From: Bispira polyomma
Lineage: Eukaryota
Length of the DNA: 64,000 nt
Direction of reading: 5' to 3'
Assembly (NCBI GenBank): GCA_965649765.1
Contig: OZ287751.1
Span: forward strand, 50,840,001-50,904,000
Positions 1-64,000 of this stretch are shown piece by piece. The number at the start of each line of letters is the position of its first letter. Within the stretch, counting starts at the first letter, position 1. The position numbers were made by a program, and so were the translations under genes. The notes beneath the pieces were generated by a model. That model did no database searches. It saw nothing but the letters and a program-made list of their open reading frames with translations, and was not told the DNA's origin.

Positions 1-938
1 GCTTTCACTTCCTTACAGAACTGCCTTGTCGATGTACAACACTGGATGGCAGCAAATAAACTCAAGCTGAACCCTGAGAAGACTGAGTTTATTTTGTTTG
101 GCTCCAAGTCGCAACGGGAAAAATTGTCCATGTGTTTTCCACTTGACATTCTTGGCAGCAGGTTTTTTCCAGCTGAAAAAGTACGAAACCTGGGCGTGGT
201 GTTCGACTCTGAATTTTCCTTCTCGAACCATGTCGCATCTGTGTGTAGATCATGTTTTGTTGGCCTCCGTGATTTCAGGCGGATTCGACGCTATCTTTCC
301 AAATCCACTGCAGTCACTGTTGCCAATGCTTTGGTCAGCAGCAGGCTTGATTACTGCAACTCTCTGTTCCGTTCCTTATCTCGTAGTGATCTCAGACGCC
401 TTCAGAATATCCAACACTCATTGGCACGTATTGTGACCAAAACATCTAAATTTTCCCACATTACTCCTGTACTCAAGTCACTGCACTGGCTCCCAATAAA
501 ATATCGTGTTGCTTTCAAAACAGCAACAATAATATATAAATTTCTAAATTCTGGATTACCCACTTATTTTAGCCCCCATCTATCCAAATATACATGCTCA
601 GTCAGGACTAGGCGCAGTAACCCTGATAAATTATACCTTAACATTCCCACCTTCGACCCTCGCATCCACAAATCCAAAGTTCAGTTCAATCACTGCCTAG
701 CTCATGATGGCCCCCTCATTTGGAACAGCCTACCTGATCATGTTCGCCTGGCTCAAACTTTCTCCTCTTTCAGGAGTAAGCTGAAGGCCTATCTTTTTGA
801 ACAGGCTTTTCCACCTTAGCCGTCGCAACCATCTACGGTAGTCTCCCTGGTTACGACTTCCATCCGCCCACTATTTTTGATTTGCGATTAACGTTTTGGG
901 TTTGTTGCGCCTTAGAATTTGTTGTACAAAGATTAAGC
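1..938 (+). mobile_element. L2-clade LINE, 3' part (end of RT and C-terminal region of ORF2, plus 3' UTR)
   Basis: ORF 46-819 has the L2/CR1 motifs WMAANKLKLNPEKTE, VRNLGVVFD, LVSSRLDYCNSL, HITPVLKSLHWLP and FRSKLKAYLF. The 3' UTR (~867-938) matches the tail-only copy at 56255-56360. Confidence 0.9.
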
Positions 939-1501
939 GGGTTATAGTTATACAGAAATGTTATTTGTACTAGTTCTACTGAAAACATTAACATAGAGTT
1001 TGTGATGTTGCACTGGAATATGCAGTACTATAATAACATCATATTTGATCATTTAATCTAGGAACACATATGAAACGTATATAAGTTTGACAAACTTTCT
1101 GATTACATTGAAAGAATATTACCTACAAAATCACAAAATGATGCTGACCTTGGGTTTTGGGTTATGGTTTTATTTTGTTTCATTGTGTGTACCACTATTT
1201 ATGTTTTCTACTATAAACATACTATTTACCAATAAAACTTTTCATTGTGTGCACATTAAACATTTCTCCATATTTGAACTCTAAGGTAGCCTAAATCTAT
1301 AATATCAGCAGGTCTAGTGGTAAAATTCAAATTAATTAGAATATATCTCCATTATTGTATGACACATCTATCTACCCACCTCAGATTTTAGTAACACTTA
1401 ATCTTTGTACTTATCAAATGCAAAGTGCGACAATTTGCAAGGCAATCTTAAATTCCAGGTGGGGACAGTCTAAGTTAACATATGCTGTAAAACTAGACTA
1501 A

Positions 1502-1774
1502 TGCTGTGGTCACACTGGGCTTATGTTTCGATTATGTACAAAAAATGGCTAACATAAGGTAAAACGTGGCTAATGTATTTTTAAATGTGCCAAACATTAT
1601 TAAAATAATAAAACGTGTTAAATGTGTGTTTAAATGTATACAGAATGAGTACAAACGGCCCATACATTGATTTTTTTTGTTATGTTTCCTTGAAGTTTCC
1701 TTGAAGTTTATTTCTGTTTTCTTACTTCACAGAATTTTTAACATAACGCGAACATACTCAGTGTGACTATGGCA
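1502..1774. mobile_element. Tourist-like MITE of the Harbinger family found at 17713-30389
   Basis: Imperfect TIRs TGCTGTGGTCACACTGGGCTTATGTTTCG / CGAACATACTCAGTGTGACTATGGCA. TAA lies on both sides (1499-1501, 1775-1777). The ends match those of the large Harbinger element. Confidence 0.85.
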
Positions 1775-1869
1775 TAACATAGAATAAATATTTTTTCGAC
1801 AAATTTACTGTTTTAAAAAAAAAATCACTGAATGGGAATGTTTTGTATCAATATGATACAATCACTACA

Positions 1870-4800
1870 CATTTGTTATTGCCTTATTGAGTGCGTCCAT
1901 TCATGTTAAGCACAAGGGAAGACTTATAAAGTTAAATCTCGTGAGGTACCCTTTGGTGATGGCCTTTTCAGGACAGGGGTGTGAGTCCTGGTGAAGGATT
2001 CCCCTTGGAAAACAGTACCATAGAGGTAGGCAATTAGCACAATGGCAATGTAATTATATACATAATGTTTTTAATATACTTTTTTTATATAAAATAATGA
2101 TAAAAGACTGCCAGGGTTTTAACCGGCAAATGTAATTCTCAAAAAGCAATCATAATTAGTAGTTTAATTTCGATTTCACTTCAGTTCCCTATGTGGTGAA
2201 GTTAATCAGTTGAGGTCAAGAACAAGTAATAAGAATTCTGTTTTGGTGTTTATCTTTGTACAGGTTATCATATTTATGTACAATATCACAATAATGAAGT
2301 AAAATATTTGAAATTATTAGAATGATTTTAAATGCACCAAAACCCAAATTAGAGAGAGGAGGGGATGATGGTGGGAAACTTGTGTGGGATTATGGATGCA
2401 GCTTGTGATGTTGATTAAAGGTATGTCCTACACAGCAGAACTTCGCCATAAACTGTGTGCCATTATATTCGGTAAAGAAATGTTGTTGTTAAATGCTAGT
2501 GTAGCTCCTGATTTGCAGAAGGTATGAAATCCATGTATTGTGTGGTCAATGCCAATATGTTTGGATGAATGTTCTTTAGAGCGTCCTTGACGTGCGAGTC
2601 CACGATCAGGTGATAAGGTGCTGTTGAGGGGAGCCGAGTTACCGAGCCCTCTATGACTGATTGAGTGTTTTGAGTGCTGTGACTGGACATAATAATGGAA
2701 CTTTTATGACGGGTAGTGGGATTTGGATCTGTCAAAATACAACATCATTAATGAGATTTCTAGTATGGCAAAATACCACATTAATTCCTCAGTGTCAAAT
2801 TTCCTTCTGTAATGGGGCGCTATGTTGGGCAAAAAAACGTAAAACGCTATTAGGTAGATAGCTCTAAATAGTGATAGGTCCTGAAGTTTTTCAGAGGCTT
2901 GTGAAAGTTGTAATAATTGTTTGATGTCAAATATTCCTTTTGAAGCTGGTCTAAAAGGAGAGTTGTGCACCAAGCTGCTAGTAAATAAGGAGATTGGGTT
3001 GTGTTGTAACACTGAGGAATTAATGTGGTATTTTGCACACATGAATTTGAGTGAGAAGAGTTGTTGTTCACTACTTTAGGAGAAATGTTATTCTGGGTGA
3101 GATATTCTAGAAACGCTAGTGTACATTATTGTCTTGAATGTGGGCATAGTGAAGAAATGCCAAAAAATTCTGAACTGGCTTCTGTAGGCTGAGGTGGTTG
3201 CAGGTTTTAGTGCAGTATAGATTTTGTTAATCGCAGCCATGCCCAGTGAATCAGAAGCTGGAAAGGAGCCTGAAATCATATATTATAATCTAAGTTACAG
3301 TATTTGATGGGAAAAAGTCTACATTCACATTTGTTTGATTGTTGCATCACTTGATATTTTGGGGGGTTATCAGAATATATGCATGACAGTGCATCTGCCC
3401 AAATTTTTTCCTTTCCCTTCATGTGTTGTATGTGGAGAGTAATGTCGTTTGAAGAACAGATAAGCCAAATATTCCTAATACATGCTACCAGAAATGGGTC
3501 TCTGGTTTTACCGGTCTGGACAACCAAGACTACAGCCATGTTGTCGCAGTGGCAAGTTACTTGCTGGTGAGCCCAGTCCTTACCCCTTATCCTTAGTGCT
3601 ATTACTACGTTGATCATTTCTAACTGGGTTATATGAAGCTCTTGTTGATATATGTTAAAAATTGGTGTAGTAAATTTATGAACCCCAAATTCCAACTAGC
3701 CCTGTTAAGCAGGCATCTAGGTGAAGTTGGGAGCTACTATGACAGTTGTAGGGTTTATGTAAGTAACCCTGTTGTAATGAAACAGAAAAGCCTTAATTGA
3801 ATTTCATAATGTTGTCAATTATTTTGAACCTTTTGGCATTAGGGGAAGCGCTAAACACCAATAACACTCTAATATTAATAAATATCGCCGATAACACTTT
3901 CATATTAATAAATATCGCATAACATTTCAAAGTCATGAGCGCTATGTTTACTACAAATGCAAATGTAGTCATCAATGTAGCAGTACAGCCCTATAGCCGT
4001 GTTTAAGCATCTAGTCTGCTATAATATCTGAGCAACGCTGAAATGCAGCACTTCCATGAGCCCAGCCAAATGCAATCGCAGCGTCAACGTAGAATTTTTT
4101 GTCATGTTGGATTCCCAGTTTGAGGGCGTCTACCGGATCTACTCTTGAATTTCTGAAATATCACGCTACATCGACCTTGCATATTACTAGGTCAGAAATT
4201 TCTTGAATATTTAAAGTTATATTATCTATCTTAGGAAAATTGAGAATAAATTTTGTATTATCAAAAATGTTTCTACTGACATTGTTATTAACAGAGTTCC
4301 CTATTGGATGTGATAAGTTAAGAATGACCCTACGTTTGTCTTTATCTTTGAGTCGAGCGAGTAGAGGTGAGCAATGGAAATGTGAATCAGTGGTGAAATC
4401 CACTGGACCTAACAGATATTGTTCAATTACATTGGAGTACTGGAGAGCAGAATGATGGTTAGTAACTTGTTGACAACTCAATTGGTCAGAATGTTCTAGT
4501 GACAAAGGAAACCCGAATTTCAGGTATTGTGTGATCATTTTGTCTGGATGGTCATAAGTGATTTCTTCCCATGCAGAAATATTTAACTGAGACTTTACAG
4601 GTATCCTAGCCTGTTTGCAGTTGAGTTGGCCAAACCTGTGGTTCTTATTATATTTGCTACATGTATTATTTGCCCAATGTCATCTATTAAGACCGACTCA
4701 TTGTCAGGCCCAATAAACTCGACAGGTGTCTTTAAAAGTTAAATGAATTCAGCCTGTTTGTCTAGGTTGTCAATGTCCCTATGTGAGAGTGTTTTTGGAG

Positions 4801-7800
4801 AAGAATAAACTTCCATATCCAGGCTGACCAGCCTATCAATGTTGTTAATTAACAGTGCGTTGGTATGACTTACCTTACCAAGTTTTACCATTGCCTTCGT
4901 AGGCTGTTGTACATTATTGTTAACATTACAATTATTATTCAGTACTGTCAATAATATTATGAATGTGACTAGTATAGTCACAGTCATATGTGAATCTACA
5001 AACCTGATCTTTGCTGTAATTGTAATATACATTATCTGCATGTTTCATTTCTTGGTCAGAATATTTATAAACCTTGTTTCATTTTTGAATAATCATCACA
5101 GTCTCTTGACTGCCTATGACGGTTATTGGAAAACCAGGAACCTGTTTTAAACCGGTGTAAGTAAAATTTTCATTTTCCCATTTCATACAGCAAACACCAG
5201 TAAATTCATTATGGTGAAGAAACTTTAATTATACCAGAGAAGTATTGACTAAACCTTCCCTTTCAACAAGCAAATAGTCCATGATAGATATTATATAATT
5301 GTCAAAATCGTGCCACCATACACCACCACGTTCTCCCTGTTCCATATCCTGCGTTTGTACATGGCAATAATGATGTTTAACACTATTAGAAAATACATTT
5401 GAACCATCCTTATATAATCATCACTTGACAGGAAGTGCTACAGGATCGCATCAAACCACTTCAATGCACTAATGACCAGAGCCAAAAAAAGAGCACTATG
5501 ATTCAATCATCAATGAGAATTCAAACTCACCAAAAAGGCTATGGTGCTCCATAACTAAGATATTACACCACACAGCTGAAAAAGTTTTGCCTGAAAATCA
5601 CTGCCTCAGATTTCTTTTTTCATTAAAAAAATAACTAAAATTCGAGAAGGTTTTTCAACAATGCCACAGTTCTCTCCACCATCCCCTGGCTATAAAGTCT
5701 CAAATCTGTTACATTTTAAGCCACTTTCCGAGAACGATGTTCTCAAACTGATAAAATCCGACTCCATCGAATCCTGTGAACTGGATCCTATCCCTGCCAC
5801 TGTTCTCACAGAATGTCTAGACATTTTCATAACTCCTATCACCAAATTTTTCGCTTAGGGATGGTATTTTCCCTCTTGTTTCAAAACTGCATATGTCGCC
5901 CCCTTGCTAAAAAACCAGGCCTTGACAAAAATGGACTAAAAAATTATAGACCAGTCTCTAACTTCAGCTTTGTTTCTAAACTTATTGAGAAAACTGTTGC
6001 TTATGAAATTCATAACCACCTTAATAAACAAAATCTGGCTAACTGCCACCAATCTGCCTACAGAAAATTTCACTCCACTGAGAGTGCCCTCCTTTCAATC
6101 AGTGATGACATTAACTTTACCTTGGATCATGATGAAACTGTAGCCCTCACCCTTCTCAATCTCTCCGCAGCTTTTGATACCATCGACCATGGCTTACTCT
6201 TTGACACCCTAAAACAGTAGTTTGGTCTTAATGGTACTGTCCTTGATTGGATATAATCGTACCTTGCTCTTAGAACCCAAAAAATCAAATTGGGCGACCA
6301 CTTTTCATCCTCGTTTAACCTACCATTTGAAGTACCCCAGGGGTCGGTTCTCGACCTCTTTACTGTTTACCCTCTACACCCATCCTCTCAGTGCAGTCAT
6401 CAATAATCACAATGTTAAACATCACATGTATCCTGATGACACCCAAATCTCTCTCTCTCTCTCTTAACACTCAGAATGCCGGATACAACCTGGACTTACT
6501 TGCCGACTGTCTCTCCTCAGTTCAGGGGTGAATGAACTACTCCAAACTGAAACTAAACCCTGAAAAAACTGAATTCACCCTAATTGGAAATATGAAACAT
6601 AGTGAATACTTCAGATCACTTTTCCCAATCACACTGCTGGGTAATGAGATTCAACCTTCAGACCAGGTCAAAAACCTAGGTGTCACTATCGATCCTGCTT
6701 TTTCATTTCTTCCTCACATTAACAGCATCCGCCGCTCCGGTTACTATCACATTCCGGACTTTAAAAGAATCAGAAATTATTTGTGACTAAATACTGCTAT
6801 CTCTGTGGCCAACGCTCTTGTAAGTAGCCGCCTTGACTACTGTAATTCTCTTATGTATGGAGCCAATAAGTCCCACATTGACAAGTTACAGTCCATTCCA
6901 AACTATCTATGTAGAGTCATCTTTCGTGGCCGCACCTAGTTTATGTAACAGTCTTCCAGCCGAACTTAGACTGCTTGAAACACTTTCGGGTCTTAGGAAA
7001 AAACTTAAAACCTATCACTTCAGACTCGCCTATCCACCGTAGTCCTCTTCCTGGGCGCTGACACATCCATCCTTACTACCTGGCTATATTTTTCATTTTT
7101 CTATTGGGTGATTGATTCTGATGTTGCTCGTTATAAGATGCCTAGCATCAATAAGGCACGTTAAAAATGCATAATACAAATACAATATAATACAATGCAA
7201 AAATCCTTTTCATTACAAAAATAGTTATTTTTATCACTAGTATGGAAGCCCATTGGGGTCATTTTTATGATTTACATTTCTTTTTTTAAAGTCTAGATCA
7301 CAATTACTTGTAATATTTTTATCTATGCTGATTTCAGTCTTTTCATACTTTGAGATATTTGAAATATAGTTACTGCTTTGGTTAGTGTTAACCTTTACAT
7401 TGTCATTTTTACTAGTATCAAATCTACTCTCAGTATCTTTACCCTCTCTGATTGTTCGTTAACTTAAATACTTTACTTCATACACTTGAACTGTGGGTAA
7501 GTGTTTTTGTTGTTTAAGGAACGATAACAGTGGTTACATATATGTCTATACTGTCTATACTGTGGTTGCTTTCATGACTATAGGCGCCATTGTTGTAAAA
7601 CTTGCGATACCTCTACTGTATTGAACAACTGTCTGGCTGTTCACTGATAAAGTGACAGGTTATTATTATTAGGTCGTTTCCAGGTTGTGCCTCCCAGCCA
7701 TCCCTCATTTGCCCAGCGCGACTGTGGATCGGAACTAGAAACGTTGGTGATATTGAACCGGCCAGACTTATGCCGAAATGATGTCTTACCTTGTGAAAGG

Positions 7801-8050
7801 TTGTGTTGGATTTGGATGTCGTATGTGGCCAGTCTCTGATTGACGGCAGCGTTGACATCCGGTGGTGTCTTGAATACATCCGGTCAAGGGATAATGGCAT
7901 TGCGTTAATAATCTTGGTGTGACTGTTGAGGTAACTCGTGAATATGAGAATGGCTTTATAATTAAGGTTCTTTCTGTGGGATGGTGAACTGACCCAGCAG
8001 ATCCCTAAAGTTTTCTTGATCGACACACTTTCCACACGCTTATATAATTA
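1870..8050 (-). mobile_element. Degenerate Ngaro-type (DIRS order) tyrosine-recombinase retrotransposon, interrupted by an L2
   Basis: Minus-strand fragments occur in the expected order. ORF1 (~8035-7473): KSGRFN..RWANEG..LSLYQ and the Cys/His tail KFYNNG..HICNHCYR..PQFKC. RT: NHHSAL, SPLLARLK, RVILNLSHPIGNSVN, AFGWAHGS and YIDD (3968-3979). RNase H: LEMINV, CDNMAVV, HMKGKEKIWADALS. YR: PATTSAYRSQF, LFRAIYLIAFY, AHSLWRSSAV. No methyltransferase domain seen. Boundaries approximate. Confidence 0.8.
5420..7197 (+). mobile_element. 5'-truncated, frameshifted L2-clade LINE nested in the Ngaro element
   Basis: Fragments SCELDPIP, KNYRPVSNFSFVSKLIEK, QSAYRKFHSTESALL, LSAAFDTIDH, YPDDTQ and KLKLNPEKTE; ends in an (AATAC)n-like tail at 7172-7197. 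Confidence 0.85.
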
Positions 8051-9096
8051 ATTTGTCAACAAAACTGATGTATTATATGCAATGTGACACAGTGAATGAC
8101 AATGGAGAAATATACAATTGCATCACTGTTACTACCAGTGTCACTTGATATTTGATATGATCACACAAATTCACATAAGGGGTGGAGAAGACTGTATTAT
8201 TTCTAGACACATCACATAGTGACAGCTGTCTTTATTCAATTTTCTGTCACATACACAATTGTAATTTGAGCTTGAATTGGCGTTTTCAATAATAATTTCC
8301 TTACAAATAAGGTTGAACTAAAACAAAACAATTCAATGGCATTACCTTCCATAGAGAGATTGATAATTGACGAATATATGAACATACATAGTATATGCAT
8401 GGTCTTTGAATTTTGATAAATATCTTTATCTAATCTGTTCCAGCACTGGAGACACTTCATGTTCCTCTACATGAAAAAGAAAAAATTAATTAAATAATAT
8501 ATATATATACTTTTTTTTTTTTTTTGAAAAATACATTTAAATTTTCAACATGCGTAATTTTAGCCAAAAGATAATTAAAGGTCCAAATAAAATATGCTAA
8601 TAAACATATTCCCTCCCTTCTCTCCTGACCAGCTAAATGATGTTAATGATGATGTTAATATTTTTTACTTTTATAGCAGTGCAGGAGCCTTGACAAGCTC
8701 CTACTATAAGTACTGCACACTAAGTGTAATTGTGTTAAAGACATTTATTATTCGAAATTATTTTATTGAGTAACATTATAAAGCAAAATTTAGAAATTAT
8801 TTTAAATTTAAATAACTAGGTACAATAAGCTTTTTCAGCAGGTAGTTTTCGGTTAATTGTAACATGGCACGAGAAAAGTGATGTCATATTGTTTTATCTG
8901 GAATGATACTGATTGTTCCACAGATTATAATGAGCGTATAGATTTTTTAACACTGCTCTCTTTTGCACCAGAACAAACATCTGCTGACATTTTTGGTGAC
9001 TACTTTTGTGTTGAAAATGAACACAGCAGAGTAAAATTACCTGACAATAAGGAACATATATCACTGACACATTAGTTTTCAGAGCTTGTCATAAGA

Positions 9097-10117
9097 ATGG
9101 AAGAAATACATGTAAAAATAAGTGAAAGGTGCCGCAATATCTCAATTCCTGTATTTGTGCTGGTCATTTGCTTTGCACTATCTTCGTGGATAGATGTTAG
9201 TGGTGTCTTTGTAGAACTTCCACTGTTTGTGAACAGGCTTCCTGAGGGTTGGAGTCTACCATCATACATCAGTCTACTTGTACAGATAACTAGTATAATT
9301 CCTTACCTATATGTCTTGGTTGTCACATGTTATCCTGTAAAGATCAAGGAATGGCCTATTGTGATAATCATTATTTCTATAGGAGCTGTGGGATGTCTAG
9401 CACTGGTATTTCTGTGGGATAAGACTGCATTTATTGCAGGTCAGCATCGCAGTGTTGGCTTGTTCTCCTTGACATGCATATTATCTTTGGTAGATGTTAC
9501 GAGCAATGTGGTATATTTTCCGTATATGGCACAGTTTAAACCTGCATACCTAATGGCCTTCTTTATTGGAGATGGACTTGATGGGCTTATCCCTGCTGTT
9601 GTTGGACTCATTCAGGGAGCAGACGAGGCTCCTACCTGTTTAAATACGTCTTTCATCAAGATGAATGAAACCAGTGGGCAGAATGTGACATTATGGAAGT
9701 CTGAAACCATGTATAGTCCACCTGTCTTTTCCATTGAGATTTTTCTATTATTTCTGTATTTTATGGTGGTCCTGTCAGGTGTTTCCTTTTTAATTCTACA
9801 CTTTGCACCATTCTGTAAGAAACAACGCTGTAATTGTGAAAGGAACAAAACAGAAGTCATTGGACTAAATATTACTAAAGTACAGAACAGCTTTGATTGT
9901 AATGGTCCAAAATTAGAAACAGACTATATCTGGTCAGATCATAATCAACAAAATAATTCCGATGATACCATACAACTAAAGAGAAGACGTGATAGTGGAA
10001 GTTCAAACAATATCCCAAGGAGAAAGTTCGTACTTCTGATCATATTGAATGGATTTTACAATGGCTGTGTATACACTCTGCTTCCATCTATTAGTTCATA
10101 TTCAAGTATTCCATATG
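9097..10117 (+). CDS. SLC52A3: SLC52 riboflavin-transporter-family protein, coding exon 1 of 3 (475 aa in total)
   Basis: Family motifs SSWIDVSGVFVELPL..LPEGWSLPSY, LVDVTSNV, FFIGDGLDGLIP, PVFSIEIF and LPSISSYSSIPYG. Acceptor ttttcAG at 9081-82 upstream of the ATG; donor GTATGT at 10118 (phase 1). The symbol indicates family likeness, not proven orthology. Confidence 0.9.
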
Positions 10118-10634
10118 GTATGTAACACTTTATGTTTATTCTGTCATAATGCCAATATCATCCCAATATTTGTCAGTGCATAAGCAACTATACTGGAACA
10201 GGGACAAAGTAAATAATGACTTTAGTAGGCTTTTACTTCAATTTCAACAGCTTATGTCACATAACGTGGCCCAATAATTATATATGAAAGACAAAAACTT
10301 GCTAGCAATTTAATATTTGATATATTGTGCCTGGTTTTTATTATAATAAATGCAATTCCACTTTTGTAAGCTAAATGGACATACAAACAAAGTAAGTTAA
10401 CACTAAAAACATTATTCATAATAGTTAAAGCTATTGTATAATACTGTATTGACGGGAATGTTGGCTGGTATAAAATGTACAATATTTAACATATTTGTTT
10501 AAATTAATTTTCACTATTGGCCAACAAGATTAAAAAAAAACTAGACTTCAAGTTAAAATTAGCTTCTAGTAAAAATTTCCAGACACATTATCAAAACATT
10601 ATTTGGTATGCAGTATCATTGCACGTATTTTCAG

Positions 10635-10843
10635 GCAACATGGAATACAGTCTCTTGATGAAGCTCTGTCCTGCTGTACTGACTTTTTGCCCTGTCCTTA
10701 AGTTGTTCTATTCAGTCACATCAGTGTCCGGTCAGCTTATTCTAACTGTTGTATCTCTTCTGTTACTTGGCTACCACTTCCTTTTGGCTTCTTACAGTCC
10801 ATTTCCACCACTTCAAGGAACGGTGTTGGGTTCATTTTTAGTG
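10635..10843 (+). CDS. SLC52A3: SLC52-family gene, coding exon 2
   Basis: Acceptor ttttcAG, 209 nt (phase 1 to 0), encodes ASYSPFPPLQGT, donor GTATGT. The paralogous exon has the same length. Confidence 0.88.
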
Positions 10844-11503
10844 GTATGTTACTTGTGCTAGATATATTTTTGACAGTAATATAACTTATTATATACAGTG
10901 AAATGTTTTTACTATCATGTTGAAGTAACAGTAAATAAAATTGCAACGGACACAACAATTTATCAGAATAATGAACTTGTGTATTGATCTGTAAAATATC
11001 ATTTGACAAAGCTTTCTTAATGTTTAACATACCATGTTATGTGTATTAGTAATATTGTAATACAAATAGGTTTTCACTGAATATGTACAAATATTTTGTA
11101 CAAATTATAAATTGTAAATCAAATAAATTAAATGCTTCAAATTTCAGTATAGTTATATGTATTTCAAATAAGACTAATGCTAATCTAAATTTTACATAGA
11201 TAAAAGATAAGTCAAATTTGAAGGTGTATATTGTGGTAGAACTTCCATTATCCAAACTTACAGTATCCAAATATTCAATTTTAAGAATGAATTTCACTTT
11301 CCAAAATGCTGTTATACCTTGATAATGAAATACCTAATTATGTTTCTTATAACAATTTTGATGTGAATATTTCTATACTGTTTTACGTTATTAACCATCA
11401 CAACATAGGTCACATATCGAATATTTACAATTATATACTTTGGGACATCATCTGTTTTATTGTAATGTCAGTGCTCAGTTTGGGAAACAATTATGTCAGT
11501 GGT

Positions 11504-12201
11504 TAAGTGGCGTATTAGAAACTCATTTTTTGGTCTCTGGACACCATTTTTTTTACCCCACAGATTTTCAAAAAAAAATTTTATGAAAAGATTTATTAAT
11601 ATGTTGAACAAAAATATCAAAAAAACTATGTCACACCAGACTCTTTCAAAAGCTACAGAGCTTTGAATGTGGTATGTATTTTCATTTATTTGCCTATTGT
11701 TGTCAATGGAAATGCCTATTTTGGGAAAGAAAATTTCCATAAAAAGGTACTTTAAAAAATTTCACCTTACAGAATTTAATTTTTTTCTCCCTAGTTTTGT
11801 GGTAAATTATGAACTCTAACTGAATATGAGAAAAAAACAGGGGGTCACCACGCTAAATTTTTCAAAATCTCAGTTTGTTTAGAATTTTTAGGGCCCAAAA
11901 CCTTATGTTTCTATTGAAATAATAGGAAACATCTGGAATATTTCTGGAGATAAACATAATATTTATAGCAGAGTGGCTCATAAAAAGGCAAAATGACAGC
12001 TCATTCCCAATAGACAATTTAATAAAGCACATTTTCTGCAATTTTCATGCAAACAAAAAAAAATGAAATTTATTTTTTTGGGAAAAAATAGTAGCGAACA
12101 ACGTTAAGGCTATTTACTACTTTTTATTGATGGAAAATGGTTCCTTAATAGAAAAAAAAGTAAAAACAGATCTATACACTTTGCCGAATATCTCTCTTTT
12201 A
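11504..12201. mobile_element. Possible non-autonomous DNA transposon in SLC52 intron 2
   Basis: Weak terminal symmetry (TTAAGTGGCGTATT ... AATATCTCTCTTTTA). The equivalent intron of the paralogue is ~1.4 kb shorter. Confidence 0.3.
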
Positions 12202-12615
12202 CAAAATTAACCTAAGATATCTTGACCCTCTTATACAAAGGCCTAAACAAAGAAATTTTATTTGTAATAATATTTGATAAAATATATGAAAGGATTATAT
12301 AATTTAATATACACATATTTAAAATATTTCCGTGTTATTGTTATTGTACACATGTATTGTACTGTATCTCATGTCATAGCATTGATTGTCTATATATTAT
12401 GCCATTAAAAAATGTACAATTATATATTAAAAGAAGTCAATACCTTGCAATATATTATAACTCGGTTAAAATAAAAACAATGCACAAATGCTCGATTTAC
12501 AAACATTAACTTTACACAACCTCTTGCCCCAACCTTTGTGTAAGCACTTATTTCATACCAAGTCCTTACTTTTATTACCCTTTTTCCTAACCTCTGAAAT
12601 TCGATCTTGTTTCAG

Positions 12616-12813
12616 GTGAGCACTGGTGTCATTTGCTCATTTATCAGTAAATATGCCAGCGTAAATATAGCCACCTTGATGCAGAGCTCCAGTGGTCGGA
12701 TGGGACTGTTGTGGTATGGAACATCCCTTCAGGTTGGCTGTGGGTTGTCTGCCATTATCTCATTTATTTTGATTAATGTGGCAGAGGTATTCTCCCGTGG
12801 ACAAGTGTGCTGA
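12616..12813 (+). CDS. SLC52A3: SLC52-family gene, last coding exon
   Basis: Acceptor tgtttcAG, 198 nt, encodes LLWYGTSLQVG..FILINVAEVF..C*. The three exons join in frame (1428 nt). Confidence 0.88.
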   Translation: MSTGVICSFISKYASVNIATLMQSSSGRMGLLWYGTSLQVGCGLSAIISFILINVAEVFSRGQVC

Positions 12814-13182
12814 AGAAAGAGAATTGAAGTAATATGTGGCTCCTATAGATAGGAAATCGGTCTGATGAATGAGGTCCAATTCTACTAATCTGTAAAATGT
12901 AACTACTGGTTTTTTTTTATGTTTTGGTGTTCATTATATGTGCTTATATATTTACGTCTTTCTCATATAATGTTTTTTAATTCAATAGCACCACAGTCGA
13001 TGAACAGGCTTCCTCTATGATGCATATCCCAGTCAATATGCAAAATAATAGTCCAACAGGAGAACTTATTCATGATCAGAGTTCCAGTTGTAACCAGCAA
13101 ATGAAAGTTAGGGCGGAAAATTGAGCTGATACAGATGCCTTCAAGCTTTTCTTGAAGCCTGCCATCCGTGTCTTAGTATGAA

Positions 13183-13368
13183 TTTGACTTTGGATATTTA
13201 ACGTTCACTCTAGTACCTGTTTAGGTTATATTGGGATGGGTAGTTGGAAAGGCTTGAAAAAAAAAATTGATCAAGGTTCTGAGTCGAACCCCCGCCAGTC
13301 GATCCCGGAGGTGAGAGACCCGTGATTGTGAAGCGCAATGCTTTCTAACCACTAGGCCACAGCTGCCC
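13183..13368 (-). mobile_element. tRNA-derived SINE (internally deleted copy)
   Basis: Same family as 31431-31682. A box TGGCCTAGTGG, B box GGTTCGACTC. 13-bp TSD GTCT(T/C)AGTATGAA at 13170-82 and 13369-81. Confidence 0.85.
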
Positions 13369-13684
13369 GTCTCAGTATGAAGACTAGCACATAGACTATT
13401 TTCTTCAGAAGGTGCTGCAAGTTTAAAATGATTTTAAATCTGCCAGTTTTGGAGGTAAGAAGTCAAAGGTGGAGAGACGATTGACTCTGGTGAGATAGCT
13501 GAGAGACAACAAAGATGATAAGTAGGCTGGCTGCTGTATATAAACAATATTAACAATGAGGACATTTACTTTGAATATAATCTGGGTAACCAGTGCAATT
13601 TTTAAACCAATGAGTTGCATGTGTGTTGTGTGTAAATATATATTTGCCTGGTTTATGTTTTTCTTATACACTCCAATCCAACTG

Positions 13685-13960
13685 TTTAAGAGCCACATCA
13701 CTAACAACTGCAACTTATGACATCACAATATCCATCAAACACATTCAGGAAAATTGCAGGACAATCACTCCACCGGACAACATTCTCACCTTTTCACTGT
13801 TTCATTGGGCCGTCTACAGTATCAGTTTTATCCATCTTAGCATTTGTAAAATACATAGTACAAAACCAGATCACACCGAAGGTGATCAATAATTACCTTA
13901 CAGCCTTTAAATTTGTGGCAAATAAGTATAGCTGGTCAACTTTTTCCTTAAAACACAATG
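13685..13960 (+). mobile_element. Second Ngaro-type remnant (end of RNase H and start of YR)
   Basis: CLRATSLTTATYDITISIKHIQ resembles CIRNIWLICSSNDITLHIQHMK of the first element. LAFVKYIVQNQITPKVINNYLTAFK resembles the YR N-terminal domain. Confidence 0.55.
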
Positions 13961-14427
13961 TGTCACTACAAAAATTATGTCCCACGGTCTATAGTGTCCA
14001 TCCACAGTGTGGACTTTCCAATTCCACTTACAAGGCTGCTTTAGTGATCCCTCTTATCTTTGCTTCCTGTGTTTTAACAATAAACTAATTATACTATATT
14101 ATATTTTTTAGGGAGTCCTCCTACTATTTTCATCAATCAGTATCTTACCTAACTAATGTTATTCGAACTTAAGCCACCTCGGGGTTAATTCAACTCACCT
14201 TATTTCACCTTTTTTACCTCAAGGTCAATAACCCTTTACCCAGTATTTAAACTTCAACAAATTTTAAATTTTTAGGAACTGTGTTAACCACTGCAACACA
14301 TGGGTCTGGTATATGAGTTCAAAATAAATTTATCCTCTAACTTAAAATCTTCGGCACCATTTCCCTCCTCTATTCTGTCCATTCATTCCTACTCTCTATA
14401 TTAAATTCCGACTTTGAACGACAAACA

Positions 14428-14490
14428 AAATCTAATCTAATTTTTATAGCACTTATCTCTGTGCTAGAAGATTCCAAGGCGCATATGACA
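14428..14490 (-). mobile_element. Isolated L2 3' terminus
   Basis: Minus strand reads GCGCCTTGGAATC..GATAAGTGCTATAAAAATTAGATTAGAT, the same stem and (TAGAT)n tail architecture as 56295-56360. Confidence 0.55.
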
Positions 14491-15263
14491 GAAAATCATT
14501 TTGATAATTTAATGTTGCTATTGGACGTACAGGAGTCGTGACCAGAAAAAGATATAGCCCAGTCACACAGCCCTCCCGACCCTTTAAAGAGCTGCTGCGA
14601 GCTGAAAAATGAGAAAGGTTTCTGAAAGTCTTTTGTAATCTTTAAACTCTCTTGCGTTTGAATTATGGAGGTTACTGGGGGTCCCGCTAGATCCTTGGTG
14701 ATCCTGGTTCCGCTCATAGAGAGGTTACCAGGATTACAAGTGATTCTTCTCTACAATTCAGATGGTTGCTGGAGGTTTTTATTTTGTCTCCCACTGATAG
14801 GTTCCTTAGAACGTGCCACCTCCGTGCCACAACTCTTTACAAGTTTTTGTTTGACTTTAACTGGTCTTTGACATTTTTAATCGGCAACCTATTTTAATCT
14901 GTCTCTGACCAGTCTGAAGATGGGTTGTCTATCTAAAAAGCAATATTTGGTAATCTCAGCAAGACGGCGACTAATTCCTAAGCGTTTGTGCCAGCAATCC
15001 CCTGGCAGTCTCACCACCTGTCGTGGACGTGTCAAACATCAAAATAAAATCCCCGATGGCAATTCACTGATTTCATATGTAGTCTCCAACCAGTCTGCAA
15101 CTAATCCTAAGTGATCTCACCACCTATCCCCACCTATTGTCGACCAATCAAATTATCGAAGAATGCTCTTGTATTATTTTAAAATCCCTCCCACAGGACG
15201 GAAAACCTCTCGCAGATCTACTAAAGAGAAAAAAAAGACTGGTCGGCGATAAGTGCTACAGGG

Positions 15264-15299
15264 TATAAATAGGAGATCTTTGCTATTCGGCGATCAGTT
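15264..15299 (+). promoter_or_regulatory. TATA box plus initiator upstream of the MAPK... ORF
   Basis: TATAAATA at 15264 and TCAGTT at 15294 (30-nt spacing); ATG at 15396. Confidence 0.5.
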
Positions 15300-15395
15300 T
15301 TAATAAGGTTTTTGATGTACGCGGATGTTTCTACTACTAGATATTACTGGATTTTAGTTCTTCAAGTGTTTAAAAACTTTATTTTATATATATTA

Positions 15396-16330
15396 ATGGC
15401 TCCTAAACTTTTTACTAAAAAGGGCAAGGAGAAGGGGAAGAAGAAGGGAGACACTGAGGAAGTTTTTCTGTCTCATGAACCCATGTTTCAAGAAGAAACT
15501 GAGTTGGCTGGGGTTGTGATAAAAATACCAGAAGCCAGTATCAAATATAAGGGGACTGGCACCACTGTACCAGACGGTGCACCAGGCACAGTCATAGTCA
15601 CAACTAAGGGAGAGGCCACCACTGTCATTATCACCCCAGACACTGTAACTAGTCTGGCCACAGGGACAATCACCTCAGGGAGAGTGGGCCTAAGTGACTC
15701 CACAAGTGGGGACCCTGACCCTCCCAATACAGTCACGGATGACGAGAAGGAGGATGATGACTATGAGGGCTCTTCTATGACCAGTCGCTCCTTGACTTCA
15801 GGAACAGGGCCAAGAAGTCCTGGTTGATGGCCAGACAAACACCATGGGGCCCACTGGTAAGTTGCATTTAATATCTAAATAAAATTGTGACTGCATGTAT
15901 CTCAGTTTTACATTGGGGTTAGATTATAATGAAATGTATGTATCTAATTCAGGTTAGCTTTACAATATTAAATTACTGTCCGTAAAGTTTATTCATATGA
16001 TTTTATTATTCCAGTTGTTGCTAGTAATACATTATATTAATATCTAATTACAACTGTAACTGCTTGTGCTTTAGCTTAACAGTAGGCTTGGGTTGACCAG
16101 TTATCTAATTTTACCAGTTATTGTGAATTAAGAAACCTTTCAGGCCATGATGCGCCACAAGACAGCCAACCGCCCAGCAATACACAAGCCATCACCCCAA
16201 CAAGCAGTTTTCTTGCAGCCCATGGTTCAGCCTTTCTCTGCTCCACCTGGCCAAGCATCGGGTTCATCTTCTTTGACACCACCAAATATCTGGTCACCAC
16301 CAACACCACATTAACAACAGATGAACCTAT
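15396..16330 (+). pseudogene. Decayed MADF/Myb-SANT gene of a second Harbinger-like element
   Basis: Basic N-terminus MAPKLFTKKGKEKGKKK and an acidic linker. In a shifted frame from 15770 it reads LFYDQSLLDFRNRAKKSWLMARQ..MGPT, ending at a GTAAGT donor (~15858). A downstream P/Q/S-rich segment reads ETFQAMMRH... Confidence 0.55.
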
Positions 16331-16754
16331 AACAGAGCAGCTATGGGACTCTTAACACCTCGGGCTTTTCAATCATGCTGGACAGCATGCAAGGGCAACA
16401 GACACCTTAGGGTCAGCCCACTCAAAGGACTGAGGCCGGCACTGCAGATGTTGTGACCAACATCCTATTGGGTGACCAAAGTGGTGGCCAGGCACAGCAG
16501 TAGACGAGGGACATTGGTGGTAGTGGTGGTGGCGGTGGTGGTGTGACTGTTGTGTGGGGTGGGGGTGAAGTGGGAAATGTGATATTGGGGCATTTGTGAC
16601 TAGACTGTGACCTATGCATGTATATTATATTTTTAAGAACGTTAAATGCAAAAGTTGCATTTCTATTTGATAAATGAATATAAAGTTGCATTTCATCAGC
16701 ATAGAAATGATACTTGATTGATTTGTACTACTTTATGACATGACTGAGGGGTGA

Positions 16755-17347
16755 TGTATATAAGGAAAATAGAACTGGACCTAAGACTACAATTTCCACC
16801 CGACAACCCAAGCACAGTATTTTAGTTTCCTTGTCATGTCATTTTCGTGACTAGTTAGTATTTCTGTCTCTTGTTCCCCTCGTATCCCAAACTTGGGTGT
16901 CTACTTAGATAGAGAGATACAGTCTTAATGGGTTTAAGGTGGCCCAACCGTAACGTTGTAAGCCCCTACCGGGTTGACAATTACATGATATTGCTTTAAC
17001 ATTCCGTTGGGGTGACCCAATCACGGATGTGAAGATGGCCTTGTATTAATTTTCTAGTCTTGGCCAACTTTGGCCTATGGTCAGCAACAACTGCTGTTAC
17101 TCTTCTGTGAGTTATATATATACTATAGAATATGTAATATTATTATGCAACTGGTTTTATTTTATGTGTACATTTATTATACTGGCTAAACCTATATTTT
17201 ATTTTACTGTGTTATGTCGCTTGTATCAAGCTAATTGTACACTAATGTATTCCAAGGCATATTTTACCATTATTGTGAGTTTAAGTTTAAACCCTTGATA
17301 ACTATGGGTCCTGAGGTAATAAATAATCATAATAAATTCCATATACA
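16755..17347 (+). mobile_element. Possible LTR remnant
   Basis: TGTATAT...ATATACA termini, preceded by purine-rich GAGGGG; AATAAA near the 3' end. No TSD or internal region seen. Confidence 0.3.
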
Positions 17348-18436
17348 GAAAGAGTGACAGGTAAGAGAACTTGTAACAATGGTTGGTATTTTAGCCATGC
17401 TGCACTATGGCAATTGCGTAAAAACTTGCCAATGACCGGATTGTAGAACATGCTATATTTATGTACACATCACAAGTAGCAATGAAATAGTCTGGCATCC
17501 AAATTTGTGCCAATCTATTTCTCAATGAAACTGTGAATATATATAAAACTACTTAAAAACTACTATACTGTTATGTAGATGCTTTTAAGTATAAATGCCC
17601 AAGTAATTGTTTTGTAATAAATGTTGAAATGAAATGTGCTTCACAACTCTCAAACTTCACAAATCATCTGGACTGATGATTTTTCCATGTTGGCCATCTG
17701 GACTGACCATTATGCCGCGGTCACACTAAGCTTACATTTTGCTTAGGAAAAAATAATGGCAAACGTAACCGCTGTGTAAGCGTTTGCATACCATACGTAA
17801 AATATGTATGCGAACGTATGCTTGCATAAGATCAAAATGGAAAACATTTTGGAAATGGACTGCTTGAAATTTCAATTTTGACCATTTGCGTAATAAACTG
17901 CTTTAAAACGTAATTGAAACAAAATTGAAGCATATTTTGCATAATTGGACGTGATCAAAGCGGCCCTAAACATATTATACCTGAGATTTACAAGACTTTC
18001 CATTTAGTATGAGTCGTTTATTACACATTGCACCCGTTTTATAGCTGTTTCTGGCCAAAAATCAATGTTTTCATTTGACCGGTTTTGCTTAGGTACAGTG
18101 GCCCAACCCCATTTGATATTTGGTTTAATCTGCATGCTATTTTGTGCAACCAGTTTACCAAACCTTTACTTATTTTCATTACGTTTACTACGCTTCCATT
18201 TCATTCACCGCTCTTACTTCGTTTGATTCGCTTGTAACGTCACAATTTTGTTTGTTTATTTTGTTGTGACGTATGCTGGTGCTTTTGTTAATCCCTCAAT
18301 ACGTCATCTAATGCGTCATACGCTACCACGAGGCACCATGCTCTCGCATCACTCAAAATTTACAGTAAATTGTGCACAGACATGTTTGCAAGTTTTGTAA
18401 AAGTTTATAACACTTTATGTCCCCCACTTTTTTAAA

Positions 18437-19691
18437 ATGGGTAGAGTTACTACAAAGAGGAAAGCACCACCTTTACCTTCACTACAGCCGAAATTGTGGA
18501 AGAAAATCAAGTTGACAGTCATATTGACACTCTGATTGACACTCAGATGAAAGTTTTCACACAAGATGAATAAGACCTTCCAGATCTTTCCCAGACCCAG
18601 AGCCAGATCAAAAAATTTGCAAAGAAGAGGATTTGCTGGATTGGTTGAATGACCCCCCGAGTTGTGGTCACGGGAAGCTGAGTATGTGCATATCCGGCAG
18701 CCAAAAAAGATGGCAATGTGGTCGCAAAAGGCAGCTAAATATAGCAAGACTGGTGAGTATTTATATTATTTTACCGTGATTTACCTGTTAATTATAATGT
18801 ATTTTACAGCCTCGGTTAACCGTTCCAGTTGAGTGAGTAAATTTGTGTTTAGATAATTTGATTTATGTCATTGTTCCCCTATTTTAATTAATGTAGCCCC
18901 TCTTTTATTTGGCCATAGTGAGGGAGTAGGGTTTTGTTTGAATAATTAGATTGATGTGGGGAAATGTGTGGGAGAATATCTTGCTATTATTATTATATGT
19001 CATTTTATATATCATTTTATATGTCATTTTATATGTCATTGTTCCCCCATTTTAATTAATGTAGCCCCTCTATTATCTGGCCATAGTGAGGGAGTAGGGT
19101 TTTGTTTAGATAATTAGATTGATGTGTGGAAATGTGTTAAAGATTATCTTGATATTAGATGTGATTTCATATGTCATTTTGAATGTCATTGTTCCCCCAC
19201 TTTAATTAATGTAGCCCCTCTATTATCTGGCCATAGTGAGGAGTAGGGTTTTGTTTGGATAATTAGATCGATGTGTTGGGATAATGTGTTTAGAGATTAT
19301 CTTGATATTATGAAATATTCTTCCCAATTTTAATTAATGTGGCCCCTCTATTATCCGAACATAGTGAGGGAGTTTGTATTTCTTTGAATAAATAGATTGA
19401 TCTGTCAAGATAATGTGTTTTGAGATTATCTTGATTTTATGGCATATTTTTCTCTACAGGGTAACAATCGCTGCAGTGGTGGACCAATCTTCGCAACATC
19501 TATGGCTGCATCACAGACATTCCCGCTCTGGATCTGTGCCTGTGAAATACACGTTGAGGATAAATTGGGTTCTGGGAAAGTGTGCCTTCTTGAGTGGCAA
19601 CATCGGAAGGATGACAAAGAGGAAGAACACTCTCTTGAAGTACGACCAGACCAAGTTGTGGGTCAGTCCATCGTCCACTGAGCAATCCACT
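18437..19691 (+). pseudogene. Harbinger MADF/Myb-SANT DNA-binding protein gene, degenerate (exons ~18437-18752 and 19460-19691)
   Basis: EEDLLDWLND[fs]ELWSREAEYVHIRQPKKMAMWSQKAAKYSKT, donor GTGAG; then acceptor cAG and LQWWTNLRNIYG[fs]SRSGS..YTLRINWVLGKCAFL, donor GTAAGT. This fits the three-Trp MADF pattern. Confidence 0.75.
18866..19440. repeat. ~150-bp tandem repeat, 4 copies, in the MADF intron
   Basis: Recurring TTTTAATTAATGTAGCCCCTCTATTATCTGGCCATAGTGAGGGAGTAGGG; a further partial copy at ~25007-25062. Confidence 0.85.
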
Positions 19692-20249
19692 GTAAGTAAT
19701 GATAAAATTATTGAACTTGTTATTACACCAGACTTTTAAAAAAATCACCTCCAGTGCCAAGTTTAGTTTTCTGTGAATTTGAAATATGTCATAGTCCTAA
19801 TGATATAGTTATATAGGTTATATTTTTATAATTATTGGTTTATATTTATAACAATAATGTTATAGTCGTTGTGTGACCCAATTCTAATCGAAGGGTGGTA
19901 TCATCATTGGGTTTGAAATGCTTTTTGGCATTTTCAAAGTTGGTCATAAGCTTTAACTATCCTTGTGGTTCTTGTTATCTCGAAGTGTCTATGCATTCAC
20001 ATCCAAGTTGTTGTTTAAGTAATAACACAAAATTATCTTTCCACCCCTTTCGTAGACTACAGTATTACCATATATTGAAATATGTCATCGTCCTAATTAT
20101 ATTGTTACATGGTTTAATGGTTATAATTATTATTTTATAGTTGTATTAATAACTTTTGTGTCTTAAATATTTATAAGTCTGTGACCAAAGTTAGTGGCCT
20201 TTCAATAGTTAAACTCGTGAAGCAGTAACATAATTGCTGAATAACATAG

Positions 20250-23200
20250 TTGTAATTGTAATTGTAATTAGCGCACCAGCACAAAAGACAGTTATCCAAT
20301 TTCCAAAATCAAGGGACAGAAAAAGGGTCAGCAACATAGAGCGCGCCGGGGGATGATGGAGACTAAGGTTGATATGCTTTAGTGTACAAGTGGGTTTTAA
20401 GCTTCTTTCTAAAACAGGCTAGTGAGGGGGAAGCACGAATCACATCAGGAAGACCATTCCAAACAATGGGAGCATCAAAAGCAAAGCTGTGACCAAACTG
20501 TTTTACCGACCTTTGAGTAGATGGGTGGAACTTCGGAACAACAAGGAAATTACTACCACTCTGACTACGTCTGATATTGTAGGAACTACTGTAAGTGGAA
20601 AGATATGGGGCAAAATACTTTGGAAACCCAGTGTGGAGAAACTTATAAACAAGTGTAGCTGTCTTAAACACTGAACGCTGTCCAACAGGGAGCCAATGCA
20701 ATTTCTTAAGAACAGGAGTTATACTAGTGTATCGACTGGTGTTTGACACAATTCTAGCTGCACTATTTTGAATGCATTGTAATTTGCGTAAATTAAACTT
20801 TGAGAGACTCCTGAAAAGTGAATTGCAGTAATCCAGTCTACTACTGACAAAAGCATTGGCCACAAGTATAGAAGCATCATAAGTGAGAAACCGTCTGACA
20901 CGTCTAAAGTCACGGAGTTGCATAAAACAGCTTTTGCAGACACTCTGAACGTGTTTAGAGAAAGAAAAGTCAGAGTCAAACCATACACCCAGGTTCTTGA
21001 CAGAATCAGCTGGACTGAAAGGGCTACCCAGGATGTCAACTGGAAACAATGCTTTTAACTTATCCCTCAGTTGTTTTGAGCCAAAGATTATGAACTCAGT
21101 CTTGTCGGGATTAAGTTTGAGTTTACCAGTTGACATCCACTCTTTCACATCATCAAGACCCCTGTTCAACTGTTCAAAGGCAGTAGATGTGTTTTTATGG
21201 GATAGGTGCACATAAATTTGGGTATCATCTGCATAAAAATGAAACTTTATTCCTGTGTATTTACCAATAACCAATCTGAGAGGAGCAGTGTATAATGAGA
21301 ACAACAGAGGGCCCAAAACAGAACCTTGAGGGACACCAAACAATAGTTTACAAAGATCGGACAGAGTAGAGCCAATTTTTATCGACTGATAACGATCAGT
21401 TAAGTAGGAAGTGAACCATTTAAGAACAGAGCCCGTAACTCCAAACCAAGTCTGAAGACAACTGAGAAGCGTGGAATGATCAATGGTGTCAAAGGCAGCA
21501 GAGAGGTCGAGCAATACCAGGGCAGTAGGTTCCCCTCTTGACAAAGATAAGTGAACTTCATTTTTTATAGACAGAAGAGCTGTCTCAGTCGAATAACCAG
21601 TTTTACACGCAGACTGGTATGGGTTGTCCAAGTCGTGGACAAAGATGTGATCTAACAGTTGCCTAGCAACCACGTGTTCAACCAGTTTTGATATGAAACT
21701 AAGACCAGATACAGGGCGATAATTCTTCAGGTCATCAACTGGAAGAGAAGCCGTCTTAATAAGAGGAGTAACCACAGCTGTTTTAAAACCATCAGGTACA
21801 TGTCCCTCCGTAAGTGAGCAGTTTACAAGTTTTGTAATGGATGGTAGTAATATATCACTACATTCTTTAATAAGAGATGTTGGCCATGGATCCAACATGC
21901 AGGATTATGTAGGCGAGTTACTTATTATTTTACTAACATCATCTTCAGAGACTCTGGCAAAGGCAGTAATTTCTGGGGGATCAGAAAGAGGATGAACATC
22001 AATTTTAGTTCCAGAGACAATAAAAGTATCCCTAATTCTCTTAATTTTGTCCGAAAAAAAGGAAGTAAACTTATCAGCTAGTGATTTATCAGAATCATGG
22101 GATGGGAGTGCCACATTGGTATCCATATTAAGGGTCTTGCGCAGTTCGTGCCACAGCTTCCTGGAGTTGTGACTGTTGTCAGAGATAAGTTTACTGTAAT
22201 ACACCGACTTATCCTCGTTAACAAGTACATTGCAGCGAGCAATCTGGCGACGTAGTCGACTTCTATTTAATGGATTCTTGGCCCTTCGCCAAGTTCTTTC
22301 ATATTGGCGCCTGAGAGATTTAGCCTGTCGGTAAGAATCAGAGAGCCAATGCACAGATTCTTTCTTTGACATTCTGGATACAAGTGGTGCATGCTTATCT
22401 AGTACATCACCCAAGTCGTGTATGTATTGTTCATAAAGTTTGGCTACAAAATTGGCAGGTGACTTAATAAAGGAAGTACTCTCAAGATCTGTACGGAGGT
22501 CAGACATGTTAATACGGTGGTACCTCCTATAATGCACTGTATTAGGAATATGAGCCACCTGTGGGGGAGAGGCAATTGAGCATTTGACTAATGCATGATC
22601 CAATATGAAATCACAGACTTTGACATCCACAATAGTATCCTGATCACAAGGAGATAAAATAAGGTCCAGAATGTGACCATGCAGATGGGTAGGTTGTCTA
22701 ACTAACTGTTTTAAATCGCATGAATCAAGAAAGGTCATAAATTTATGACCGTCACCAACTGGTGCATCAACATGGATGTTAAAGTCACCACAGATATGAT
22801 ATGAACTGTTAATGGAAGACAAGAAACCAACAAAAGACATAAATTCTTCTAAAAAATTACAGATACATGATCCTGGGGGGCGATAGACGCAGGCAAGCAA
22901 CAGTGAGCGGCCATGAAGCCCAATTGACACCACCATATTTTCAAAGGACTGATAGACAGGAGAATCTACTTTATGTGGTTTGTAGGAGGATCTGATGAAG
23001 AAACCAACACCGCCACCAATCCGCGAGGGACGAGGCGTTTGAGGAAACACAAAATCTGGAGGAGTAACAGACCGTAGGAAGCTATCCGTATCAGATAGAC
23101 GGACATGGGTCTCAGTAACACAAAGGAAGTCGAGGTCGTGCGATGTCACAATATCTGCAAGGAGTGGACCCTCGTTCCTCACGGATCTAGCATTTAACAC

Positions 23201-23620
23201 CCCGAGCATGACAGGACCAGGGTTAAGGGACACATCGCAGGCGAGTAAAAGTAACAAGACAAGACCTCTTCCATTAATGGTGGTAGGAAATTAATGGTGG
23301 TAGGAAAGAACATGTGTATGAAAAATTTTTTGCCACTTTAGCCAATGAGGTTGTTGATGTATGAGCAACACTGTGATGCAACAACTCATACCTATGAGCC
23401 ATAGCCACAGCAAAAAGTGCTGAAAAAAGGACAACCCGAAGCAGAAACATGCCTAGTGAGGTTGTAGAAAAAAAGAAGCCCTTAACCTGAACTCAACAGT
23501 GGGGAGCCTCAAAAAGCTTGTCCCTACAACTTACCGCACAATTCTTCGTCCCGTGGGCGACTCACGGGCACCCTAGCACCCCACACTATAGCCTGACCTT
23601 AAGCTAAGTACAACCACACC
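20250..23620 (-). mobile_element. Near full-length single-ORF L2-clade LINE inserted in the Harbinger element
   Basis: APE and RT ORF, short 3' UTR, (AATTAC)n tail at 20250-20270, GC-richer 5' UTR to ~23620 (5' boundary approximate). Confidence 0.92.
20363..23450 (-). pseudogene. L2 ORF: leader peptide, 2A-like motif, apurinic endonuclease and reverse transcriptase
   Basis: APE motifs NARS, VTETH, GGGVG, VYRPP, GDFNIH and LDLI. RT motifs NYRPVS, LDLSAAFDTIDH, GVPQGSVLGP and YADDTQ. ORFs 23257-21905 and 21898-20363 are in the same frame, separated by one TAA. The leader is frameshifted (17-bp duplication at 23274-23307). Confidence 0.92.
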
Positions 23621-23629
23621 AACATGTAA

Positions 23630-24060
23630 TTTACAATATAGAACAGCAAAAGGAGGTAAAAAGTAAATATAAAGGGAATAGAAAAATCATAAATAGTAAT
23701 AAATAAATGTACAGAATTTGGAAAAAATTTTACAATATAGAACAGCAAAACGAGACTAAATTAACAACATAAAACAGCAAAACTACTCAAATTTAATGTA
23801 AAAAGGTTAGAAAAAACATAAATACCAACAAATAACCGTGCAGATGTAGATCTTATTACAAAATATTATAGTAGAGTACGGCCCACTCCCGCCAAACGAA
23901 GTGGGCGATAATCGGCTATTATAATTTTCTAGCTAAATTCACAACATATAACAGTAAAATTACTGAAATTTAATGTAAAAAGGGTAGAAAAACATAAATA
24001 GTAACAAATAAACGTAAAGATATAGCCATAAACGTCGATCTTTTACAAAAGTTTGTGGTA
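23630..24060. repeat. Degenerate A-rich tandem repeats
   Basis: Recurring TTTACAATATAGAACAGCAAAA and AAAAACATAAATAGTAACAAATAAA blocks. Confidence 0.6.
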
Positions 24061-24574
24061 TTTTTCCCGTAGCGGTCTTCCCCCGGTACAAGTTGAATGA
24101 CATTATTGAATTAACATTACTGCATAGACATTATTAAGATTCTTCCATGAAATTATTAATGGAAATTATCAATTAAAATTTAACATTATTCAATAATATT
24201 TTAAATTAAACTTTTTCCATTCCATTCGTGAATAATGTTATAATTGAAATTAATGCATTGTCAATCATATCGATCGAGTAAAATCTTGTTTGGATAATTT
24301 TATTAATGTGGGAAATTTGTAAAATGCTCCGTTAGAATCAGGTTTCTAATTTAAACCATTTCTCAATTCCATTCTCAAAGAAAGTTATAAATTAAATCAC
24401 TAAATAATACTATAAATCAAATTATACATTATTACATAAATTTTTTTTAAAACATTCATCTATCTCCTCTCTTGCACTGTGCATGACCTTCACAGTTCTC
24501 CATATGGTCGCTTGCACTAGACCTCAACAGTCCTACATTTCCCCTCTTGCACTGTGAAGTCCTCCATCTTCTCT

Positions 24575-24925
24575 GTTGCACTGTGCCCGAGCCCCACAGT
24601 ACTACATTTCTTCGGTTACACTGTGCCTGAGCCCCACAGTCCTCCATCTCTGTTTTACTGTGACATTCACAGTACTACAGTACTACATTTCTTCGGTTGC
24701 ACTGTGCCTCAGCCCCACAGTCCTCCATCTCTGTTTCACTGTGACATTCACAGTACTACAGTACTACATTTCTTCGGTTGCACTGTGCCTCAGCCCCACA
24801 GTCCTCCATCTCTGTTTCACTGTGACATTCACAGTACTACAGTACTATATTTCTTCGGTTGCACTGTGCCTCAGCCCCATAGTCCTCTATCTCTGTTTCA
24901 CTGTGACATTCACAGTACTACATTT
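24575..24925. repeat. 81-bp tandem repeat, ~4 copies
   Basis: ACTACATTTCTTCGG (or a one-base variant) at 24601, 24682, 24763 and 24844. Each unit has two ACTGTG..CACAGT hairpins. Confidence 0.92.
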
Positions 24926-25139
24926 CCTCTATTTCATTGTCACAGTCCTACATTTATCTCCTCCTGCTTCAGGGGCGGGGACCTTTTGAGTACTTCTAAC
25001 CTCTAACATTGTTCCCATATTTTAATTAATTATTGTGGCCCCTCTATTATCCGACCATAGTGACCATTATCAAATACAATTAAATATAACATTATTAAAT
25101 AAAATTAAATATTATTACATAATTTTTCAAAAATACATT

Positions 25140-26040
25140 CCTCCAGTTCACTGTGAGCTCTACATGCATCTACTTCTTTTTGCAGGTTACCTCCACATGC
25201 CTCAACTTTATCCATTGCAGGTGACCTCCACTTCCTGGACTCCTTGCAGGTGACCTCTACATTCCTCCATTCCTTCCTTGTGTGTGACCTCCACCTGCAT
25301 CCATTCCTTCTTTTGCAGGTGACCTCCACTTTCCTGGACTCCTTGCAGGTGACTGCTACATTGGTGATATTGTTCATTGTTCATCACCTACACATGCCTC
25401 AACTTCTGTCTTTGTAGGTGACCTTCAAGAATAAGTACAGGATCTATATATACATACAAACATAATGACAGCCTCTGATGCTGTAATAAATCACAACTTA
25501 GGAACTTACCAGCTTATCACAAAATCTCATGTTTCTATTGGCAATTTTCACGCGGAGTCATGTTATCTCTGCGCATGTGTCATACACCTAGATTAGCGTA
25601 TGTGTTGAGATAACCTCTACATTGTTCATACCCCTGTATTTTGTGGTGGAACAGTTTTATTCATTTCCCAAAGTAGCTGTTATACACAAGCTGTTTGTAA
25701 ATAAAACTACATGTAAAATAAAATATAATCACAAATAATATAATAACTTATTAAAACATTATTACATAAATTTTTAAAATTACCTTCCTCCAGTTCACTG
25801 TGCGTGACCTTTACATCCACTTCATCCACTTCTTTCTTTTAGGGTGACCTCCACTTGCATCCATTTCTTGTGGGTGACCTGTACGTTCCTCCATTTTCTG
25901 CTTGAGTTTTTCTTGTCTGTGACCTCCATATTCTTTTTTGCAGGTGACCTCCACTTTCCTCCAATTCTTGCAGGTCACCGCTACATTGTTCAAATACTTT
26001 TAGGTGGATGACCTCCACATGCATCCACTTCTTTTGCTAG
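25140..26040. repeat. Two blocks of short GCAGGTGACCTCCAC repeats
   Basis: The motif recurs more than 10 times in 25180-25430 and 25800-26030; both blocks follow CTCCAGTTCACTGTG. Confidence 0.8.
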
Positions 26041-26316
26041 CCTCCTTTCTTTTGCTAGTATGGTAATAAAAAAATGAATAAAATAAAATTATAAATAAAA
26101 TAAAGAAATGAATAAAATCATAACTAAAATAAACTTATAAAACTTGAAACACATATACACGTCATACAAGTTCTACCTCTATCAGTGGGGATGTCCACAA
26201 GGCTGCTGCTGTTATTATTGTTGTCTTGATTTATCTTCTTTCTATAGTCGTTAATATTGATGACTTGTAGTTGAACTGTTGGCTGGAAGTCCACGATGTG
26301 TAGGAGTGTCACAAGC

Positions 26317-26700
26317 TCAATGTTTGACAGCTGATGAGGCTGCTTAGAAATGTCGCAGATTGTAGGTTTTATGCATGTTCACTTCCATTTCTACCTCACT
26401 GTCAACCTCAACGTTTGACAGCTGATGAAGCTGCTTAGAAATGGCAGGGTCACAGATTGTAGGTTTTCTGCATGTTCTCTTCCAGTTCTACCTCACTGTC
26501 ATCCTCAATGTTTGACAGCTGATGAGGCTGCGTAGAAATGGCAGGGTCGCAGATTGTAGGTTTTTTTCATGTTCTCTTCTATTTGTACCTAACTGTCATC
26601 CTCAACGTTTGACAGCTGATGAGGCTGCTTAGAATTGACAGGGTCGCAGATTGTAGGTTTTCTGCATGTTCTTTTCCATTTCTACCTTACTGTAATCGTC
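26317..26700. repeat. 97-bp tandem repeat, 4 copies, each an imperfect fold-back
   Basis: TTTGACAGCTGATGA at 26323, 26414, 26511 and 26608. Confidence 0.92.
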
Positions 26701-27877
26701 TAAGTTCACAATGTCATTTCAAGATTTTTGCATTCTCTTTGGGCGATGCTTTCGCTTGTTTTCAAATCTACCCCCGTTAACATTATAAAATAAAATTATA
26801 AATAAAATGAAATTATAACTAAAATAATAAATTAAACATCACACATTGTCAATTAAATTCTACAATCATGTATAGTTAAATGAAGGAACTCTACCAACTC
26901 TAGCCCGGAATTGTTTGAGTTTATTGGTAGCCTGCATGTCTCTATCAATTCTCAGTTCATTTGTTTGTATGTGCTTTTTCGATAGAACTTTTTAATGTCA
27001 TCAAAGGTTTTCTCATTGTTGCTTGGATTTGAGAAATGGAAAAGCATTGCATGGTCATCCTTTAAAGTTTAAGAGGTTGTTCAAGCTAATTAAACTTAAG
27101 TAAAACAAACTTATAAAATTATAAATAAAATGAAAAATCTACACAAAATAACAAATTAAACATTACACATTGTCAATTAAAATTGTAAATATTTTACAAA
27201 TTACATTCCACTTTTGCACTTGTTCACTGTGCGTCTGTTGGTATGATTGGGTTCAATTGGCTCGCTTGTCTGTCTCCGTGATTACATTATGAGTGTGGCA
27301 TTGACTCACGTGCCAGTGACATTTGTCAAGTTCGACATCCCTTGAACTTTAAGAGTTTGTTCAAACTAATTAAAGTTAAATAAAATAAACTTATCAATAA
27401 AATAAAATTAAAAATAAAATAAAATTATAAAAAAAATAATAATTTAAACATTACACATTACAATTACATTCTAATCTTGAGGGAGGTGGATCTTCATCCT
27501 GTGTGATGAGATTTCTTGTATCCTCTTCTTCCAAACTATTGTCATTCTCTTCCAGAATTTGTGTCTCTGCATTACTCTTTCTATAACACTACATCATGCA
27601 GTTACATTTTATTCAATTTCTTGTCATTCAACTATGTTGTTTAGTAATTGTTTTCTTGGATGCCAATTCTCAATCAGCAAAATACACTGTTGACCCAAAT
27701 TTGTCATAAATGAACCCTTGATAATAGGGTTATGGTCAATTGTCACCATATTCTCCTGACCAGAGGATTTGAGAAATGGGGAAGCGTTACATGGTCAATA
27801 GTAAAGAAATTAGTAATTGCTGGTATAGCATTAGACGTTTTCGGACATGGTAGAATTTTTCTATAAAAGATGAAACA

Positions 27878-28600
27878 GTGTAATGTATTGGTGATGTACA
27901 AGCGATGCAGAATTTTTGTAATGCCAATCAATATTTGGAGGGGCGGGAGTAGCAGTTGTAATGTATTGGTGATGTACACCATTTTAATGTATTGGTGATG
28001 TAATTTCTCACAAAGTCTTGCCAGAGTAATGTACTGGTGATGCAATTGTGATGTACCTCCTTTGCAGTATCCATAGTAGCACTTGTAATATATTGGTGAT
28101 GTAATTGTGATGTACTTCCTTACAGTATCCAAAGTATCAGTTTTAATGTATTGGTAATGTAGTTTCTCACAAAGTCTTGCCAGGGTAATGTATTGGTGAT
28201 GTGATTGTGATGTACTTTGTTATGTTACAAATATAATAAAAGAATTTTGGATTTCAGTTACTTGACATGTGTTTTTTCATCTTATCTTTTTATTAAAATT
28301 TTACCTTTGCAAACCAAAGGGCTAGTTATTTGGTCTTGGGTTTGAACCCAGTTGATGGTGGTTGAGACAAGGGCCATTTGAAACTTTTGAAAGTCAAATG
28401 ACTAGTTCTTTGCTCCTGGGTTTGAACCCAGTTGATGGTGGTTGAGATAAATGTCCCTTTGAAAGTCAGATGACTAGTTCTTTGCTCCTGGGTTTGAACC
28501 CAGTTGATGGTGGTTGAGACAATGGCCATTTGAAAGTCAAATGACCAGTTTTTTTGCTCCTGGGTTTGAACCCAGTTGATGGTGGTTAATTGCCCTTTGA
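27878..28600. repeat. Two short-period arrays: GTAATGTATTGGTGATGTA units, then ~60-70-bp units with the palindrome CTGGGTTTGAACCCAG
   Basis: First motif ~7 copies in 27878-28216; second 4 copies in 28335-28600. Confidence 0.85.
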
Positions 28601-28691
28601 AAGTTAGTTTTAAAATAAATTAACAAGAAGAAGAAACCTTTATTCACAGAATGACAAATGAATAACAAACATTGGATACAAAGTGTACATT

Positions 28692-29872
28692 AAATCATTC
28701 TGCACCTATTGGGTTGTCGTAGTGCCCCTTCAGTGAGGCGTGTTGAACCTTGGCCTCTCTGTTTGCCGTGTTCCCCAGAAGTATCTCCTCCATATCTTGC
28801 AATGCTGCCCCATTTCTCTAATCCTCTGGTAGCAGATTGTGCTGTGCGTCTTCTCGGTCCAACAATTCTAGGTTTTGGCCATTTGGATACCTCACTCTGC
28901 AAATGTTGTGCAAGATGCAGCAGACTGTGGTGATAACAGTGGCTACTTCTGGAACATGGCACAACTTCCCACTGAGGCATCTGAACCTATTGAGGAGGAG
29001 CCCAAAAGCATTTTCAACAACTCTCCTTGCGCGGGACATGGGCTGGTCAACACTGGCCAAAGGAGTAGCTGCCTGAAGTGGGAGTAGGTCATCCTCTAAG
29101 GTTTGCTTCAAGTGAGAGACATTCCAGATCTGGGCATCAAAGCAGCAGCCACTTGCACCAACATCGAGGTAGATGAACTTGTAGTCAGCATCCACCTCAG
29201 CCAAAAGTATGATTGAAGTGAACCACTTGTAGTTGAAGAACTGCGATCCACTGTGAGGGGCTTCCATAAGGCAACGTGTTTCCCATCTATGGCACCAATA
29301 CAATAGGAAAAGTTCCATCTTTTCTCGAAAAGTTCTGCAATATCAGTCCAGCCCTTGGATGTATCTGGAGCATATTTAACTTCATCGAGGTATTCCGCCT
29401 CTATGGCACGACAAACTTTGAATAATCACAGACACTGTGTTGTGTGCTACACAAAAACCATACGCTAGAGATCTGCAGTCCGAACCAGTAGCTAGGTACC
29501 TCAGGGTGATGGCCATTATTAAACGTGGTTCTAGGGGAGCCCTAAAATTGATCGTTTTCCTTCGCAGTCTTAGTTGCAAGTGTTGGACCAGTTCTCAGAA
29601 GAGATAAATCCTGGTGAAATTCCTATAACTAGCAGGGTCCTCAGCCTCAAGCTTCTGCAACAGGTGCTCGTAGAATCCAAAGAGTGGTCTCCTAAGTATC
29701 TAGGGCCTGGTCCACACATAACTCTGCCTTCTCTTTCTGACCATACCTACCTGTTCTTCCATACCTGTTCCAAATATTGAGTGGCATTAATAATATTCTG
29801 CATCACTTGTACTTGAACCATCATAGCTTGTTTCAGGACCTGGAATTGCTCCAATACAAAGTTAATGGCCAT
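28692..29872 (-). pseudogene. Harbinger (HARBI1-like) DDE transposase, frameshifted
   Basis: ITLRYLATG..SLAYGF.VAHNTVS, CIGAIDGKH, SGSQFFNYK..SIILLA.VDADYKF..DVG..G and SRARRVVENAFGLL..RFR..CCILHN. The GD-x-AF segment with the second Asp is deleted. TATA-like TATATATAG on the minus strand at ~29952. Confidence 0.9.
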
Positions 29873-31334
29873 TGTTGAAGTTGTTGAAAATTCCAGTGAA
29901 AAGCAGAATGAAATTTGAATGAATAATGAGGGAAAATATGTACGATCAACTCCTATATATACCCCCCCAGAAACGGCTGCAAAAAACATACCTTGCATAA
30001 GTGAAACGTCCCACACGTATTCAATGCGCAAGAAATGCAATGAACGAAATGGAAGCGTGAGGGATGTAATAGACGTAATCCAAGCGTACTTGAGGCGTGA
30101 GTGAGGTGGCTAAAGCATAATAAACGCATCCCAAATGTAGTAAGCGGAATCAAAACGTAAGAAAAAATTTGATCAAAACGGCAGCTACAAATCACATTCT
30201 ATGCATATCCATATACGGAAGAAACGGGAAGAAAATAGATTAAACGTGCCTAAAGCGTAATATAAGCGGCTTGGACGTAATTTTAGGCTTACGCTCCTTT
30301 ACGCTAAAAAAATTGACTTCGTTTACTTGCGTTTCCTCACGTTTGCGAAAAAACAACATAAGCGAAACATACTCAGTGTGACCACAGCATTATTATCAGA
30401 TACATGTTATATCTCCTCACTTGCCAGTGGGATTATATGTACTTATAGTACAGTATAATTCCTTGGTTACCTATGGCCAACCTATGGTCAATGTGACACT
30501 GCAGGTCTGTGTTTTAATATTTTAAAAGTAGACTGTTTTGTTCTTGTTATAGCAGCTATTCTCTATAGAAAAAGGTTTGTTCCTCTATATGCACAAAGCT
30601 ATCACTTAAATTGAATCAGATTGTTACCAATGTTGTACAATTTTTAATATTTGCTGTTTTTAAATGTGGAAAAGATATAAAGCTGTTACGTAAAAGGTAT
30701 CAGATTGTTAAAAATAATATAAAATGTACATGTGTTATCATTTGTTATCACAGATGTAACTTTAAATGTTTACTGAATATGGAAAAAAACAACAAAAAAA
30801 TAATTATTACATATTGATACACATCAAGCATCAAGTAGGAAATACCAAACTGAATATTGAAAAACAAACCAAAAAATAATTATTTCATATTCATACACAT
30901 CAGGCATCAAGTAGGACAAGTTTATTATCAATTATAGCTGGGATTCAACACAACATATGCTTTGATTATACATTTACAACATCAAATTCAGTGAGATATA
31001 TATCTTATTTATTTATTCTAAATAATGTCATCTTGCTTCCATTTCTAGTTATTGTGATAACAATTTTTATCACGAGGATTCGGTTGATTTTTGATAATGT
31101 AATATTTGAGTGAGATTTTTCAAAATTGTGTGGTGACAGTATTTAAATCTTTGTTTATACACTTGGTGAATCATTTAATACCAATATTCATTTTTACAAA
31201 AATTGATGATGAGAGTAATATAAGCTTAGAATGAAAACTATTTAATTGATTTATGAAGGGTTCCTTGCATCAAATAAACAAACATTTTGTTGTAAATATA
31301 CACAGCAGAGTCGAAATATCTTTAAATTGAGAGT

Positions 31335-33652
31335 GCTTCCTTTCTTTTATGTCTTCATTGTCAAATATTATCCCACTAAGATCCAAGAGTGGCCTTTTGT
31401 CACACTTATTATTTCTATAGGAGCCGTGGGTTTTTGAATTTGGATATTTAACGTCCACTCTAGTACCTTTTAGTAGGTTATATTTGGACGGGTAGTTGGA
31501 AACGCTGGAGAAAAACTGCATACAGTCGGTCAAGGTTCTGCAGAGAAACCAGCGGCCCACAGTAAGGAACTACCACCTTTCCCACATAGGCATCGACGGG
31601 ATTCGAACTCACGCTGCCCAGAGGTGAGAGACCAGTGATTGTGAAGCGCAATGCTTGCTAACCACTAGGCCACCACGGCCCCATAGGAGCCGTGGGATGT
31701 CTAGCACTGGTATTTCTGTGAGACAAGACTGCATTTATTGCAGGTCATCATGGCAGCATTGGCTTGCTGTCTTTGAGTTTTCTCCTTTCTGTGATGGATG
31801 TTATGAGTACAGTAATATACATTGCATACATGGCTCAGTTTAAACCTGCATACCTTACGGCCTACTTTATTGAAGATGGGCTTGATAGCATTATCCCTTC
31901 TTTGGTCGGCCTCATTCAGGTAGCTGACAAGGCTCCTACCTGTGTAAAGACGTCTTACATCAAGATGAATATGACCAGTGGGCAGAATGTGACATTATGA
32001 AAGTCTGAAGCCTTGTATAGCCCGCCTGTCTTTTCCATTGAGATTTTTCTATTATTTCTGTTTTGCATGGCGGTCCTGTCAGGTGTTTGCTTCTTAATAC
32101 TACACTTTGCAAAATTCATCAAGAAAGAACACTATAATTATAACAGAAGCCAAATAGAAATAAATATTATTAAAATACAGAACAGTACTGATTGCAACAA
32201 TACAGAAATAGAAACAGATGAAATGGTAGTCAACAAAACAAATACAAGGATACCACAGAATTAAAGAAGAGACACTACAGTGAAAACTTAAACAATATAC
32301 CAAGTGGAAAGTTTGTATTTCTGGTCATCTTGAATGCAATTTACAGTGGTTATGTTTACACTGTGCACCCATCTATTAGTCCCTATTCAGCAATTCCATA
32401 TGGTATGTTTGGTATTTGCTGAAAACAGCAACAGTTTTATGTTTATTTTGTCAACGTTGAAATGAAGAACTTTAGCTATTGTACATTTTCTTCAACATTG
32501 CAAATGTAATACAACTTTTACAAACCAAAATACCATCACACACATGTCTGAATTATTAGTAAAGGCCTTTTATTCATGTATAATGTATTATTTTTTAGTA
32601 AATTATAGATATTTTACTGTATCCAGAAGGTAAAGAAAATGCAAAACACTATGTAAATGGGAACATTTGCAAAAATAAACTTTTCAAATTTTACATTATT
32701 TAAGAAACTTATTGGAAGTAATTTTCATTGTTGGTCAACTTTACATACAGAAGATTAAATAAATATTAAAAAACACACTGTAAAATTATTATGTCTATTC
32801 AATCTCATTTGCTAAATTAGCTCAAATAACTTGGCAGTTAAAATGTCCACCTCACAGTATTAAAAATACTCAGAGTTGCACTTATTTCCAGGTAACACAG
32901 AATACAGCCTGTTGGTAAAGCTTTCCAGTGGTGTACTAACTTTTGCCCCTGTCCTTAACCTCTTCTACTTAGTCACCTCTGTACCTGGACATCTCCTCCT
33001 AATTGTTATATCTAGTATGTTACTGGCCTACCAGTTGCTTATGGCTTCTTACAGCCCATTGTCACCATTTTAAGGAACACCACTTGGTACATTTTTAGTG
33101 GTATGTTGCTTGTGCTTGATACATACAGTGATATTACATTACATTTTTGCCATGTTAAAGTCATATATAGTAGAATTGCAACAGTTACAACATTTATAAT
33201 ATAAATATAGTAAATAACTTTTCACTAAATTAGTTATTTGTTAAACTTGTATGAGATCCTAACTTGTAGATAAAATATAGTAAAAGATCTAAATTAATTC
33301 ATTTTAAAAAGAACTAATGTTTTACTACCAATTTAACTCCTAAAAATTTATATATTCCCAAAAGTGGGAGACTGAAATACCCATTCTTTTTCACAAACAT
33401 ATTTTTGAACAGATTTTCATTCGTTTAAGCTGCACATATTTGATCTTGTTTCAGGTGAGTATTGGTGCCCTTTGCTCATTTATCAGTAAATATGCCAGTG
33501 TAAATATAGCCATGTTGATGCAGAACTCCAGTGGTCGGATGGGACTGGTGTGGTATGGAACATCCCTCCAGGCTGGGTGTCTGTTATCTGCCATTGTGAT
33601 TTTTAGTCTGATTAATGTGGCAGAGGTATTCTCCAGTGAACAAGTGTGCTAA
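31335..33652 (+). pseudogene. SLC52-family tandem paralogue, pseudogene (exons ~31335-32402, 32892-33100, 33455-33652)
   Basis: Colinear with 9097-12813, with identical exon 2/3 lengths (209, 198). First ~65 codons not found; SINE insertion in exon 1; nonsense codons at 31719, 31998 and 33071, plus frameshifts. Confidence 0.9.
31431..31682 (-). mobile_element. Full-length tRNA-derived SINE (252 bp)
   Basis: Starts GGGGCCGTGGTGGCCTAGTGG (A box), has GTTCGAATCC (B box) and an A-rich end. Perfect 14-bp TSD ATAGGAGCCGTGGG at 31417-30 and 31683-96. Confidence 0.93.
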
Positions 33653-34975
33653 AGAAAGAACAATCAAAGTGGATTGTGGTCAAGCAGTTGTTCTGGTAAA
33701 TGGTGGGTCACCAGTTCCACTCCAAGTAATGGCTCAGTGAATATTCGGGAATAAATTAGACATTTAGTGTTGCATGATTCAATTACATAGATCTCTTGCG
33801 GTGTTTAAACAATCATTAAGTAGTTTTGCACACAATAGTTGTTGAAGTATTAAATTGTTACCAATTTGCCCTGTAATGCCTTTTTGATGTTTATGAATTT
33901 CTGTTGCATTTTTGTTTTGGGGAAATATAACTGATGTGCCATGCATTTGACTTCTATATCCTCAGAAGCCTCAGGAAAGTGTTTGTGTAAAGTCAACTCT
34001 TGTAAACAAACAACACATATACACTTACCTGGTTGAATCTCATTGAAGGGATTGCCTAATGTTGGTCAATTTAGGAATTTAAACCAGTGGGCTTCCCAGG
34101 AGGTGCCTATTTTCGGTCATTTAGGGAGTTTAAACCAGGGGCTCACCAGCCGATGACTATTATCAAGCATTCTGGGAAATTAAACTTATGATTTCGGTGT
34201 CTGAAGTTAGCACACACTTTAATTAAAAGGGTGCCCTTTATAACTCCCTCATAAGACCCATTTTTATCCATAACTGTATTATCGCTTAGCCGCCATCTTA
34301 AATACACCCGAGCATGATCTTTGAGCACAAAAAAATATGTTCATCATACAATGGTATGCCAATCTTTAAAGTGATATATCTCGGCCATGTCTGCACCTCA
34401 AACATTCTCAATCTGTAAAAAGTGTCAACAAAATACATTCAAAGCATTTATATGATATGGCTGATAAATAGGTGAGACATGACTTGTTAAGGTCAAGTGA
34501 CTTTTGATTAGAATTAAGTTGGAATTGTAACGTTTATGAAAAGCAATTTACTCTTCATAATATTATTGCTGTTTACATCACGAAAACTCATCCAGCTATT
34601 GTAAACCTGCATGCAGTGTGAACCAAAAAGACACACACAAACGCAGCTCTGAAAAATGTGCCAGACTGTCGGTTGAAAAGAAGCAAAAAGAAGCTGTAAA
34701 ATATATATTAATTTGCCAGATATTCCTGAAAGATTTTTCAAACAAATAATGCATACAATTTGTCCTTAATTTTATGAACTCTACATGTTATTGGAATATT
34801 TCCACTTATTAACACAAAAAAGCTTTTTCTATGTAATTTCTTTTATCCAAACTTCTTTTATCCAAACATATATCCTTTGAATATTCATTTGATGAACAGA
34901 AATATCTATGTATGTTCATTCTGTTGTCCGAAGTGTTGGTTTGATAGCCTGAAAACAAAGTTTCAACAAATTTCC

Positions 34976-37900
34976 TTCCCCGGAAGTAACCCAAATCTTG
35001 TAGAACGAGAGAAACCCTCAGTCTTCATTTGGAAAATTAGAATTCTAGAAACAAAGTGGGGCTAGCTGGGTGGGATCCGGTTTAGTGAGGATAAGGTTAC
35101 TTCTGGGGATGCGCAGTGAGGATTGTCAAGGAAATTTAAAATAAAATCACAAGAATAGTCTTAAGTTAACTAAATGAAATAGCATTATTGAGGATAAGGT
35201 AAGTATTTATTATCCAAAAAGATAAATTACATTAAAATTTGTACAGTTTATTGCGATAAATACATTTATCCTCAATAACACTAGAATCAAACCTTAAAGG
35301 TGGAGGGTTGTTTATGGAACCCAAGTATTTAGAGGAAATTTGTTGAAAGCCAGAGCGTTAGTCCTGAATATAAGGCAAGTCCTTATAGTACTACTTTAGA
35401 TTAGACAAACTATAAGTAGATGAAACCACAATATACCTCAACCTTTGGTTTGAAACATGGTCCCATAAATGTAGTGTCACTGTACAGAAGTTCCTATTCA
35501 CAAATCTACAGAAGTGGTCCTATTCAGATATGTATAAATGTCAGCCCCATGATGTCACTGAAGGTCAGGATGTCTCCGTCGTAAGTAGTGGCATCACATG
35601 GCTGAGTCCAACATTCTTCTTACTCTGATATGTACAAGTAGGAGGCTGGAAGGAAGACAAAGAAAGATTGTATCATCAGCATACACTAAAAATAATGCAA
35701 AACAAACAAGATTAATAACAATCTTACACTATTAAGACTTGACTACATGGTGTGCAGCCACCACAGAACCCAGGGTAAAATCCGAATCCTCTTTAGCCTG
35801 CCAAGCCACATCTTTCGTGCAAAAATGGGTGAATGTATGGTGTGAGCACGAGTAACAAGAACCCAAGATCTGTTCTAAAGATACCCGCCTTTGAAAGCTA
35901 GAGATACTGCCATAGATCTTAAATCGTGTGCCTTAACCTGAGTGAGAGATGTCACTTTCTCATCTGCCAACTTGTAACACATTAAAACAGTTTGTTTGAT
36001 CCAAGAAGAATTGGTAGCTTTCTTGATATTAGAATCAAAACTTTCCCTAAAGGATATAAACAAGAGCTTCTTGGCCTTCCTAAATCCCTTAGTTCTACTG
36101 ACATATAGCCTCAAAGACCTTACAGGACACAAAAACTAATCCTCCTTAAGATGATCATCCAGGAATGATGCAAGAGCTGGAATAATCACAGGCTTGATAG
36201 AATCAGAACCTACAGAGGCTAACTGATTCTTAGCCATTAACACAGATGAAGGAGCCACAGTAACTTCAGCCTAACCAGGTTTATGTTTTAGAAAGGAAAA
36301 GGTCCAAGCGTCAATCTCACCCCTTCTCTTACCAGAAGCCAATGCCATCAGGAAAACTGTCTTACAAGTCAATAACTTAAGTGAGGTTCAGATGGCTCAG
36401 ATGGAGGCTTAGTTAAGGCTAACAACACCACCGACAAATCATAAGTTAGTATGCCCCTATCTTTCACTGGTCTATCCCTAAGGAAACTTGCTAAGGCCTA
36501 TTCAGATCCAGACGTTTTGAAATCTCAATGCTTAAGGAACCCATGTGATCAGCAATAGGGGTACAGTACCCAGCAACAGTTGCAAGTTTCAAATCTCGTT
36601 GCAAAAAACGAAACAAGAATAAAAGAAAATCTGCTATTTGAGGGATAGAAGGTTTGGAGAGGTTTACCTTCTTTGCACTTGCCCATTGTTCAAATAAGGA
36701 CCAATTTAATTCATAGACCCGTCTTGAGGACGGTCTTTGAGGTGCCTTAATTTGGTCTTCCGCTGACTGTGATAATTTGAGTGTTGTGTCAGATCCGAGT
36801 TCAGTAAAGAAACATGAATAGTCAAAAATTAAAGATTCTGTAGGTATTTCAGGCTGAAAGGTTGTTTCAACATCTGAGGCCACTGAGGTATCAGGAATGG
36901 TGGTCTTACTCATAGGTTTACAAGATCCCAAAACCAGGTCATCCCTGGCCACCCTGGGGCTAGAACCATCATACATCAATGATACCTTAACATTTTTTGT
37001 ACTAGTTTGGGTATCAGCACCACTGGACAGAAGGCATAACTGTCCAGACCCTCCCAAGAGATATTTAATGCATCTATGGCTAGTGCTTGGACATCTGGGA
37101 TTGGGGACACATACAGGTGCAACTTGTGGTTTTGACTTGTGGCAAACAGATCTAATTGGGGGCGATAAAGCTTTTGACAAAGTAGACTGAACATCTGTGG
37201 GTGCAGTGACCACTCTGTGTGTATGACATTGTCTCTCCTTGAGAGACTGTTGGCTAGGACATTCAGACAACCTGCTATATGTCAGACTCTAACCCTGATG
37301 CTGCGAGGGTTGCAAAAATCAAATATCCTCCAAACCAGAAGACACATTTTTAGGGAATGTGTTCCGCCTTGTTTGTTGAGATAGGCAACTACAGATACGT
37401 TGTCGGTGGCTATCAAAACCTGTTTGCCTTGAATATGTTTTGCAAACGATTTTAAGGCCAGAAACACAGCTTTTAGCTCATACACATAGATATGCAAGTC
37501 TCTTTTTGTGTCTGCCCAGACGCCCCTTTGAACCATATCTCCCAAATGTGCTCCCCAACCTGTGCTGGAAGCATCTGTGAATAGTAGGGTGCTGTGCTCT
37601 AGAAGATGCAATTTTTCGCCTACCATTACATTTTCAGGATCTGCCCGCCAAAGCAGCTGATCTTTTAACCTGTGTGACACAGGAATCAGTATCTCTAGCG
37701 ACTAAAGAACTCGCCAATGGGTTCTTAGATAGCACTGGAAAGGCCTCATGTGTAGTCTCTCAAAGGGAACTATCTTCTCTACACAGCCCATAACCCCTAT
37801 CAAGAACATTAACTTCCTGGGAGTGAAGACCTAAGCTTTCTGAACCTCTTGTATTTGAATTTGGATATTTAACGTCCACTCTAGTACCTGTTTAGGTTAT

Positions 37901-40636
37901 ATTGGGACGGGTAGTTGGAAACGCTGGAGGAAACACTGCATACAGTTGATCAAGGTTCTGCACTGAAACCAGCGGCCCACAGTAAGGAACTACCATCTTT
38001 CCCACATAGACAACTGAACCTCTTGTAACAAACCCTTAAGTATTTTCCACTTCTTTGGAGTTGGAAACACTATCCCACTGAGTAAGTTGATGCGATACCC
38101 AAGAAAATTGATCAGCTGAGTTGGCTGAAGTTCACCCAACCCATAGACTCTACTAACTGGATCATAGAACAGATTTGAACTTGACTCTTCTCAGACGATG
38201 GGGAGCAAATCAGCCAATCATCTATGTACTGATGAATCCGAATTCCCCGAGATTGCAGAATTAATTTTGTTTCCCTGACAATTCAAGTAACTCTAGAGGG
38301 ATGTCGCTATGCCAAAAAGAAGGGCCCAAAACTGATAACACTGGTTCTCGACATTTAAACGCAAAAATCATTGAGAATCCGGATAATTGGGATATGGAAG
38401 TAAGCATCAGATCTATCGAAGCTACCCACTCCCCTTGTCTCAATGAATTTTGTATAACCTCTGCTGTTTCCATTTTTAATGTTGGGAAATACAAATTCTG
38501 GTTTAGAAATCTATCACTGGGCGCCATTTGCTGTTTGGTTTTAGTACAAGGAATAAATGACTGTAGAAACCTCGATCTGTGCTGAACTCTATTGAACCAA
38601 TAGCCCCTTTTTGCAGCATTTGCTGAACACACGTTTCTAACGCCATTTACTTTTCTTTGTTGACATAACCGCTGAGAATTGTTGGAAACCGAGACAACGG
38701 GACTCTCGTTTGTAGGCGTATTCGGTACCCGCATTTTAGAGTCAGTACAACTAGAGGATGGCGCCTTAACTTCTCCCACACCTGCCAAAATCCTTGCAAG
38801 CGGCCCCCATGTCTTCTGTCGTTGTTACTTCCTTCTACCCCTTCCACCTTGGCTGGCCTGGGAAGACTGGAAGCTGGCAGACTTCGTATTGAAGCTTTGC
38901 CAACGAAAAGAAGACTGCCTCTGGCCCGGTGGATTCTGATGTCGAGTTGCAGAAGGCTGGTTAAACTGCTTAAAATTAGACTTAGTCTCATATTTCTGTC
39001 TATTAGGGCTGCTTCGAGACCTGTCCTTAGCCAGTGTTTTTTCCACTTAATTAAGAGTACTGAAAAAACCCTTTTCTAAATAAATCCGTTTGATGGTGGT
39101 GGTCACCAATCTGCAGATTGCTTGCCTTGAGAATGCTATCTCTCCTAAACAATTGTAAGTTGCAGGCCATAGCAATGCTTGTGTCTACAATGGTTTCCAA
39201 AACCTTGTCTATAGACCCAAGGCAAGTCTGTGCAATCTGTAGGTTGTTTGAAGCTCCCTCTACTTCAGACTTTTGGCTGTCAGATACACTCTCTCCCAAA
39301 CCTGACAAGAAAGACTCTACCTCTGACATAGACTTGTCTATTGCTCTAATGAATTGACAAACAAATGACAACAATAGACATTCTCTCTGAATAGTGTTTC
39401 CATAGACAAAATCTGCTTCCCTGGGATGTAATAGTTGGTAGGAAGATTAACCGACTTCGACAACGACTTGAAAGCCTCTTGACACTTAGGGGCAGTAACA
39501 GCAAACGTATTCCCTGAGGAATTGTAAAACCTCATTTTTGGCCTCTTATAGGTAAAAAATTCGCCTTTGTTGAGAGGGGTGGATGCTAGGACTTCTGGAG
39601 AGTTCACATCTGGACGACCACCAGCAACTGCTTCATTAGTGACTCCATCTCTGAAGAACTTCTTCAACTACAGCAAGTGACATTGGCAGCAGTGAAGATT
39701 TCTTTAGCCTGGTTGGGCCAATAATTCTTGCTGGTTGGGCTACATCCTCTAACACTGTCTCAAGCCCAAGCACATGCCTAATCGTCGCTATCATCTGTCT
39801 GTAGGGAGGATCTTCTTCGTCTACTACCTCCTCAACTTTATACACGTCCATCTTTGCAGGGGAAAGCGAACGAGCCCTCTTCCTAGACGAACCCTCAGAA
39901 CTGGAGCCAGAGACAACATCGCCTTCTTTGGGTGTGTGTACCCCTGCAACCTGACTTCTCTCCACACCAGCAAGGCAGCTACTTATTTAGGAGAGCTGTG
40001 CAAAAATCTGCTGTAAAGGATCCGAAGACGAGCCAGGGAGAACAGCGAAAGGACTGTCCAGACGACTGACTCCCATCTTCTGCAAGTAGGTGATCCTCCA
40101 GCAACCTTTCTTTCTTCTTTATCTTAGTAAGAGCAAGTTCCAATCTTTTCCTGTCCTCTGAAGAGAGAGCTAGGCAAATAAAACAGTCTTCCGGAGATTC
40201 TGCCACACCTACATCGTCACCTATATTCGCAGCACGACATGGCAAGCAGTACTTGTAAGTATCAAAATCATAAGCTGGGTGACCACATTCTGGGGCTTAC
40301 GCTGCTTCTGTGGAGTTTTTCCTTGAATAACTTGCTTTTTTGCCATCACTACTCACAAAGTCCTCCAAAAAATTTAGTTAAAAAAATAACGGCCGAAAAA
40401 ACAAAAGCATCGAGGTGCTCGCGACTGCGACCAAATGAAGACTAAGGGTTTCTCTCGTTCTACGAGATTTGGGTTACTTCTGGCCATGCGCAGTGAGGAT
40501 TGTAGAGGAAATTTAAAATAAAATCACAAGAATAGTCTTTGAAAAAAAGACTAAAGGATTTTTTGGTCGGCATTGAGGCAAACTAAATGAAATAGTGTTA
40601 GTGGGGATAAGGTACAACGGTATTTATCGCAATAAA
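34976..40636 (-). mobile_element. DIRS1-type retrotransposon (gag, RT, RNase H, Dam-like methyltransferase, tyrosine recombinase), degenerate
   Basis: Gag-like ORF with an N-terminal Cys cluster. RT: KMET..GEWVASIDL, HQYIDDWLI. RNase H: FTDASSTGWGAH, ELKAV, TDNVSVVAYLNKQGG. MT: DLFAT..YAFCP. YR: CPVRSL, AHDLRS. 50-bp ITR pair 34983-35032 / 40431-40480 (48/50) and an ICR at ~35190-35283. Confidence 0.92.
37854..38013 (-). mobile_element. 5'-truncated SINE of the same family, inserted in the DIRS RT
   Basis: Matches the 3' part of 31431-31682. 14-bp TSD CTGAACCTCTTGTA at 37840-53 and 38014-27. Confidence 0.9.
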
Positions 40637-41210
40637 AATAAATCTTATAATACAGAATATGTTTATTTTAAGATAAAATTGTTGTGGCTTGTAGACAGTG
40701 CGGCAAATTGTTTGCAAACAGGTATCAAACAGAACGAAGAAAAAATATAAAATTCAAGCAAAGAAAATATATTATGTGTTTTGTTTGAGAAAAAACTTCC
40801 TTAAAACATAAAAAAACACCCAAAGGAATGAAAGTGTATTCATCTAGAACCTATAATTATCAAGAACTTAACACGTCTGTGGTCACTGATTTACACAAAA
40901 ACACTTCAAAGACCAGCACAAATCTTGTTTTGCAGACAAGAAAGTTTAGGTGCTAAAACTAACGCCCAAGGAAAAACTGTGACTTTGGCTGTGAGACTCA
41001 TAGAGGGTGATTATTCAACATTGCTAGGGAGATATGGGGTCTCGGCCACATGTTCCATGGAGAGAATGGGACTGTGCACCACCATGGCTATAGAAATCAT
41101 CTTGAAAATTTTTGAGACAGATGAGCACAGCTAGGTATTATGCATCAATGAAACCGTATTCCTATCTCCCTACTTAATTAAAAACAGATGCTATGTATAA
41201 TTTAAAATTT

Positions 41211-41462
41211 GAAGACTGGATGCTATGGTTACATGCAGCAACTAAGATCCAACAGCAACCTCCCACCTCAGACATCGTGGGTTCAAATCTCGGCCAAGGC
41301 TCTGTGGGAAAGTTGGTAGTAAGTTGCCCATGCCGGTGGTTTACAGTGCAGAATCTTGACCAACTATAGTATTCACTGTTTTACCCAACCAGTTAAACTG
41401 CCTGCTATCGTATGACCTATACAAGGTGTTGAAATGGCGACGTTAAACTCCATCAATCAAAA
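41211..41462 (+). mobile_element. Older related tRNA-derived SINE
   Basis: B box GGTTCAAATCT. Shares the core TGTGGGAAAG.TGGTAGT..GGTGGTTT..TGCAGAA.CTTGACC and the tail GACGTTAAA with the other SINEs. Confidence 0.7.
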
Positions 41463-43524
41463 TTCATCAGTAATGAGATGAACATTACTTTGGATTTTAA
41501 GCAAACTGTAGCTCTTCTTGATCTCTTTTCTCAGCACTTTTGATATGGAAAAATCACCAAAACTTGGCTAGTTATCTGAAAATGAACTTCATATTGCATC
41601 TTAAAATAGCTTGCTGAGGTTAAAATTGCTTAAACAAATCCTATAATTAAGCAATCTCATCAAGCATTACAAAATCTGAATCTATGGATATCACCTTGGA
41701 GGTATATGTAGAAACCAGCTGAGAATTAAATAATGATCCATGTGTACTGAGCTGCTTTTGCAAAATGCCATCTTCTAAAGGTAATGATTTATTCTAGGTG
41801 TTTGCATTGCTGTCAATTATAAACACATTTGCCCTGTATCAGACATGTTTTGGTCAAGTGTCCATGTTCTGTCACTATATTTTCATCAGTTGCTATGTAA
41901 AAGTGCAGGTTTTTGGTGGTTGCAAATATTACTGAATTAATTAGGGTGACTCTAAAGTTATTAAACTTTTTCCCTTTGTAAACATGTGGATGGTTTCATC
42001 ATGCTAGACGGTGGTAGGTTGAGTTGAATATTCTTTTTGACCAGTGTATATCTTGTTTATGATGGTACTATTTCTTATCACAAGACTAGTGAAATCTGCC
42101 TTTTGTGAATCAAATACCAGCACAGGCATATTAAAACACATTTATTATAGAGGATTTGTGCCTTCTTGTGGGTTTAATATCTATTTGATATGAATTAACA
42201 CTCCCTTAGTTCAAACTTCTGTGTACATATTTATATACAAATAATGCACCCCTATTGTTTACATTTACACTATAATATAAATATAAAACACCCCTTTTAC
42301 AAGAAGTATTTTTTTTCCATTCCTAATGGGAGACTTGGGATTTTAACAATAAAATTAAGTTTGATTAGATTGGACTGGATTACATTTGAGGACAGATTGA
42401 GACTTTAAAAATAGGCTTCTTTAAAAACCCAAGTGAAAGGTGCAGTAAATGTATATATTATATCTTCAACATCTTTGATGCACATTAGCTTTGGTGTTGA
42501 AGGGGTTTTGGTCTCCAACACTGCCATAAAGTCCACATCCAAAATGAAAATGGTTGTCATTGGTACAGTTTTTGTGAGATGCTAGACAAAACCTCACCAG
42601 TTTAAAATCTTGTAAGGAAAACAATTCATCCAAATTTGGTAACAAAAATCAATCTTGAGATGCAATAGCAAAATTACTGATGGGTCTGAAGGTGTGAGAT
42701 GTCAACTATAATATGTATTACAATAATAAGAAATATTGATGAAAAAGTATGTTTTATTTTTTTTTTAAATATAGGTCATCATGTTATGAAGACTACAATA
42801 AGTATGTAATGGTGGAATAATGAAATGGTCATAAACTGGTCATGTCTACATTAAAAATGCCACTGACTAACAGTACTACAAACATAAGGTAACAACAACA
42901 AATCATAAACAACTACAAGTAATACTGTAGAACATTTCTGGCTTCAATCAAGAAATCCTTAAACTGATATACATTTTTACTTCTTACAAAGTATCTCACT
43001 CTTGTGAACATTAACAAAAATGATAAAGCATTAACAAGGAATAAAATATTAGCAGACTTAAATAATAATATGAAGCTCCCCAACCTCAGTAAGAAGCCCA
43101 TACTGGTAGACTTTAAGTTTATATTCCTTCACAGACTTAAATATTGATTGAAAACCAGAAGATGAAGGTAACCAAATCATGCAAATATTGAGTGTAATTT
43201 GAAATCCTGGTGATCTTTTATGTCTTAACCATAATGCAGATATAGTTTTACAACTGAATTCTCATTCTTGAACTGTACTATTGCACAGCTGTCCAATAGA
43301 TTTCAACTTTTGAACAACATTTTAAAGTATTTGCCTTTAAAAGGAATATTTCTGGGGTGTATTTTGTCCAGAAGATCTACATTGTGTCGAACAAAGATAC
43401 AAATACTTCCCTTTTCTGGATCACACAAGCATTCTTTTTACATAAGTTGTACAATATTATGTGTTTTAACAATTTATTAACAGTGCTGTAGTGCTTTATT
43501 ATTGAACATAGTATTGCATTAAGA

Positions 43525-43914
43525 AAGAGTATTAAGGCCAGTTATAGAAAATAAAATTTTCTATTTGTTGAAATAATATCCCGATTAATCTATTTAGTAT
43601 CTCGATTAATCAACTTAGCATCTTTTATTGAAATATCTCAATTTATTAACCTAATATTTCAATTTATTGCCTTAGTAAGTCAATTAATAAAGATAATAAG
43701 CCCATTCATCTCGATTTGTTGCCTTAGTAAGTCATATAATCAAGATTATAAGCAGATTCATCTCGATTTATTGCCTTAGTTAATCAATTAATCAAGATAA
43801 TATGCTGATTAATCAAGATACTAAGTCGATAATTTAAGATAACAAGTTGATTAATACAGACACTATCTCAACAAATAGAAAACTTTATTATCTATAGCTT
43901 GCCCCAATACTCTT
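43525..43914. mobile_element. MITE with ~47-bp imperfect TIRs and internal ~21-bp repeats
   Basis: AAGAGTATTAAGGCCAGTTATAGAAAATAAAATTTTCTATTTGTTGA matches the reverse complement of 43868-43914; internal ATCTCGATTAATC-type repeats. Confidence 0.75.
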
Positions 43915-44837
43915 CAGCAATTACATACTTGAATAGAATTTATTTAATGTTTTTTTCCTGTAATATCAATACAAAATCTTTACTGTTTTACAGAGAAGTA
44001 TGATATACCGAAAAACCTATACAGAGAAAATATTTAATCTGACGTATTTGTCTCTGTTGCATAATCTCAAAACAGGTTGTCTTTCTTTTCATGCGTCTTT
44101 TGCCAGGATGGTGGTGTTTTTTTTTTGAGAATCGATCTAAACACACTAAACTAGTATTTCAGGAAAAGTCATTTGAACATTATACTAAAATTTCATACTG
44201 GCAGTAGTTCATGTTACCAATGTGTGAAAATTGCATGTTTTACATTAGGATTGGAAGCACACTTTACACCGGAACTATAAAATAGATAACAAGCTTTAGC
44301 CTTAACAAACCAACAAAACAATAAAAAGCTAGTCACATACCATAATCCATGTAACAGTTTGAGACTACAAGTATATTTCACTACTCATCTATTTTACTCT
44401 TCTGGTTTATGTTGTATGAAATAACATGTTTGTATAGTTTAATGCAATATGTCAACATTTCACACTTTCTAAACTCAAACCATCTTATTCCTATACATTG
44501 CAAGCCTTCAAATCTGACTTTTATGCGACTATTTTATCCACCCATGATAAAAAAACCTTTGATAAACAAGACATCTTCCTTTACAAAGGATACAACAGTT
44601 GCCACCAGTCTAAACATACCATCTGAACATTTCTCCACAGACCATTATAAACAGAACCTTGCACGTGATCCATGCCAGATTTTTTTTTCATTAATATGAT
44701 TGAGCACTTCTATAGCACCCCTTTATAAATTATGATTCTCCAAATGGGATAATCCTACAACAGAGCATTGGTCATCATTAGTGGGCAATGGCGTGTTTAC
44801 ATCTTGTCAAAGGATTATATCCCTAAAAGAACCTAGT

Positions 44838-44978
44838 GACTTTCTGATTACCAGATCAACTCCTACAACCAAGGATTGAACCTGAAGCTTTCTGATTACC
44901 AGACCAACTCCTACCACCAAGGATTGAACCTGGGGCTTTCTGATTACCAGACCAACTCCCTAACCACAAGACCAAGGG
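44838..44978 (-). repeat. ~48-bp tandem repeat (3 copies) of a tRNA-like SINE head
   Basis: CTTTCTGATTACCAGA x3. Minus strand reads TGGTCTTGTGGTTAG..CTGGTAATCAG..GGTTCAATCC. Confidence 0.6.
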
Positions 44979-45108
44979 AGATTTTTTTGATGAAACATCA
45001 AAACTTATCATCCAGTCTGAGCATGTTACATTTTTTTTTTACTCTGTACAAAATACTCACACCTGCTACTTTATACACACTTCAGCACATATCCCTTCCT
45101 GATCTCCA

Positions 45109-45632
45109 TCAAACCATCCCATTTTCAGAGATGCCAAGCTTGCGCTGTAGGTCTTCCGTTGTTTTGCGTATTTGTCTTTCCATGGCGACCATATTCTTGA
45201 CATCCTGTTCAAAGTCTAGCACACACTGTGGTTTGGTGATGTTCACCCTCATAGCCTTGGCCAACCTCACCTCTCTTTCCACTTCCTTCATGTCCACACC
45301 CAGCTTAGTAAACGCTGAGTCATCATAGACCAACTTCTCCACCTCTTCTTCTGAATCACTCCATGGTCCAAGGTCATGGCCATTCGGTTGACCTTGACCT
45401 ACCTCTTGTTCTTCTTCTTCCTCGTCTTCATTGGAGTTATTATGCTCGTAACGACTCATCCCCGAGGTTTTTGGTGGTCTTTGGCCCGCAGCTGCAGACT
45501 TTGCGGAAGAGTTCATTTTTTTGCCACTGGGTGGCCTTTTGATCATTTGACCCGTACTCTTGGGCCTGGACACTACAGCAGACACAGGTCTTGTGGTCTC
45601 ATACTTCAGCGGTCGTTCTCCATGGCCATAGA
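45109..45632 (-). CDS. Unidentified multi-exon protein, last exon (RPxS-rich, acidic tract, C-terminal coiled coil)
   Basis: Acceptor tttttAG; phase 1 joins the upstream exon; open to the stop (..ERQIRKTTEDLQRKLGISENGMV*); GC-richer than the flanks. Confidence 0.85.
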
Positions 45633-46345
45633 CTAAAAACAAAGAACAAAACATTGATCATTGTCTGGCCCCAATTCTTTAAACAACTAAAGCTCTAACT
45701 CAAGACTCGACTCGAAAGAAGGCTAAGGTATGTGGAAGAGTATCTGTTCAAATATGCAGTGACATTTTACTAAGCTTCAATCTAGTCAGCAATAAGTGTA
45801 CCCTAGGTGTGACTTTGAGCCTTGGTTGAATCTAACAGTGGTTGTACTGTATTTACTCTTTGTCTTGTCTAAGTACTGTCGAACCTCTATAATTCAAAAT
45901 TCTATTATAATATATGAATTTTTACTCTGCTTAAATTTGACTTCCCTGTTGCTTGATTGTAAATTATATTTCTTGTTTTCTTCCTCTACCGTGATTCTAC
46001 AGTATTTAAAACGGGCATTTTTGATCATTTACTGCCAATACATGGCAACATGTACTTGTATACCTAGAGAATGATATTGACCAAAAACAGGCGACCACAA
46101 TGTAATTATTTTCATCCCCAGGAATTCATAATGCCCGGTTCAATTAAATAACATTTTACTGGAGATATATGTGTGCATTATGGAAACCTTTCTGACCACG
46201 GTAGATTCTTAATAAAATAAAATGTCAATGTCACAGTCATGATCATTGTTTAAACTTTCATCTGCTAAAGAATACAATTGAATTATTTTTAAGTAATTAA
46301 GAGATACAGACAAACCTCTATTATCCAAATTTCTATCATCTGAAT

Positions 46346-46721
46346 TAGTGGGTAAATCGTTTAGGCTGATGGACTTCGATGTCAAGTGTAAAATTACTTC
46401 AATATCGGCCGATATCAGGACATACCAACAAAGTTTAAAGAAGCTGGTTTGTGTCTTTAAAACGGAAAAAAAACTGCCCAAACATAACCGGAAGTGCCAA
46501 CCGCTAAATATGTTTACAAGTAAATATGGACTTCAAATAGATATCATTCATTATTTTAAAGGTATTACCCTTAAGAAATCAATAAAATTGTTCAATGAAT
46601 GTTGTTCCGAGACGTAATATGTGTCATTTATGATATTGATGTGATTTATTATGCATCGATATCCGCACGCAAAAGCCCAAACAATAAATATGCGCGATAT
46701 TGATCATCAATTTACCCACTA
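46346..46721. mobile_element. hAT-type MITE (376 bp), inserted in a pogo-like MITE fragment
   Basis: TIR TAGTGGGTAAAT / ATTTACCCACTA; perfect 8-bp TSD ATCTGAAT (46338-45, 46722-29). Confidence 0.88.
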
Positions 46722-46823
46722 ATCTGAATGCATATTATATATTTCATTTTATGATGTATTATTTATTCCCCCAGCATTATGTTTTCCTATCGTTTTACAC
46801 TAAGACGACTCTTCTATCTATAA

Positions 46824-46983
46824 TGTGGCCTTGTGGGTAATACACTCACTCTGGAATGCAAAGAACCTTAGCTCGATCCCTGTCTGGTGAGACTTGGTAC
46901 AGATACATAGTGGCTCAGATGACGACATCGTGGCCCTTATCACTGGATCCTAACCCCAGCACCAGGCTAATGTAGCTCAGGGA
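46824..46983 (+). mobile_element. Degenerate tRNA-derived SINE
   Basis: A-box-like TGGCCTTGTGG and B-box-like AGCTCGATCC at tRNA spacing. Confidence 0.45.
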
Positions 46984-46994
46984 GACACACATAC

Positions 46995-47115
46995 CTGCAC
47001 TTTTGGGCCTTGCCCTCATACTATCGAAGTGTCTCTGGTCTTTAGAACTGGGAGGTCTCTTCCTGAATACTGAATTACCAGGTCCTAGAGCATTCTCAGT
47101 ATCATACAAGCCATT
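46995..47115 (-). CDS. Unidentified gene, penultimate exon
   Basis: Acceptor tttgtttcAG, 121 nt encoding NGLYDTENALGPG..RARPKSA, donor GTATGT; phase 0 to 1 matches the last exon. Confidence 0.82.
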
Positions 47116-49103
47116 CTGAAACAAAGCGGATCAAATTACATACTGAATACAGAGTTACCAGGCCTTCCTTAGAACATTCTCATGATCATTCAAGCCAATC
47201 TGAAACAAACAGGATCAAATTACATCCTGAACAGAGTTACCAGTCCTTAGAACATTCCCATCATCGTACAAAACATTGGTAAACAAACAGCATTTAGAGT
47301 AAACCCCTCTATTATCTAAACCTTCTCTGATCTGAATATTGGATTTTATGAACTTAACTCAATTTCACTCTTCCTAATTTAAAAGGTGTTGGGATAATAT
47401 TGGTTCTCTAATGAAAATATTGTAGCATCAATAAGCCACTTACCTACCTTCAGTTGTATTTACATATATATCTTGCAAATGTAGGCTTGATATTGGTTTA
47501 TGAGTAATGACACTTTACCCAACTTCTTTTAAAACATTTTTATTGAGTACCTTCTGAATGGATATCATATTGCATTATGGAGCACCTTAAACTATACAGA
47601 CACACACCATAGAAAGAATGATATCAATTCTCAATTTAATACCAGTTTTCTTTGTTGAAAGCTCAACTTTAAAGCTAAAGATATTGGCAACCTGTCAACA
47701 ATGTGATTTAAACTAAAATGCTTTTATCTTGGCTGCAAAAGCGTTTCTAATGACTGAAGAATTTCTTTCAATGTGTACATTCTCATTTTGAAATGACAGA
47801 TTGACAATGTATTGTGCCTAGTTTTACACACAGAGTGCAATAGAGTTACAGCTGCTGTATTACACTTAGAAAGGTTTTAATTTAAGACAGCATATTTAAG
47901 ACTGCCCTATATCAGTTTCAGTATGAAGAACACAGTTAATATTTTGTCTACAAAACTCTCACAGGGAAAATTTTAAAAACAAGGATGGTAGTCATTAGCT
48001 TAGTGTCTTAAACCTAATATTTTGGTAGGAACATTAGTCCAAAAAGGTAGAGACTTCAGTCTTTATCCTCCATCCTGTGTACATGCAGTTCAAAGTCCTA
48101 GGGAATGTTCAAAGTTCATATTTGTTTTCACTATTCGAACTTAATCTGGTCTATGGTATGTTTTTATGCTTGGTGACGTTTCGCAAGGTCAGCATATTCC
48201 TGAATTGAAAAATAATAGGCAAGTTTGTCCTGTACATGTACATATCTAGTTATCTGCCTGTATGTGTATTAAAAGCTCCAATTAAATTTTTGAAGGTCAC
48301 ATGCTTGTTAAGGTTTCAGAATGATTTAATAAATTTTTGAGGACCCATGAGGTACCGAGTACCCCACATTTGAGAACCCTAATGCAAACAGTGAGGCAGT
48401 TTTAATTATATTAATCCAAAACTTTACATTGGAGACTAAAATGTTTGACACATTTTTGTGACTACTAGGAGCCATATTCACAAAACATTTTAAGACTGTA
48501 ATTCTTGGAATTTTTTTAGTTTTAGTCAATCAGATTTCTTCAGACATTTTGACCAGCCAATCAAATTTAATGATACAAAAATTTAAGAGTAAGAATCTTT
48601 GGAAATAAGAGCCCAGGTCTTTTGATGGAAGTGGGTCTTACTAAAGTGAATCTACTTCAAGGAACTTTGATTGAGTGATCTCCATAGAGAGCTCGGCTCA
48701 TATTCTGCAGAAACCTCTAACTCAGACTCGACTCAAACCAAAGCTATGTGGAAATCCTTCCATGTTAAAATAACCTACACTTGTAATGATTTATCTTAAA
48801 GGAGCTTCCAGCATCAAATTAATTATGCACTCAACATTTATTTTACTTCACTCCAGCCAGATATGTGGACCTTAGCTATTTGAACTTCAATTGGAGTTGA
48901 ATTGATATTTATTTTAAAATATGGCCACTAATCTGTTTTAAGAAGAGGTAACCCACCTAATTGTTTGTCTGAATCGAAATTTGAACATACACAAACATGC
49001 ATAGTTTTGTCCTGCTTTTAGACAAATAAGTACCTACAACTATATGTACAGTTGTACCGTATTTAGAATGTCTTGTGACACCACCACCTACTTGCAGTAC
49101 ATT

Positions 49104-50640
49104 AACTAGGAAACGGTTTTTGATAACAAAAACGAAGCGTCCCTAAAGTTGAAATAATAATGAAATTGTTTAGTGTACAAGGTTTGATATTGTTTAAAAG
49201 TTGACATATAAGCAGAATCAGCATTTTTGGTCGAATATAAGCTCGAAATCGCTCTATCTAGCACTGTTTCCGAGATAACGAACATTTTTGTAAAAGTCGC
49301 AGAAATTCAAGATGGCCGCCAAAATCAAACATTTTTTTAAAAGTTTACATCTAAGCAAAATCAACTCTGTGGGTCGAAAATGAGCTTGACATTGCTCTAT
49401 CTAGCAGTGTTTCCGAAATAACGGATATTTTCAAAAAAGACGCAGAAATTCAAGCTGGCCGCTAAAATTGAAAATTTTTTGAAACTTTACATATAAGCGA
49501 AATCAACCCTGACAATGAGCTTGAAATTGCTCTATCTAGCACCGTTTCCGAGATAACGGACATTTTCGAAAAAGACGCAGAAATTCAAGATGGCCGCCAA
49601 AATTGAAATTTTTTAGAAGGTTTACATATAACAAAATCAACCCTGTAGGGCAAAAATGAGCTCAAAATCGCTCTATCTAGCACCGTTTCCGAGATAATGG
49701 ACGTTTAAAAAAAAAATGAATTTTTAAAATTTTTGAAACTGAAATCGTTTGATATCAGTAACGATCGCATATTTTTGGGTCGGATAAATATAAATAAAAG
49801 TTCAGGCTATTCTTTAAAAGTTACGCGCTGCATGTACTGGTCTACAATTAAAAATAAAAGAAAAATCCTCACACACTCAAAAAAGCACCCATCAACACCT
49901 TTTTTTCCCATTTTGTATTCTTGATCAACCCTGTCAATCAGTCAATTATCACCAGATTGATCTAAAAATTTACGGACATCTATGCTTTGGTATTTGCAAT
50001 GTGCAAGCCAAATTTCATTGAACTATGACAAGTACTTCAAAGAAAAGTTGATAAAAGTGCAAGATAGAGCAAAATAGAGTAAAATACTCATTTGAAGTAC
50101 TCAGTACCCATTGAGTACTGGACTAAGAACTGAGATTTTTACCTGATACATAAAATCAAAAAGTAGATGAATAACTTATACCAAGAAAAAGCCGAAATCC
50201 CAATAGTTTCCGAGACAGCAAAAAAGTACAGATTTTTCGCATTTTAAAAAAATTCAATCGGTTGGCAATCGGTCAATTATCATCCGATTAATCTCATCAG
50301 CGTCTCCTGTCCTGAAAATTGCCTTACCAAGGTACATACCAAATTTAATTGAGCTATGATAAATACTTTCTGAGAAAACCTAGTGACAAGCACTTTTACA
50401 CCCCCAGGGTCACCTGATATTAAAGTAGGCCAAAGTTCAAAGCCAAGAATTTGAAAACATTTTCCCACTCCTGGTTAAGAGAACTGGTAAAAATAATTTT
50501 GATGCAGATAATATTAAAGGAGATATTTAAGGAAGACCATGCGGCGGTGGCGGCACAGGCGACGGCGGCGGCACAGGCGGTGGCAGCGAGGAAACCAGGG
50601 GTGAAACTAAATAAGCACCCTTTTCAAGGGACGGTTAAAT
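49104..50640. mobile_element. Helentron-associated non-autonomous element (HINE/DINE-1-like)
   Basis: AACTAG start and a short inverted repeat (GTTTTTG..CAAAAAC). Subterminal repeat AAGCGTCCC is mirrored by GGGACGGTT at the far end, next to a CCCT..AGGG hairpin. Four ~140-bp internal repeats and a (GGC)-type microsatellite near the end. Confidence 0.7.
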
Positions 50641-51577
50641 AAAGTCAAACAAACAACGTAGGTTTAACACAATGTTCTACTTCGTTCAGTCGAGAGGGCT
50701 CCAAAGGTTTTGTACAAACTATGTAAGCTTCAAAGTATTAAGTGATTCCTGGGACTATGTCCGATAAAAAAGTTCTCAAGCACAACTCAAACTCAAATAA
50801 AGGCTTTGTGGAAGTCCTTGCATACAGAAATAACCTTTAATCATTGATTTTAATAAAGCATTCAGCACTGAATTCAAATAACTTCAATCTTATTTCACCA
50901 CAATAAGCCAACCTCAAATAGTCTGTCAAATATTTTAGAACTATTTTAGAACTATAAATCTTTCCGATCAAGTGACTTTGCAAAAATACCTTAATTTCTC
51001 TCAGTACTGCATTTCAAGATCCTTTGATAACTGACTTCTGAGATATAGACCTAAGAATGCTTTTAAGGTCACATTCACAAATATAAGGTCAAACAAACCT
51101 GACTTTTAATTTTTTTTTTTTTGTACAAAACATGAACGTTCCCTCAGAAGACTGGAAGTCAGTGGAAAATATTTAAGGCAAGGTCAAAACTTGGGAGACA
51201 CCTTAACATGAATATAGGTAGGATAAAGTAACTATTTTTGACAAGACATAACTGACAATAAGAATGGAGAAGGGTAATTTCAGTAAAGGTTTATTACTCC
51301 AAGGTTATAACACGAGAAAGTTAGGCCTGAATGAAGCCCATCTACAACCTTAACAAATTTAATATAAACTTCCTGTGACAAGTAGTTCCTGACATTTTTA
51401 GGTCAAGGTCAATACTACAAGGTCCGGTCTAGACAAGAAAAAGACTTGGCCACCCTACCATTCTACATGGGAAATGAATATCTTCATAACTATTAATGGC
51501 TGTGGGATAAAAATGCCAGTTCTCTGACAACTAAGGAATGTACAGTGAGTAAAAGAAGTGCCAAACACAAAACATAC

Positions 51578-51685
51578 AACAGTGTATCTGTCCGGATGAT
51601 CGTATGGAACTCTGTACTTGGTGCGCGGTCTCTTCTCCATTTTATCACTCTGTTTGTCAGCCATCTTGTATAAACTGCCACTTAT
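51578..51685 (-). CDS. Unidentified gene, symmetric 108-nt exon (possibly a cassette exon)
   Basis: Acceptor ctttcAG, encodes ISGSLYKMADKQ..PYDHPDRYTV, donor GTATGT; phase 0-0. Confidence 0.65.
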
Positions 51686-52394
51686 CTGAAAGAGCCATTC
51701 ACATAGTCAAAGAAAATCAACACACATTCACAAAGAAATTTCTGATGAAAGCAGAGACAGAAGAAACATCTGAACCCAGCCCTCCCCCACCAAAACCAAA
51801 CATCTAGTCAAATATACCACTTTGAATTTTAGCTTCAATATAAACAACTAATGGGATGTCCCTGAATAAAGCAAAAAATGCTACATATCTTATACAGAAT
51901 TGTTGTAATATTAAAAATAAGCGAATCTCACTTCTCATCAGAAATAATGCCGATACATAACTACACATTAACATGTAGATTTTCCTGTGAGTTTTGGGTG
52001 AGACACACGCAAGTGAAGAACAATACAACAAGTGCAAACTGCAAATATGACAACTGCACAGTTAGTGCCTGCTATTTACAAGTGAACTGGTGTAGTTGTT
52101 ACTATACTCTATTCAGACCACTGAAACAATCAAGAATGCTATGCAAATTTAAATATTTGATCACTTTACTATACACAAAATATACAGATATAATGCTCAT
52201 CAAGGGTTGGCCAAGGTTTTAAAATATTTCAACCAACAACCACATTGCTCCTTTCAATTCAAATATCTTGTTGCGGTTCTTTCCATTGGCTGTAATAAAA
52301 CATTCTAATAGAATCCTTATCACTGATTGGTCAGTGATTCAAATCTTTTGTTACACCTCTTCCAATTGGCTGTGACTTAGCCTGTAAGACTTAC

Positions 52395-52568
52395 CAGGTG
52401 TGTACCATCCTCTCCAGGCTGGGTGTGACCTGGTTCTACAATGAGGTCTGCCCAGGTAAGGTTGGTCTGCTCTGGTACTGCAGTAGTGGTGGTGGTGTGT
52501 CCACTGGGAGGTCTGTACAGGTGACGACCTGTACCACGTACTTTGCTACTCTGGGGGCGACTATTAGA
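52395..52568 (-). CDS. Unidentified gene, internal exon (174 nt)
   Basis: Acceptor ttctAG, encodes SNSRPQSSKVRG..RPPSG..LTWADLIVE..THL, donor GTAAGT; phase 0-0. Confidence 0.78.
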
Positions 52569-52784
52569 CTAGAATATACAGGGTGGAGGATACAGGATGG
52601 GTTGGTAAAGATAGGAAAAGATATTAACATAGGCCCAACAGCCCAGGGACATACAATACATTGTAAACATCTAGCTACTAGCTAGAGTTTTAAGGATTAT
52701 AGGCTTCCCTTTTATGGTCATACACCTCAAAATTACTGGCTTTTTTCTATTGAAAAGATAAACAACAGGAGAATGGCCAAGCGG

Positions 52785-53440
52785 CCATATCATGACAATA
52801 CCACTACAAAGCAAGTTACTGACGAGTCTGGAAATAGTGAACCAGTCACTAGTCAGCGATCGAAATGGATTTCGAGAATCACCTACTGTGGGTACTCAGT
52901 TAGGTAAACCAAAGACAAAATTCAAAGTAAAATCTGAAACATATGTATAAACAACTGAATTGCCTTAAAAATGTTTTGATAATTTATTTTTCACATAAAT
53001 TTGCTTTAAAACCTGATAAAAACAATTTTCTACATATTTTAGTAGCTTACAGATGTTGGTTTGTTTACCTACAATATTATCGGGTTTTTTGACAGCTCTC
53101 GAAATGACCAAACCATATCATGATAATACCATTACAAAGCAAGTTACTGACAAGTCTGGAAATAGTGAACCAGTCACTAGTCAGCGATCGAAATGGATTT
53201 CGAGAATCATCTACTGTGGGTACTCAGTTAGGTAAACCAAAGCCAAAATTCAAAGTAAAATCTGAAACATATGTATAAACAACTGAATTACCTTAAAAAT
53301 GTTTTGATAATTTATTTTTCACATAAATTTGCTTTATAACCTAATAAAAACAATTTTCTATATACTTTAGTAGCTCACGGATGTTGGTTTGTTTACCTAC
53401 AATATTATCGGGTTTTTTGACAGCTCTCGAAATGACCAAA
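52785..53440 (+). repeat. Head-to-tail dimer of a 328-bp unit
   Basis: Units start at 52785 and 53113 (a third start at 53441); near-identical. Confidence 0.93.
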
Positions 53441-54202
53441 CCATAATTTATTTTCCAATTTTAATGTTTTATCTAATTATAGAAGAGTTAGGAAACCACA
53501 ACATCACCATCCCTATTAGCAATAGAAGATGGATTAGCTATGACCACAGAAACCACTATAGCACCCTCAAACAAACAGTCACAGTTAAATGAATCCCTTA
53601 CTAATCAAAGTCCTTGTTTAATCCAATTATACAACTGTTAGGAAACCACATATATCACCATCCCTTTTGACAATAGAAAGTACTAGTCATCAGTACAGAA
53701 GGCACTATAGCACCTCAAACAAATCTATCACACTTAAATTAATCCCTCGCTAATCAAAGCCCCTGTTTAATCCAATTAGAGATTTTTTTTTTTTTTTTAT
53801 TAAACTGTCGCTGTTCTATGCACAAACATTTTACAAATCACAAAAGGTATACATAGATTAATAATTTTAGTCACACTTACTTGAATCCTTTAATAATCTA
53901 AATCACAAAAGGTAAATAAAATAGCACTCAGCTAAAGGGGCTTATAAGTTATAAGCTTTTAAATATAATACATGTAAATAAATAGTCAGAGAATAAATTT
54001 ATTTGTTTCCAGGATACATTATTTTGCAAGGGGATACAAAAATTTGGCAATCCCCCTTGCCATATTTTGTATCCCCACATCCTTTGTTTTGAGGTACACC
54101 GGTACACTTAGTTCAATTATAATTGTAACCAAACCCAAAAAAAATATTTCCTGCCATAAAACCATCCATTTCTAACCCCATATGGTTTATTCATATTGTG
54201 AC

Positions 54203-55569
54203 CAGTGTGCGATTTAACCACGGTCCCGCTCGCCCGCCGCGACTAACTCTCGAGACGGTCTATGAACTTGTAAAAGTTAGATGCCTATAATAATTTTAAT
54301 AGATGCCTATAATAATTTTAATAATTTGCGATTTTTACTCCCATATTTGCTACAATAATACATATTTTGTCATTTTATAAGAGTTTTGTAAGGTTGTTTA
54401 CAGTACCTTCTTCTTCTCAATGTAAGAAGTATTTTGAGTAGCAAATACTCGGCTGTACTGAAGTTCGTGTGCAATTCGAAATTATCATATAAAATAGTAA
54501 AATGACTTTAAAAAAATCAAATTCAAGTTATTTAGCTTTGATAAAATAAAAGGGATATAATGTTCTATGAATTTAACATTCATTTTCAAAGAAACATAAT
54601 TTTTCTATTGAATTTTGTAATTCGGAACTACTTGCATTTTTAAAATACATACGGCCGGTCATGCTGTCTGTTTTCATCAGTAACTGTGTGTCGGTACCTT
54701 CTAAAACTCGAAGCTCCCTTTGAAGCTCTCTGGGGAGGTAAAATTGCCTAAATAGTGGGAAAAATCGCCCAGGGGTCTGGGAAGTGGCTGGAAAATAGCC
54801 CAGGTGTCTGAGAAATGGCTGTAAAATCACCTAGAGCTCTAAGAAGTGGCTGTAAAATTGCATAGAAATCTGGGAGTTGGCTGAAAAATTGTCTAGAAAT
54901 CTGGGAGGCAACAATAAAATTGCCAAGAGGTTGGGGAGGTGCCTGCAAAATTTCCCAGGGATCTGGAAAGTGATTGTAAAATTGTCAAGAGGTCTGGGAG
55001 GTGGCTATAAAATCACCTAGAAGTCTGGTAGGTGACTATAAAATTACCAAGAGGTCTGGGAGGTGGCTGTAAAATTGCCCAGGGATCTGGGAGATGGCTG
55101 TAAAATCGCCTAGACGTCTGGTAGGGGACTATACAATTACCAAGAGGTCTAAGAGGTGGCTGTAAAATTTCCCAGGGATCTGGGAGGTGGCTGTAAAATT
55201 GCCAAGAGGTCTGGGAGGGGACTGTAAAATCGCCTAGAAGTCTGGGAGGTGACTATACAATTACCAAGAGGTCTGGGAGGTGGCTGTAAAATTGCCCAGG
55301 GATCTGGGAGGTGGCTGTAAAATTGAGGTCTGGGAGGTGGCTGTGTGGGACATCATAAAATGAAATATCTAATTCATTCTTATATTTATTATTTATTCAA
55401 GATGTGTTTTAATTTAATTAACATTATAACTATGCAATAATTAATACAATTTACACAGTCTACTTTCAGTATTTTTCTTTCGGTCCAGTAACTTTTGGTG
55501 AGGGCCAGTAACTTTTTTAAGTTATTGGCCCTCCGGTCCAGTAACATTTTTGACGAATATCTCACCCTG
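54203..55569. mobile_element. Non-autonomous hAT element carrying a ~31-bp minisatellite (~54740-55345)
   Basis: TIR CAGTGTGCGATTT / ATATCTCACCCTG; 8-bp TSD ATTGTG(A/G)C; repeated subterminal CCAGTAAC motifs; unit GGTCTGGGAGGTGGCTGTAAAATTGCCAAGA. Confidence 0.85.
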
Positions 55570-56243
55570 ATTGTGGCACATATAGCTTCTGTAATTTTTA
55601 TCCTTTAAAATACTCCAGTTAACCTGTATGCAATATATAGGGTTCACCATATTTTTTTCTCAGCTTGTTACAGTAAGGAATCTAAAATTTACTCCTGTAT
55701 CTAAAATTCGCCACCCCTAAAATTTAAGCCAAATAAATAAAAACTGGCCAAAAAAAAACTGGTAAGGAAGGCAAATTAGTCATAAAAATATCAATTTAAG
55801 CAAATATTAACCACAACTAGAAATAGGACGCCCTGTTAAGAGTAGCTACAACATATGAAAAGAAACAGGATAGCATAGAAGAACACACATTAGCATGTGC
55901 AATGTCCACCCCATGAACCTTTTGGAACAATTGCACAGTAGTCTTACAGGAATGTTTTGTTTGTAAAATATATCAACGATGCTCCAAAATTTATTAGTAT
56001 ACATGTAAATTATTTCAACTGCACGGACAAAATGTCGTCAGACAAAATACCGAGGGGACAAAACAGCAGTCAAAATTGCTAGGGGGACAAAATGCTGTCT
56101 AACTAAATGGTACATAACACATTTACACAGGCACTGCCTAGTAGTGTACACATGTAACAGATTCCTGAAAAAAGCCCATCAGGAAAAATGTCCATTAAGT
56201 GAATCCCATCAGCAAAAAATCCCATCAGGAAAATTGGCCATCA

Positions 56244-56366
56244 CCTAATCGCTCCCACTATTTTTGATTTTCGATTAACGTTTTGGGTTTGTTGCGTCTT
56301 AGAATTTGTTGTACAAAGATTAAGCGCTATAAAAGTACGACTAGATTAGATTAGATTAGATGGGTG
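56244..56366 (+). mobile_element. Tail-only L2 insertion of the family at 1-938
   Basis: ~75 nt near-identical to 867-938, then (TAGAT)n; flanked by the 16-bp direct repeat GGAAAATTGGCCATCA. Confidence 0.85.
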
Positions 56367-56494
56367 GGAAAATTGGCCATCAATTTTGCAAAATTTCTTC
56401 ACAACAGATAATTTAACTATTATTTATAAAAATCTGATGTAAGGTAATGATAAACTACATTTACAATTGATTAAGGTGTGTGAAAGTAATAACA

Positions 56495-57445
56495 AATTGC
56501 TCTATCTCGCACGGTTCAGGAGATAGAAGAAATTTGTGTTTTTCCAGTTTTGGCAAAAATTCGAAAATTCAAAATGGCCGCCATTTTTGGGGAGAGGAAA
56601 ATTTTTTGAAAATTGCCTACAGCACATTTCTTAGATACCCTGTGGGTCGAAAATTTCGTCAAAATTGCTCTATCTCGCACGGTTAAGGAGATAGAAGCAA
56701 ATTTGTGTTTTTCCATTTTTGGCAAAAATTCAAAATGGCCGCCATTTTTGGGGAGAGGAAATTTTTAGAAAATTGCCAATAGTACATTTGTTAGATGCCC
56801 TGTGGGTCGAAAATTTCGACGAAATCGCTCTATCTCGCACGGTTAAGGAGATACAAGCAAATTTACGTTTTTCCATTTTTGGCAAAAATTCGAAAATTCA
56901 AAATGGCCGCTATTTTTGGGGAGAGTAAATTTTTTTTCAAAATTGCCAAGAGTACATTGCTTTGATACCCTGAGGGTCAAAAATTTCGACGAAATCGCTC
57001 TATCGCGAACGGTTTAAGAGATAGACATATTTATGTTTTTTGCTATGTAGCTATTACTACTAAAAATCAACCAAAGTATGTATATATATTATATATCTTC
57101 CCAAACCTAATGTTTGTCATATATATATATATTATTTTTGAAACCATTTGAAATGGGCGGTAATGAGTCCCTTCAATCAAATCTGAGGTTCCCAATATAT
57201 AAAACTTGGGGTGGCCATAATTCTACCCAAAAGACAACATTTTCTAGGTGGCGAATTTCAGATGGAGGTAAATTTTATATTCCTTACAGCCACAATCACC
57301 AATCAACCAAAGTATGTATATATATTATATATCTTCCCAAACCTAATGTTTGTCATATATATATATATTCTTTTTGAAACCATTTGAAATGGGCGGTAAT
57401 GAGTCCCTTCAATCAAATCTGAGGTTCCCAATATATAAAACTTGA
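56495..57445. repeat. ~165-bp tandem array (4 units) followed by a ~144-bp direct repeat at 236-bp spacing
   Basis: GCTCTATC at 56499, 56667, 56827 and 56997. The unit shares CAAAATGGCCGCC and GGGTCGAAAA with the 49.2-49.7 kb array. Direct repeats start at 57065 and 57301. Confidence 0.85.
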
Positions 57446-57738
57446 ATAACTTTTACTATACCGCACGCAATCATACCAAATTAATTTTGGACCAACTAGA
57501 GACCAAAGAGTGTATATATACCAAACATAAGAGCACAACTCCCTATAGATTCAGAGATTACGCTGTGGACAAGTTCTAACCATGCGTAACCAAGGTTCTT
57601 GAACTATCCCCCTCTTTCTCCAGGAAAGCATGATTGTGCCAATAAACATTTTAAAAATTGTTTAGCTTGAAATAGAAAATATGTGGGAGCTGATACACTT
57701 TACTGCAACACACATTCAGAAGAGCTAATATTCAAATA

Positions 57739-57923
57739 CAGTAGAACTTCTATTTTATGGACATCTTGGGAGAGTGAAAATTTGTTTGGATAATGGAAGG
57801 CCTGTCCAATTGAAGTGGCATTTTAGTATAAAACATGGCAAAAAATAAGTTTGGGAGAGTCAAATTGAGTCCGTAAATCAAATATTCGGATAATAGAGGG
57901 TCGGATAATGGGAGGTTCTACTG
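57739..57923. mobile_element. pogo/Tigger-like (Tc1-mariner) MITE
   Basis: TA|CAGTAGAACTTC ... GAGGTTCTACTG|TA. Confidence 0.82.
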
Positions 57924-58164
57924 TAATATAAGTTTGGACAGTTAAGCTACCACCATAGTATATACAGTTGACTCTATATAAGTGGAATGTTCAATATCCA
58001 CATAGGAGTTCAGTCTACTTATGGCTATCTTCCACTTAATATACCTAATTTTTTAAAGTGAGTATCTTTGGAATGTTGGGATCAGAAAATTGGTTTTAGT
58101 AGTAGAGAACTTGATACTGGTACTCGTTACAAAGAATCTTTAACAGAAGTGTAGTATAACGCAC

Positions 58165-58359
58165 CTGTCTCTGGTTTGGCTGTGTAATAAAGGCTCTATT
58201 AGCTATAGACTGTGTGGGCATCTGTTCAGATGCTGAGCCAGCTCTCTGTCTCATACTGCCTAGTTCTGTCAGGGAGTTAGAGCGCAGTAATGGTCTGTGG
58301 GAAGGCTCTATATTCAATAATGGCGTCGGCTGAGCTAGTCTTTCTATAGGTTCATAGTC
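58165..58359 (-). CDS. Unidentified gene, internal exon (195 nt)
   Basis: Acceptor ttttttaacAG, encodes DYEPIERLAQP..LLRSNSLTEL..QPNQRQ, donor GTGCGT; phase 0-0. Confidence 0.8.
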
Positions 58360-59808
58360 CTGTTAAAAAAGGAGCAATACGTTTAGTATCTGAATTATAC
58401 TGCAGCATGGAATCTCAGTGTGACCTTAGTTAGAAAACCTTCACAGTCAACTAAATTATATGTCTTACGATTAAATCTTTTAAATTACATGTTTGATGTC
58501 AGTGTTGAAATTTCTAAATGATATATTTGAAGTCAGTATTGAAATATCTGAATGATATGTTTGAAGTTAGTATTTCAATTTTTTTTTTTAATCAACATTA
58601 AGAATCGCAACTGAAACCAAATTGATATTGACACAATGGCCAGAGAATAACAACTTTAATGAAGGTGATGTGGCATTCTTTTCATACATAAATAACCCTA
58701 TATGTAACCATTTATTATTGAAGAGTTTCCAGCACTGAATTCGATTGTAGTGAGAATTGTACTTCATATACACTCCAGTAAGGAATCATGAGGAAACATC
58801 AGATTTTAGCTTGAGATGCTTGGTTAATACCACCACTGAGATGGTTAAAATTATATCATATACCAAAATAATAAATACCAGACCTATTGGGGATTCCTAA
58901 GGTAACAATAAATTTCATAGAAGAAAATGAACCTGTTTATCTTACACTTCAGAATTATGTACCTACCTGAAATTCTATAAAAATTCCCCAAAATTGCCTA
59001 TGATAAAACTATAATAGGATCAATATTTATATTAAACAATTCAAATATAATCCAAATTCTTTATCTGCCCAGATTGACCAATTTTAAACGGTCACTTATA
59101 AGAGCCTAAATATAAAGGGTAAGGGGGCACTAGGGTAAGGGTGCCAGGTAAGAGGGCCTCATCACTCAAATTTATTAATCCCAGTAGGGTAAGGGTTGGT
59201 AAAGCCCAAATGTAGTACAGTTCCTGACACCTGCATCGCACTGTACTAATTGCCTTATTATCCAAACCTAACCAATGGACAATACTGAACTCCATATTTT
59301 TAGCAGAGTGTTGTTTCTGACTAAAATGCCTTGATACTGGGGTATTCCCTTTATAGGATTGGGTGAGGCTCCAGATTTATTGGATGCTCCCTCTAGTAGG
59401 CTAAGAGTCTCATTACTCAATCTGTTGTCAGGTATAAGTGTACCTGTCTATGGAGTATTGAAAGCTGAACTTCCTCCCACTTTGCACCCAATAAAAACAC
59501 ATTATAATGGGTTCACCATTTATTCATTTATTTATACATTTATTTCCCCTCATAGGTGAAATTATATATATATGCATAATGATTAATATAACAGTTTGAA
59601 CCACCCATTAGTTGACTTTTGGTTCTGAACATACTTGAAACCTTCCTGACCACTCACTTCAGTTAGAACAGGATCTATTGTATCTACAATGATTACCTTT
59701 GAGTCAGAGCCCACTTAGAGTTCTGCTCCGCCCAGTTGCTCCGCCGGATCAGGCGGAGTCAGGCGGAGTCCATTTTTCCACCTTAAGTTTTTAAAAGGTG
59801 AATTTTTT

Positions 59809-59875
59809 ACAGCCTCTGATGAGAACACCCACTGGAGTTCGAAATATATTTTACACCAATAATATATAAGGCAGT
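59809..59875 (+). ncRNA. Type I hammerhead ribozyme
   Basis: Stem I GCCT/AGGC; core CTGATGA (59816-22); stem II GAAC.CC/GG.GTTC; GAAA (59841-44); stem III TATATT/AATATA; cleavage triplet AUA (59866-68). Confidence 0.8.
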
Positions 59876-60742
59876 CAGTTAACTCCTGTCACCTACACCA
59901 GGTTCAAATAAATACTTATAAGAGCCCTTTAAAATACATGAATATAAAAAAAATCATGATTGTGTATTTCTCCTCTTAGTTTTACATGTCATGTAGAAGA
60001 GTGACCTACTTTTATGTCTTTTGATAAAATCCACACTTGTTTAAATATATCAAGTCATTTTTTGGAACACTGGTAGTATGGTATGTATATAAAATTCAAG
60101 TTATCATGAAATTGTGTAATATCAACAGTATTGTACCTTCGATTTCATTGTGAGGCCTTGACCTAGTTTAAAGAAATTTAGCAATTGTACAGCCTATAAG
60201 TCTTTGCTCTGTAACATCTAATTAGAATGTTTAATCACAGAGCAGATTTGCTGCATGATGGCTATTTTATGTGTCCTTATTAAATGACAATGTAGAGGCA
60301 TGACAAATATGTGGCCACACAGAAACTGAGCATTAATTTATGTGTACAAATAACTAAACCTCTGATTCACAGCATCATAATTACACCATGTCAGTGGGTT
60401 CTAAATCTAATTGGAGCAATTCTACTTTACCGGTAAGAGATTTTAACGAGATTTCGCTTACAACAAATAAATTTGTGATTATACAAGGCACATTTAGTGT
60501 AATTAAGGGGGACATGTCCCCCAAAAGACCCTCTGTATTGTTTGTAATAGTTTGCGACGAATCCTCAACATTTTAATTGTCATTTAATTTTAATTTACGA
60601 TGAAATGTACGACAAATCCTCGACATTTTAATTGTCATTCAATTTTAATTTATTATGAAATCTGTGTAAACAAAAAAGGTACCGGTGAAGTAGTAACTAT
60701 CCATTTAATTTGTGTTCATAAGTACATAATTGAACACAAACT

Positions 60743-61700
60743 TAGGCTTCTGTCTTGAAATCACCTTACCTAGACTTCTGTCTTAGTCTATCATTACATA
60801 GACTTCTCTCTTATCTCTGACCTTACCTAAGACTTCTGTCTTAGACTATTCTTACCTAGACTTCTGTCTCAGACAGATCCTACCTAGGCTTCTGTCTTAG
60901 TCTATACTTACCTAGACTTCTGTCTTAGTCTATACTTACCTAGACTTCTGTCTTGAAATAACCTTATTAAGACTTCTGTCTTAGACTGACCTTGCCTAGA
61001 CTTTTGTCTTTGTCTATCCTTACAAAGACTTCTGTCTTAGACTGACCTTACGCGTCTGTCTTACACTATCCTTACCTAGACGTCTGTCTTAGACTATCCT
61101 TACCTAGACATCTGTCTTAGACTATCCTTACAAAGACTTCTGTCTTTGGCTGACCTTACGCGTCTGTCTTAGACTATCCTTACCTAAACTTCTGTCTTAG
61201 ACTGACCTTACCTAGACGTCTGTCTTAGATTGACCTTACCTAGACTTCTGTCTTAGACTGACCTTACCAAGACTTCTGTCTTAGACTGACCTTTCTTAGA
61301 CTTCTGTCTTAGATTGACCTTACCTAGACGTCTGTCTTAGACTATCCTTACCTAGATGTCTGTCTTAGACTGACCTTACCTAGACTTCTGTCTTAGACTG
61401 ACCTTACCTAGACTTCTGTCTTGAAATAACCTTATTAAGACTTCTGTCTTAGACTGACCTTACCTAGACTTCTGTCTTAGACTGACCTTTCTTAGACTTC
61501 TGTCTTAGACTGACCTTACCTAGACGTCTGTCTTAGATTGACCTTACCTAGACTTCTGTCTTAGACTGACCTTACCAAGTCTTCTGTCTTAGACTGACCT
61601 TTCTTAAACTTCTGTATTAAACTATCCTTACCTAGACGTCTGTCTTAAAATAACCTTACTAAGACTTCTGTCTTAGACTGACCTTACACAGACTTCTGTT
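60743..61700. repeat. 28-bp minisatellite, ~34 copies
   Basis: Unit CTTACCTAGACTTCTGTCTTAGACTGAC. Confidence 0.95.
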
Positions 61701-61744
61701 TCACCCTGTACAGTGAATTGTAGAATTGTTTGCTTATCTCTTAC

Positions 61745-61924
61745 CTGTGTTTCTACCTGTTCTCTGACTCTGGCGTCTCTTTGGTACACCAGCTGTTCCT
61801 CTAAGTACCTCTGTCTGTTTTGTAAATACACTCGTACCTTCAGCTCTTGCTTTTGCTCCAATCTTTTGTACTCACGATTTAGCAGGCCAATCGTTAGTAG
61901 AGCCCAGTGGTTTAGTGGCTTTGA
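61745..61924 (-). CDS. Unidentified gene, most upstream exon recognised (180 nt, coiled-coil-like)
   Basis: Acceptor ctgtttcAG, encodes SKPLNHWALLTIGLLNREYKRLEQKQELK..EQVETQ, donor GTAAGA; phase 0-0. The gene continues upstream. Confidence 0.8.
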
Positions 61925-64000
61925 CTGAAACAGAAAAGCTGAGAATAAAATATATGAAACATTCAACTGAAAACACCTTGCATGTTATTAAATTGCTGTT
62001 TTTTTTATAATATACAAGATATGAACATTGAGGTTTGTTTAAATTACATCTATAAAACCATCAGGTTACACATATATATACATATAGTACGTGAAAGGGT
62101 TAATTGAAAATATGTTACACAGTTATAAAATTTAACAAAAATTACAGGTGTCTCTAAACTGGTTAAGAAAAGTAGGATACGCTCAAATGATTTTTCTATA
62201 ACAGTAATAGGCAAAACAGGAATACACAACTATCTGAAATAATTATAAGCACATACACATTTCAAAGAAATCTATAAAGTTAAAAATTGTTGTTTAAAAA
62301 ACCTTTTACTTTTCAGTTGTTTACAAACCAAAAATCAGATTGAGATTTTTTTTCACACCCACACTGAAATAAATGATGATATTAGCCTCCCACAAACATG
62401 CACACATATATTTACTCTCATACTTACCTGGTACTACATAATCCTTTGTTAACATTGTTTTGTTAAATCAACTAGTCTGGTCATGTAGTAGACTAACTTA
62501 ATTGTGGTGGCCTATTACTATAGAGATTAGGGACTGATATAAATAGAATTAAAAGAGAAAAGTGACAAGTACGGACAAAATCACAGTATCTTTATAAAGC
62601 ATATGTAATAAATGGATCAACCCCATTTAACATAGTGCTAAAACCTAATTAATCTATTGTACAAAATAAGAAAAAGTTCAATCCTGGTGGAGAATTATGT
62701 AGGCTTATATGGCCATGCAGAGTTATGTTTTCTAGTATTTCTAGAGAAACCAGTTTGAGGGTAAATGAAGCATTAATTATAAATAAAAGAGCACATTACA
62801 GAAGGTGCCAGCAGAGTGTGGAAAACTGTTTCAATGATAAATTCATCCATTTCATGCTTTGTTAGTTTAATGACTGTATTCACACAAGGTCTTTGTCTTA
62901 ACTCTGCATTAAGCTTTACATTTTCATCTTTGATTTTGGCCCATAAATCAAGATTTCGGTCTTAGTGACAATAGCAAAAGATCTACACTAAGTCTTACCT
63001 TTGCTCATAAATGTAAAGCTTAAAACTAAGTTATAAGACGAAGACCACCCCTAGTCTTAGACTTAGTCTTAATCTTAAAATTTTTCTCTAAAATATTAAA
63101 CACTACCTTGTGTTTGTGAACTTAGTGTTAGGAGCCCAGTTACAATAAAATTAACATTTTTTTATAATGTTGCCATTAAACTATGAAGACCAAAATCTGA
63201 ATTTTTGGGTCAAAAGCTCAGATCAAAGTACTGTATTAGATTTACGACTGTAAGCCAAGAATCTTTTGTGAATATCACCTCAGGAGATAGTCAAATACCT
63301 TCGTCAGTGCCAAATAAAAGAAACCCAAGAATTTAAGAATTCATTAAAGGAAATTGGGCCACTGTGTGAGACTGACATTGACATAAAAATTAACTGGAAA
63401 GTACACATGAATTCAAAAAAGTGTTATACATTACTGCAGATTTTATATTTATTATCTATATGTGTTCCAATTTAGTCAAATTAAAAATAATACATTTTAA
63501 GTTGTTTTTTCTGGTGTTTGTCGGAGCCATAGTAAAAACATACTGGGATATTGTCCTACTAATGTTTTTTGTCCTTTATGATTTTTATCCAACATTTCTG
63601 TATAGAGTGTGTTCAGTCTGTGAATATATATAAATGTACAGCTGGGTATGAAGAAGATTGGTAGGTAGGATATCTCTCACATTTTCTTTTGTCACAAGCT
63701 ATATACCACATTCAATACAATTAAAGGGACACATTAAGCAGACACTTTCACACACATTTCTCACTTAAAAAACACAAAGAAAAATTATTTTCCGATCATC
63801 TAAGATATATGGGCACCAAAAGAAGGTGTGTTGTAAAGAAGGCATTTAATTAACACCCTAGAAAAAAGAACACACAAACAGCCAAAAAATTTAGGTTACT
63901 TATGATCAACAATTATATATATGACACCATTAATATTTATTTCACTTTCACATAAACATACGTTTTATACCCTTAGACATTTTAATGGCTACTTTTGTGC

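Follow-up and report, generated by a model that had tools for sequence, protein, structure and literature searches.

A 64,000-nt stretch of the Bispira polyomma genome (assembly GCA_965649765.1, contig OZ287751.1, positions 50,840,001 to 50,904,000; hereafter the window) carries a sequence with the features of a hammerhead ribozyme. What kind of element does this ribozyme belong to, how was it inserted, and is its RNA cut in the animal? We addressed these questions by comparing the locus with its genomic copies.

The hammerhead motif and its intronic setting

A descriptor scan of the whole window returned this hammerhead as the only match, and the same descriptor yielded a motif in 1 of 200 dinucleotide shuffles. 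The CUGAUGA core (59816-59822) and the GAAA (59841-59844) are accompanied by a 4-bp stem I (59812-59815 paired with 59869-59872), a 4-bp stem II including G10.1-C11.1 (59823-59840) and a stem III (59845-59866) of 6 bp further to the 15.1-16.1 pair; U16.1 and A17 occupy 59867-59868, and the predicted cut falls at 59868/59869. The complete type I hammerhead of the original prediction, with all core nucleotides, three paired stems and a full 6-bp stem III, was thus located element by element, and the GC-rich nested hairpin that it placed upstream also folds. The features of the ribozyme region and the flanking gene are as follows.

59812..59872, plus strand: type I hammerhead ribozyme, core and stems; 607 genome pattern matches against 0 in the reversed control
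59725..59769, plus strand: GC-rich nested hairpin, internal to the repeat unit, z -4.71
61838..61924, minus strand: probable host exon upstream of the intron, bounded by AG/GT and in frame with the next exon
58165..58359, minus strand: probable host exon downstream of the intron

Genomic copies could indeed be found. The 607 matches to the family-level pattern comprise several families with differing stem II and stem III sequences, and a 231-nt query gave at least 43 matches at 97-100% identity (40 of 486 candidates scored). G10.1-C11.1 was present in 29/29 distinct stem II strings, the C having been demanded by the filter. Between families, stem II positions 3-4 and stem III positions 5-7 showed two-sided pair changes as well as many mismatches (61 distinct strings). 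The Rfam hammerhead models gave no match at the gathering score or at E<=10. The minimum-energy structure of a 76-nt segment (59805-59880) is the hammerhead, with ordinary stability (z -0.55); for a 111-nt segment (59790-59900) a rival fold is favoured, in which stem I is broken and its 3' strand pairs downstream. Judged by its sequence, the motif at 59812-59872 is a real type I hammerhead, and self-cleavage is predicted.

Because splice-bounded minus-strand exons on either side (61924-61838 and 58359-58165) join in frame, we infer that the insertion is intronic and antisense to the host gene, in agreement with the original prediction. Searches gave no identity for the gene. The same intron contains a 28-bp minisatellite of 34 copies (60743-61699). 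At 60408-60707 there is a ~300-bp element that looks MITE-like, with 28-nt imperfect inverted ends, high depth and many loose ends in DNA runs. Elsewhere in the window, two mutually similar membrane-protein frames (9076-10125 and 31722-33652) presumably resemble SLC52 riboflavin transporters, and the frames at 20363-23290, 28818-29425 and 36491-39986 are, we assume, similar to a LINE, a Harbinger-type transposase and a DIRS-type element, respectively.

The insertion, its repeat unit and the coding parent

The ribozyme lies in an insertion of ~810 bp (59107-59913) made of two head-to-head arms. Unit positions below refer to the repeat unit, and the parent is a longer coding element; both are described after the list.

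59094..59106: left target-site duplication, 13 bp, ACTTATAAGAGCC, identical to 59914-59926
59107..59482, minus strand: arm B, unit 1062-1433, 98% to other copies, terminating in fixed 3' site B (59112) and a few additional bases
59162..59343, minus strand: remnant of parent ORF2, C-terminal end of the GIY-YIG domain and stop codon; the frame 59092-59376 matches the ORF2 C-terminus
59344..59482, minus strand: remnant of parent ORF1 (5' part), reaching the ~3.0-kb internal deletion junction at 59344/59343
59479..59913, plus strand: arm A, unit 552 to ~985, 5'-truncated
59905..59920, plus strand: fixed 3' site A, the putative reverse-transcription start, 52 nt past the predicted cut
59914..59926: right target-site duplication, 13 bp

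Homology to other copies runs to 59479 on the plus strand and continues inverted from 59482 to ~59110, with the two arms overlapping by 4 nt at the inversion point (59479-59482). About 70 nt of template are missing between the arms, and site A shares a 6-nt microhomology with the target duplication. Contigs from three DNA runs (at most two samples of one study, possibly source data and not independent) showed high depth over the whole insert, and single-copy contigs bridged both junctions; no empty-site joint is listed among the DNA contigs of these runs.

The original prediction had taken a ~208-bp block between two AGAGCCC heptamers (59706 and 59921) as the element, with the heptamers as a possible target-site duplication. 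This reading has a negligible chance of being correct: the first heptamer sits within the matched part of other copies and is therefore not a target duplication, homology reaches 59479 and, inverted, 59107, the 13-bp duplication encloses the larger insert, and depth in the DNA runs is high across all of it. What survives of the proposed small monomeric ribozyme retroelement is the retroelement insertion and its Penelope-like link; its size, its boundaries and the stand-alone monomer do not. A stand-alone retrozyme monomer is ruled out by the two Penelope ORF remnants, the 1,424-nt unit and the parent encoding reverse transcriptase (RT) and GIY-YIG. A DNA transposon whose terminal inverted repeats carry the ribozyme was likewise rejected, as truncation varies from arm to arm and the end sites differ.

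Tandem copies define a repeat unit of 1,424 nt with no long ORF (reference L018:738-2161; unit position equals L018 position minus 729). Copies of this family are 91-100% alike, and the deletion junction of the unit has 54 exact genome matches. All of its segments are present at 91-93% in a parent tandem unit of 5,488 nt (5.49 kb; L037, L054/L055 and others), which runs in the order site B, a region of motifs that we take to be CRE-like, ORF3, hammerhead, site A, ORF1, ORF2 and site B. Compared with this parent, the short unit lacks ~1.46 kb including ORF3 and ~3.0 kb of ORF1-ORF2. From these alignments, it is an internal-deletion derivative of a Neptune-type Penelope-like element (PLE).

Frames of 802-839 aa in parent ORF2 match RVT_1 and GIY-YIG, and RT and C-terminal GIY-YIG stand in one ORF, as in endonuclease-containing PLEs. 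Partial tandems, inverted truncated copies, variable target duplications and a hammerhead in the repeat, all PLE characters, were also observed. Compared with motifs in the accessible part of PMC8557442, the ORF2 translation contains DKG, a CX5CxxC linker and CxxC inside GIY-YIG, which corresponds to the CX2-5CxxC linker before GIY-YIG and the two cysteines between GIY and YIG of Neptune. According to the same text, Nematis also has a reduced linker; the parent is thus assigned as Neptune-type by motifs common to Neptune and Nematis. The whole 802-aa ORF2 was found in 4 of 20 copies examined, all four from sister subfamilies, and in 0 of 10 copies of the closest parent subfamily. Because those 10 copies lack a whole ORF2, we can only infer the mobilising partner.

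ORF1 of the parent encodes 261 aa and starts 74 nt after the predicted cut; its 98 relatives reach at most 288 aa. It showed no Pfam family and no Atlas match, and its predicted structure, mostly helical with a mean pLDDT of 67, had no PDB match at E<=0.001. ORF3 (~258 aa) contains two C2H2 fingers and was found too in two more distant families (L031, L032); it has one weak relative. The dN/dS values of 0.09-0.27 for ORF1, 0.08-0.14 for ORF2 and 0.11-0.40 for ORF3, from pairs with computable dS of which several are near saturation, suggest that all three ORFs are under purifying selection.

Collectively, we put at roughly 0.8 the probability that this ribozyme belongs to the terminal repeat of a non-coding Neptune-type derivative of 1,424 nt, with the window insertion likely made by the RT-endonuclease of the parent in trans.

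Several further features of these units were noted. A cluster of TGACGTCA-like motifs right after site B (L018:790-870), ~73% conserved in a distant family, is a candidate internal promoter upstream of ORF3. A 170-nt segment (L074:3512-3684, L083:4565-4734) is present in the parent and some derivative copies and absent from the main unit; splicing was rejected as the origin of this segment or of the internal deletions because they lack GT-AG ends. Three parent copies (L053, L054, L055) have a common (TA)n-containing 3' flank and therefore spread with this flank, not by independent insertion.

Ends of the copies and a proposed insertion mechanism

We collected 167 arms bearing an anchor immediately downstream of the ribozyme (170 recovered of 171 listed, from 71/71 and the first 100 of 138 matches, minus 3 segmental duplicates). 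Among the matches listed, 108 of the 167 arms stop within 200 nt of the anchor, and 107 of these 108 stop at unit 986-1003, which defines site A. Site B lies at unit 1433, ~50 nt past the ORF2 stop, and the two sites are separated by 441 nt in the derivative and by ~3.4 kb in the parent. No ends fell at unit 1010-1160 among the 167 arms listed, as a PLE-type 30-40-bp tail between adjacent 3' ends would have produced. Folding predicts that each of the two sites sits in a loop with a long closing stem (z -2.5 and -2.4). When modules A and B were tested as duplicates, 0/1000 shuffles reached the score here, other AT-rich windows of the unit equalled it, and a second family gave 64/1000.

The 3' cut product would begin at unit 941. 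In a window chosen once the data of this first family had been seen (unit 940-953), 20 of the 167 listed arms start. The upstream 160 nt contain 33 starts, which makes the excess 5.6-fold (p 5.5e-8); the 20 arms represent 16 insertions, and arms of one insertion are not independent. Among the matches listed, such starts occur in 14/108 A-ended arms and in 6/59 arms running past A (p 0.013). Applied to two other families, sampled in listing order (54/96 and 53/190 anchor matches; 107 arms), the same window held 7 events against 18 among the matches listed (3.7-fold, p 0.0075); singly, the families gave 2 vs 6, which is not significant (p 0.16), and 5 vs 12. In seven insertions (L071, L084, L087, L111, L118, L191, L237), both arms begin within ~15 nt of the cut. 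About 88% of the 167 arms listed read through the cut site, and cutting is therefore partial or reversed; this read-through and the rival fold of the 111-nt segment count against cleavage. Run-off of RT at the end of cleaved RNA is the likely source of the pile-up of 5' ends, and the hammerhead RNA is likely cut in the animal.

Could the pile-up instead reflect RT stalling at the folded hammerhead, or a joining bias at the AT-rich stem III, with a ribozyme that rarely cuts in vivo? The scatter of ends over unit 940-951 rather than at a single base would fit this, as would the four ends at -6 to -8 in the second of the two other families and the Anolis element, for which PMC11167929 found no cut-site reads. 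However, the commonest end among the matches listed is the first base past the cut (6 at unit 941, 2 of them ambiguous), and 6 of 107 listed ends in the other families fall at 0 to +2. Furthermore, a far stabler structure, the upstream GC hairpin, has at most 6 ends per 14 nt among the 167 arms listed, the maximum for any upstream window of that size, against 20 at the cut, and the end position is common to families that differ in downstream sequence. We therefore regard stalling or joining bias as unlikely.

A second possibility is that the unit acts as a non-LTR retrozyme, whose hammerhead-cut monomers circularise and are copied by rolling into tandems, a model put forward in the accessible text of PMC4209133 and PMC7229834. 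Each unit does carry a single ribozyme, and the longest arm (2,074 nt) exceeds one unit. Yet no arm exceeds ~1.5 units among 58 loci, read-through of partial tandems explains the longer arms, and the excess at the cut points to linear 5' ends. We consider this explanation decidedly unlikely, and a circular template may serve as a minor route.

The pairing of ends follows a strict pattern. Among the 58 loci are 41 inverted two-arm insertions, of which 37 have A+B ends and the other 4 have A plus an irregular end; A-A or B-B pairs were found in 0/41. Loci had been chosen by ribozyme-side or B-side sequence, and therefore either symmetric class could have shown up. Target duplications are 13-18 bp in 35 of the 37 A+B insertions, the outliers being L106 (7 bp) and L011 (duplication not found), and those of inverted insertions are AT-rich. 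Target duplications were also found at 11 of 13 longer inverted copies, which belong to the parent, to a sister derivative and to two other families. In 23 of 31 simple insertions (6 complex ones excluded), the B arm extends past site A, and both arms therefore copied one template stretch. These data suggest that the RNA is likely copied from two fixed start points, one per target DNA strand.

Inverted copies may also arise by twin priming on a single RNA molecule, as in L1. Because its arms have no template overlap, the window copy, taken by itself, would fit this mechanism, with its ~70 nt lost and the 6-nt microhomology of its target duplication to site A. The repeated copying of the same stretch by both arms argues against it, as does site A, which is fixed rather than set by chance homology and also ends two single-arm copies with their own duplications (L025, L109). 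Twin priming thus appears very improbable.

Under the preferred reading of a Neptune-type derivative mobilised in trans, tandem copies would be transcribed, and the ORF2 protein of the parent would make staggered nicks, 13-18 bp apart, in the two strands of the target. From each nick, cDNA would be primed at an internal site, A for one strand and B for the other. These two cDNAs would usually come from separate RNA molecules or successive passes, since one stretch is often present in both arms. The two truncated cDNAs would then be joined head to head. Part of the RNA would be cut by the monomeric hammerhead, so that RT runs off the new 5' end, and most cDNAs would traverse a ribozyme that is uncut or has been re-joined. 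Cutting of the parent RNA would split the ORF3 message from the ORF1-ORF2 message.

A broader proposal is that this is a three-ORF Neptune-type lineage with its own C2H2 zinc-finger gene, whose monomer-active hammerhead cleaves in vivo and defines the 5' end of some templates, and whose insertions are asymmetric pairs: one strand is always primed at A and its partner at B, with kilobases of RNA between the two sites. We hold this tentatively, at a little under even odds. If it is true, the genomic copies would directly document a Penelope mechanism that uses two templates.

Relation to known Penelope-like elements and retrozymes

The following comparisons draw on the accessible parts of the cited papers. 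The Bispira parent resembles Neptune PLEs (PMC8557442; killifish Neptune, PMC12602865) in its RT followed by C-terminal GIY-YIG, cysteine linker and CCHH-type motif, and in partial tandems, inverted 5'-truncated copies and a terminal-repeat hammerhead. Killifish Neptune also has a separate ORF1, ~180 nt ahead of ORF2 (PMC12602865). Unlike Neptune PLEs, the parent has a third, C2H2 zinc-finger ORF within the repeat unit, the 3' ends are far apart rather than separated by a 30-40-bp tail, and the window copy is non-coding.

For Poseidon PAc of Anolis, internal initiation is described, together with nicking and extension of both strands, protein-assisted cleavage and a predicted dimer; RNA reads starting or ending at the cut were not found, and cleavage was dispensable in vitro (PMC11167929). 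PAc is similar in its internal start, which lies in a stem-loop downstream of the hammerhead and which the loops of sites A and B recall, in its two start sites and in its AT-rich targets. It differs in that the start sites are adjacent and the hammerhead overlaps the ORF start (PMC11167929); in the Bispira element, one site follows the ORF for the RT-endonuclease, and the cut shows an excess of genomic 5' ends.

Metazoan PLE hammerheads are also of type I, with a 4-bp helix I, G10.1-C11.1, many families per genome and head-to-head pairs 100-700 bp apart, but they are minimal, or their helix III is a tiny palindrome, and they cleave poorly as dimers (PMC4209133). With its 6-8 bp, helix III of the Bispira hammerhead resembles that of PLE variants from fungi and protists; for one of those, cleavage of the monomer was observed (PMC4209133).

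Animal non-LTR retrozymes share the non-coding character, one type I hammerhead per tandem unit, low GC, long target duplications and a proposed PLE origin (PMC7229834; bioRxiv 10.64898/2026.07.22.740005). Their units measure 170-400 nt (PMC7229834) or 51-972 nt (bioRxiv 10.64898/2026.07.22.740005), compared with 1,424 nt here; instead of short (~170-400 nt) tandem repeats, we found at most ~1.5 units per arm in the 58 loci, in dispersed truncated or inverted copies rather than arrays, and the ORF remnants tie the unit to one parent. Non-autonomous Chlamys elements (MRC1) are alike in their autonomous PLE partner, common terminal sequence and tandem inserts, and differ in belonging to another clade (N-terminal endonuclease), in green algae, with microsatellite targets (PMC8557442, PMC9977147).

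Hammerheads in PLE repeats, inverted truncated copies, a one-ended tail and non-autonomous PLEs are already in print (among PMC8557442, PMC4209133, PMC6431247, PMC3846280, PMC9977147, PMC12602865 and PMC7229834), as are a separate ORF1 in a Neptune element (PMC12602865) and a PLE origin of retrozymes (PMC7229834). In the literature, largely without subscription papers, we found no C2H2 accessory ORF in an endonuclease-containing PLE, and no widely separated paired start sites or cut-enriched 5' ends for PLEs. Novelty is judged here on that literature, and the family may already be catalogued in Repbase or Dfam. On the role of the hammerhead in PLEs and the origin of inverted ends, the copies provide a statistical cleavage footprint and the strict rule that A ends pair with B ends; because the 1.4-kb derivative is reduced to the cis-acting parts, both questions become testable with a short RNA. 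A non-coding hammerhead repeat is, moreover, linked base by base to a coding parent.

Sister families have their own short units without a long ORF (L035, L259, L036, L050), with a ribozyme or anchor spacing of 1,706 in L035 and 1,742 in L259; non-coding derivatives therefore seem to have arisen several times. Additionally, L034:2300-9700 is an array of units of ~800 bp, in each of which a related hammerhead precedes an ORF1 start, apparently a retrozyme-like tandem from a sister PLE family.
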